DNA of 64,000 nt from NCBI GenBank assembly GCA_000182565.2, contig KQ257453.1; one strand, 5' to 3'. The notes beneath the pieces were generated by a model that was given only the letters and a program-made list of their open reading frames with translations, made no database searches and was not told where the DNA came from. The position numbers and the translations under genes are program-made. Positions 1 through 64,000 of this stretch are shown in pieces (the stretch's first letter is position 1; the number at the start of each line of letters is the position of its first letter). This DNA is from Spizellomyces punctatus DAOM BR117. Its lineage: Eukaryota.

Positions 1-3000
1 TCGGCTTGTGAATAACGTCAGTACCCTATACCAAACATTAGAAACCTCTGAAGATCTTACCTGACAATATCGTCAGGAGTTTGGTAGGCTTTGAGCTCTG
101 CGACATCCTCCTGCGTCAGAAGCGTCCATGTGAGGGGAACCGAAGTCGGAGTCGCATCCTAAAGGAACATTATAAACACTTTCGCTTCAAACCAGCAAAA
201 CGTATCCCGCACCTACCTCCTTTTTGACTTCCTCCCCGAGACCAATCCCACCTCCACCTGGTGTCCCGCCCTTCTTATGCTTTCCAGCAGACTTTGTTCG
301 ACTGCTGCTCGGTCGAGTCGTCGATCTGCGATCGGCACCGGCGCTGGTAGGTGGTGTTCGGCCTGTGGTGCGCTGCGAGGGCGATGATGCGGTTGTGGCA
401 GACATCAAGGAGTATCCAGTCCAAGATCGACCCCGTCTGGGTGGATTAGGCGATGTATTACGTAAGCGCCAGATCCAGATGATCGACAATGCGAGAACAC
501 TTTCCTGGATTTTGGCTACTTATGTATACAGTAGATTAACGACAGTGATGGACGATTCATCCTACAGAGATCCCAAAGTTGGTGGGATGGTCTCAACCGC
601 GAGCCGTCGGATGAGCCTTGTCGGTGTGATGGCCAATACGCGAGCGAGACGGATAAGCTCCATGGGTACTCAACTGGATCCTGCTGCCATGGCTGCTGTT
701 GTCGAGGCGCATAGAGAAAAAAAAATTGACAGTGAAAATGCGTCGGATGATGATATGGATGAGGCGGGTGTGTTGCCTGGGGGCGTTGGAGGTAGGACGC
801 ATTAGTGGAGCTGTGTGGGCGAAGTGTGCTTTCTGAGCAACATGTATCATTATTTAGCAGCATCTAAACGACCTGGCCGCTACGATGCACTTACCGTTCT
901 CCAAAAGGTAACCTCAGACGGCCGAACTGACCGTCCCCGTCGCAGCAGTGACCTCGTAGGGCGCTGGGACACTACCCGTTCCCGTGCCGGTTCCATCGCC
1001 GTTCGCTCACTTGCCCCCGATGATACCTCTGATCCCATCACCACTCGAAAAACACCTACATCTCTCTGGAGCGGAGACGAAACAGCCGATCTCCACCAAT
1101 CCCATACACACCAACATGAGCAACTCACTGTTGATTCTTCTATTGACGACATCCGGGAGTACGGCGCATCTGTGCTTCACCCCGGAAAAGTCCTCGGCGT
1201 TCTTCCTGATGAGTACGACCGAGACGTTTACACCGAGTTTGATGAACTGTGTAACGAGATGCTGACGGTGCTGGGTGAATTTGAGACGGCGCTGGAGGAA
1301 ATGACGATTTGGAAGGACGATTTTTTGAGACAGACTGTGCCTTCCAATATCAAACTACAGCTGACCTTACTGTTTGCAAGATTGTTTCGCAGGTATGTTG
1401 TTATTTTCCTAAATATGTTGTTGAATGAGGGATCTGAAGAACGTAGATCACGTCAGTAAGTCAGAGCTCCATGAACCGGTGTTTGAGTTGGTCAAGCAAG
1501 TACGAGTCTACTCTCGACCATGGCTGGACAAGCGATATGCTCTGGTTGAATTGGAAAAAGACTACCAAAGGTGACATGACATTTACCGTTGACAAGCTGG
1601 CATGGGTCGGATCGACTCAAACCTGTTGGGCGTTTAGACAATGCCACATTATCAATGTCGCAATTCGCAAAATGGAGCAAATGCAATTACAGGTACGATC
1701 TCCAACGTCAATATTAGCTACAGTCGTTGAGCATCATACTGATTGAATGGCAGGTGGAACGCATCCGGAGCGAAAAGCGGGTGGCATTGTGGGAGAGAGT
1801 TACAAAGCGGCTGATGGTTTGTTTATGCGACTATGATTTGGATCGTAGAATCCTTGCCTAACGAAAGCAATACAGGACCTTTTTCCAGATTACGGAGAGC
1901 AATTTGTCACTGTGGAAGTGTAAGAGTCCTGGTCGGAAATGTCTCAGTCGCACCCTTATTCATGTTTATCACTAGTCCGGAAGAATCCGCTACTGAACCT
2001 CCAGACACGGCCAACACTGGAATGTCGTTCCCACAAACCCCTGCAACAGATGTAATGTCCCGTCCGTGGACAACCACGACAGCATCTGGAACCTCTCTAA
2101 ATAGTAGTATATCGAAAAGTCAATTGCGCGGTATATATATCAATGGCATGTTTTTGCTAAAAAGCTCTACTTTGTTTCTAACCTATGGCCTGCATAAAAT
2201 AGCTTCTATTCGTGAATACATAACACAAGATACGCCCACCTGGAGACGCAAAGCAAAGGACTTGGTCAAGCAATTTCAAAGCATCCTGGAGATGCAGCAT
2301 CCTAACCTCATCGCCCTCCTCGGACACTTCCACCGACGTCCGGTTCCAAAACCCGCTCAACCCGTCTATATTTCCTCTCACTCAGGAACAATCATATCCC
2401 GTTCAGCGAAAGTTCCAAACCTCCGTGCATCATGGTCTATGCTTGATCTGCGTCAATTTAGCAAGATGGAAAACGAGGAAGAAGAATCGAAACAGAGGGT
2501 ATTGAAGCGATCAAATAGTTCTGGCGTACTGTTTGCTTTGGGGAAGGATCCCAAGTTACGACGGCCATTGCCGGGTGCTGCTATTGGAAGGAGAGAGAAG
2601 ATCCATTCAGGCGGTCCGGTTCCGCATGGTAGTGGGGCATTCCGCAACGCCGGCTTTGATTCGCCGTCGGAAGAACGTAGAGAGGACACTGAAGCGTCTA
2701 CATTTAGCTTACGGGTACGGTCTTGTGATGCTGGGAGGAATCATGCATTTCATTCACGTATTCTGGTTTTAGTACCTTGATAGCATAGGTGAAGCGGAGA
2801 TGAAGGAAATCATTAATTCGTTCATTGACGAGCATCCCATGAAAATACCTGCTGACGGGTATGCTGAATTGGCACTCTGACTTCAGCTTTCGTTTGCCCG
2901 AGCTCAACATGTTTCCGAATCAGAAACCTAATTGATCAAGATCCGTCAACGAAAGCAAGCATTCATAAAGAAACGTACACTCTCCAAGATGTCATGGAAC

Positions 3001-4248
3001 TTACCCTTCTGCACGCCCAACAAATGCAACTCCTTCAATCCGAATACGAGTATGTCTAGCCATTTTCTTGCATTTGCTGGTAGTAAACTCATGTCACGGT
3101 CCCACGTTATCGTAACAGAGAGCGCATTCAACAGCTTGAGAACCACATGACTGAGACAGAAGCAGCTCACGAAGAAACCTGCGGCGACTACGAACGACGA
3201 ATTGATGTCCTCCAAGAGCGAGTCAAGCGTATTGCACAAGAATATATGAAGCAAGCCAAGGAAGGTACTCCACCGGACAAGCCGCATACAGGAAAAGAAG
3301 ATACATCGGATGTAACCTCCGAGGTGGATACGGACTTGCCCAGGCCTGACAGACCGCGAACAAAGAGCACAAGACGGAGGCGGAGTCGAAAGAAGAGTCG
3401 GCAGAGGTGGAGAGACAGGAAGAGTCCCATCCGGAGTCCAATACATTTGGTACAAAAGAGGGTCTTACCGGTTTGTAGTTCATTGGACTTGCTCTGTGAT
3501 TGCCTGTAGATATTCGCTTATACCTTGTCATTGAATGTGAACAACAGCCGAGACACAGGCCTGTGTTCACCAGCCCCCCGTTTTCCATGTCGGTAAGTAG
3601 CTGTTGATATGCCCACCGGAAAAAGCACACCATCTCTTTCGATATTCTCTAACTCGAAAACAACACATAGTTCATGGACCGCCTTCGGTGGTTTACTGAA
3701 GCCAAACTCCAAAAACGAAGCACCATCCAACAAAAATTCCGAAGCATCGAAATGAACGCTAACGAAGAAAGACTGGCCCAATACCACTTATTGAGACCGG
3801 AGAAGGATTCACCAACGGTAGAATCCGATCCGGACGTACATTTGCCTGCAGAATTTATGCCCATGCCTGGGGATGTTCCCCCACCAAAGAGGAAGGATAT
3901 TTGGGCTGAACAGGGTATAGTGTGTCCGTCAAGAGAACCACGGTGATTGTAATGTTCCTCACGTCCATTGTCTTGTTACAGGTATTAATATGCCATGGGG
4001 TGGAAGATTCAACGTGCATCGTAGGGAAATAGGGGTACGTACTACTTTCAATTCATTCTTTGGCAGACAACATGTTTCCGGTTCGACATTGTGCTTATGT
4101 CTCTATCTCTATCTGATAGGGAATGAATATTCTGAATTTATTCGATGTGGCAATGCGGTTCCATCATCCGCATCGTTCAAGAGATACACCAACCACACAG
4201 AATCAAACACCTCATGAGGAAGCCAGTAGATTTGATACCCCGCTTTAA
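1..4248 (+). CDS. Large multi-exon hypothetical protein (5' end lies outside the window), with coiled-coil and low-complexity segments
   Basis: Chain of + strand ORFs (224-805, 815-1459, 1833-2780, 2932-3150, 3147-3509, 3674-3946) joined by short GT-AG introns. The inferred last exon 4120-4248 encodes GMNILNLFDVAMRF...FDTPL*. No family recognised. Confidence 0.65.
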
Positions 4249-4290
4249 CACAAAACTTCGTATGATTAAATATAATCAAAAAACTTGAAA

Positions 4291-7200
4291 CTACTTTTTC
4301 TTCTTCTTCGCATCTTTTCCACCACCTTTTTTCTTGCCCTTGTCCCCTTCGTCATCCAGTGGCGCCGCGAGCATAGCGGTGCGTTTCTTAACCAATGGTA
4401 TTTTTTCGTAAAAATCCTAAATGGATGCGGTTAGAGTACTCAATATGTAGTGTCAACAGGGCTTGCTTCATCTTTACCCAGTATGGTTTATCGTCATTCT
4501 TGTCAAAAGGAGCCATATTTAGAATCTGTTCGACAAGTTCATTGGTTGTGAATGGTCTCAATCGTAACTAGATGGACACAGGAAGCTGTTAAATGACTCT
4601 CGTCCGCGGTAAAACCCAGAGAAACCAACACCACTAACCAACTTCAATCGTCGATCAGTCAAGGCTCTCTCACAAGCCAAAGCAATCTGTCCCGTCGAGA
4701 GCCCATCGCTCATTCTCGTCAACAGACTTATATCAATATCCTTTACAGCCGCTGGAATTCTTCTTCCAATAAAATATGTCCATAGCGCATTCCGCGAAGG
4801 GTAATCCGGAGCTGGGACTGGTAATTGCTTCCCAAACACAGGCATCATAGCCTTCACATCCCCATCCCAGGGTTTGTTACTCGTTCCCATTACCATGACC
4901 CTATCGACAGGTTTAAGCCCCTTGACAGCTTTCAAAAGGTCCTTTTTAATTCGCTTTGGATCGGACGTATCGTCTTTTGGCACCTTTTTGGCAAAAATCA
5001 TTTCGACATTGTCAATGTACACGATGGATGGTGGATGGGCTTTGGCTACTTTGAAGACCATGTGGACCATTTTGGCAACGTTAGATTTGCCGACGTATTG
5101 TCCAGCTGTGTTGCGGGGGGTAAGGTTGAAGAGCCATGCACCCAGTTCCGACGCAACAGCGTTGACGAGCATTGATTTACCGGCACCTGTGTTTGCGATT
5201 ACTTCATTTGATATGTTTTTGGGATTGTATTTTCGTGTGGACAACGTCATACCTTTTGGTCCGAAAAGCAATACACTCGATACAGCTGGAACTTGCATCG
5301 GCTCCGAGAACCCCAGTGGGAGTACACAATATTCTGTCACCGCCTAATACTCGGAGCGCACCAGAATCAACACCAAGAGCCGCACCACTGTACAAAAGCA
5401 ATGCTCGTACCCGTTGCAATTCTCCAAGTGTTGGCTTGATAACAGGAGTCTTTGTTGAGCTTGATGCTAGCAAGTCAAACTCGCCTTTGAAATCCTCCAT
5501 GGACACCGATGGGTACTTTTTTGGGATTGTTAGCCAAATGATGATAATGGAAAACAGCATATGTGTGCCTTACCTTTTGTAGAATTCCGGCCTGGATAAG
5601 TTCTTCGACTAAAGATTCCATGGTTCGGTTGGCTGTCAGGTCTTTCTCCTTCTTACCCTTCTTTCCCCCCTGTAGGCCTATGCTGTCATTACAATCCGTT
5701 ACGATGACAAAGAGACACCTACTCGTACCTTTCCTTTGCCTCCTTTCTTTCCGCCCTTCTTGCCTTTCTTGCCTTCAAAATGCAGGACTTTGATCAACAT
5801 TCAAGAAGCTTGAATACAAACATGTGCAGATGTTACCTTTTCCGCCCTTTTTACCCTTTTTTCCCTTTCGACTTTTGCCAGCCTTCTCCCGATCAACGGC
5901 CATTTTCAAGTTTTTGAGCTCTTCTTTCAAGATTTCCATGACCTGGCCCTTGATCTTGGTGCATTGAGCAGAGAGCAGTCACTAAATGAAACGGAATCTG
6001 CGTACAGGCGATCGTTAGAGTGGTACCTCAGCTTCGACCTCTCTCCGTTTCTCATTTTTAACAATTTCCTGATCGTGCTTTTGAGCGAAATTTTCGGTTT
6101 CGTCCTTTCGTAGCCACTTTTCCCCGTAAGTTGATCGTCTAAGAAGAGTTAAATAACGAACCAAAGATATCGGTTCATGCACACTGTAACATACTCGGTA
6201 TTTATGCTAGTGAGGAAGGGGGAGTCATCAAACTTGAATTTGTTTGGATCTTCCGTTTCCTACTTGCATGCATTCGTCATATGCTGAGGTAGTCGAATAC
6301 TCATGTTGAACATACCTCCTGTTTTCCCCCCTTCTTACCCGCTGCTCCTTTTTTGGCGTCCTTTCCACCTTTTCCAGCGTCCTTGCCCTTTGCTCCTTTG
6401 CCTCCCTTTCCTCCCTTCCCACCTTTCGTAGCTGATGCTGCCGTACTAGGCTTCGATTCACCCGCCCCTGACCCATCAGCTTCTCCAGCAGCCGGAGGTA
6501 TTTGTCCCTCAGGCGTTAGCTCAAACTTGAATCCAGGCTCTTGCCAAACTTTGTCTGCGGGGAAGTCGGGAAATTTGCTGTTGATCCTCTTGTATTCCAT
6601 GTACCATTGTCGGAAGCTGTCCTGCAAGGCTTCCTTCATATCTGGTCCTTCCACCCTCATGATTCTGTTGCGATCCAGTGTAAGCTGATATAGAACAAAG
6701 GAGAGTGCATCCTGTAACTACTCACTTTTCTCTGGTATTAACAAGAGCCTGCTGGTATTCTTCTTCATGTTGCAGCTGAACGACTTTTCGGCGATTCCGG
6801 TTGTTTTCGGCTCTAACCATTGGATTATTTTTTGGGTCTTTCATGATGTTTGCCATTCCCAAGAAGATCATTTCCTCATGCATTTGCTTCTTGTAGAATT
6901 GGCGTGCCTTGTATCCTTTGTACCTATGGAAGAAAGGGTATCAGATCAAATTGGACCGTAACGACTGGTCTGTCGTCACTGTCGGCACCCACACTTTTTG
7001 AATTCGTACAGCTGCCGTATTTACTTCCATCTCCTCCTCATTTTGATCAAGCTCCTTTTCACGTTGAGCCTGAAGCCTATATGACAGTCCGATCAGATCT
7101 TGCTTGCAGCATATAGCCAACACCACAAAATGTCATACTTGATGTCTCGCATATACTTTGCCCGCAGTCTCCCCTGTCGCCCTCGCTCGTTGATCTGTAT

Positions 7201-7899
7201 AATGCGGATTGCCTCTGATATTTTGAGAGGTGGGAACGGAGGTACAGCTTCTCCAAAGCCAAACTCTTTAGCACCGAGGCCGTCCTAGGACGAGAAGACT
7301 GGTTCATCATACCGCATACGGTTTGCGTCCAAAGGTCGAGGAGCACTCACCAACAATGTTTTGTGCTGCTCGATATCTGTACCCCGCTCTTCCACAAAAC
7401 AGCGTGGAACTGGGATTCGCAGATCGTCAGGAGTTAGCTTTAGATCCAGCAGAATGTCTCCAAAGTTGAAAAAGTCTGTCAGCTCCAATTCCACCATTTT
7501 CTGCAGCCAGTGAATTAGCTATAAATCGAAATCTTTGCGTTCAATACTCATTCTACGAGGCTCATACATGCTTCAACTCTAGTATTCTTCCCATTGTCGC
7601 AAGGACAACATCTTTCATCAATCGTCGTTTCTGAGGATGTACGATTTGGTCGTATGCTTCCTATAAAAGGTTCAACTTGATACTCCCTCTCTGAAAAATA
7701 TAATATCTTTTCTGTTCTTGCATACCTCCAGTCTTCGAAAGATCTGGATATACTTGACATATAGCAACGCCAAATGCTGGAAGGCGGCTTCCCGGTCCTT
7801 GGGGAGCAGGTTGGGATCTTTGGGCGACTCATACTCTAGTTGATCAGCCAGCTGTTTATTGGCTTCTGCCCAGTACTGATTGTATGTTCGGTTTGACAT
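4291..7899 (-). CDS. IQCA1: IQ and AAA domain-containing protein (dynein regulatory complex subunit DRC11), multi-exon
   Basis: N-terminus MSNRTYNQYWAEA...LYVKYIQIFRRLE and MVELELTDFFNFGDILLDLKLTP match IQCA1. Has an IQ-like segment (AAVRIQKVW), K/G-rich linkers and a C-terminal AAA domain with spliced Walker A GPKG/AGKS and DPKRIKKDL. Confidence 0.92.
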
Positions 7900-8237
7900 G
7901 ATGGCTCATTCGGGTAGTTGTCGTTGCTTGCTGAAAACGTCTTGGATGTGATCTGATCATGTCCGACCGCTTACGTAATGAGGGCTATTACATTGGCTTT
8001 GCGGCTAATGTTAAAAGCGACAGCAGCAACTGAGATATGGAATAACAAAGGGAGTAAGGACAGGAAGGTGATCCATTTGCCAGTAGGATAATGGCAGATA
8101 TCATCGTTTCGGATGGATATTTGCCATGTTGTTTTGGCTAGTTGGTGTATCACGTGGTTTGTGATCGTGCCGTGGGGCGGGAGCAAAGGTATCGCAACGA
8201 CATTGGTAAATCTTTCATCTTGACCTAACAAACAGCT

Positions 8238-9064
8238 ATGGCGGACGACGAGCTACAAGCTATCCGAGCGAGGCGTATGGCCGAAATGCGTGCGGCTCAG
8301 GGGGTAGGTCTCTTCTTGGCGTTCTTCCAATGCAGCGATCTCAGGATTGCATTACTGATCTCTGAGATTAATCGTGCCTCTTGTAGGGATCAGCGGGTTC
8401 AATGGGACTGCCCGCAGGCATGGCAGCAGGTGGCCCACCCGGTAATTCTGCTGAAGAAGCTGAAAAGAAGAGGTAAGTCATTCACTCTCTGACCATATCA
8501 TCCTGATTAATAAACGAACGTGTTGCAGCCAAATGGAGGAGATGCGAAGGAATATGGTAGGTTCACCCAACAATGGAGTGAGATGGACCATCTCTGAACC
8601 TAGCATTATGACTGAATTTCTATCGTAGCTTTACCAAATCCTGGACAATGACGCTCGGGAACGACGTAAGAGTGGATTTATCTTGGCCGCATCATATCTC
8701 CTTGACTAACCTTTGTCCTGAAGTCGCCCGCATCAAGATTGTAAAGGCAGAAAAGGCCCGTGCTGTAGAAGATCTTTTAATTCGAATGGTAAATCTCTGC
8801 TGGGTTTGTCCTGGATATGACCCATGACGCGAACATTCATCGACGATATTTCATAGGCCCAAACCGGTCAGATCAGAGCCAAGGTCAATGAATCAACACT
8901 CATTGGCCTTCTGGAACAAATTAACGAACAAAACCAAAAAGAAACAAAGATCACCGTAAGTCTGGTCTATGTCGTTCGTTGCAGGCACATGATTAACAGA
9001 TGCTTGGACACAGTACAATCGACGACGAGAAGACGATTCGGATGATGACGATTTTGGATTGTAG
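8238..9064 (+). CDS. PDCD5: Programmed cell death protein 5 homolog, multi-exon
   Basis: MADDELQAIRARRMAEM start; spliced exons give QILDNDARER, ARIKIVKAEKARAVEDLLIRMAQTGQI and a C-terminal YNRRREDDSDDDDFGL*. Confidence 0.93.
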
Positions 9065-9268
9065 TTTACATTTGGGCGTAGCACAGTAGGGCATAGTATG
9101 TGCGCGGTAAGTTTCTGGAAGTTGCAGGGACTGTATTGCAAAGTTTCTCAAAATTTTCCAATATAGATATGTATATACACAATGATACAAATAATTGAGC
9201 GCGAGGCTTCTGTATTCTCCGTCTACCAAATATGATATGGGTGGGACGTGATCATTTGGGGATGTCGC

Positions 9269-12200
9269 TTAAACGATGCGGCTTTTGACCATAGTAAATC
9301 TTTCAATTCGATCCAGTTTGTCGCCGGTGGCACCCTTTTCCTCCAGTTTCCCGTCCATTGAAGATGCCTTGGAACCATCAGGTTGCCCTTTGGATTGTTT
9401 TGAGGGAAGCGCAGAAACTCGTCGCGATTCGAAACCATCCGACACAGGCTCCTCTCCCGCTTTATGCAACTGCATTGCGCGTCGACGCGCCGCCCGCTGC
9501 ATAGTTAGTCCGACTACTAATTTGAGGCACAAAAGGCTAGATGTAGAAATGACCGTTATCGCAAATGCTGAACACGCGAGGCCAGTGAGAACGCACACAC
9601 CTTAAATAGATAGCACCCAAAATGCCAACCCACATTCCCAACATCTTAATAACCCTTGCAAACTCCTTTTGCACTGCCGGATCCATGCTTACACCAACCA
9701 GTCTCCACAACGCATTCCCCAAACCCTGCACACCATCTTTCGTGAACCATTCGGCCGGACTGGGAAGAGGAGATGGGTTGCAAGCATCCAAAAAGGCTTT
9801 TACTAGTCTGGATATGCTACTGCTCAGATCTTTGTCATGAGAATATTGATCGGCATCGTCCGAGGTGGACCGGAGGTACAAAAGCATTTGCATGGTTTGG
9901 AGTGTCACGCGAATAACTAGGCACGAAAGCGGAATGGAGACAAAGCCAATTCGGCGCGCTACTGCGGGCGATTGGTCCACAAAGGTCTGTGAAAGCAAGG
10001 GCAGTGTTAGATATCAAGGGATTTTAAGATGAATTGACCACTCGTTACCCACCATCCGACGGTTGTGCTCGATATCATGATCATCCTCCTTCCCACCTTC
10101 CTTCCCGGCATTACTACCAGCTGCACGCATTCCGCTCAAATCCCTACACAGACTATCCCGAAACCGCCCATAAACGGCCGGCTTGATGTGATTGAACTTT
10201 GATATAAATGCATGTTTCAGCCAATCCACCAGGATCTCGGTGCCAAACACTACCACAACAGGTGTCGCAAGAGTCTCGATCAACTTGTAAGTGGAGGTGG
10301 ACAAAATGTAACGCACGCCCGACAGAAGGGAGGATGCGCTGGGAAAGGAAAGGACAGGCTGGAACACATTGGACGGTGCAAACATGGATGTGGAGAGATT
10401 GTAAAAGTATGAAATGGCAGATTCGAGATTACTTAAACCGCCAGTGAGCTCGATAAAGTTGCGTAACGTGATGATGCAGAGAAATACAGAGAGTTGAAAT
10501 CGTTCAACGATATCTATATCAGTCGTTAACCACCAGGTTCATGGAGGAACTGAGTAAACATCTTTCGCAACCTCACCTGCACAGCTCAACTGGAAGAGAT
10601 TTTCTTTCTCGAACCTTTTGAACACACTTCCTTTGATCTCCACAAATTGATTACTCAATAATAATGTCATCAAGGCATTATTGTACGAGTTGATGGAGAC
10701 GTTCAGAGTCATGACTTGGTAGAACAGCACGATGCTGTGCGTGAAAACATAGCATAATGCTACAAGAAAATGTTTCACCCTCCCAAGTTGTCGTTGGCCG
10801 CCGTGAGGGTTTGCTAATGTGTATTTGACAGTGGCCTTTGAAAATAGCGAATCAAGGATGTCATGCCCAAAAGCGCTACACAGTTTGTCACATATCTAAA
10901 CGGCCGCGAGGTAGGTTGTTAGAGACACAATATTCAAATGATGTACCAATAAACGCGGGTATCCTCACCTCAAGCACATTGAATATGACGTACAACTTTA
11001 TCAATGCCTGCCCTCGGACGGAATGATATATCTGTGATGCATCATAATGCTGAAGCATATAACAACAGATTCCAATCAGAGCGCCCTTCATCAAGTCACA
11101 TTTTTGCGCCGATTTTAGGTATGTTGACCTGACCAAAATAATTTGAGTCAATGTTACCTCAAATGTAGCTGAGGAGAAGATGCGCACCTGAAAATAAGCG
11201 CCTTGAACATGGTCCACAGCGCAAAAACAATCCGCAAGGGCAATATGGTGAATATATGGAGGAATGAGTCAAAGCAGATAAGATACCCAAAAAACATGAG
11301 CTAGAAGATTGACAAGATGAGAAAGCTGAAAAAACTAGTTGAGAATGGCTGAGGTGCACCATCAAGTTTCGTACCTTTTCGAGCTCGAAGGGTACACTCA
11401 AGAAATCCTGAATTCTCTCCTTCTTTACATCTGGGCTCTCATCAAAATCGGTCCCAAAAAGTTCGGCTTTAAAGTAACCCCAGAGACTTCCTATGCCGTC
11501 CGACTCGTTTGACAAACGTTCTGAGGAGCTTACAACGCCTGGATTCTTGCGTAACGGACTGCCCAGGTCACTAGTTGCTTTCCCATTGAAGGCGTCCAAC
11601 TTGGACGATATATTTCCTACTGCCGTTGGAGTACGGGACCTTTTGGGACTACCATTAGGGGAAGAAAAATCAGACGAAAGCTGGTGACCATCCTCATGCT
11701 GTACTGCATTCCACGTAACAACGTCAGCTGGTTCCAAGACGCGCTCATTCGTCGTATTCATAATTTCAGAAGTTGTGGAGGAACGATTCGTGCAATTGGC
11801 GGGGATATTGGTATGCGCCATATCTAATGAGGATGTGTCGTGTTCGTTTAAATTATCGAGGGTGAAGGATTCTGACTGCATGTGTTCGGGAAGAATAGAT
11901 TCAATGGATGTGAGACTGGAATCACATGTACTGCCGTCCAGGAGAGCATGATGCAAGAGTCGCCGATCCAGCGATTCCGATCGAAGATCTGTGATGGAAT
12001 GAGACCGGCGGTGCCCAAGTAGAAAATGGGCATTCGTGTCGGCTTCCTTCTCTGTAAAACGTCGGAACAAGCATGAGCTCTCAGCTCTCGCTGCGATTCT
12101 TGAAGATGGAATCACTCAAATGTCTTGTCTCCCCCACTTAGAAAAGACTCATTTTCCTACTTCTCCGCACTTACCATGCAGAAATGACGCTTCGTATGCG

Positions 12201-12680
12201 GAATGAAGTGCGGCAAGAGGCGAATCCCCAGTTTTTCGCCGTTTTCTAGTAGCGAGGGATGGACTTATGGGACTTCCTAGTCCATTTATGGTAATTTCGG
12301 CTTGTTGTGTGGTACACTCAGAAGGTCGATGGGCTAGGCGAAGGGGAGTCAGGGTGGAAGTATGGCGTCGTCGTAGAGGAGGAATTGGAATGTCCATTGA
12401 TGTGTCGTTTTCGCGAAGAGTCGACAAAGACTCAGAGTGGTCCGTAATATATATTACTGAGCACAAAATACAAGACCGAGTTAGTTTACTTGCTTGAAAC
12501 TGGCTCATTCTCAGGTTTGGGCCTACCTCCAAGAGCTACAGATCGCTCTCGGTCTACGGAAAGAGTTCTCTCCAAAGGAGTTTCTTTTTCAGCATTGGCA
12601 GCTGAAGGGTATGATTTTTGCGTCAAAAGCAAAGCGGGTTGGGCATTGTCAGCAGGCGATAATGGCCTGGCTGCTGGCAT
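9269..12680 (-). CDS. TAPT1: TAPT1/Emp65 (DUF747) polytopic ER membrane protein with a long disordered N-terminus, multi-exon
   Basis: Motifs YHSVRGQALIKLYVIFNVLE, LNVSINSYNNALMTLLLSNQFVEIKGSVFKRFEKENLFQLSCAD, EILVDWLKHAFISKFN and ARRIGFVSIPL. Start codon is inferred. Confidence 0.92.
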
Positions 12681-13047
12681 GATGGACTCTATAGTTGAAT
12701 GCAAAGGAGATCTCGCCAGCCAAAGCCGTTTCGGAAGTTCAAAAGGTCCATTTCGCCTTCATGCACGTGATCTTGCTCATGTAAGCGTGAGATGATAGCG
12801 TGGTCAATGTCAGGTTTTTCCAATGCGCAAGGCTAGTGGAGAATTGAATAATGGAATGTGGATCCCTGTCCATTCAACAGTTGCTTTTGGAGCTCTTCAA
12901 ACTCCTGCGGTTGCAATTCACAAACGCTTCCGTGATGGACTGGTGTGTGCAATGCACCACATGCTACGGTAGTTTATGACGATCCCCGTTTCACATACAG
13001 TATTCATTTTGATACTAATCCCATGCTCAACTATGGCCATCTGCTTT

Positions 13048-13128
13048 GTCGTCGTCGCCATCGTCGTCGTCGTCATCCTCCTACCCCTCCTCCTCCTCCT
13101 CCTCGTCGTCGTCGTCGTCGTCGTCGTC
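13048..13128. repeat. Compound trinucleotide microsatellite (GTC)n-(CCT)n-(CGT)n
   Basis: gtcgtcgtcgccatcgtcgtcgtcgtcatcctcctacccctcctcctcctcctcctcgtcgtcgtcgtcgtcgtcgtcgtc read directly. Confidence 0.9.
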
Positions 13129-13645
13129 CGAACGGCTCGTGCAAAAAAGGGCTTGGAAGGCTTCTGCGCGCTAAAATGATCTTCATATTTGTGAAACCAA
13201 TTTATATCTTTATAGCAAGTCATCTATCCATATATGGAATGAGAGAGATTATGTCTACACCTAAACCCATCGCCGCCTTTTTGGCCTCGCCCTTCTTTTG
13301 CGCCAGCGGTTTTTTTTGTTGGCAATTTGGATTATCGCGCAGTTGCAAACGGATAGATTTCACGACGATTACAGGCTGCAAAGGAAGCGAGTAAAGCGCA
13401 GGGACGAGCAGGCACGAGCCAAGTACCAGTGCTGGTTGACGAGGAGTTTGCATTGGTTGGAGGAAGATAGACGCTCCCGCGACAGCAGTTCGTGCTTGTT
13501 CTAACATTTCCGTCATTCCTACTCGTTTGGACTTCAATTGACGCTCACGGCCGCTCCTCTCCCTTTGGAGAACCCTAACGGGGTCTCTCTTGTCACTTAC
13601 TGGACCGAACATTCGCTGAAGCTTCCTGACCGAACGTTGGTGGAA

Positions 13646-15910
13646 ATGGCCGCAAGTCACAGCCAGCAGGAACTGGAACCAGCGCTGACGTTTCCTTTGG
13701 AACCATTGTCATCGTCCTCAGACCACTTTTCCTATCCTTCAGACTCTGTTTTTGTAGAATCCGCTTCACTACAATTCCGAACGCTTCCGTACTGNNNNNN
13801 NNNNNNNNNNNNNNNNNNNNNNNNNNNNNNNNNNNNNNNNNNNNNNNNNNNNNNNNNNNNNNNNNNNNNNNNNNNNNNNNNNNNNNNNNNNNNNNNNNNN
13901 NNNNNNNNNNNNNNNNNNNNNNNNNNNNNNNNNNNNNNNNNNNNNNNNNNNNNNNNNNNNNNNNNNNNNNNNNNNNNNNNNNNNNNNNNNNNNNNNNNNN
14001 NNNNNNNNNNNNNNNNNNNNNNNNNNNNNNNNNNNNNNNNNCTTAACGCAAAATGTATGCGGAACTCCACATCCGATGACTCCACGCACTCACGTTGCAG
14101 CTCTCAAGCGACTCAACACAATCTTGAAGCACTACCGGTTAAAGGTGATACCAAATGACATTCTGAAGACACTGCAACACACAGTGTATGGATCGCCAAA
14201 GAAGCGATGGTGGAAGCCGTGGAAGAAGGGAGAGAACAAGTTTGAGAACGGTGGGTATTGAGAGGAACGGTACTTTTTACAAACCTTGGTGCTTATGTGA
14301 AGAGTTTACTATGGTAGCACCTTCCTCTATACTTAAATCCCCCCATGGTACGCTCTGTGGACTTCGCCTCTGTTTCGCGTGATACAGGGGCGAATCCGGT
14401 CAATGCCAGGCGATTACCTATTATAGTTCATGAATGCGTCAAGTTCATTAGAACACATGGTATGCTTGTGCGGCTATGTAAATACAGAATGTACAAGGCT
14501 AACTGTGTCCCTTGCAGGACTTAAAACTACAGGCATTTTTCGCGTCAACGGATCCGAACGCCGTATGGCGCAGCTTGCTGTTCATTTTGATTCCCCACCT
14601 ACATACGGCCTTGGAAGGTGAGCAAATGTGATTTTGACAAGATGTACGCGGCATTGTTACCTCAACTCGCTCCCCTGTCTCAGCTCATTCGAAGGATACA
14701 CGGTATACGACGTAGCAGATTTTCTTAAAAAATATCTCCGAGGTGTACCTGAACCCCTGTTCACGACTGAATTATACCCACAATTTCTAAAGTGTCTAGG
14801 TGTGTATATTAGCCAATGCGCGCATCTGATCGCATTCTGACCAATTCTTCTGTGGTTTAGATGTTCCCGCCGAAGGGGGCACCCGAATTCGAGCCTTCCG
14901 GCTGTTATTGCTACTTTTGCCCCCTACTCACCTAGTACTGTTGGAAACTTTACTGGAACTCTTTGGACTGATAGTGCAGCATTCAGCGGCGAACCAAATG
15001 AGTGCTCACTCACTGGCTAGGATTTTCTCCCCGAACGTCCTTCGTCCAAAGGGTCAAAAGCAACCACTCGAAGAATATGAACGATGCTCCTGCGTGATGG
15101 AACTCTTGATTGATCATTGGGATCACTTCATTGTCACACCTTGTACGGTTCGACCCTTTCAAATGCTCGACTTGACTTACGCTAGTGTGAGGGAGTTTTT
15201 GGGGATCTCGAACTTGGACGGGTTTCCCGGGATACCGCAAATGTCAGGGCAAACGCTAAATGAGAATGGGTTTTCAACTACACCGTCAATTGAAAATGAA
15301 GAAGCGGAAAACTCGATTGGCAAGGGTGCTGTCGATAGCAAGCGGATGGTGGCTGTTGACACTGCGCCAAATATACCTCTTGCGAAAGCCGTGGACTCAG
15401 ATTGTGATTCGGGGATAGTTTCAGAATCTGGAACGGTAAACATAACGCTGGTCCGAAGGGTTCGAACGGCTCCGACAAAGCGCACTCGAGGCGTCCCAGA
15501 GAACGTTACAGGTACGACGACAAACACTGTGTTTCCCCTTCACTATAGCGTAGAAACTCACCGTTCGCTCCATCATAAGCAGACCCTAAGCAGAACGCGG
15601 TGCTGCGGAACATTCCTGAAGACCGCTCGTCGGTTGTAGTATTTCCTGGTCGGCCACCCAAAAAACTGCGAGGAATAGGGTCAATGACACATCTTCGACG
15701 AAGGACGCTCGCGACCGACCCATCTTCATTATTTGCAGGTACTGCCGTTGATTATTGTGTATTGCTTTTAACCGTCGTGCCAACTCATTCGTGTGACACT
15801 TAGATCCGGGCGACGATAGTAGCAACAATCAGGCCCAGGAACTGGAGATGCTCCGTAGAGCAAACGAGGAGCTAACAGCACACTTAGAGGCTGTTTTGTC
15901 TCATATTTAG
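13646..15910 (+). CDS. Rho GTPase-activating protein (RhoGAP domain), multi-exon, spans the assembly gap; start uncertain
   Basis: Spliced RhoGAP motifs: RLPIIVHECVKFIRTH, GLKTTGIFRVNGS (arginine finger), DVADFLKKYLRGVPEPLFT, NQMSAHSLARIFSPNVLR. Ends in a short coiled coil (ELEMLRRANEELTAHLEAVLSHI*). Confidence 0.88.
13795..14041. other. Assembly gap (247 N)
   Basis: Run of n characters in the sequence. Confidence 1.
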
Positions 15911-16198
15911 TACACTCCGGGAGCGTAGAATATTCCTAGTATCTTTTATTTCTGTCATATTTGTTTACTTCTTAACGTGTAGTATAGTGGTGATGTAGAA
16001 AAATGGGTAGGTGGATGTGCATCTGGAGCAGAGCCATGCTTTGCGTGCATAGATCGCTATGATTGTTGCGACAAAAATACAGCATGTCAGATTCTATACA
16101 TATCCGACGGGGGTGCGTTTTATGATAACAGCAGGACGGGAGTGGGGTTGCCAAACATCTGATTCGATATCTTTGCACATGTCCACAGCATTACGAGA

Positions 16199-17617
16199 CT
16201 ACATCTTGAGCGGTTTCAGACCCAGAGCCGCTCTCATCTTATTTGTCTCCTCCACACTCAGGGACTCTGATGCGCCTCCACCTCCTTCCTTTCCGGCTTT
16301 TTTAGGTTCACCAGCCTGAACCGCTGTTTTCTTGAACAATGCATTAACCTTCTTTGAAGACACCGATGGCTTCTTTTTGATGCCTTCGGGTACCGCCCGA
16401 CTTTCTTCATTGTCTTCTCGTTCCCGTGAGCGGCGTTCCTCCGGACTACCGCGACTGCGATCATCACGACGGTATCGCTCACCCTCCCTGCTCCCCCGGT
16501 GATAGTCGCTGTATCTATCTCGACGGTCGCGACTCCTTTCCCGGCTCCTGCTACGATCGCGGCGTGAGGGACGGTATCTGTCACGCGAGGTTTCACGATT
16601 GCGGCGGTGTGTGGAGCGGCTTCTTGATCGCGTCCGTGACCTAGACCGGGACCGATCTCGATCTCGATCGCGACTTGAACGTTTGGACGAATATCTGTCC
16701 CGTCTTCGACTGCGACTGCGACTATGGCTACGACTACTACTGTGACTCCTTCGATCTCTTCTGCGATCTCGATCTTTAGAATCTCTATATGAATCTCTGT
16801 GATCATGACGTTCCCGCGAGCTAGTTCGCAATTTGCGATCGCCCTCCGTCCTTCTCGACTGGTCCATTTTTTCTCCCTCAGATGTAATCTCTCCCTCAGA
16901 GTCCTCAGCAATCTCTTCGTCCTCCAAATCCTCCTCCAAGGGACTTAGACGAGGTTCCAGATCCCCATTCTCTTCTAAAATATGTCGCTTGGTTATACGA
17001 GGTAGGATGGTATCACATACGCGCTCTGAACGCAAAAGGTCGTCCACAAACTCGTCAACATGGGTTAATTCGAATTCTCCCGCTAAGGATTCAAAGGTAA
17101 ATCAGTTGAACAAAAGAAAAATCAAGTATGTTGCATGAAACGTACAAATGTTCCTTCGTCGCAATTTCCGATAATCGAGAAGTAATGGTTCCAGGTACTG
17201 ATATATTTCCACAGCGGTTCCCGTCAATCGTAAATAAAACGCCCCTAAAGCTCGCAAATATCTTTTACAGAGATTAGTCACTTGTTAGTCAAATGGTGAT
17301 GAAAAAAACACCCAAAACAAAACTGCTTACTTGTAGTCCTCATTCTGTATGTACAATCTCACAATTTCCTTTTCAGGCTGCAGCTGGAGCATCTTGAGCG
17401 CCAAGCACAGGAACTCTGTGGGTTTCTGGTTTCCGTATTGTCCCCCTATAGAGGTCAAGTTCACTGCCTTGTCAATGAGTGTTTCGGCCGTGAGCGCGAA
17501 ACATGATTCTTTCCAGTAGAGTGAATCGTAAATTCGGGTCCGAATGATTTTTTCAATAAGAAACTGCGGATTTGTGCCATGGATGTTTTGGGCTTCTGTT
17601 GCCGTTCGGTTCGCCAT
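16199..17617 (-). CDS. PRP38: Pre-mRNA splicing factor 38 with an RS-rich tail and a C-terminal HIND motif, 3 exons
   Basis: MANRT...IHGTNPQFLIEKIIRTRIYDSLYWKESCFAL...KPTEFLCLALKMLQLQPEK, YLRALGAFYLR and DDLLRSERVCDTILPR match PRPF38A. RS/RD repeats precede the terminal SLSVEETNKMRAALGLKPLK. Confidence 0.96.
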
Positions 17618-17696
17618 TTTGTCGTGAATGGCACGCCCTCAGAGTGATCTACGGGATACCCAACGATTCGTGATTAACGCTGATGGTGTTGGGCTT

Positions 17697-17710
17697 GTTG
17701 CTGTGGCAAC
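17697..17710. promoter_or_regulatory. Candidate RFX X-box
   Basis: GTTGCTGTGGCAAC, close to the palindromic X-box GTTGCCATGGCAAC, in the 163-bp divergent promoter between PRP38 and the SMIM4-like gene. Confidence 0.35.
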
Positions 17711-17780
17711 AGATGACAACGTCCAGATCGACAGCGAGATTTGCTATCACCTTTGCAAACCATTCCATCAAACAAACACT

Positions 17781-18156
17781 ATGGGACAAAAGAACCCGGC
17801 AGCAAACTTTTTCAAGGTCTGTAATGGGTATGATACAATCTTCCTTGTATGCTGGCTGACAAGTTTGGTATGGTCACGTAGCCCCTTCCCCGCGCACCAC
17901 CTTCGTTTTACGGAAAAGCGTTTGCCATTGGTTTTGCAATTGGAGCAGCTCTAGAGTTTGCAGTGATTAAAGCGGGATACTGTACGCTGATCTTTTTGAG
18001 TCCATTATCTGACTCGCTTCTAATTAATGTCTGTGCTTCAATCTTGTAGACGATATCATGCGAAACTCAGAGGCACGAAAGGTAGCAAAAGACCGCATGG
18101 AAATGGAAGAAGCCGAAAGGAAATTGGACGAAATGCTCAAAGCGAAACAGCATTGA
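17781..18156 (+). CDS. Small single-TM protein of 80 aa, SMIM4/UQCC5-like; exons 17781-17816, 17882-17981, 18050-18156
   Basis: Hand-spliced product MGQKNPAANFFKPLPRAPPSFYGKAFAIGFAIGAALEFAVIKAGYYDIMRNSEARKVAKDRMEMEEAERKLDEMLKAKQH. The F-x-[IL]-G-x-x-[LM]-E-x-x-x-I-K...YD pattern resembles SMIM4. Confidence 0.7.
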
Positions 18157-18275
18157 TACCATACTATTTCCTTTTCTAATAGTCCAATCTCCTTATATGT
18201 ATATAGAGCAATACCATACTGTAAATATCAATAGAGATTTATCAACCCTATGTACAGCAACCACTCGCGTCAATT

Positions 18276-21200
18276 TCAGGACGAATTATGTACAAAACTA
18301 AGGACCCGTTGAAGTGTCGCTTGAGGGACTTTGTCCAACTGGCGGCTACCCGCCAGCTCTAACACCTTTTCGCGCAATCCTGATATTTTCGTCATTCGCA
18401 AGGACTGCCTTATTATTTCCATGTCGTTCACCGATGGCCAGTCCCGGTAAATGCGGTACGCCTTTGCCACTGATAATACGTTATCAGGAACAGATGCATC
18501 GCCTTCGGCATCGAGATGATGTAGTACATCCTCGAAGGATACTCCACTTCCCAGTGTATTGCCCTTTGACGCTTCCAATTCCCGAAAGAATATTTCTAGT
18601 TCAGCTTTCACTTGGTTCAGAAAGGCAGGAGGCAGAAGTGGGCGTGCTAGAGCCTTGGATAACCGTCCCCCAGCCTGCGACCCAGCCATCTCATAAAATT
18701 CCAAAATAAGTTTAAGGTTCCACATGGCGGTCGGGTTTAGCTCTTCTGACAAGTTCCGCATGAGTTTGTCAATCCACAGATATGGTCGTATGAGTTCAGG
18801 TCGATCCAGTTTTATGCACTCGTGGAGCACCATTGAAAAAAAGCGCGACCTCTCCGGAGACGGGTCTGGGCAAACGTATTGGGCAAAGGCACACAATTCG
18901 GGTGCCGTTTCGACCGCCTTCAGTAGAGATGTTGTATCTGAAATACCAGCTGAACTAGCGTTGAAGAGCGACATGTTCTCTGGGGAATGTGATCCTTTGG
19001 GATCCTTTGGTTTTCAGTAAGGTCAGATATCTGCCATCATCGTGAAGAACATGAAACCAAGGTAGTACCTCCATGTAGCTAAGGTGTCCAATCCTCCTCT
19101 GCATAACCATGGCGCGCTCCTTGATCAGTATGTCCTTATGGATGGGATTCGATGCGACCATCAACGTATTGGGCCAATAACGAGGACTATCCGTTCGAAT
19201 CGAGTGAATATCAGAATACGACGGCAGCAAGCATGGAGTCACCATCACGATTTCACGGATACCGCCAGCCACGGTTTCATCGAACACATTCACATTAACT
19301 GGGACACAGCAGAGCTCCTTTTTCTGTACGTCCTGCGTGACAAGGCAGCGAGGTTCAACAGCCAGTGCCCACAGATGTCGAAATGCTTGGAGATGTGCTC
19401 GGTTGTCATCAGGGGTAAGGGGATACCGCGGGAAGAGGGAGCAAACCAGAGCGGCTACCGCGATATTCGACGTTCCGAGGGTGCAAGTACCCCCTCCCAA
19501 GAAGAGGAAGCCCAACGCCATGTTAGTGGCCATGTGGTTTCCGTAACTAACGTCCCCTCCCGAACGGTCATGCAGCTTCCGTAGTATGCGCAAAACTTTC
19601 ACGTTACCGCTACCCGCGACCACTAAGCTTAACGATGTAACGATGACGTCTAAGCAGCTTCGGGCAATGGTTCTATTCAACTTTTGAGAAAATGTAGTGG
19701 CTAACAATAAAAGCGCATGAGCCCACTGAAGCGACAGCCGGGAAAATGAATGCACTCTGGATTTTACCTGGTGCATTACTAAGTGTAATCATCTGTTCCA
19801 ATTGGACCAATAGAGTTTTGAATGCGTTCATATTGTTAGACCCAGCGTATTTGAGCCCGATGCTGAAACAAGCACCAGCAACGATATTCCAAGAGGCTTG
19901 CAGGTACATATCTGCGTCACCAGTAGAAAGGTCGTCACTGCCATCCAGGATAAATTGCGGAGTTTGACTTGAAATCCACTCGCCAGATGGCTCGATTTGG
20001 TCCCACAGAATCAGGTTCCGGCTCAGAATACGCAAAAGAAGTATATCCGGTCGGACCTTCTTCAAAACGAAAGCTGTCTGTGGAACTTTCAGCCTATCTG
20101 CGACGGAAGTGTCATTCGTTTTCAAGTACATTAACCCCAGCGCAATAGTGGCACTGGCTACGATGTATGGCTGACTTGTTCCCAGCGCATATTTGAGCAT
20201 ACGCTTGCCTAATCGGATGTCGGCTATACCTGCAGCTTGGACCGAATTGATACGGCCAAGCGTGATCAATCCCTTGAATCATTGGAGAAAATCAGTTGAG
20301 ACCTGCGAAGCCTATCCTACCATGTGAACGGATTCATACCAGGGACAGTCCGCAAGCAAGAGCACAATTTTCCTTATGTATGTACGGAAGATTGTTTTCC
20401 ATTGATTCCATCGTCTGTAAAAGGTAAAGCATCTTCTCCGTATGCAGTCGAGCCAACGATTCCAAGTATAGTAGTCCAACACTAAGAATGGCAGCGGGCT
20501 TCACCTCAAGCCCAGAGGGTGTTCCAGGAATATCATCCGACGGCTCGATGTGCGAATAGCACAAACGCGTGTGCCTCATGTCTTGATCTCCTTTATGAGT
20601 GGCCGCCAAACCAAGAAGTAGAGCGATGGCGGTGAACTCATGTTTCAGATTCATGTAGTCGATAAGATCGTACAAGTTCATCTTTCGCAGATTCCCGAGA
20701 AGACCCAGTCCTAATAAAAAGCCAGCGTGCTTGCCATCGAGACTGCGCTTTCCCTCCTCTTCCTTTGCAGGTGTGTTAAAAACGATCCACGCTCCGTTGT
20801 TGTGCTTCCAATTGGGGACCACTGACAGTCCGGCTGCTACTCCATTATGAAAGGATGGCCAGTCCAGAAGACTCGGAGTTCCTTTTGCGACTTCCATATG
20901 CACAACAGAATTCATAGGAGGCAGCCTGGCTGCAACAACGAGGTCCGGGATTGGAAATGCTTCTGTAGGTATGGGGGACACTAGACCGAACGTAAGAAGA
21001 GCTCTTCCAGTCGGTAAAGCCAGCACTCGCTGTGCCAGAATCTGAAGATGCTTTTGCTGCTCCAGCGTCCAATCTTTATCGCTGCAAGAGACGGGGTTAA
21101 TATGAGAAATATCCAAGCGGTGAGCCCAACAAGTATTTCGTACTCAGACGTGTCTATGTCAAGTTTATACGATGAAGGTGTGGCTGACTGGAGCATACGT

Positions 21201-24030
21201 CGAACCTCTTCTATTCGCCGATCTTTCATGAAGCGCAACTTTGTGATTTCAGTGAGGACTGCTTCCGTTCCGTCTGTTGTGTTCACATCGGAGGATGCCG
21301 GGGGAGATTCGAATCCTTTTGGCTACAGGCGACTATTAGATAAAGACGACGCTAAAAAACGTCATACACTTCAACTTGCCTCTTTAGCATCGCTCTCTGA
21401 CACTTGCAGCTTGGTACCAAATTGTTCAGCTAGATCTTCTCGTCCTGTCGTTCAATGCGTAATTTGAACATGAGCATCAGCGACCCTAACGGAGGAATCA
21501 AGGGGATGCATAAGACGGAACTTACCAATAAAATTGTATGCTTCTGCCGTCCAATCGCCTGGTGGATCTTCCCTGCATTCCTCCAACGCCTGCAGTATAG
21601 GAAGGGACACGCCCAGGGGCAAACTAGCCATGTCCTTTTTCGAAAGTCCTTGCCTGAGCATTTCTAATACCAATCCTTCCGCTGCAGACGATTTGGACGT
21701 GGTCATTGCGCAAAATAGAGCGCTAATTTGATGGAAAAGCGTTGAACGTATGAGTCCGCTCGGGCTACGACAGCCATTGGAAGGTAAACCGGAGAAGTAT
21801 TCGAGCGGAGTTAAGGTTTTCACATTCCTCAACGTATTCAGAATCCACGATGCCATGCTAAAGGGTGCTAGGGGACGGGCGATGTTGTTTTGCACTGTTG
21901 CAAGGTCGTTAGACGGTTCACAATGTTTCCACCACGTGGTGTGATTGTTACCCACCGTCAATCATTACGATGCCCTCAGGCTTGATTCCATCCATTTGAT
22001 AGTGGAAGCTGTAGTCCTTCCATCCCAGGCAGCGTGCAATCTGCAGCAACAGTTGCCCCAGTCGTCTCCATGCGCTCTCATATAGAATACTAAGTTTCAT
22101 ATCCTCGTACACCAAATGAAGGACGATGACAATTGCTGGGAGAAAGAGAATGAAATTTGGCCCAGTATGGTAATGCTCAAAAAGAGCCTTCGATTTTGTA
22201 AAAGATATCTGCATAGTGGAGGCGGTAGGTTTCGGATAAGACTGAAGAAACTTCTGAGCCAGCTTTTTCTGCCACGGTGTATCAGCTTTATACCGATTCA
22301 GCCATACAAGATGCTTGTGCGGACCAGGTTCGAGGACACTGGGAATGCTGCCGTCATCCATCTCAATAGTCTTGTGGCAAAAAGAGAAGAATACGGTGAG
22401 CCAGTCGATCCACTCATCATTTGACCGCAGGTTTTCCCACTTCAAAGTAGGACCACCCTGGAATGCGAGCCATCGATGATAAAATTCCTCGAACATGGGC
22501 ACAGGCAGAGCGTAGGACAGCGCTTCAACGCACCGAGCGACCAGTTCAGATGTCGGCTCGCCATCCAACATCACTCGGTATGATTTCCCATTTGAAAGTA
22601 CCATATTTACTCGATTATCCACTGGATCTTTTAAATCAATAACTCGACTGGCGCGAGAGGGTGAACGTAACGTCTGTCGCCCATCTACTCTTCTGGGTGA
22701 ATCGCGCGAGTCATCGGTTCTTGGCCGGTCAGGTATTTCTCCGCTGCGTCGACGTTTTCCTGTTAAGCCAGTATCGTCTGCTTCCTGGAAGTCCGATGGC
22801 ACTGTACATTTTAGTGAGGTTGTATACCCGGTCCACAGGGTAAGGCTGCTGTCGGGATGCAGTATCAACGTATCAAAATGACTCGGTCTAGTGGCACGCA
22901 GCGGTACCGCTGAAAGTGCCGGAATATCCAGGAAAAGGTCAAAGATGAACTGCTCATCATTGGCAGTCTGTACAGTCATCGCCGTCAGGCGACGAGTGGA
23001 CTTGATCGCATCCTGGAACTCTGTCTCATCCGTCGCATGAGGACTCAAAAACCAAATGATGGGATCACCTCTGTGATTCTCCGTTACGAAAACAACCTCG
23101 GCTCGATGTGGAATCCGGCTGCAAATGTACTAGCCAAGTTAATTGAGGACGAAGCCCGAGATTCCACTCTCCGAATACCCACCGGTTGCCCGCCTGCAAG
23201 TTATCTGACCAAACTAGCCGCATGGTGACGGCCGGTTTCAGTGCTGTCTGTACATACGAGCGAGGATCTAGACAGTCAAGTGGGTTGCTCGTATCCCCCA
23301 GATGATCCAATTTATGATTATAAATCCATATATTGTGATTGCGTTGACTGCCGTCAAATGTAACTATGAAGGGGTTCTGTTGACGATGACTTTGCACAAA
23401 TAACACATCCCAGTTCACGTTCTCATCAGGGTTTGACTTGGAATCTGTTGGGTAATGGATGACTGCGGCCGATCCAGTCGGCGTGTTAACGTCCATCGGC
23501 CTAAAGTTGTCCAGGGGATGTGCTAGGCTATACAATATGGGTGCATCCGTATTATCGCCATGTTCCCGTTTGCGTTGCACAAGAATGCCCAGATTGAGAG
23601 GCCATGCTCGTTCGATGCGATAAGGGATTGGAATATCAACCGACTCTCCGTCAGTGAAATGGAGCGTGGCTGATTGCTCAAAAACAATTACAAGAGCCCG
23701 TTGTGTGACCTTTTCAAACTGACCAGACTTGATTGCGTCAATGGTTGAAGTCTTTGACGGAAGGACGTCTTGTAAAAGGAAATCAGCGTAGAACGCTTGC
23801 AGAACGGGTTTTCGGTTGAATCTGTCGTTTGTATAGCTCACAGTGTTGAATGGCCCCCGACTGGTGAATACCGTCCACCCAGCAATGGCAACTTCACTGT
23901 CGTAACTATATCTGCCCGCGCCAGAGGACAGTAAAGTATACCGTATCGGACTGTCATCCTCGACATAGGGATGAACTTGTGCGGCCTTTTCCGCGTAAGG
24001 AACAAATCTTTCCAAAACTTTGAATTCCAT
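18276..24030 (-). CDS. APC1: Anaphase-promoting complex subunit 1, multi-exon
   Basis: LRFMKDRRIEEVRRMLQS, RVLALPTGRA, WPSFHNGVAAGL, HAGFLLGLGLLG, YGNHMATNMALGFLFLGGG and DNRAHLQAFRHLWALAVEPR (PC repeats) are diagnostic. Confidence 0.96.
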
Positions 24031-24470
24031 TGGAGGCCCAGCTATGAACCTTGCAGACAGAGAAGATGCATAGCAGCCCGCTGTATTTCGCGAGGGCGAT
24101 CTGGGAAAATTGTCGACGAGATCGCACTGCCAACAACTTCCACCATCCGACTTGAGCACGTGACCCTTACCAGCGAAATGCATTCCCATTCAACCCAAAC
24201 GAACGGTTGGGCAACGGCAGCAACGGGGTCGCTCGTTTAACCATTTCATTTGTTTGACTTTTGCATTTCGCTCAGTCCATTTCGGCCAAGGACGAGGGCT
24301 TTGGGAGGAAACTGGGATTGAGTTTGACTTATTTTGCATAAGCTGGCCGACGGTGTTTTCGACAACGAACTGCAAACCACTTCATCTAGCCGCAAGACGC
24401 GCCCCATCGTAGTGTCAAGTTGTTTGTCGATAATTTGGACCAGATCTTCAAAAAGAATACAAAAGCAACT

Positions 24471-27400
24471 ATGGCAGCACCACCACCTCCCAACTATGGA
24501 GCCCAGCGTCCTCCAATGATGAATAACCCGAACATGAATCCGCATCAGGTCCGCCCAGGTCAAGGTCTTCCTGGCGGCCCCAATGTCCACCCTGGCTTTC
24601 CAGGAGGACCGGGAGGTGCTCCACCTTTGCCTGCCGGACAGCCCGGTGTGGGTCAACCATATGGTAAGGTTTGGTGATTTAAGCAGCAGCTCGTTCTCGG
24701 CGGCTTTATCTTATACCTTCAACGCGGCACAGGCCAACATATTCCACCGAACCGCGCTGGAACACCTCAAGGATACCCTCCTCAACAGCCTGGAATGCAA
24801 CCGCAGCCGGGAGGCCCACAGCCAACAGGATTCAATTATGGAAATTACCCGCAGCCTAATCGCCCTGCTCCAAATTACCGTCCTCCAACTGGTCCAGGAC
24901 ACGCAGATGGAATGCCCCCAGCTCCCAGTCCATCGATGGGACAAATGCCGCCCATGGGAAATGTGGCCCCCATTCAACGACCTGGGATGCCTCCTCCGCT
25001 TCGACCTCTGACTGGTCACGCAGCAGGCGTTCCAGGTAGTCCGATGACCGAGTCTCCGACCGCGAGACTTCCACCCAATTTCATTCCGCCAATCAGTGGT
25101 ACACCGCCGCCACCCGGACCAGGCGTTGCTCCCCCTGGAACGCGTGCGGGAAGGCGTGCATATCCTACTGCCGATCCATACTCGAACCCATCAGCGATGA
25201 GTCCTATGGGTGGTCCGTCACTTGATCCTTTTTCAGCTCAACTTCCTTCTCCAGAGTATGGGCGACCAGGGACACCCGCAACGGGAGTGCCTCCGTCTCC
25301 ACTGCCAGCCCAGGCTCCGCAGTTCTTTAATCCTGGTCAAGCAGGTGGACAGCAGGCATCCGTCCCTACCTTTGGCGCTCAACCGGCCGGTCCGCCTGCA
25401 CCAACGTTTGGGTCGCAACCACAGGGTCAATGGGCGAGCGGACAGGGTATGGGCAGTAGCAGCACGTTCAGTAGTCAGTCAGATCTGGCCCAGGTGACTG
25501 GTAGTTTCGGAAACCTTTCAATTGGCGGTCAGGTAAGACGGTAGCGGATTCAAATTATCTGATGAACTTGGCCTTACACCAAACTTGACAATCGTAGTCA
25601 AGAGGGGGGCCGACGTCCGTCAATTTACTTCAGGGCCCGCCAAACGTGCAAGAGTTTGATGGTCCTGCACCCACTCCCTGGATCTCTCCAGAGGTAACTA
25701 CTCAGATGCCGTCCTAGTTACAACTCTCGGTTGATGTATTATTTGGCAGTCCTCTGTCTCGCAAGCTCCTACTTCGAATTCAGATCCTAAGTATAAGAGG
25801 TGTACCATCAATGCCATTCCTCAAACAATACAGTTGATGAACAAATGCAAGATTCCATTTGGCTTGTTGGTTACCCCGTACAGGCATTTGTTGGACGGAG
25901 AGGTAAGTTCGTCTTCCGTTAAGAAAACCGTGCTCTACCGAAGCTTATTCCTGTCCTTAGGACCCGGTGCCAGTAATCAATCCACCGCAGATTGTTCGTT
26001 GTCGGCGCTGCCGGACCTACATCAATCCCTGGGTGCAATTCGTTGAGCAAGGCAGTCGTTGGAAATGTAATTTGTGCTTTCTCACCAATGAAGGTATGTG
26101 ATATGTTACCCGGCAAGAGGCGTCACTTTCGAAAACATGCCAGCTTCACGAACTGATAAATAATCTTGTTACTAGTACCATCATTTTTCGATTGGGATCC
26201 GGAGACAAGAGGGCATGTCGATCGCTTGCAGCGTCCAGAATTGACACATGCGGTGGTAGAATTCATCGCACCTCAGGAATATATGGTATATCAATGAGTT
26301 ACTGTTTGTCGGGGATCCACCGTTCTGAACCTACTGTAACTTTTAGGTTCGGCCGCCTCAACCGGTAGTGATGTTGTTTGTGATAGATGTGTCGTACGCC
26401 GCTGTACAATCGGGTGCGTTTTTACCTCTTCTTGTGGAGCGTAGTTAATGACACTAAGAGTATCTCAATAGGAATGCTGGCTACAGCGGCAAGAACCATC
26501 CTGGATACTCTGGACTCGGTGCCAAATACGGATAACCGCACCAAAGTGGGCTTCATAACCGTCGATAGTGCACTGCATTTTTATAATCTGAGTGTGAGTA
26601 AGACTGGAAGACCTTTTTTCTTGTGAAGATTGGACTAAAGATTCTGTTACAGCCCAACCTTGCCGAACCTCAAATGCTGGTTGTGTCGGATTTGGATGAT
26701 ACATTCTTGCCCATGCCGTATGATCTATTGGTGTCTTTAACGGAATCGCGATCGGTGATCGAAATGCTATTACAACGGATTGGAGACATGTTCAAAAACA
26801 CACAAAACGTGGGCAACGTCCTCGGTCGCGCTCTGCAAGCAGCACATAAGATGATTGTACGGTTACCGTCGATCTTGTCTTGATGTGGACTCTTTGACTA
26901 ATTTCTGGCATATCAAAGAGTCCAATTGGTGGAAAGATTATCGTTCTTCAATCTACATTGCCGAACCAGAATGAAGGGGCATTGAAGGCGCGCGAAGACC
27001 CCAAACTTTTGGGAACACCAAAGGTCCGTAACATGTGTGATGCGACATCTTTGCAAAGGTTGACAATAGGTGTTGTGTGCAGGAGGTTTCACTCTTGCAG
27101 CCACAAACAGGTTTCTATAAGAACCTTGCCGTATCCTGCTCGCCCACACAAGTAAGCATCGATGTGTTCCTTTTCAGTGCGCAGTACGCAGACATCGCTA
27201 CCCTAAGTGAGTTCAGTGCTTGGAACATCTAGGCCAGCATAGTGCTTACCTTGTCCATCAGGCGGATGCGCCAAGTTCACAGGAGGGTCGGTTTACTACT
27301 ATCCTGCCTTCAATGCCGCTCGGTCCGAGGATGCTATGAAGTTTGCACACGAATTCTCTCACTTCCTATCACGACCAATTGGATTGGAGGCTGTGATGCG

Positions 27401-28796
27401 AGTTCGAGCATCGAAAGGAATTCGCATGACGGCATTCCATGGAAACTTCTTCCTTCGGTCAACGGACCTCTTGTCATTACCAAATGTCAACCCGGATAAC
27501 TCGTATGCTGTGGAAATGACTCTACAAGAGAACCTAACAACGTCACTGGCATGCTTTCAAACTGCTTTGTTACACACTAGTAGTAACGGTGAGTAGATGC
27601 AAATGATGTATTAGACGAGCTTCCTGCTGACCACATAAACCTTATGCTATAGGAGAACGGCGAATCAGGGTCATCACGTTAGCGGTTCCCGTAACAAATA
27701 ACTTGGCTGATGTGTTTGCCTCCACCGACCAGTTTGCAGTTGCATCTCTGCTATCAAAGAAAGGTAAGTTCAACAACTAGTGGGATATGGTATGTGATCT
27801 GATGTTAATGATGTCGTTTGATAGCCGTCGAGCGAGCTCTGACGTCGAAAATCGAGGATGCGCGAGAAGCTCTGATGTACAAACTTGATGACATTATGGG
27901 CGCTTATAAATCGTCCTTCACCACGTCGGGACAAGCTGTGCAGTTGCTCATGCCAGATAACCTGAAGCTACTTCCCTTGTTAACGTTGGGATTGCTGAAG
28001 AATGCAAGTACAGTGGCCTTATTTCTCAATGCTGTCAGGGTGCTAATTTGATTACATTTTGGTCAACAGACGGCCTTCCGTTCCACAAGCACGGTACCGA
28101 GCGACCTGCGTTCATACATTATGGCAATGCTGTACGTTCTTCCTCCAGAGATGTCCATGGTGCAGATTCATCCCAGATTTTGGGCTTTGCATGCCCTGGA
28201 TCAACAGGTTGGTGACAGATAGTTGTATTGACGTCGAAGATTCTGTCATGTCCGAAACTTGGCTAATGCATCTACCATATTATAGGCTGGGTTACCTGGT
28301 GCGGATGGGCGAATTGTGAAACCCCCGTCGCTCAACTTGAGCAGCGAGAAGCTGGAACGACATGGCCTGTACCTCTTGGAGAACGGATTCGAGATTTTCA
28401 TTTGGGTAGGACGCGCAGTCGCGCCTGAACTGGTACAAATGCTTTTCGATAGGCCAGCATACGACGCAATTACTGCTGGAAAGGTATAACGTTCATTTCA
28501 ATGGATGATGGAGGATTACACGTGTCTGATTCTCTTCATCGTGGCAGACTACCTTGCCAACATTGCAAAATGATTTCAATGTACGAGTCAACAACCTTAT
28601 CGGCAAAATACGCGAGGTCCGAATTCAAATGATGACAACCTATCCACAATTGTACGTGGTCAAAGAAGATGGAGAACCATCTCTTCGTATGTGGTTCCTA
28701 TCGCAGCTGATTGAAGATCGCATCGATGCAAGTTACTCGTATCCCCAATTCTTGGGTGTTTTGCGGGAACGGTTAGGAAAGGTTGGCACTGCATGA
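24471..28796 (+). CDS. SEC24: COPII coat subunit Sec24 (Sec24A/B-type), multi-exon
   Basis: Pro-rich N-terminus, zinc finger [14 protein letters not shown]...[63 protein letters not shown] and a gelsolin-like C-terminus. Confidence 0.97.
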
Positions 28797-29070
28797 TCGC
28801 AATAGATTATATCTTTACTGCTCCAGAGTCTTTTCATCGTTTGCCCCGACCAAGCCTATAAAAGCTTGTATACTTTGCTTCTCCACAGTGTGCTCGTCGT
28901 TGAAGCCAAACCTTGATGCCAACAAAAAAAAAAAGAAACTCTCATCATAGTCGGTAATGAATCTGCATTTGGACAAATTGCATCCAGACATGACGTGAGT
29001 CACACAACCGCCTCCATTTGAACTTTTGCTTGGAGGTCCCGCGTCCATCGGTGGAGGATACTCACACAAG

Positions 29071-32000
29071 ATGGCAGAAACACCCGAGCTCATATTGTCA
29101 ACAGAAGGGAGCACGGATCTGCCCCATGAGGACTCAACTATTGGTATGAGCAGCGAAGATTTAGACCGCGGTTATCCACTAGATCTTGCAGCAGAGAGCC
29201 ACGTTGTCACTGCCAGAGGATTGCTCACCACCGGTACCCACATAACCGGAAGCGAGCATTGCGGACACACGCCGGCAGATGAGTTAGCTCCCGCCTTGAG
29301 TTTCGAGGACTTGACAGCGGGAAGCTACACAGACTTTACTGGAATTGAGCAAGCGTACGAGGTGGACTCTGAGAACCTAATGGAGCGACCAACTCCGAGT
29401 CCTCCACCGCAACGGGTTGCCTTGCTGCCCTTTCTACTAGTGGCTGAGGAGTATCCGGACGATCTACTCAATGGTCTGAGTGAAATTTCCCAATACTGTG
29501 TTTATAAGAACTTTGTAACGGCGGATACCATGTTGGAAGCAGAAAACGTCGAACGTATAGCTGTGCGGTAAATATTTGAATGACAGTTCCGCTATGGCCT
29601 CATTAACTGAGTCCTGGACATAATTTCGGACAGCTTCCAATATGATGAGCAGCTCAACCCCGGTTCAGTGAATGTCCGGCCCTCTCACATGAACCATCGG
29701 CAATTACCACCAGACGAAAAGTTCGCCATTGTTGTTTCGTATAAGAGAAAAAGCGAAGGTGCTCCGTAACATGTTCTGGATCACGCAAGACCGTTCGACT
29801 CATCGCGATTTTAAAACATACAATATAGCCTTTCGAGCTCTGGGTCGCATGCTTGGAGTGTTGTTCGATATCCGGGAGCCGTCGGACTTGGCCACGGTGA
29901 TGAGTTGGGATGAAACAGCTCAATTTCAGACGCTCGGGTATGAAGGAGATTTGTAATGTGTATACAAGTCACTAATACCGTATACGCTCGCCAGAGTGAT
30001 GATTGATTGCAGTCGATCCGCAGTCCTAACCATGCAGACGGTGATGTACCTGTTACGGACTTGTGCATTACTGGGAATGAACACTTTCCAGTTGTATACC
30101 GAAGATACCTATCAGGTATGGGTTAGTTTCTTTGTGCTGGTATGTCTCCAAGTAACATTATTTCTGCAGATTGAGGACGAACCATTTTTTGGTTATTTGC
30201 GAGGTACATCCGACGTCGCGCTGGACTAAGAATGATATACGTCAACTAAATCTATAATGACGCAGGGGGATTCTCGCAGGAGGACCGAGCTTTGATTGAT
30301 AACTACGCATCAAACTTTGGTATAGAGGTAAATGGGTTCGTTACTGCTCATCACACTTCTTTGGGTACTTAGCACGTATTGCGAAAGGTCTTCCCGTGCA
30401 TACAAACTTTGGGACACCTTGGTCAAATCCTGCAGTGGCCGAGGTTCGCAGGGGTGAGAGAGTACGTGAAACCCTTGCTTATGATTTCGATGGCGCCAAC
30501 GCGTACTAACTTTTATGGTTCGCTAGCACGCATGAGGTTATCTTACCAGGCTCAGAAGAAACATACCAGCTGATCGAGAAGATGGTCGATGCTGCATCTA
30601 AGCCACTGCAATCGAAACGGATTCATATTGGGATGGATGAGGTACGAGCGTAAAACAAGTATCACCACTAGCAAGAAACTGACATTCCGTATGAAGGCAC
30701 ATGGGGTTGGCGAAGGTCGATATAAGCAGATTTTCGGTGAAAAAGATAGTAGTGAGGTCTTCTTGGCGCATTTGCAGAGAGTGGAAAAGATATGCAAAGA
30801 CCGTGGTTTGAAGCCAATGGTTTGGTCTGATAGTGAGTATCCTTGTTGTATGATTACTTGTCTTGGACGCGTCCACTGAAAAACTATTCTGATCATTACA
30901 GTGCTCTTCACTTTGGGTATGTATCGTTTGTAAGGATACCCTTCCATTGGGGGATTTCCATTTAACAGCTTGTCTAGCCGCCAAGAACAATTCCTTACAG
31001 AGTTATTACGAGACCTCGGACTTACCTCAGGAAATGAAGCACAACATGCCCGATGATTTGGATCTCGTCTATTGGGATTACTATCATGTAAGGGGGTAAT
31101 TAGTTGATTGGGTCTGGGCGACCAGTGTAGGCTCATCGTCAAATTGAAGGTGCAAACAGATGCGTATTCGCGAAAGATTCAACAACATCGGGATCTTGGA
31201 TTTGATCCCTGGGTAGCTGGAGGCATTTGGTAAGAACCAATGCGTCGGAAATTCAAATGATGTTACAGTCTCGCTAACACCATAGAAGGTCGTGGAACCG
31301 GTTTTATAGTGCGCTGCCATTTACATTTGCAGCATCGGATGCTTGCCTAAAAGCCTGTAAACGTGACAAGGTTAAAAATGTTTTCGTGACAACGTGGTAG
31401 GTAAGGTGACCTTTATACCGCAAGGGTATCAGAGGGGTTTTCCGCTAAGGGACTCGTAGGGGAGACGATGGGAATGAGTGTGATATTCTGTCGGCACTTC
31501 CTGGATTTGTCTATTATTCGGAACATTGTTATACGGCGAATGAAGACATTGATTGGAGTCTGTTCCGGAGAAATTTTGCGGGCATATGTGGAGGAAATCT
31601 CGATGATTGGGTACGTACCGCCTACCCTGTCGTGCCTCTCCCAGATAGCTGAATGCGGGCGATCCTAGATATATGCATCCAAAATCGATCTACCTCTGGA
31701 GACAATTGACCGAACGCGCTTTCCGGTATGCAGTAATCGATGTTTGTGTTGGTACTGTTGATATTGGCGTTGATCTAGACTGTTTGCAATGTAGCCGAAT
31801 GTCTCAAAGTGGCTGCTGTGGAATGATCCTTTCTACGGCTTCTTCTCGCCACAGTATGCTGGCGTAGATTTGGGATTGCATTATCAAGAGGTGCGAAACT
31901 ACCTTTTTGTGCCGAATCTGGGAGCTCTCGTCTGATGAATTTCGAAACCGATATTCTAGATTGCCCAGCATCTGGCAACCGTGTCTTCTGGAGAGCAATT

Positions 32001-32490
32001 GCTCTTGTACCCTTTGAACGAACGCCTGGCGTTTCCAGCCAGAATCGCGGATGTTTTAAGATTGAAAGCGAACTTACGACAAGGATTAGTCGCTGCATAC
32101 AAGTCTCAGAACCCTAAGAAAGAATTGTACGAATTCGTGCAGGGCCCCGTACGAGAATTGCGACGTGCGGTGGATCGTTTGTGGAAGCACCATCGCGATC
32201 AGATATGGCTTTCCACCTACCGGCCTTTTGGGCTTGAAATCATCGAACTGCGTTATGGAGGCTTAAGGACCCGTTTAGAGACTTTGGAGGATAGAATCTT
32301 GGCTTTTTGTGGTGTGGAAAGTGATGTTTTTCAGACCGCGAGGGCGACTGTAGGAATGGGGGGAAGTACCCGTGCCGACCTTTCTGAGCTTGATGCTGAG
32401 CTACGGGAAGTCTACGCAGGAATTGGGTTGGAGATCGTGGTGGATTTCGCACGAGCTTATACACCATCGCGCGCCCTCGGTACTGGCTAA
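29071..32490 (+). CDS. Glycoside hydrolase family 20 beta-N-acetylhexosaminidase (GcnA/HexD-like), about 15 introns
   Basis: MIDCSRSAV...LLGMNTFQLYTEDTY, FFGYLRG, PCIQTLGHL, catalytic RIHIGMDEAH, VYWDYY, AGGIW and TTWGDDGNE. Confidence 0.9.
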
Positions 32491-33291
32491 TGCGGGAGGT
32501 CACTTTACTACAATGACACAATCGATGTATTGGAATGTACAAAGGATCATATATAAAGTAGGCTATTCACATAAGCATTTCCCCGCGGACAAAGTCACTT
32601 GAAATCGCAATAGTTTTCCATGCCAGTCTGAACTCTAACACTATCAACCCTTCTCCTTCATTATACCAGTCTTTGCCCTTTCTCCAAAGCGTCCAGCCGG
32701 TTGCTGGATAAGCGTAAGGCAAGAGAGGTGATATGTAGCGAATGAAATCTCACTCCAAGCTTCATCGGCCCTGCAAAGTGCCCAGCAAAAGCATCGGATA
32801 ACAATTACACAAAGGAGGCAACAGTTAACCAAATCAATGCACAAGTGCACCATGCCCAAAATTCCAGACTGGTGGACAATTCAGGCATTTCATAACATGA
32901 TTATCCAGCTAACATGACGGCATTATTCAAAAGTAGCTGGATATCTTTCCAAATACGGAAACCAGAATCCACAGCGGTAGTTAGAAAACGAGGTTGGGCG
33001 GAATAGTACCCTCCCTCAATTCTCCTCGGCAGTGCGCTATCCTGCTTGTAAAGGTGTCGTACGTGCGACACTGTTGACTCGCACCAAACAACATTTGTCA
33101 AGAAGACATCCCAAGCCCACTCTTCGAGAAGAGGTTCGTCAAAATGTCTAATAATCGGCATGTCGAATGTGGAACTCGAGAGCAGGTTGAGATGACGGGT
33201 CAGAGTTTACAAGCCACGCTTTGTCCGAACATTACGTTGTTCGGACGTTGTTTGCCAATACGCCATTAGGCATATCATTCTTTTCAACGTC

Positions 33292-34222
33292 ATGCTTGCA
33301 TCGTCGTCGGATCTGCCTAAGCTGATCGTGGCGAGACTACGGACTGCAGAAGGCCCAGTGTCGCTCAATGAACTCAAGAAGGCCTTCGCAAGTGCTGATG
33401 AACCGGAGGATGCTGTAGCAAATGCGATCAACAAACTTTTATCAGATGGCGAAATGTACGCCAACATGCAGAGCTTCGATATGCACACGCGCATCTAACC
33501 ATCAGGTCTCCACATAGCAAGCACAGAAATATAACTGGCGCAACAGAATCCTCGCCGGATGTGGATATATATTGGATACCCATTACTTGTGAACATGCTT
33601 CTATACAACCTCCTTCTCATTCGACACCGCGAAAGAGCCAACCCACCGCTACTCCGCGAACGTAAGCATAGGATGTTGTGCACAGTCCTACGACAGTGTT
33701 AAAAAGGACAGTTTTTAGGCCTGAAGTTGACATAGTTCAGCAGGCCGCATATAAGGTATATACCTGCATTGGTTGATTTCATCCAGGTGTTCGAGGTTGA
33801 CGAGATACTTTGCTTCTAGGAAACACTAAAGACGGATGTTGCCAATCTACGTCAGAGGATAGCTGAACTAACGGAGGAAGGGCGATCGTTAGAAAGTGCT
33901 TTAAGGTGGGGGACCAAGAGGGCCACAGCAATATTTGCCCTCCTCTTTGCTGACCATGACCAAGACCTGGCGTAGATGTTGAGGAAATGCTCAATTCTCA
34001 TATCAAGCTTTTGCATGAGTACAACGAAATCAAGGATGTGGGGTAAGGAACATTTGTGGAACTTGGATCATCATTCGTAGTGTTATTCACGATTTGTTCA
34101 TCATTCACGGCTTACCCACCTTAAAACGTTTCAGTCAAATGCTTATAGGAAAGTGTGCAGAACAAAATGGTACGACAACACGTAGCATGTATGGAGAATT
34201 TGGCCTAGACCCAGACGATTGA
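33292..34222 (+). CDS. SWI5: Swi5/Sae3 recombination mediator with an N-terminal extension, 6 inferred exons
   Basis: C-terminal exons encode HIKLLHEYNEIKDVG/QMLIGKCAEQNGTTTRSMYGEFGLDPDD*, the Swi5 signature. Upstream exons splice in frame. Confidence 0.88.
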
Positions 34223-34606
34223 GTGTTTCGGAACGGGTACATAGCGACATGCCTATCTGACAAGCCTATATTATATATTCTTTGTACATGCAAAAATATT
34301 CATTGTTTATCGTAGTCAAGTCCGCTTTTTGCGAAGCGAGCCGGCCATTGAAAGTGTTGACAGTCTCAACATCAGGATTCGATCATCATCAACAGGCTGT
34401 GTTCCTCTACTGGTTCCCACACTATAGACTAGGTTTACATGCTCTGCAAAAATACAGCTAAAACCTCGCAATGTTTTCTATCCATCAGATAAATGTTCGT
34501 GCATATCTGGACTGGCGGGAGGAGACTTCCATGCGGTCACGTGAATTCCCGATCAACCCATCCCAGCGCTCCCAAAAGTTAACGGATCCTGAAGAGATCT
34601 TGCACC

Positions 34607-35818
34607 ATGTCGCTTTCAGCAGAAAAAGTTAAAAAGGCCAAGGAGCATTTACTCAAGGCACTCAAAGAAGAGAATTCAAAGGTGCGCAAGCGTTTTTGCA
34701 TACCGAAGTTCTACATTTTGTTGGGGGGCTCAATTTTTGCACTTTGAAAACCCCACAATTTATTGATTTGTCGTTCTGAAGACGGTAGATGACTTGCTGG
34801 AGTATCTGAAAGGCGTTACAGCATCAACGGAGCTTTTGAAGGTATATTCTGTAGTCAATCAACGGTGCGTTGCCACGCGACAATAACCATCCAAATTGTC
34901 TATGCGAATAGGCGACCGGAATAGGAGTTACCGTCAATTCTATACGAAAGAATACCTCCACCACCGAAAACCAAAAGAATGCTGCGAAATTGCTAGTTTC
35001 AAAGTGGAAAGATGACGTGGCATCTAGCAACGGAACCCCCAAAAAAGCGACCAACGGATCGACGAGGCCTGTAATGAAAGGTTAGTCTGCTGGATAGTAT
35101 CCCTTGCATCACTCTTCTTACAACATACACTAATGCTTAATCTAGTTGACACATCGACTAACTCAAATCCGTCATCGCGGCGGTCATCCGAGGCTGGGAC
35201 ACCCCACTCTGCGGATAGGGCAGAGAGGACGATCGAGGGGGATAACCTTTCATTCAAGTCAACGGGGGACAAAGTTCGAGATAAGTGTATCGGGTTGCTA
35301 TACTCTGCCCTCACACTAGATGTAGATATTGGTAAGTCACATTCAAATTGCGCCCTATACGGTTTCAAAAGAAACTGACAGGTTGTTGTTCAGATGGTGA
35401 AGGAGTACTACCAAAAGCCATAAAAATCGAAGACGTAACATATATCGAGAATGGTGGCGCGACGGGCGCCTACAAAAGTCGCATTCGCTCCCTTTGCTTC
35501 AATTTGAAGGATAAGAACAACCCAGATCTTCGTGACCGCATCCTGCAGGGTAAAATAGCGGCTGAGCGCTTTGCCAAAATGACAACTGAAGAGATGGCCT
35601 CGGCGGACAGGAAGAAGGAAGTTGAGAAGGCATTAAAGGAATCGCTAGAGGAGGCAGTGTCGGCAACGGACAATCAGTCGGAGACTGATATGTTCCAATG
35701 CGGCAAATGCAAGCAGAGGAAGACCAAATACTATCAAATGCAGACACGTAGTGCTGACGAACCTATGACCACGTTCGTGACCTGCGTGGTGTGTGGAAAC
35801 AAGTGGAAATTCTGTTGA
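34607..35818 (+). CDS. DST1: Transcription elongation factor TFIIS, multi-exon
   Basis: TGDKVRDKCIGLLYSAL, YKSRIRSLCFNLKDKNNPDLR and the zinc ribbon FQCGKCKQRKTKYYQMQTRSADEPMTTFVTCVVCGNKWKFC. Confidence 0.97.
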
Positions 35819-35986
35819 GGGTCAAACACTGAGCAATGTGATCGTGTTGACGTAGTAGAAAATGGCTTGCATGGTGGACGTTGGTCGATTTTCATGGGGG
35901 GAATGTACATATTTGTTGAACTAGCTTCAAGGTTGTCTAGAGACGCTGCTCTGAATGGATAGGGACCGTTGAAGAAAGAACCCATG

Positions 35987-38313
35987 CTATCGTCCCAGAG
36001 GCGGCAGCACGTAATTGGTTATGATATTGTCAAAAAATCGCAATCCTTCAACTGTGTCGTCTCTACATATCAATCCTCTACTTTCGGTCAACTGAGAACA
36101 TGGTAGAACGTCAGTTAAATCCCATAAAACGACAAAAATACGCAGTTACAGTCAGGCATACGCACTAGTAATTGCTCCACAGCCAGCACGACGGACACTT
36201 GTTCCAAAGGCGCCAAATCGACGGCCTTCAAGCCATCCTTTGCACCTTTTACGTGTGCGTGAACCCTCCGCGCTGTCTCTTCATCACTGTGAGTGGCAGC
36301 TTGAACGACCAGTAATCCGCTGTCAAACTGCCGGATTCGATATGGTAGCTGCAAGGTCTCAAACTGATTGCAGCATTTCCGCAAGTCCTGCGGTGAGATT
36401 AATGCTACGATAGACGAGATCCACACGTCAGGTTTGTTTCGACGAGAACCCCTCAGACCGACGTTCTTTAACGTACCGACCCCTCGGGCTCTATTGAACA
36501 AGCAATAGACATCGGTCAGGGCTATCATGCCACCGCCAGTGTGCTTCTTGAGGACTTTTTCCAGGAACTCGGCCAGCTGCCTCGCTAGTTCATTAATGTA
36601 CAAGTCACCAGCGGCTTCCCTGGAAATGATCAAGATATCCAGTCAAAACAAAGTCATCATGGTGGGAAAGTAAAACGCACGCTACCTTGTGACAGGACTG
36701 TGAATGCCCAAGTCTACAAGGTATGAACGGAAGGTAGCCATTGCCGACGAGTCATCTCCGCCAGCTGCGGCTCCTTGGGCAAGCTTTGTGCTGATAGACT
36801 CGGCAAGCTTGACCTATAAAGTGACTTAAGATAAGCTGGGCCCAGCGGAATATAATCATAGATGTTCATACCATATCTGCTGCCTTGGCCATCAAAGCGT
36901 TCAGGTCACTGAAGGCTTCATCAAGCGTATTCCCCATAAGTTGATTGGACTGTTCAACTGATCGCATGATGCTGGCTGCGGATTGTTCGAGTCAGCATGG
37001 TGATTGGATAACTGGAAATAGACGGCATACCAATGCCACCGACGTTTGGGCCCTGGGTAGGTTGAGAGATAACGGGTCTCGCTGGTACATCCTTGGGCGC
37101 GTCATTCTGGAAACGATAGGAACGTCATTGATTGCACTGACTGGCGAACACGGACCTGGCCTCCTTCTTACCTCCCAAGCGCGCGCGGAAACGGCTGACT
37201 TGAGAGCCTTTAGAAATTCAGACATTCCTCCCCCACGAAATGAAAGTTTTATCACAGCATAGTTTTCGCCGTCTTCGGCAGGTGACGAATTGCCGGAATC
37301 GGACGCCACGTCCTTGTGCATTTGGTTCTTGATACCCTTGTTCGGCTTTTCATTGTTCAAGTCATCTCTACAACTCAACGGAGGTGTAGATGTGGCAACT
37401 AATTGTGGGGAGTTGTCGTGTGCTTGTGGACGCTCCAAATCATTGGCGTGTTCTGTATCTGGCAGCAAAGCATCACATAGTTCACAATTTTTTAAATACG
37501 GGTGATTGAGGAATGTGCAGGCAGGGCAGCCTTTCTGCGGCCGTCGTGTTGGAGATACTGAAGCCGCACGGTTTGATGAACTGTGAGGTATTGCTTCTTT
37601 TGCTAGCGGCGGTGTCGCTGATTTCTGCAGGTTTGGATACGAGTAGGCGGAAGAGGCAGAGGATGAGGATGGGGGGACTTCTGAGGACCGCAATGATGGT
37701 TGTGGCTGTTCTCGCTTTGTCTGATGGACACCACAGAGTTCGCATTTCGAAATGGAGCTTGTATTTGAATGTTGACATATTTCACATATCCAAGTAGAAA
37801 CTTTGGCTGGAACGGGCGGTGGGGTATTGTGATTGACTGGGAGACTTGAATTCTCTAAAGGCTTCTTTGGTCGGTCAAGAAGAGGTGCCAATGATAATGT
37901 GATTTTCGGAGAGGAAGCCTTCCATATGCCACCCTGGGTACTAGACAGGTTAGACATGGTTTCAAAGGTTAAAGAAAACTGCCTGATTTTGCTCTACCTT
38001 TGAATCAACACTTTTGACGGCTGTCAAGGGCAGTTGCAGACCGTTTCCACGCGTCTCATCAACCCAAAGCAGTCGGTGTGTTGTTACAAAGGCAATACCC
38101 GTATCGAACTCGTGCAATCGTACCTTCCTAACAGATAGACATTCAGCTATCAGAAAGCATTGGTGGACCCTAACAGTAGCGCCCACTGAAAGGTTACTAC
38201 AATAATTACCCTTCGTAAAGTCCAACATCTTTTTGCATAACTGATATGGTCTCTTGTGAGGAGAGAATGGGACGGCCTGACGCCGTCAACTCGAGTTCCG
38301 AAAAGTGGTCCAT
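35987..38313 (-). CDS. VPS36: ESCRT-II subunit Vps36 (split GLUE domain with two NZF zinc fingers, EAP30 domain), multi-exon
   Basis: MDHFSELELTASGRPIL...VGLYEG, TTHRLLW, NZF motifs WICEICQHSN...CELCG and CPACTFLNHPYLKNCELC, IKLSFRGGG, AFSDLNALMAKAADM, LTDVYCLFNRARG and ICRDDTVEGLRF. Confidence 0.94.
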
Positions 38314-38499
38314 CAAGCGCAAGATCGTTTGCGTCGTCGGGCAAAACGTCAACACTTTCTGGCTGCGCGGTGAGCGCGACTAAGCATGGCCTATGACTAA
38401 GCACTAAGCGTGGCACAGCTCCACCGATTGCTTTGTCAGATTATCTCAACCTGCATTTGAAGTGAGAGACTTCGTTTGTTGACTTTTTCCTCGTCGACC

Positions 38500-39498
38500 A
38501 TGGAGCGATCACCAGCGACTTCCAATCTTTCCCAAGTGAAGCACATTATTCTCGTTTTGTCGGGCAAAGGAGGCGTGGGAAAGAGTACGGTATCAACTGA
38601 GCTCGCCCTTTCCCTTGTCGAACTGGGGAAGAAAGTTGGTGTTCTCGATATTGACCTTACGGGTCCCAGCATTCCTCGTATGTTTGGGCTCGATGGACAA
38701 CAAGTACATCAAGCGTCGACAGGGTATGTTTGATAGTCACTTTATGGTATATGCTGTTTATTAACTTCAATGTGAACAGATGGATTCCAGTATATGCCGA
38801 CGAAACGAAACGCCTCGCGGTCATGTCGCTGGGTTTTTTGCTACAAAATAAAGACGATGCGGTAGTATGGAGAGGACCGAAGAAAACAGGTACTTGGCTA
38901 TGCTGCGTGTTCACGCTTCTATTATGGAACCTAACAACATGTATTCGTTAGCAATGATCAAGCAGTTTTTGGAAGATGTGGCGTGGGGCGAACTGGATTA
39001 TCTTCTGATAGATACACCACCAGGAACTTCTGATGAGCATATTTCGGTTGCCGAGAACTTGCGGCAGTATAATCCAGACGGAGCCGTTGTTGTAACAACA
39101 CCCCAAGCCGTTTCTCTCGCAGATGTGCGAAAAGAGTTAAATTTTTGTCGCAAAGTTAAGATTCCGGTTTTAGGCGTAGTAGAAAACATGAGTGGATTTG
39201 TGTGCCCGCATTGCGCGGTAAGTACCTAACCGAAGGAATAACTTTTTATGCCATCACCTTACACAGCGCCTGCCTTGCATAGGAATGTTCAGATTTGTTT
39301 TCAAAGGGCGGGGGTGAAGCAATGGCAGAGGAGTTCAAGGTGGATTTCCTAGGACGAGTACCCATTGATCCGACGTTGACGACATTGATCGAAGCCGAGG
39401 GTGGCAGCTTCGTCAATCGTTTCACTCAATCCTCCCTGTATCCGATATTTCAAAAGATTACGGAAAAGGTCACTGACAAGTGCGAATCTTCCTCGTAA
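38500..39498 (+). CDS. CFD1: Cytosolic Fe-S cluster assembly factor Cfd1/NUBP2, 4 exons
   Basis: [40 protein letters not shown] and [14 protein letters not shown]. It lacks the N-terminal ferredoxin-like Cys motif of Nbp35. Confidence 0.93.
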
Positions 39499-39742
39499 TG
39501 CGATACATTGTTCGCCTTAGTTTGAGAGTATTGGAAGTATTCGTATTCATGATCATAGTCGTGGGTAGAGGTACATGGTAGCTACAACACCTATTGCATT
39601 TTGATGGACGGACCAACCCGAGGCAATGTAACAACCATTCAGCTCCAGAGTTTACCCGACTTGAATTGTTTACTGGTCTGATGTTTCAATGTATTTACAG
39701 CAATATATAGATGACAGAAAATTAAATAAAAAGCAGCTTCGT

Positions 39743-41662
39743 CTATGTCAGGACCGTCTTTCTTTTAACAGCCTGTTCAATCATCATCGCCAGTTTCCGA
39801 TCTTTCTTTGCGATGATGCTTGTCGCACGTCCCTTCGCACCATTTCGTGCAGTTCTCCCCACCCGGTGCAGATAGTCGATGGCTGTCTGTGGAAAGTCAT
39901 ATAAAATCACATGTCCAACATTTGTCGTATCTAGCCCGCGTGATGCTATATCGGTGGCGACTGCAATCATAGGTTTGCCGACATGGTCACCTTCTTCGTC
40001 CCCCTTTGACGGAGCTTGAGCAAATCGTGCCAAAGCCTTGGTCCTCTCCTTCACATCAACGGTGCTAGATATATCGACAGCATCATACTCCTTTCTCCTC
40101 AGGAAATCCGCCAGGTCCCCGCAGCTTCGTCTGGTATTACAGAAAATGATGATTCGACTATCATCAACCACTGCCCGCTTCAATACATCCAAACACATTT
40201 GTTGCTTTGTGGTTGAACCATCAATCCGTAAGAACGCCTGGCGCAGCCGCGGTAAAGTTCTGTGCAACGATGGCGTGGTGATACGCGTGATGTTGGGGAA
40301 GTCGCGATCTAAGATCCGTACTACTGTGCGCGGTAAAGTAGCGGAAACAAAGACGAATTGACACGGCCGTTTCAGCTCCGATGCAAACGCTCGTGCCGGT
40401 GCCAATACTTTCTTTAGCTCTGAACCAAAACCCTCATCGAACATAGTGTCTGCCTCATCTACCACCACATGCCTAGTTTGTGAAAGAGAAACCCCTTCAG
40501 ATTCCATAAGATGTATTAGCGCTCCAGGTGTCGTAATGAGAACATCTACTGGTGCGGTGGCGACCATTGACTCTGACACGTGTCGCGGAATGGCAGAATG
40601 CACCCCAACAACTCGCAAACGAGCGATATGGCTTATTTCCTTTGCTATTTTGGTGACTTGTCCAACCAGCTCTCGTGACGGTACGATCACAACGGCCCTT
40701 GGTCTACGAATCTTGCGGATGGATGATAAACCCGAGGTGGCACTCACTGTCCTTCCATCTGCCGTAATTGCCTCGATAATATCTACGGAAGACTCTCTTT
40801 GACTTTTGTCTGCCAATGCCGAATCCTCCTCTTCTTGTTTTAACTGATTCATCACAGGTACGAGGTACGCCAAGGTTTTTCCACTACCAGTTTCCGCGGC
40901 GCATAAAATAGGATTATAAGGGTTCTCCAATGCTTGCGGAATGCAGAGAGCTTGCACCTCGGTAGGTCGAACATGCCCAAGGCCTTCCGTAAGGGCTTTT
41001 ACAATTTCTGGGCGCAGGCCCATCGTTTCAAACCGACTTTGGCGAATGCGGTCCTTAAGAACAGCTAATGATTCTGGCCGGGCAGTGTCGTATTGTGTAC
41101 TCGCGAGAGCAAATTTGGCCGTATGGCGAGCCACCTTTGCGGCCTCCTCCTCTTTGGCGAGCTGTGCTCGTTTGCTTTGAGCAGTTTCTATGCGTCGTCG
41201 TGGGCCAGGTGTTCGCCGGCCCACTTGCACAGCAGTTGCTTGACGTTCTCCAATTTTTCCGCCACTCTTAACCTCAGGCTTTGGCGGTTTTTTAGCGGCA
41301 GCTTGCTTTGGTTGGCCGTGTTTAAAAGTGGCTAATCGTAGTCGTGGGGGGAGTGCAAGTCCGGGGATTCTAGTCTGCTTTCCTGCTCTCTTTCTTTTCG
41401 CTGTCTTGGCTGTTTTGCCCTTACCCTTACCGATTCCACCTAGTTTCTTTTGCCGTGGATACTTTGTTGAAAAGGTGAATTGATTCGAGGAACGGGTGGA
41501 TCCTGTACCATAACTACGAGCAGGAACCAAGAAGGAAAACTGTAAACACAGGCATTGACCATGATGAAAGTCCAACTGTCTGGATGCACGCTGCAGTGCA
41601 ATCTTATTAGCCAGTGGACGTACGCAGGCTCGGCCTGCTGTCGATAGTGTTGCCCGGAGCAT
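39743..41662 (-). CDS. Mitochondrial DEAD-box RNA helicase (Mrh4/DDX28-like), single exon
   Basis: Basic presequence-like N-terminus (MLRATLSTAGRACVRPL), AAETGSGKT, PSRELV, VVDEAD, SAT, SRGLD and YLHRVGRTAR. The ORF track starts it at an upstream ATG (41704). Confidence 0.88.
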   Translation of the reverse strand: MLRATLSTAGRACVRPLANKIALQRASRQLDFHHGQCLCLQFSFLVPARSYGTGSTRSSNQFTFSTKYPRQKKLGGIGKGKGKTAKTAKRKRAGKQTRIPGLALPPRLRLATFKHGQPKQAAAKKPPKPEVKSGGKIGERQATAVQVGRRTPGPRRRIETAQSKRAQLAKEEEAAKVARHTAKFALASTQYDTARPESLAVLKDRIRQSRFETMGLRPEIVKALTEGLGHVRPTEVQALCIPQALENPYNPILCAAETGSGKTLAYLVPVMNQLKQEEEDSALADKSQRESSVDIIEAITADGRTVSATSGLSSIRKIRRPRAVVIVPSRELVGQVTKIAKEISHIARLRVVGVHSAIPRHVSESMVATAPVDVLITTPGALIHLMESEGVSLSQTRHVVVDEADTMFDEGFGSELKKVLAPARAFASELKRPCQFVFVSATLPRTVVRILDRDFPNITRITTPSLHRTLPRLRQAFLRIDGSTTKQQMCLDVLKRAVVDDSRIIIFCNTRRSCGDLADFLRRKEYDAVDISSTVDVKERTKALARFAQAPSKGDEEGDHVGKPMIAVATDIASRGLDTTNVGHVILYDFPQTAIDYLHRVGRTARNGAKGRATSIIAKKDRKLAMMIEQAVKRKTVLT

Positions 41663-41981
41663 AGTGAGGCAGATGAATGCAGGAAACGAGGATCGCTGGT
41701 CCATTGGAAACTTGTTCTTGCTTTAGCTGTTATTGCCATGGCAGCAAGCTGTGTCACCAATGAGTAACAGCGACAGCAGGCATCGCCGCCGTCAACAGTT
41801 TTTGGGACCCATCTGCAAAACCCTTCTTTCCCATTTGCAACTGTTTTGTTGCACTGCTACCTTCCCGAGTTTTGGTTATTTCGCTACCTCACAAATTACT
41901 TCGCGCTCCCAAATATATATCATAAACCTTGAACCGACCAACATCAAACTACTCGGGCAGACCGTGTAACCATCTTGGAAA

Positions 41982-43624
41982 ATGGCGGTGAGTGATGAGG
42001 CATCGAACCAGCGCAACAACTACCCTAGCTTAGAGCCGACCAGGTTCTGACGTATTATTTGACATTTTGTTTCATAGAGCTTATTTGGACTGGGCTCTTC
42101 TGCCGACATTGAGGTCGTTTTAAATGATGAGGATAAGCGAAAACTTGTCGAAGTAAAGGTGGATAAGGACAAGAAAGCAAAGTATCCTCTGTATTTCGAT
42201 GGTGAATCGGTTAGCGGGAAGGTATTGAATGGAAGTGATACAGTCCCTTGATCTACTTTTCACACATACATCAATGCCGTAGGTACAGATCCGCGTTCGG
42301 GACGGCAAGAAGGTGGAACATCAAGGAATAAAAATCGAATGGGTCGGGCATATAGGTACGATCTTGCTACTTTGTGGCTGTTGTGGGGTTCTTGCTATCC
42401 TCCATCACCTCTAACAGCCTTGGAATACAGAATTATTCTATGACAGAGGAAATCACTATGAGTTCTCATCTCTGGCACAAGAATTAGCTGCTCCTGGAGA
42501 GCTACGGTCGAGCGCAACATATGATTTCGAGTTCAAAAATGTAGAAAAGCAGTATGAAAGCTACTTTGGGATTAATGTGAAACTAAGGTCGATCATTTTC
42601 ATCAATCAACATCATTAATGATTGGGACCTGACAAAAACTGAAAATTCCGCCAGGTACTTTGTCAGGGTGACCGTGTCTCGCCGTCTCTCCGATATCATA
42701 AAAGAGAAGGATGTTTGGGTATATTCCTACCGAATGCCACCCGAAGTGAACAATTCGATTAAGATGGAGGTCGGCATCGAAGATTGCCTTCATATTGAAT
42801 TTGAATATAATAAATCCAAGTGAGTGTATGGACTTCAGACAAGATTCATCCACTTGTATTGCTGACTATATCATCCTTGTGAAGGTACCACCTGCGGGAT
42901 GTCATCGTTGGCAAGATTTATTTCTTATTGGTTCGAATTAAGATAAAGTACATGGAATTGTCCATCATTCGACGGGAAACCACAGGCGCAGGTACTGCGG
43001 TTTGGATATCGCCAGTTTGTTTGCGTGTCTATAACTCTAGTCAACTCAGCACCAAATCAGTACAATGAAAGCGAAACAGTCACCAAGTTTGAGATTATGG
43101 ACGGTGCTCCAGTGAGAGGTGTGTTACTTTCGCAGATCCGAAAGAGTTGTCAAGGCTTACTAATTGTATCATGCATTTCTCAGGCGAAACGATTCCCATT
43201 CGACTTTTTCTGAGCGGATTTGAACTAACACCGACATACCGAGATGTAAATAAAAAGTTCTCAACGCGATATTACCTGAACTTGGTTCTGGTAGACGAGG
43301 AGAACCGAAGATATTTCAAGCAACAAGAGGTGCGTATGCAGATCTCGCGTCTGAGCCAGGATCGTTTCCTCATTGCTCGTTTCTGTTACTTTTAAGATTA
43401 CGCTCTATCGACTAAAGGGTAAATATTGCAATTTGGATTATGTTTGCTATTTGATTCTCATCATCGTTCACGCTTTGGAATGCAGAGGATTCAGAAGAGT
43501 AAGTGTTACTGGGTTTGTATGCAATATCTCGGGAGTTTCTGATATTGAACTCTCAACCAGGCAAAACGAGATTGCCGGGGGCGCATCAGCAGCGGGGCTA
43601 AGCACGTACACGGGACGACGATAG
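41982..43624 (+). CDS. VPS26: Retromer subunit Vps26, multi-exon with micro-exons
   Basis: [79 protein letters not shown] and YYLNLVLVDEENRRYFKQQE. Confidence 0.97.
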
Positions 43625-43802
43625 CCGTTCAAATCCCTTCCGTGGTCATAATTACTGCCTCCATGGAGCCAGATAGACATTTTAATGTGATCCGCTTCGC
43701 CCAGCAATTCGCGCTCATTAAATCAGATCCCGTGCACAGCGAGATTCTTAATGGTGATAATCGTTATGGAATAACGCAAAGAAGGGGCGATCTTGTGTAT
43801 CC

Positions 43803-45686
<1,884 letters not shown>

Positions 45687-45806
45687 CTATTTTGGTGATG
45701 AAAGAGAATTCCTTTGAGAGGCAACAGACCGCGTCGTGTCAGCAAAACTCTGGGGCGATATACAAATGTAATGAACTTTTTTATTTACAACGGACATCCA
45801 AAAAGT

Positions 45807-47364
45807 CTATCCACCTGTATAAGTGAGATTTTCTACCTGATTTCCCACTTTCAACGTAACATATGCATCAGTACCATATCCATCCATTGAGCACACCTCA
45901 ATATCCCCTCCCCAATAATTTGCATAGACCTTGCTCATGGGCAAACCCAACCCAAGCTTTAAACCGGTCGGAACTACATGATGCTCTGACTCTTCCACCT
46001 TTGCAGCAAGCCGCGGAACGTGAGCAAAATTTAGAAACTTGCGTTTTGACGGATGGGAATAGGACCATAGATGTGACAGTGCATCGCGCCGGATACCGCC
46101 ACCTTGGTCCGAGATACGGAAGGTGATCAGAGAGTCGGCGGATCCAATCGTGGCGCGGATGGAGGGCAGCTTTGTAACTGCGTCTGCTGTTGATGATGAT
46201 GAGGGTACAGAGGAAGAAGTGTACGACGACGATGGCCCTGTCATGTCAAGATGTTCGGGTGTTGGTATCATGGGATCTCTTGCAGTCCCTCGCACGTTTC
46301 TCAATGCTGCATTGGCAGCCCACGCCTCCCCCAACCGTGGTGCATTACCTGAACTTGTTCTATAAGGTCTTGTATCGTCTTCTCGGTGTAATTCGGGCTC
46401 CGCTCCAGAGTCTTTGGTGGCTTGCACGAGAACTTCCGGAGCATGTTTTTCCAAGGTGGCCCACATACTGTTCTTGAGCAGCTCGAAAATGATGTACTCG
46501 ATCTGATCTGGGATGTACGTAAACGTGGCGTCCAAGTGGCCATCCACCGCTACCTCCGGGGGTGTGACACCAAAAGCCTCCTCGAAAACTCTACTCGCCA
46601 GATTTGAGCACCTTTGCACAACATCTTGAGCTCTACATCTCGTATTGACAATTCCAATGTAGTGCGGTTCTTGACTTTCCCGTCCGTCAAATACTGCAGA
46701 CAAAGTGATGTGTTGTTCCGCAAGGACCCGTCGCCCTATCCGTGATCTCAGCATTTCATTCATGAATCGATCTGCTTCACGTGCAGCAAGATGCACTCCC
46801 GATTCCGCTACCCCCATAGCCAGCCGAGGGATGGCGACCAGATGAGTGTCCAACATATGCTCGACAGTATCGCAAAACTCCCGGTTTTGTTCTAGCGTGG
46901 TGATTTGCGGGATAGATCGGAATGTCTCGAACGCCTCCCAGTAAAGCTTATATATGTGTTCGATGTGAGGATTCGTACCGACAATGAATGGTAGATGCTG
47001 AAAGTCGCTATAACCAAGGCATCACAAATTGAGTATGGGATCCTCACTAGAAAGTGGTAGATGGATCACTTTACGATATGAATACTTACAAGATCCGATG
47101 TGCCAATCTCACAGGCAACTCCGCCCGGACATAGTTGGCACTCTTCAACAGCTTTTCCTCCGTCAAAGTGCGTCCAAACACTGTCAGTTGCCGCAGTGTC
47201 ACGCGTTTCGTCTCTTGCGATGCATATTGCTCCAAGATTCTATTGTGATAGAAATTGGGTTGAGAGGTATATCTCCGCCTTCTTGGTGAGCTGACATTTT
47301 GCTTGGATGCAGCACATGGACAGCGCCTCCCCAGTAGGAACGCATGCGGTGTCTTGTCCAGCAT
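45807..47364 (-). CDS. Mitochondrial alpha-ketoacid dehydrogenase kinase (PDK/BCKDK family); start approximate
   Basis: LRQLTVFG...SANYVRAELPVRLAHRI, LPFIVGTNPHI, SRIGRRVLAEQH, FELLKNSM, RISDQGGGI and GLGLPMSKVYANYWGG. Confidence 0.93.
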
Positions 47365-47628
47365 TCGGGCAACTGCGAACGGGGGTGTGGAGGAAATATC
47401 GCTGGGATGACGCTTTAATTGGAAGTACTTGCTGGGTGAAAGGTCCTTTACCCCCTGATAGGTTTCTTCATATGCCTCGTAGGGACGGTGACGGCAAGAG
47501 TAGATTGGCAGATACTAAAATTGAGGAGATGGCAAGATGGAAATCGTCGTCCTTTCCAACCAACTTGATCATGTGATAAGATCAAGATGAGATACGGCCA
47601 CTTGCTGCGCAGCTGAGTCATCCACGAC

Positions 47629-48373
47629 ATGAACAATCTACAAAATAAACAAACGGAAATTCCTGCGACATTTCCTTCCTTGTATCGTCTGTCACAAAGG
47701 GAAACTCCTTTGTCGCCAGAGGCCCTGGCGGATCTCCAGCAGGTAAACCATCAGTTTTGTTCCGTTTTGTCAAAAAGGGATGTCGGTTGGGTGTTGCGTG
47801 AAGCGCAGTTGTAACCGCCCATGTTCAGGTATTTCGAAGAGCAGACAAGGGCCATAAAGGATGGCTATCCAAAGATGACTTTAAGGTTGCTATGGTCGGT
47901 TTGTTGGGATATAAACCGTCAAAGGTATGGTAAATCAATGGTTTCTTTGCAAGATAGTGCTAGATCTATATTCCGCTCCTCAGTTCGAGTTAGAACGCGC
48001 TAGGAGCAATGTCAACTTTGAAAAGCACGGTAATTGACTGCTGTGACATCGAGTCATGAAACGGATTCGCTTAACGCTTTCTCTCAAAAATAAAATAATA
48101 ATTGGAAAAGAAATGACATTGGAAAGATTTATCAGCCTGCGGCGGAACTCCTCATCAACCGATCTAGATGAAACCATTCGTCAATGCTTTCTTACAGCCG
48201 ACATTAGCTGTCATGGATATATCTCCCGATCGGACCTGCATTCCATCTTCTCTCAAGTCGCTCCTTCGATCCCCACTCACGTCATCGATGATGCCTTTGC
48301 TGTAGTAGATATGGATGGCGATGGAAAAGTGGGGTACCGGGACTTTGAAAAGTTGATGAAATATGAGTGCTAG
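47629..48373 (+). CDS. EFCAB11: EF-hand calcium-binding domain protein, EFCAB11-like, multi-exon
   Basis: Spliced VFRRADKGHKGWLSKDDFKVAMVGLLGYKPSK matches the EFCAB11 signature; C-terminal EF hand DMDGDGKVGYRDF. Confidence 0.78.
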
Positions 48374-48484
48374 GTTTTTGTTTTTAAATAATTGAGCTAC
48401 AGCAAGGCAAAAAAAAATTGACAAAGACCGAGATCCTAGCAGATAGTCAAGCTGGGTGGAGATGTCAGCGCTAACCATTCTACT

Positions 48485-50810
48485 CTATTCTCTCTGCTGC
48501 TTCCCTAGTCGCCTCTTTTCTAGTTTTACCACACGCTTCACAGAAGAGCTAGACTTTGCTACTTCAGCTTCCTCTTTCTTCACCACGTGCCCATCCGCGT
48601 CATATTCATATTCTGGCGGGAGCTTCAGCGTTCCATTGTTTAGCTTCCAAGCCCGGTGTATAATGCGTACTACACCAAACACCACGATGACGAACCCAAT
48701 GGTGTATGACAAGTAGTGCCGTGGATCACTTAGCCGCGTATAGGAGAACATGTCGAGAAGTGGGAGTGGTGGCAGTTGGTCTTTTAGCTCAGTGTCCAGT
48801 TTGGGAGTGTCCTTTTTCCGTAGAGAAGAAGGGCGAGTTCAGTCATGACCACCTTTGAATGGACCATTACGACGGACATCCCCCGGCATACCTTTATCTT
48901 ATCAGGTCCTGCGGAACCATTCGTTTGTTCAGCCACCTTGTCCTCCTTGGCCTGCTTTTGATGCATGGCCCTAAACTCATCCACGGCCGCCACGCTCTCT
49001 GAAAGCCTGTTCAATGTGTTAAACAGAGCTACCACTTCGCCGCGTGTTAATCGGTAGAGCATTGGACTGAATGGAGGGCAAACAGGACATTAGAGGGCAG
49101 AGTCAATAATAAATGTCACGAAATAGCCACATACTTGTCATCATATGAGAAAAGGATCTTTAGGGCGGTTCCTAAGCCTATAAGAGAAAGGATGCTTAGG
49201 CGTGAAAGAAGAGCACAAACGCAATTAGAATTCACGTTGCATACCTGATATTTGCAGCTTTCCCCACAGTCGACATTTCTCGCACCCAACACAATCCATA
49301 ATCTGCGAAATGTTTCTAAAATGCGTCTTAAATTCCTCTTTGAGAAGCATGGATCCCGAATCCACAAAAAGCGTTTTTTCGTCAAACGTCGGTCCACATG
49401 CGACAGCCTTGTCAGCAACTTGTTCAACAAGATCCTAGAACAAAATTCTTTGGTGAGTCTTAATGTGGGAAAAAGTTCTCAAGATGCATATTACCTCAAT
49501 CCTATGCGTATCCGCTCCGCTACCGGTACAGAATTGGTGAACTTGATGGTTTCGCAAGTACGGCGCTAGTTTCGCAACAGCTCGGACCATCATAGTATAT
49601 GTGAAGTATAGGTTCTGAACTCGGTCGGGATGGTTCCCGACTCGATCCGAAAAACATGTGAGATTACGAATCTGTTGGCCAATTGGTTAAGCTGCGTTCT
49701 CATGAACTACTATGATCTTTCGTGGACGTACCCACTCTCCGCTCTTACGATCCAACCATTGATCGCAAATATGCGTTGATATGGATGCATGAAGTCCTGT
49801 CAAAACATAAATGTCAGACACAATAATTGCATGGTGCGTCCACAACGTCTACACATACCCGACAAGAGTCGATAAAAGACCCTCTTTTCCATGCAGGTAT
49901 TTTCAAGTTCCTTTCTTCTATTGGTCAACGTTCCCTCCAGGTTATTTTCAAAGAGGTTGAAACAGTTTTCCCGATATATAGCCCCCCAAATCCGTGCAGC
50001 TGATTCTCCTCCGTATCCAGTGAAGCGCTCCGGGTTCTTGAGGAGATTAATGTAACAGCCCTCTATTAAGGGCAGCCAACGGCAATGGTCAATCGCACTA
50101 CCACGACTCTGGAATTGTTTTGCATCTCCCCTACCAGCGGAAAAATCATCCTCTACCGCACAAAAATCGGCTTCTGACCACTGACAGCTCTTAGACATTA
50201 GGGAAAACCCATTATCTAACGGGGATTGGTCAACTGAGGAGAGAGCGGAGGTCTTCCAGTGTTCGGGAATTTCAGACTATACGATTCCGTCAGCGTGTGA
50301 CGTCCAGCGTAGGAGGACATGCAACTACGTACCTCATCAGCCTCGACAACGGAGCAGTCACGGAGAATGCAAAGTGGATTCTCCTGCCAAAACGGACAAT
50401 CTTTGTGAAGGTTCGTCTGCATCCATCCGCAGAGTTAGTTGTTGTACGTATCCACCCACAGTGCATTTTGAATATATGTATACCTTCCAATATCTAAAAA
50501 ATGAGGTAGTCACCAACTCTGCCAAGAGCGGGGAAAGCTCACTGTTCACTTTCTGGATGGTTCGAAACTCACAGCAGGCATCGCTTATGGGACCTGAAGG
50601 CTGAATGTCCACATGGTAAACAAGAGATCATCTACGATAGATTTATCACATTCTAGCACTTACACTGCAATAGGGTTGCACTTTGTCTTCCAATGAGGCC
50701 GATAGTTGGTCAATTTCGCGCGATATATCCGACTTGACTGAAGTCAGTGCCAACGGTATACACGCAAGAACTGCGGTCAAGGTCCAGGCAGTAGCTGTTC
50801 GAAGTAACAT
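48485..50810 (-). CDS. ERO1: ER oxidoreductin 1, multi-exon, with a signal peptide and a C-terminal hydrophobic segment
   Basis: FFRYWK, CPFW...[65 protein letters not shown] and [19 protein letters not shown]. Confidence 0.95.
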
Positions 50811-51194
50811 TTTCAAGGAAAGTATATGGGGCGGGGTAGCTGTGCAAAACAGAAACAGTAGTCATTAGGACGTTTTGGCTTTTATGACCGCAAACCAGCT
50901 CGCCAAACTTGCGACTTTTTTACGCACGACGACCATGTAGTTCCCTTGCAGCCTATTTCAAGCAATTGCCCATCCAACTCACCTCTAAAACCATGTGCAA
51001 ATCATGACCAAAAACTGCTTAATGCATAAAGCTGCTTATTCCACCGCTAAACCCGTACGCGTACGTGTCTTGATCGAGAGGAATGAGCCAATCAGCAAGT
51101 GATACGTAATGGGTTTGGGCTTTTGAACTCAGAACGTTGACGTTTTTGGACGGGAGACTTTGGACATTTTCCATTGTTTTTTTTGTTGACAAAG

Positions 51195-52739
51195 ATGAAG
51201 AGATTTATCGTTACGATACAGATACTTTGGCTGTTCTCGATTTTGGCGGTTGATGCCCAGCGCAACAGGGACAAGGTCCTATTACGCGAAGTACAGGTTT
51301 GTAAACAAGAGTCGTGCTCTTGAAATATGGTGTGCGCTAACAAAAGTGGTTGTAGGTGTTGACTTTATACAAGGGACAATACACGACTGGAAGACGTTCC
51401 AATCCCGTTCCGCAGATTAAGTGCGTTGGTGGAAATGCGTGCAGGGATATCCAGCCTGAAGTTATTCAATGTCGACAGGTGAGCTCTTTCATGGACAATA
51501 GAAGCCATTTGGAGATGTCTGCAAGGTCAAAAAGGATCGTTGGGCGATGCAACTGGGCGCAAAACGATATTGGTGTGCTAACCCATCCATGATACTTTTT
51601 CTACGGTGTCAAGGTTGGATGGGATGGCCGAGAAGCTCAGTGGGAGTGCAAAGCGGAACTGGAAGACATGTACAGGCTTGGCAAAACCATTGTAAACTGC
51701 GAAGGGTATGATTATCCGGATGACCCATACATTCTTGCTGGTAGGAAGACGTATCCGATTTGATATCTGAAAACCATCGTATTTGACCATGTTTTCTCTT
51801 TAGGATCGTGCGGCGTCGAATACGACCTGCATCGGACGGCAAAATACCGGGCTCAAACCGGTACCAATCACCGACAGGATCAGACCGCTCCTCCGCCGCT
51901 ATTTACGGGAGGGCTACTCTCATGGCTGCTCAACAGCTCTCTGACATCCTGGATAACAAACAACCCGCTCACATCGTGGGTCCATCGCTTCCCGTTCTCG
52001 ATCTTGTTTGGTTCGTCGAGCTCTTCTTTTCGTCGAGAAGATTGTGAGTTTGATATGTACGCAGTCGATGACAGCTCTCGGCCAAAGGTGGAAAAAGCGT
52101 ATTGATGGAAATTGTGGGTTTGTAGCCTCTTTCGGACATTCTACAATTACGGGCTGGAACATGGCGCACGTCGTTTGGTATATTGTATTAGGGCTCTTTA
52201 TTTATAGGTGAGACAATCAAGACGTGTTGCTGTTATGGTGATAAGATTGCTAAAGTCTGTTATTGACAGTGTGTTGAAATCATGTTTGGGTGGCGGAAGT
52301 CGGAGCGGGTCTGGTAGGAGTTCGCAGAGTACCTATGGTGATGGTCCGGGAGGAGGATCGGGTGGGGGTGGTGGAGGTGGTCCTTCGGGTAGGTTGCTAA
52401 AGGTTACTGTATCACCTCCATATGTAATATCAATGCTTTGTTATAGCGCCGCCATACGAGCCTCCGCCGCCTTATTCACCGCAATCTGACAATAGCGCGC
52501 ACTCTACGAACCGTCCAGGTTTCTGGTCTGGTTTAGGACTTGGCGGACTGCTCGGTTCGAGAATGTCGGCGAATCGAAACTATTCAAGAACAAGATACCC
52601 AAATGCTTATGATGAGCCGACTTCATCCTCTTCTTCTTCTCCTTCTTCGTCTTCATGGTCTCGCCCTTCGACATCGTCTTCATCGTCGTCCTCACAGCGG
52701 CGAACGACTACTGGATATGGGGGAACTAAAAGGCGATAA
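51195..52739 (+). CDS. SARAF: SARAF/TMEM66 (DUF1183) single-pass membrane protein, multi-exon
   Basis: Signal peptide, KVLLREVQVLTLYKGQYTTGRRSNPVPQIKCVGG, QWECKA, VNCEGYDYPDDPYILAGSCGVEY, GFWSGLGLGG and the terminal TGYGGTKRR*. Confidence 0.92.
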
Positions 52740-53358
52740 AGTTGTGTAGATGAATTAGAGCCGGTTAATGCCATAGCCATTATGTTGTCAAATGCATTTT
52801 GCCTCTTGTAAGCTATTTTTAGGAACTCTGTAGCTATTTTTATCTCTTGCCGACCAGGCGAAAGTGAGGGTTCAGGAAATTTCATTTCTCAAGAGGGCAC
52901 CAAGTGCGCAGCGCATCGCTCTGCCTTGGTAAACTTCGTCCGTCGTCGTCTGTTGCGCCGTTTCCCTTTGCCAGTTGCGCATCAAAAAAAGGTCAAAAAG
53001 GTGAGAGATGACGCGGTGTCGGAGTTGGCGATGGCTAAGCAAAAGATTACAAAAGGGGGGCCCAAGCGCAAGTTGAATTGGAGGGGGGGTGTTTTTTTTT
53101 TTTGTTTTTATTGGTTTTGGGGCAATGCATCTTGCGTTTTAGACGATGAGTAGAGGTGGTCTTTAACTGATAGAGCGGGCAGCTTTAGCTAGACTTTACT
53201 GGGGCGGAAGGTGTCCCCAATCTTGGCATTGAGCAAAAGGAAACACACTACAAACTTTTGGGCCTTGAGACGGGTCGTTCAGTGGAGAGCGAATGACAGA
53301 TTTTGCAGTCAACTAATTACAAGCCCGTTTTTATTTGTTCAACAAAGACGGCCGAGGG

Positions 53359-55106
53359 ATGGCAGACAGTATCGCCCTCCGGAAGAGCGTGGACTCTACT
53401 CGCAGCAAAGTTTCACGGCTCACCATTCTCTCCCGCAAAACCGCATGTGCGAATTCCCCTACAAGAAAGAGCCCCTTTCGAATACAGTTCTCCCCTTCCA
53501 CACCCGGCTCCATTGTAGGGTTACCCACCACTATCGTGCCGACCATTGCAGTCGCTGCCGAACCCGTCTATGTAAAAAGGGAAGCCGCATCCTTGGCGCT
53601 TGCTGCGGACCCTAGCTATGCGCAAGCGCTGGTCAGAACCCACTATGTGAGAGAGCTTGTTGACCAAGTACGACTGGCAAAGGGGGAAAGAAGAGACAAA
53701 GTAGAGATTTTTCTGTTGAAGGTGGTTGAAAAGGTAGGGGCGTGGTAGATTATTGCCATTGCATCCATTCTGATTCTGATACACATGCTGCGCATCGTCC
53801 AGGAGCTCGAACGTGCATGTCTGCACGCTATCCATAGAACGGCGCTTTTGGAGCGAGAGCTAACGGATATGAAGGGGAGACTCGCACAATTGGTAGGGAT
53901 GATCTCGAACCTCATGTTTGTTTCATTGTTTTTAATGTACTTGTGCGCAGTCATCACCTTTTAAACACAATGCTCGGGAAATGTACCTCATCCGGCCCTT
54001 TCTTCATGACTATGTTCGAGAAAACAAACAGATGGTCAAAGACTATGGGTTACCAATGATCTACTTGAGGAATGAGGATGGCGAAGGGAATCGGGCTGGG
54101 AAGGATGCTGCATTTGAGGAATACTTTGTAAAGTTGAAAGAGCAGGCCAAGACATTGGTGAGTGGTGTATGAGTACTTGCAGTAGCCAGCCGTCGGACAG
54201 AATTCTGATTTTTTTTTGTTTCCATACATAGGCCCAAACTGGACGGAACAAGTTTCTCAGTGAATCACTCAAGCTCTTGATAAAGGTAAAGCCATCTTAA
54301 GCAGCTTTGAAGTCATGTTCCTCTTTTTGAGCCAGAAAACTTTTTCTCTCGTTAGCTTGAAGCGGAATTTTATCTTTTGGAATGTTTTATCGAACGCTCT
54401 TTTAGCGAGTTGCAATGTTACATGCGACTCATTGAGAGTCTGACTCAGAATCAGTGAGTTCCAATAACATGACTTTTTAACTAATCTTTGACATTTAACG
54501 CCCCCTTTCCATCCGTTTTTCAGAGACGCGGCAGTCCTGCAAGCGGCCCTGTTTCTCCGTCTTCGCAATGCTTGTACGTGGCTAGGCTCTGCTCGGACAT
54601 CTCTGACGGTAAAAACCATTCAATTGCATCCATTCATTGTCATACCAAAAGAGCCAACACTTGTTTTAACAGGAGTTGGCGTCCTCGCTTGTTCCAGATA
54701 TGGAAGACTATCAATGTTCGATATGTCTAAGTGTCATGTACAAGCCCGTCTTTTTGTCTAGCTGCAAGCACCGGTTCTGCCGCGAGTGCTTGCACCAGCA
54801 TGAACGCTTTAGCGCGTTCTGGGCGTACATGTACTGGATTGATGTGCAATGTCCAATGTGTAGAGGAAGTTATGCGCTCCGATCCAAGACACCAGATAAG
54901 GCAATGGACAAGTATGTCAAAAGTGTATGCAACTTTGCTTGAAACGTTTGCTAAGCACGTTGGTCGTTTTCAGTTTTATCAAACTCTACTTTCCGGTTGA
55001 GTACGCGGAAAAGAGGCGTGAAGCGTTCAAGAAGCGCTTGCAACGCAAAATATTGACATTAATGCGAAAGAACTTGTTATGGCGTCCAGAACGATATTGG
55101 GAATGA
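53359..55106 (+). CDS. C3HC4 RING-finger protein resembling SPX-RING E3 ligases, with a degenerate SPX-like region; multi-exon
   Basis: RING domain CSICLSVMYKPVFLSSCKHRFCREC...CPMCR, preceded by LVPDMEDY and followed by MDNFIKLYFPVEYAEKRRE. Confidence 0.75.
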
Positions 55107-55160
55107 GATGGAGAGCTGATATATAGGCGTGTACATATTTAAACGTATTCTTTTTTTTTC

Positions 55161-55197
55161 ATATATATATATATGTGTGTGTGTGTATGTGTATACA
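55161..55197. repeat. (AT)n(GT)n dinucleotide microsatellite
   Basis: atatatatatatatgtgtgtgtgtgtatgtgtataca, preceded by a T-run. Confidence 0.85.
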
Positions 55198-55463
55198 TAA
55201 CATTGATATGTAGATATTGTTAGTGTTTTGTTTCGAGTTGGGTACGGGAACTCGTTTGGATAGACAAGAGAATGTTTACCATGAGGAGACAAGTCATAAG
55301 AGTTCCAAAGCCAAGTTCTCGCAGCACGTTGTTCACGTCACAGATCCAATCGTGTCCATTATGACTGCAAGGTCCCTTTTTGCAAGGGGACAATTGTGTG
55401 TCGACAAGAGGAATTTGACACACAAAAAGCTGTGGCCTGATGACACCACACCTTGTAGCAAGA

Positions 55464-55502
55464 CAAGCAAAGCAAGCAGCAAGCAAGCAGCAAGCAAGCA
55501 AG
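55464..55502. repeat. Imperfect (CAAG)n tetranucleotide repeat upstream of the SET gene
   Basis: caagcaaagcaagcagcaagcaagcagcaagcaagcaag. Confidence 0.8.
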
Positions 55503-55786
55503 TGTGCAAACATTGTGTATTGCCAAATAACAAACAATACAAGAATCCATTCCCAAAACAACTTAAAACACTATATATCACGTGGATACCTATTAATTGG
55601 CCGCTCGATTGGAACGGAGCAAGTTTAAGGTTGTGCCACTTTACCGCTTTCTTTGAACGCCCCATCGTTTTATAAAAGTTGTTTAATGTGGTTTTTTCTT
55701 TATAAAAAGGACTTCTACTCCCCCCCCCCTCGCCTTTTAACGAACCCACAAGCGTTCAACTTGCAAAACAAAAAACGTACGCAAAC

Positions 55787-56575
55787 ATGGGCAAGGCTTT
55801 CAACACTCCCATCCCGCAGAAACCGTCGTCCTCAGTCTTTTCCATCTCAAAGCTCGCCTATGTGGCATGTTTCCTGGGTGGTCTTCTTCTTGGATGTCAA
55901 CAATACAACAAGTTTACGCAACAACAGCAAGAATCCTTGCAAGAAGTAGTAAAACCTGTTGCGCAGGTGGACGCTTGGGACACTCGGCGGTACTACCCAG
56001 AAGACTTTGAAAAGCACTTTGGGCTGCGCTTGATCCATCAGCTCGAGGTACCAGACTCCCTCAAAAAGTACGTGGATGCCCACGATATCCGCAAGGACCC
56101 TACCTACTCTCAGAATATTGAACTCAGCGAAGCGTACGCTCGCGTCTATGGTCCTTTCCTCGACCACGTTCACGACGATGATCGTAGGATTTACGTGAAA
56201 TGGGCCGGTCCAGAGAAGCACTTTGGTGTCTTTGCCGACACTTACCTTCCTCCCAACGCCTTTATTGCAGAATACTCTGGGATCTTGACGAATTCCTCGT
56301 TTTCCACTGATTACGAATGGGATTACTACAGTCACGATATCGTGGACGACAATGGAAACGTCCTCAAATTGGGTGTCGATTCCCAACTGGTTGGCAACAT
56401 TGCCCGGTTCGTGAATCACGACGATGATCCAAACTGTGGCATCGTCTACGTGCCTTGGAGGAACAGGTGGAGGTTGGTGTACGTTGCCAACAAGGCCATT
56501 TTCCCTGGCGAAGAGTTGAGTATTTCCTATGGACCTAATTACTGGGAGTCGCGCTCGGAGGTAGTCAAGGTTTAG
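55787..56575 (+). CDS. SET-domain methyltransferase with an N-terminal hydrophobic anchor, intronless, 262 aa
   Basis: SET motifs HFGVFA, FIAEYSGIL, GNIARFVNHDDDPN and GEELSISYGPNYW. Hydrophobic stretch LAYVACFLGGLLLGC at about residues 23-37. No Cys-rich pre- or post-SET region. Confidence 0.9.
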   Translation: MGKAFNTPIPQKPSSSVFSISKLAYVACFLGGLLLGCQQYNKFTQQQQESLQEVVKPVAQVDAWDTRRYYPEDFEKHFGLRLIHQLEVPDSLKKYVDAHDIRKDPTYSQNIELSEAYARVYGPFLDHVHDDDRRIYVKWAGPEKHFGVFADTYLPPNAFIAEYSGILTNSSFSTDYEWDYYSHDIVDDNGNVLKLGVDSQLVGNIARFVNHDDDPNCGIVYVPWRNRWRLVYVANKAIFPGEELSISYGPNYWESRSEVVKV

Positions 56576-57237
56576 ATGATGGGCTTTTTTTTTTGTAGAG
56601 AAAATATGGGGACATTAACAAGAGAGACTGTATAGGTAGTTTATGTTTTTTAGCTACATCCTCTCTGTGTGTATTGTACATTTGCTCGTATATTGTATAG
56701 GATCCTGCACATAGGAGAAACTTTTTGTTTACGCAATTTGATGGCCATTGTCGCCAAGATTTCAAACAGTGCAATTGAATTTTGAGCTTGCAATGTTCAT
56801 GTCCCCAGTTGGTGCTCAACCCGAAAGAGCGGCTTTTGTCAAAAAAGTTGTCTTGATAGATCGCAAGCTGAAAATCATTTTGCTGGATTTTGGTGACTTT
56901 AGAGCTCATCTTTTGCAAATGATGTCGACCATCTCTTGGTTGCAAGTTATGACCTTGTCAGTTACATGTCACTATAATCATTCATGTGAAAGTATTTACG
57001 CTCTCTTGCATATGCCCTAGTTTTCTAAACACGCACTGGCAGGGCTTACTTTCGCGTCTGCCCACTCATTGATCTCGATCATTAGGCCCTGCCCGTTCAA
57101 TGTCGTTCTCGATATGTCGTTCTCGCAAAACATTTAAAAAGATTGACAATTTCCCCTTGGTCCCTCTCTTCATCCTTTGCACGTAAATTCACACCAGTAC
57201 AATAATCTTCCCTTCTACGCTGATCATCCCATCCAAC

Positions 57238-57708
57238 ATGCAAATCACCAGTTTCCTTGCATTGGCCATCTCTCTGGCTGCTCTAGGAGTCGTAAAAGCG
57301 GTTCCAGCTCCCCAAGGCGACAACATCATTTCACAAATTGCCTCGGCGATTGCCACCCTCGAAGCTGGATTCACGGCCACCACCACCACCGTTGCAGCAA
57401 CGACCGTCGCAACGACTCTGGCCGATGTTGGCACGAAAACTGTTTCTCCAGCAACCATCGCACCCGTCCTTCCTTCTCCAAGTGGTGCCCCCGTTCTCCC
57501 TCCCATCTGCCGTCGAGCCGGATGCAACGGTGAACTATGCGTTACCAACTCTCGTGATGCCGTCTTGACGCCCTGCGTTTGGCGGCCGGAATTTGCATGC
57601 TATGCCACCGCACAGTGCGGTTACAATGCGACGAGGAGGGCATGCGCGTGGAGGCAAACCAAGTCCCTCAAGGAATGTCTGTCAAATGGTACTACGGCTA
57701 CACTGTGA
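57238..57708 (+). CDS. Secreted protein: signal peptide, Thr/Pro-rich stalk and a C-terminal eight-cysteine domain; intronless, 156 aa
   Basis: MQITSFLALAISLAALGVVKA signal; CRRAGCNGELC...PCVWRPEFACYATAQC...ACAWRQTKSLKECL contains 8 Cys. Confidence 0.85.
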   Translation: MQITSFLALAISLAALGVVKAVPAPQGDNIISQIASAIATLEAGFTATTTTVAATTVATTLADVGTKTVSPATIAPVLPSPSGAPVLPPICRRAGCNGELCVTNSRDAVLTPCVWRPEFACYATAQCGYNATRRACAWRQTKSLKECLSNGTTATL

Positions 57709-57995
57709 GCTTCCCGACTAGGATCGTGAATAATGTACAGCTATATGTAAAATGTCAGTGTTCATAATAATATATGAGTTAACAGTTTTTTACAGTAATA
57801 ACTCTGCTTGTGAACCCGGGTTCGATTTGGACTTGTTAAAAAAAAAGTGATTAACTGGGTAATCATCACATTCACAAGGTGCAACTTTATTATTTATTGA
57901 AGGTATAATAAGAAATAAGACAAATAGAGTACGGAGAAATCCGCGCTAAACCAAAACGACGACATAACTAGAAGAGGTATCAGAAAGTCTAGATT

Positions 57996-59168
57996 TTAGA
58001 TCATTAGGATGGCAGCCATTGCCGCGAAAGCTACGCTCATGCCAAGCACTTGTTTGCCATTGCGCATGGCCGAATTGGACAAGAGCGCCGCATCACTTGT
58101 GTATGCGGAATCCACCGTGATTTCAGGATCCCAAGCGACCTTGCTGGCGTGCACATGGCTGTCATCCAAAGAGGTGACCTTGAAAACGATCAACTTGGCC
58201 GTCTCCATACCACCAGTTGGGTCCCCACCATGTCCATCGGAATCTTCGGGAGCTCTTGCAAACGAATCATTAGAAAGAGCCATGGTGAGTGGGGCAGCGA
58301 CGACTGATCCAGGGAAGCGAGAATTGTTTTTGAACACATCCAGAGTAGAGTTCCAAGAGAACGCTCCTGTAGCACCAAGAGAGATTTGATCACCATCTTG
58401 CTGGCACTCTGATTTGGAGTAAATGACCTTGATGATGGCCAGCGTGGAATTTTGGTAAATGTACGGAAAGTTTTCAACTTCCAATCCGTATTTGACTTGG
58501 TTGGGACGCATTTGGGATTTTGTTCCAGGGACTGTCAAGTTATTGGCGGCAATAAATGTCGAAAGTGTCACCAATGCGCCGGAAGGATCCGAGTAAGTCG
58601 TGCTAATCTCATTGAGGGTCGCATTCTGACCGCTGGGTAGCGACACACTCTTCGTGCTACGTTCAAGAGGACTCCAGTGTTGCCCAGCGAGGTCAATAGC
58701 GGATTGACTGTGGCGCCAGGTGATAGTGTCATTGACTTCCACCACCCGAAGCAGCCCAACCATAAAGGTATATTTGAACTGTGAATCGCCTGATGAAATG
58801 CTGTGAGCACATGTCTCAATGAGCAAAAGACCATCATTAAGAAAAGACTTCTTACCATCAGTATCCTTGTCAAACATAAATGTACGGATGCGCGGGAACC
58901 CAGAGGTGGACATTGAGTACGAAAACGATTTGGTATTAGCAAGGTTGGACCGTACACTAAACTTTTTGGGAGTTTCCGTAAAGGTCAACGACCGTTTCGG
59001 ATGCTTGTCATCCTCCTTGTCATCAGAATACTGTGTCCCGTTATGATATTGCGTCCCGTTGTTATTGGCGAGCTCAGTATTGTTGAATTGGTTCATAGGA
59101 TTGGCGGGTCTTGCCAGAGCAGACCCCAAAAGAAGAGACAGGAGAGCTATGCGGCTGATGGCTACCAT
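57996..59168 (-). CDS. Secreted, probably GPI-anchored, beta-rich glycoprotein; probable in-frame intron at 58790-58855
   Basis: Signal peptide MVAISRIALLSLLLGSALA, many NxT/S sequons, and a small-residue omega-like region (SNSA) before a terminal hydrophobic tail VLGMSVAFAAMAAILMI. Confidence 0.8.
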   Translation of the reverse strand: MVAISRIALLSLLLGSALARPANPMNQFNNTELANNNGTQYHNGTQYSDDKEDDKHPKRSLTFTETPKKFSVRSNLANTKSFSYSMSTSGFPRIRTFMFDKDTDGKKSFLNDGLLLIETCAHSISSGDSQFKYTFMVGLLRVVEVNDTITWRHSQSAIDLAGQHWSPLERSTKSVSLPSGQNATLNEISTTYSDPSGALVTLSTFIAANNLTVPGTKSQMRPNQVKYGLEVENFPYIYQNSTLAIIKVIYSKSECQQDGDQISLGATGAFSWNSTLDVFKNNSRFPGSVVAAPLTMALSNDSFARAPEDSDGHGGDPTGGMETAKLIVFKVTSLDDSHVHASKVAWDPEITVDSAYTSDAALLSNSAMRNGKQVLGMSVAFAAMAAILMI

Positions 59169-59877
59169 GTTGCTGTTGCGTACGAGGTATCAAGACAAAA
59201 TGTGGAATGAGAATGAGAGTTGTGTGTTTGATATGGTGGGATATGTCACAAGTGCTAGCCATTTTATAAACCGCAAAAGACATCAATGAAGATTTCCAAA
59301 TAAAATCTTGGTTTCTCGGCGCCAAGTTGAAAGGAAGGATATTTGGCAAAAAGAGACTTGCGTCTTGGCCAACAAACACAGACAGCTCTCGTTATGAAAG
59401 ATATTCGAGACTCCTTTTTATTTGATAAAAGATTCCAAAATAGCGACCAAACATGTACTTGAGGGTACGAACTCTGCTGGGGGAGCCAAGAATAAACAAA
59501 AAAAAATCGGGCACTCAACCATGGACAAGAAAGTAAACAAAAACCTCCGCTCGGCTTACGAGATACATTCACGTGACCGTGGCTGAGTCAGAATGGGGTT
59601 GAAATCAAGTTGAACGCCGTTTCGCTTCCTTTTCCTTCGACCGGCGTGCCAGAAAACCCATTTTGCTTTTGGGGTTGGAAAAGAAATCCCGCACGGATCC
59701 CGCGCACATTCTTGTTTGTATTGGATGCAACGTAGACGATATCATCTGTCATCATTTGGACACCCGAGTATCTGAGCCGAGAGTGACAGCGATCATCCGT
59801 CTTTCAAGACCCGCAACACGAACAATTGTGACGTTCAAAGTCGACTGGAACAAGTTACACGCACCGTGGATTGAACA

Positions 59878-60543
59878 ATGGCATCACAACCGCTATCCAA
59901 ACGGACCGCACCTTTGGAGCTCCGTCACCTGTCCGCCACTAAACTCTTGGATCCTTCTGACCTGCGCATCTCGACCGACTTGGGAAATGAAGGCGATATG
60001 AGCGAGGAGAACATCCCCAATTACGACGGCGATTGGAATAATGAGCCTACTTCTGCAGAATACAAAAGGGAACGAGCTAATGGGCGGCCGCGCAGCTATC
60101 ACAGTCCCATAAAACAGGATGACGCAGAAAATGAAGAAGGGGAAAACGTTCATCCGGAGACGATCGGAGAGCAAGAAAATGGCTCGACGGATGAGATCTC
60201 AGTCAACCAGTCGGTGCAAACCGCCGCAGCACGAGCTGCTGAACATTCTTCCCCAAAACTATCGTCTTCACCACCACCAAAATATCCTCCTGCTGAACCG
60301 CCAAATCCATATCGACCGCAAGTTGGCCCGGCAGTCTACAAGCAGCTGCAACTGGATGATGAACATGAAGATCACGATATAGTAATTCACCAAGAGTCTG
60401 ACCTGGATATACATTCCCCAGGGGTAGACGAGCTGCATAGTTGGGGCAGACGAGGCGGACGAGACGCCCAGGAGGGCTGGCTCTATAGAAAATGGAAAGG
60501 AGTCCTAGAAATGATGTGCATGGCCGTCCCATGCGCACCATAA
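59878..60543 (+). CDS. Hypothetical acidic, Pro-rich disordered protein, 221 aa, intronless
   Basis: Single ATG-initiated ORF flanked by intergenic-looking sequence. Ends WLYRKWKGVLEMMCMAVPCAP (a possible palmitoylation or amphipathic tail). No family recognised. Confidence 0.65.
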   Translation: MASQPLSKRTAPLELRHLSATKLLDPSDLRISTDLGNEGDMSEENIPNYDGDWNNEPTSAEYKRERANGRPRSYHSPIKQDDAENEEGENVHPETIGEQENGSTDEISVNQSVQTAAARAAEHSSPKLSSSPPPKYPPAEPPNPYRPQVGPAVYKQLQLDDEHEDHDIVIHQESDLDIHSPGVDELHSWGRRGGRDAQEGWLYRKWKGVLEMMCMAVPCAP

Positions 60544-60815
60544 TTATGTCTTGTGTTCTGGATATGGTTGCAAGGCCATTTTGTACCCTAGTTGTGATTT
60601 GTAAATATATGATCAAGAAATCATTTGATATCTAATTGCTGACTTTGAACCCTAAGGGTCTGCTTACGTAAGTGGACCTTGCTGATTGTCCGCCCTTCAA
60701 GCGCTTTTGACGATCGTTTGCGGGGAATTCTTTGACGGAGGTTTTGTGAGTCATTTGAGCTTAAAATACGCCGATTCCGACTAGATCTTGTTTGATATGT
60801 TTGTCCAAAGTCATC

Positions 60816-63486
60816 ATGATAACTTCGGTCTCCCGAGACTCCCCATTCATTCATCCCGAATCTTACCTGTTAAAACACTACTCAAGGCCACCACCAGAGG
60901 TCATCAGAGAACAGATATACAAGGATCAGCATGCAAAAGAGGCACATGACGCTGGAAAAAAGTGGGCAACCTTTGCCCGAAATACCCGCTCAGCAGGGAG
61001 TGTGCCGTCTTGGTTGAAGCATCCACACAAAACTCACAAGCACGAACCTGACGAAGAAGATGCAGGAACTCATGTCACCAAACAGAAACGATTACAAAGT
61101 TGGAGTGCACATCCGGACGATGACAGTGTTATTGTGGATGCAGCCAAACTCTTCCATGTCACATCTCGATTTCTACAAAAGTATGAACCGACTAATGAAG
61201 AAACGAGGCCTGATGACTTGGATGAATTTAGCCAGACAGATGGGATCAACCTGTATGCCGGATGGGATAAAGACGATCCGGATGAGGTGGAGGATAGCAA
61301 AGTTGGTGCGTCAAAGCCCACATCAGCCCACTCTACAAAAGCAACGGGACAGCTGGTGAGAACCGAAAGTGGAAAGGAAGACCGAACAGACCAAGCTATC
61401 AGATTTGAGCCTCCACTCGCTGACCCTGACGCAGCACACGAAGCGTTCATGCGCTGCGTGAAATCATGTATCATACGAGGAAAAGATGCAGAAAGTGTGC
61501 GCAAGACACCAACCTCTTCTCGGCCGGTATCCGGAACACACCTCTCACGGCGCTCAAGCGTGTCCGAAAAGCTGGTTCGGAGCCGCACTATATCTGCATC
61601 AGCACCATCGATTTCAAGAACAGATCGAATCTCGGCGTTGGCGAGACCAAAATCAAGACTTGGCACTGGGGACATGTCAGTAGGTGCGATTGATTCCTCC
61701 GGTCGTGGGAGACAAGGACCAAAACCCACCAGCGCATCATCACCCTCACGTCCATTGTCAACAGCCACAACCACCCGATCGCCGTCCTCGCTTTCTGCAA
61801 GGAAACGATCTCCTACATTAACTCCCGAACAAGCAGAAATGGTCCACCGGTACACGTTAGCTTCCAAAGATAAAATAAACCCTCGACCTGCTACCTTGGC
61901 GGATTGGCACCGTGAGCAGGTAATGCCGTAATTTTTCAATATGCAAAGCCAAGTTAGTTTGATGCCAAGTTATATTTTGATTATAGGCAGCCAAGGGCGT
62001 GATATGGGATCCCTCAGCCTTCTCAGTTCAGCGCTTCATCCGAGATTTTATCAACATACAAAAAGCATCGGCAGAAGCCTTGCGCATGCGTAAGAATATA
62101 CTCCAACCATCCGCAGCTTCCGCGAGACCATCTGTACATGTTGATCCTAACCACCGAAGAACGGCGTTACCAACGACATTTGACTCACGCCGTAGTGGCT
62201 TCAATAATCATGATCGGTCGGAACACCAAGCAGCTGTGTCCATTCTTCGAAAGTCCAGGTTCGAACGAACCGGAGACGACATCAAGCAATTATACAGATA
62301 TATGCGGAGAATCAAAGCGTTCGCAAAGCTAAGCGACTTTATTTTGAATCAATTATGTGCTGTCGTACATTTCCAAGCGTTTGCCAAGGACAGAGCTGTC
62401 TTTAGACAAGGTGCGTGATCTGCGTGAGGAAAGTTCAGCTGGTTTAGCTCTCATTGGGCTTCATGTCGCTTTTGAACATACAGGTGAAATCGGAACGGCA
62501 TGGTACATTATTCTAACTGGTAGTGTCGTGGTTCAAGTCTCTAGCACGTCCCGGATAGAGGATAGTGTGCCGGTGACCCGTTTATATGCAGGGTGAGTCT
62601 GGAGTGATAGGACCAGTTGCCTAGTCTAGTAGTTAACATCTACACACAAACCAGTGAAGGTTTTGGCGACGTGGCGTTAACAAATGACAGGCCCAGGGGT
62701 GCGACGATCATTACAGCAGAACCCTGCGAACTGATATATATTGAAAAAGAAGATTACAAAGCCTTTTCGTTCATACACGAGAAAGAAATCAAGGAGAAGA
62801 TGATGTTTTTGCGTAAAGTTTCGTTATTCCGAGATTGGGCTGCTCCATCATTGAGATCTGTTGCGCAAATCATGAACTGGAGGAAACATTTGCCTGGATC
62901 CGTTATTTTACAAGAAGGTAAATGTCATGCATACAATCCTGTTTAAACCTTGTCCTCTTCTTTCAGTTTCCAACTGACACCATTTTACGGTTCAGGTGCT
63001 CCAGTGGATGAGTTTTTTATTATTCGCACCGGCAGCTGCACAGTCCATCGAAACCTTCCCGCCACCGACCTGGCTTCGTCTCACCCTCGTCCGCTTACGG
63101 TTCAGGTCGGAATTGTGCCGACATTATCCTACTTTGGGTCAGAGGGTGTCACACAAGACCTCTCCTCCCAGACGCCCGCCATTTCCCGCTACACTATCCG
63201 TGCCTCCCATGAGGGCATCGTGGAAACTGCTGTGATGACTATCTACGATGCACGAACAAACTTTCGGAGTGCGGTCGAAGATGTTCAATTCCCCGGTCAC
63301 AATGACGACAGCGAACTGATAAGGTTGTACGAAGAGAAGATTGCAAAGAAGAAATGGGACAAGATGAGGAAGGGGATCGTGCGAGGTTTGATCAAAGAGT
63401 GGAGTGGGGACCCCACCGCCAGTAACGATTATTCAATCTTGAAGAATGAGCCAGGAGAGAAACGGGGAAAGACCTGGAGAGTCTAA
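60816..63486 (+). CDS. Cyclic nucleotide-binding domain protein (CNBD1/CNBD2-like), multi-exon
   Basis: Disordered N-terminus, then ILRKSRFERTGDDI, VFRQGEIGTAWYIILTGSV, FGDVALTNDRPRGATIITAEPCEL and a second cNMP domain ILQEG/APVDEFFIIRTGSC. Confidence 0.82.
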
Positions 63487-63632
63487 AGATTTGCCTCTGG
63501 CGGTTCTTGGGGTTGAAGGTTGAACATAGAGAGCAGTGATAGTTGTATATACGGATGCATGTCGAAATACATAGGTTATGCCATGTGTATTAGGAGCTTC
63601 TAAGCATGTGATGTACATCGCAGCTTGTGATT

Positions 63633-64000
63633 TCATCGGGTAACATCTGCATAACTTACACCCTCCACACTTCCTCCCCGCATTGTCCTCGTTACATTCT
63701 GTTCAAATAGCCGTCGGTTTGATCGTAGCACCTCTGCCGCCTCTGCCGGATGGTATAACGATCAGCTTATGAGATGAGGAGCTATCCATCCATTCACTCC
63801 AACCTTTGTTGAGCGGGTCATCAGCATTCGGTTCCAAAAACAGGTACTGCAATCCCACCATCACTGCGCTGATGTTCAAAACCGGTTTCCAATCTTCTCG
63901 CAAAATGTTGAGACAAACATTTCCCTCCAGGTCAATATTTGGATGATATATCTGCCCGTAAAACATGGTCAGTATTACAGTGAATACCAATGACAGAATC
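63633..64000 (-). CDS. UBC12: NEDD8-conjugating enzyme Ubc12 (3' part only; the gene continues beyond the window)
   Basis: [25 protein letters not shown]...[39 protein letters not shown]. Confidence 0.95.

Follow-up and report, generated by a model that had tools for sequence, protein, structure and literature searches.

The question raised by this locus is whether a fungus can carry a SET-domain enzyme that is held in a membrane and, if so, where such an enzyme would act and from where its gene came. The SET enzymes known so far are soluble nuclear, cytosolic or plastid methyltransferases or, in bacteria, effectors delivered into hosts, and we know of no lumenal SET enzyme. An earlier note, made from the letters alone, had nevertheless read one open frame of the chytrid Spizellomyces punctatus DAOM BR117 as encoding a membrane-anchored, bacterial-type SET methyltransferase acquired by horizontal transfer. 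The frame lies in contig KQ257453.1 (assembly GCA_000182565.2), within the stretch of 64,000 nucleotides that was analysed, here called the window. On balance the evidence tips towards a real chytrid SET lysine methyltransferase with a single-pass N-terminal anchor and type II topology, its catalytic domain predicted to face the lumen or the exterior and its substrates expected to be non-histone proteins, with an old transfer between bacteria and chytrids in its history.

The complete coding sequence occupies 55787..56575 of the plus strand, running from ATG to TAG for 262 codons plus the stop, exactly as the note had it (262 aa in both the open reading frame list and the sequence). The frame is open from 55706, with no in-frame ATG ahead of 55787, and RNA reads (from one raw-read RNA run) begin at about 55750. 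Two RNA contigs, 55909-56566 and 55787-56052, are colinear with the DNA, and no joints were seen in the raw reads over the gene; in this one run the 5′ third is covered only about once, and a rare alternative 5′ exon may have escaped it. Downstream, a 3′ UTR covers 56576..56768 (+), and poly(A) is added at two places in it, about 56720 and about 56768 (marked by poly(A) loose ends in the raw reads), and RNA depth falls beyond 56781. The gene is transcribed, polyadenylated and unspliced, and its description as an intronless gene in an intron-rich neighbourhood holds on both counts: nearby, a SARAF-like gene is split across frames 51764-52105 and 52428-52739, and an ERO1 fragment is found at 49800-50276 in the same window. 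In composition the gene is host-like, with a GC content of 0.499 as compared with 0.47-0.58 in the window's other long frames; its GC3 of 0.597 is the highest among the window's long frames, yet near their range.

By its sequence and its modelled fold, the product is a SET-domain protein lysine methyltransferase, for which SAM-dependent transfer of methyl groups to lysine is the predicted reaction. The Pfam SET model (PF00856) matches residues 146-249, encoded by 56222..56533 (+), with an E-value of 1.4e-18 (67.7 bits against a cut-off of 22.4). The SAM-binding and catalytic motifs of SET domains, namely GxG, YxG, RFxNH and ELxxxY (the last containing the catalytic Tyr), are all present in this core, which comprises GVFA (G147), EYSG (Y163, G165), GNIARFVNH (N204-H211, with RFVNH at residues 207-211) and ELSISYG (residues 243-249, including Y248). 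These positions are kept in all family groups, in every one of which G147, Y163, G165, N204, R207, F208, N210, H211, Y248, Y252 and W253 predominate. Both the Pfam match and the motifs bear out the compact core with intact RFVNH and ELSISYG that had been described at the outset.

The whole protein contains only three cysteines (C28, C37 and C217), with none in residues 63-145 or 250-262, and it therefore has no Cys-rich pre-SET or post-SET clusters, again as originally claimed. In place of a Cys-rich post-SET region, the alignment shows a short C-flank free of Cys (residues 250-262, PNYWESR..., 56534..56572 (+)), in which Y252, W253 and R256 are invariant in five chytrids and R256, like the other two, predominates across the family. 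On the N-terminal side of the core is a family-specific helical flank, here called nSET (residues 63-145, 55973..56221 (+)), recognised from its pLDDT and its homology to bacterial relatives; no Pfam model matches over residues 63-145, and the predicted helices (71-78, 90-98, 105-109 and 111-126) have pLDDT values above 95 in the AF2 model. The mean pLDDT of that model is 88.3, with values above 95 over residues 63-258.

A fold search with the AF2 model returned 43 solved chains at Z ≥ 8, nearly all of those listed being SET or PR domains. ATXR5 (4o30) superposes with a Z of 15.6 over 184 aligned residues (model residues 66-262, the N-flank included), while NSD2, SETD2 and G9a give 15.5, 15.0 and 14.0 respectively, and these eukaryotic histone methyltransferases (ATXR5/6, NSD/SETD2, G9a/GLP) share their catalytic motifs with the window protein. 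However, sequence similarity to solved eukaryotic SET proteins extends only over residues 146-258 and reaches at most 47 bits (the best match, EHMT1, has an E-value of 2e-11), and by score the protein does not group with the ordinary eukaryotic SET families. It differs from them also in lacking AWS, pre-SET and post-SET Cys clusters as well as a PHD finger or any other chromatin module, and in its predicted N-terminal membrane segment, whereas the enzymes just listed are soluble and nuclear. A SUV39/G9a-type identity was rejected because the Cys-rich zinc clusters are absent. The defining features of ATXR5/6 are a PHD finger and a PIP box ahead of the nSET-SET module, and this identity too was rejected, there being no PHD match and just the nSET-SET module superposing.

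Ahead of the catalytic module, the protein begins with a Ser/Pro-rich tail containing three Lys (residues 1-21, 55787..55849 (+)), modelled by AF2 at pLDDT of about 47-54 and predicted from the flank charge to be cytosolic. There follows a hydrophobic segment (residues 22-37, KLAYVACFLGGLLLGC, 55850..55897 (+)), a candidate signal anchor or transmembrane helix lying within a longer AF2 helix (residues 21-49), and then a stem or linker (residues 38-62, 55898..55972 (+)) modelled at low confidence (pLDDT 58-67 over residues 41-60). The Kyte-Doolittle mean is 1.89 over 19 residues (17-35) and 2.14 over 15 (23-37), and the best 19-residue stretch past the first 60 residues reaches only 0.70. The segment is kept in all five aligned chytrid orthologues while the surrounding sequence diverges, and it is found in most of the wider family, which supports both the single N-terminal hydrophobic helix and the membrane anchoring that had been proposed, and provides the same anchor in other chytrids. 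Two smaller claims survive only in part. The stem is indeed Gln-rich in the window protein (QQYNKFTQQQQESLQ), but this stretch is absent from the orthologues, among which the stem is variable; and the lipobox-like Cys is real in the window sequence, and shared with Phlyctochytrium, but is Ser in the other three of the five aligned chytrids. Lipobox processing is a bacterial pathway, and a bacterial lipoprotein lipobox was rejected on the grounds that this Cys is not conserved among the five; N-myristoylation at the Met-Gly start was also considered and set aside, Gly2 being present in just three of them. Across the family, hydropathy reaches at least 1.6 in 83 of 147 full-length rows and lies between 1.2 and 1.6 in 22 more, while 14 have no room for a segment; one row within the Spizellomycetales clade, P0007, is without it. 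Judged from these values, the N-terminal hydrophobic segment is a family-wide trait.

As to the family itself, the number of representative proteins found was 1611 at E ≤ 1e-3, falling to 314 at ≤ 1e-10 and to 31 at ≤ 1e-30, and most of the best 150 align from about residue 65 to residue 258. On sequence grounds this is a separate family, in which a helical extension (residues 63-145) is fused to the SET core, and not an ordinary eukaryotic SET protein. Its named members are five from Spizellomycetales and one from Cladochytrium tenue, all of them chytrids, and five Spizellomycetales genera carry the gene at 45-57% identity. Among bacteria, 46 of the 261 genomes in one small-genome phylum (that of genome G003) have it; this phylum is probably Dependentiae, a label resting on one named relative with 70% identity to one genome sequence. 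So do 4 of the 401 genomes in the phylum to which a Bacteriovoracaceae MAG (G001) belongs. The bacterial relatives match from residues 33-66 to residue 259 (tblastn E-values 9e-53, 3e-26 and 2e-22), locus L001 over residues 33-259 at 41% identity, and L002 and L003 over 60-259 or 66-259 at 30-32%. A comparison of the chytrid and bacterial profiles gave a probability of 100 and an E-value of 2.7e-39 over 189 columns (query residues 65-262). These matches, which take in the N-flank, support the "bacterial-type" label, and the nearest identifiable non-chytrid relatives are, by sequence, those of bacteria living inside or preying on other cells. It must be remembered that the scan for related loci used a five-sequence chytrid alignment, the two patterns of which occur in just 12 of the 147 full-length family rows, so that bacterial members are undercounted; given this undercount, the fact that its 80 loci include no Chlamydiota is uninformative.

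The SET proteins of Dependentiae and Bacteriovoracaceae are homologous to the window protein throughout the catalytic module, helical N-flank included, and have the same catalytic residues. Many Dependentiae members likewise begin with a hydrophobic export segment, but these segments are short and signal-peptide-like, the median N-tail being 5.5 aa as compared with 24 in the crown (the clade, described below, that contains the chytrids); the Dependentiae segment thus resembles a signal peptide, whereas that of the crown resembles a signal anchor. A 17-row Dependentiae subclade, together with all Bacteriovoracaceae members, has no hydrophobic segment, and at position 243 Dependentiae have Gln where the crown and Bacteriovoracaceae have Glu. 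A search of full-text literature, its coverage lying outside the subscription journals, found no description of such a SET family, and in the literature found on SET domains and Dependentiae the latter appear in a DOT1 tree and not in one of SET proteins.

The crown clade is supported at 96 in a tree of 98 rows and at 98/96 in one of 52 rows. Every Dependentiae sequence falls outside it (0 of 41 genome sequences inside), and with both types of bacterial outgroup the root lies outside the crown, the bacteria forming an outer grade and the chytrids being derived. Most crown rows would be eukaryotic, to judge from the six named chytrid proteins, which fall in two subclades, and from the composition of the N-tails. 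In one tree the Bacteriovoracaceae clade nests within the crown (93/82), but an AU test does not reject its placement outside (p 0.658). A sister relation between Spizellomycetales and Bacteriovoracaceae, which had a FastTree support of 86, was lost in the quick IQ-TREE analysis and is loose in the careful tree, and was not retained. Horizontal acquisition, as first proposed, is thus consistent with the bacterial outer grade and the derived chytrid clade, though the trees, which include Legionella relatives among their outgroups, are free of canonical eukaryotic SET and chlamydial sequences, and both the root and the direction of transfer are for that reason only inferred. A bacterial origin of the family is somewhat favoured; any transfer would be old, because the composition of the gene is host-like and the gene is common to the five Spizellomycetales genera.

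Which way round the protein sits in the membrane was judged from hydropathy and a crude count of flanking charges. The net charge is +2 on the N-side and 0 on the C-side in the window protein, and among the 64 non-bacterial crown rows with a segment 42 carry more positive charge on the N-flank and 12 on the C-flank, with 10 balanced; flanking charges therefore favour type II topology. Many crown members have a long low-complexity N-tail, then the helix and then a stem, which is the layout of a type II enzyme. Type II Golgi and ER enzymes such as glycosyltransferases show this same layout (short cytosolic tail, hydrophobic helix, variable stem, globular catalytic domain) and the same bias in flanking charge, the difference being that the catalytic domain here is a SET methyltransferase, a combination not described in the literature searched. 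More generally, nothing relevant to membrane-anchored or lumenal SET enzymes was found in that literature, which is again that beyond the subscription journals. An N-x-S sequon at residues 169-171 occurs in 39 of 102 crown rows, in 1 of 10 Bacteriovoracaceae-type rows and in none of 41 Dependentiae rows, but it is only a hint of a lumenal domain, since its distribution may follow phylogeny.

Under the favoured type II reading, the helix would serve as an uncleaved signal anchor, leaving the N-tail in the cytosol, and the catalytic domain would as a result be exposed in the secretory-pathway lumen or outside the cell, and there S-adenosylmethionine would supply the methyl groups for lysines in non-histone proteins (lumenal, surface or secreted). 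The anchor, and relatives in bacteria that live inside or prey on cells, together suggest that the enzyme may methylate proteins away from chromatin. The family itself would, most probably, have crossed from one to the other of bacteria and early chytrid-like hosts in the distant past. A bolder version, which we advance only tentatively, is that chytrids, and probably other microbial eukaryotes of the crown clade, possess a SET family acting in the secretory pathway or outside the cell, descended from exported Dependentiae-like or Chlamydia-like proteins that were captured early and given a type II anchor. If true, this would provide the first example of a SET enzyme methylating lysines of proteins in the lumen, on the surface or outside the cell, and lysine methylation would gain a place in the secretory pathway; a domain facing the lumen or exterior would raise the questions of what its substrates are, by what route SAM reaches it and whether the enzyme is shed. 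Be that as it may, this is a large uncharacterised family, most members of which couple a membrane or export segment to a SET module, and it connects chytrids with obligate intracellular bacteria of protists, so offering a concrete case in which to study how early-diverging fungi and the bacteria associated with them exchange genes.

The strongest competitor, unlikely on present evidence though deserving serious attention, is the opposite orientation, in which the SET domain would point into the cytosol or nucleoplasm from the ER, the nuclear envelope or the mitochondrial outer membrane, and would act on cytosolic or membrane-proximal proteins, possibly on chromatin at the edge of the nucleus. 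This arrangement agrees well with the presence of SAM, and of every known SET substrate, in the cytosol or nucleus. It agrees also with there being just one Cys in the SET domain and no disulfide pair that is conserved, something unusual in lumenal domains that counts against a lumenal location. The 12 crown rows with the more positive C-flank, and the 10 neutral ones, point the same way, and the Thoreauomyces model starts right at the helix, as N-out anchors do. Against this must be set the N-positive bias of the window protein and of the 42 crown rows that share it, and the pre-helix N-tails of many relatives, which at 40-100 residues are of a kind rarely translocated.

A cleaved signal peptide, which would yield a soluble enzyme, secreted or resident in the lumen and acting for instance on the cell wall, the cell surface or other organisms, seems improbable. 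In the five aligned chytrids the last residues of the helix are indeed small, with Gln or His next (G-[SC]-[QH]), and the short Dependentiae N-termini, with the median tail given above, include some ending ...ANA or ...HAE; however, the n-region of the window protein is 21 residues long and the crown median of 24 aa is too long for a typical cleaved signal peptide, position -3 in the window protein is Leu, and the AF2 helix runs unbroken across the putative cleavage site.

The origin put forward in the earlier note, taken as a recent and direct gain of an effector gene of the Chlamydia NUE type, is more doubtful still. There are real likenesses: NUE (CT737) and RomA/LegAS4 are compact bacterial SET lysine methyltransferases, the window protein like them has no zinc-cysteine flanks, and their owners are bacteria inside eukaryotic cells. 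In a language-model look-up, moreover, Chlamydiota SET clusters were the three nearest at 0.93, and appeared again at 0.90 for a second family member, but the shared features number 157-164, under the 170 typical of same-family matches. The spread of the gene over five diverged Spizellomycetales genera and its host-like composition both argue against a recent arrival, and the bacterial relatives actually recovered are those of the probable Dependentiae and of Bacteriovoracaceae. NUE of Chlamydia trachomatis, a nuclear effector secreted by the type III route, methylates histones, and the word "transmembrane" does not occur in the text describing it (PMC2904774); the window gene, in contrast to this secreted bacterial effector, sits on a chytrid chromosome, and its transcript carries poly(A). 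As for RomA/LegAS4, LegAS4 (8swi) superposes on the AF2 model with a Z of 12.2 over 131 aligned residues, but identity with it was rejected (NCBIfam NF043024 scores 25.1 bits against a cut-off of 550); it carries ankyrin repeats, for which the window protein has no Pfam match, and Legionella relatives match the SET core alone (residues 130-259).

Finally, an ordinary soluble nuclear histone methyltransferase whose hydrophobic stretch plays no targeting role is scarcely credible, for although the SET fold resembles that of histone methyltransferases and P0007 does without the segment, this is kept while the neighbouring sequence diverges, reaches the higher hydropathy threshold in 83 of 147 family rows, and is accompanied in the Pfam scans by neither chromatin-reader nor DNA-binding domains, nor by zinc clusters.

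Viral contigs gave two weak SET-core matches and no family members, and a scan of metagenome contigs with a crown-clade alignment yielded at least 60 loci, SET core only, at 26-45% identity, with no family member among the matches listed. The best fold match in BFVD is a Bodo saltans virus methyltransferase, at 19% identity.

The SET gene (ORF at window positions 55787-56575, + strand, 262 residues from ATG to TAG) encodes a member of the SET superfamily, and one that belongs to a new and large family in which an export or anchor segment is coupled to a SET module and which chytrids have in common with intracellular or predatory bacteria; full-text searches of the literature turned up no description of it. 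A word-indexed search gave four close named relatives, all from Spizellomycetales (Phlyctochytrium, Spizellomyces, Thoreauomyces and Geranomyces, at 45-57% identity), to which a profile search added Cladochytrium tenue, while an exhaustive search of 1.84 billion representative proteins returned 1611 with E<=1e-3, of which 314 have <=1e-10 and 31 have <=1e-30. For most of the top 150 the alignment runs from about residue 65 to residue 258 and takes in the helical N-flank of the SET domain (nSET, residues 63-145), whereas eukaryotic SET proteins of solved structure score 47 bits at most and match residues 146-258 only; the relatives thus form a family of their own.

Pfam recognises a single SET domain, which spans residues 146-249 and scores 67.7 bits (E 1.4e-18; the cut-off is 22.4). 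The catalytic motifs are intact (RFVNH at 207-211, ELSISYG at 243-249), and as there are only three cysteines in the whole protein (28, 37 and 217) the pre-SET and post-SET zinc clusters are absent, just as the earlier note had read it; the place of the Cys-rich post-SET region of other classes is taken by an aromatic pair and an arginine (YW..R) following the catalytic Tyr. Residues G147, Y163, G165, N204, R207, F208, N210, H211, Y248, G249, Y252 and W253 predominate in every group of the family. We infer an active SAM-dependent lysine methyltransferase, which should work like other compact, zinc-free SET enzymes.

An AlphaFold2 model built with a 150-sequence alignment (mean pLDDT 88.3) has a disordered start (residues 1-20), one long helix (21-49) that runs through the hydrophobic segment into the stem, a linker of low confidence up to about residue 62, and a compact part (63-258, pLDDT >95) in which four helices (71-126) precede the SET beta-structure. 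As modelled, this is a normal SET fold plus a helical N-flank. The top solved structures by Foldseek are G9a, SETD2 and ATXR5 (E ~1e-10), and in an independent structure search ATXR5 comes first (Z 15.6, 184 residues over model residues 66-262), followed by NSD2 (15.5), SETD2 (15.0), Set2, and G9a (14.0), with Legionella LegAS4 also matching in fold (Z 12.2, 131 residues aligned). Membership of the SUV39/G9a, ATXR5/6 and RomA/LegAS4 groups was examined through their defining features, which the protein lacks; with the Legionella RomA/LegAS4 model it reaches 25 bits, where the cut-off is 550. A language-model look-up places Chlamydiota clusters nearest (at 0.93, with 157-164 features in common, fewer than is typical for hits within one family), and also names oomycete and diatom clusters.

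One raw-read RNA run, under the same species label as the best-matching DNA data, covers the + strand of the gene with a strong 3' bias. It has loose ends with poly(A) near 56720 and 56768 and contains no joints across the gene (at a depth of about 1 in the 5' third), and two contigs from root-metagenome RNA libraries are colinear with the DNA over 55909-56566 and 55787-56052; the mRNA is therefore unspliced and polyadenylated. The intronless gene described in the earlier note is accordingly borne out, as are its intron-rich surroundings, where a SARAF-like gene is split over two frames (51764-52105 and 52428-52739, + strand; E 2.3e-14 and 9e-4) and ERO1 appears as a fragment (49800-50276, - strand; E 1.2e-28). 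A differently spliced N-terminus was looked for in the RNA and none was seen, the 5'-third depth of only about 1 leaving room for a rare alternative 5' exon; nor does any in-frame ATG lie upstream of the start in the open frame, which reaches back to 55706.

The N-terminal segment has a mean Kyte-Doolittle value of 1.89 over 19 residues and 2.14 over 15 (residues 23-37), against a maximum of 0.70 after residue 60. It is kept in all five aligned chytrid proteins, so that the candidate anchor looked for in other chytrids is indeed there; the lipobox-like LLGC fared less well, for its Cys is present in the window protein but is Ser in three of the five. More widely, a stretch of at least 1.6 is found in 83 of the 147 full-length rows, named or unnamed, and one of 1.2-1.6 in a further 22, while 14 start too near the domain to hold one. 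The segment is absent from a 17-row Dependentiae subclade and from every Bacteriovoracaceae-type protein. Among the long matches, P0024 (1007 aa) has a hydrophobic segment at residue 733, immediately before its SET module, while P0070 (4152 aa) and P0026 (521 aa) match the family in five and three stretches respectively; all three may be multi-domain or tandem forms.

In the crown, the tree clade that holds the chytrid members, the median N-tail is 24 aa, and many members have 40-100 low-complexity residues rich in Ala, Ser, Pro and Thr, then the helix, a stem (sometimes coiled-coil-like) and the domain. Because of this layout, and of six named chytrid proteins in two of its subclades, the crown is read as mainly eukaryotic, most of its rows being unnamed. 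The N-flank of the segment carries +2 in the window protein against 0 for the C-flank, and among 64 non-bacterial crown rows with a segment the more positive flank is N in 42 and C in 12, with 10 equal; such charges favour an N-in, C-out orientation. Most likely, the helix would insert the protein at the ER as a type II signal anchor, with the N-tail remaining cytosolic and the stem holding out the nSET-SET domain into the lumen or at the surface of the cell, where it would methylate lysines on non-histone proteins and might be shed. The chief rival reading turns the protein round, leaving the SET domain in the cytosol or nucleoplasm; this fits established knowledge on SAM and SET substrates but has both the charge bias and the long N-tails against it. 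Behind it comes a cleaved signal peptide, which the Dependentiae segment, where present, often resembles, lying at the extreme N-terminus after a median tail of 5.5 aa. An N-x-S/T sequon inside the SET module, at residues 169-171 (N-S-S in the window protein, window 56291-56299), would suit the type II reading, since a lumenal domain could be N-glycosylated there. A sequon at this place is seen in 39 of 102 rows of the crown, in 1 of 10 of the Bacteriovoracaceae type and in 0 of 84 others, a distribution that may only reflect descent.

Among the loci listed by a pattern scan that covered prokaryotes with one genome for each species, there are three full-length relatives, all in ordinary bacterial gene contexts: L001 in a Bacteriovoracaceae MAG (residues 33-259, 41% identity, E 9e-53), and L002 and L003 in two MAGs of 0.8-0.9 Mb (residues 60/66-259, 30-32% identity). 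The other 77 loci (Acidobacteriota, Hyphomicrobium, Legionella and others) match in the SET core only. The family gene is present in 4 of 401 sampled genomes of the phylum of the Bacteriovoracaceae MAG, and in 46 of 261 of the phylum common to the two small MAGs, at one to three copies each. This second phylum is probably Dependentiae, obligate intracellular bacteria of protists, since a relative labelled 'Candidatus Babeliales bacterium' is 70% identical to one of its genome sequences. The profile of the chytrid proteins can be aligned with that of Dependentiae across 189 columns (query residues 65-262, probability 100, E 2.7e-39). At position 243 the crown and the Bacteriovoracaceae type have Glu, where Dependentiae and Legionella have Gln. 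In L002, in the 0.9-Mb MAG, the neighbour of the SET gene (2209-2814, - strand) codes for a C2H2 zinc-finger protein with a signal peptide, its fingers being eukaryote-like; proteins of this kind are typical of bacteria living inside host cells. Bacteriovoracaceae are predators of bacteria, and the SET gene of L001 has beside it a gene (179-1171, - strand) that contains a long GKDG repeat resembling collagen and, downstream, an anaerobic ribonucleotide reductase-like gene.

Trees were built from residues 63-258, leaving out fragments below 72-75% of the module, P0070 and duplicates of L001-L003. In a FastTree analysis of 196 rows rooted on Legionella, an outer grade is made up of every one of the 41 sequences from Dependentiae genomes together with 38 unnamed rows, and the crown (112 rows, support 93) contains the two chytrid groups as well as the Bacteriovoracaceae-type clade; the polarity stays the same when minimal bacterial SET proteins serve as the root. 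With subsamples of each clade picked by hand, IQ-TREE (LG+C20 PMSF, 98 rows) gives the crown an SH-aLRT of 96, and a careful search on 52 rows gives 98/96 for the crown, 100/100 for the Spizellomycetales clade and 93/82 for the Bacteriovoracaceae-type clade inside the crown. Placing this last clade outside the crown is not rejected by the AU test (p 0.658), and in log-likelihood the constrained tree is even 8.4 units ahead of the freely searched one. With bacteria outside and chytrids derived, a bacterial origin of the family is favoured without being proven, because every outgroup is bacterial; the bacterial type that the earlier note proposed for the SET protein is supported, and its horizontal origin is favoured within this limit.

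The base composition of the SET gene is not foreign-looking: its GC is 0.499, against 0.47-0.58 in the other long frames of the window, and its GC3 of 0.597 is the highest (0.42-0.55 in the others, leaving aside the frame that overlaps the gene on the opposite strand). At 55464-55506, some 300 nt before the start codon, there is a simple repeat of (AGCA/AAGC)n-like type. The intron-split ERO1 and SARAF-like genes upstream both encode ER proteins, probably by coincidence. Just downstream, a 156-aa ORF (57238-57708, + strand) with a signal-peptide-like start (MQITSFLALAISLAALGVVKA), a Thr/Ala/Val-rich middle, a Cys-rich end and no Pfam match could encode a small secreted protein. Finally, RNA libraries from root-associated samples (X1, X2, X3 and X5) have contigs with near-identical pieces of the SET gene (X1 has 0 differences in 658 nt and X2 has 2), so that the organism or a close strain is present in such samples.
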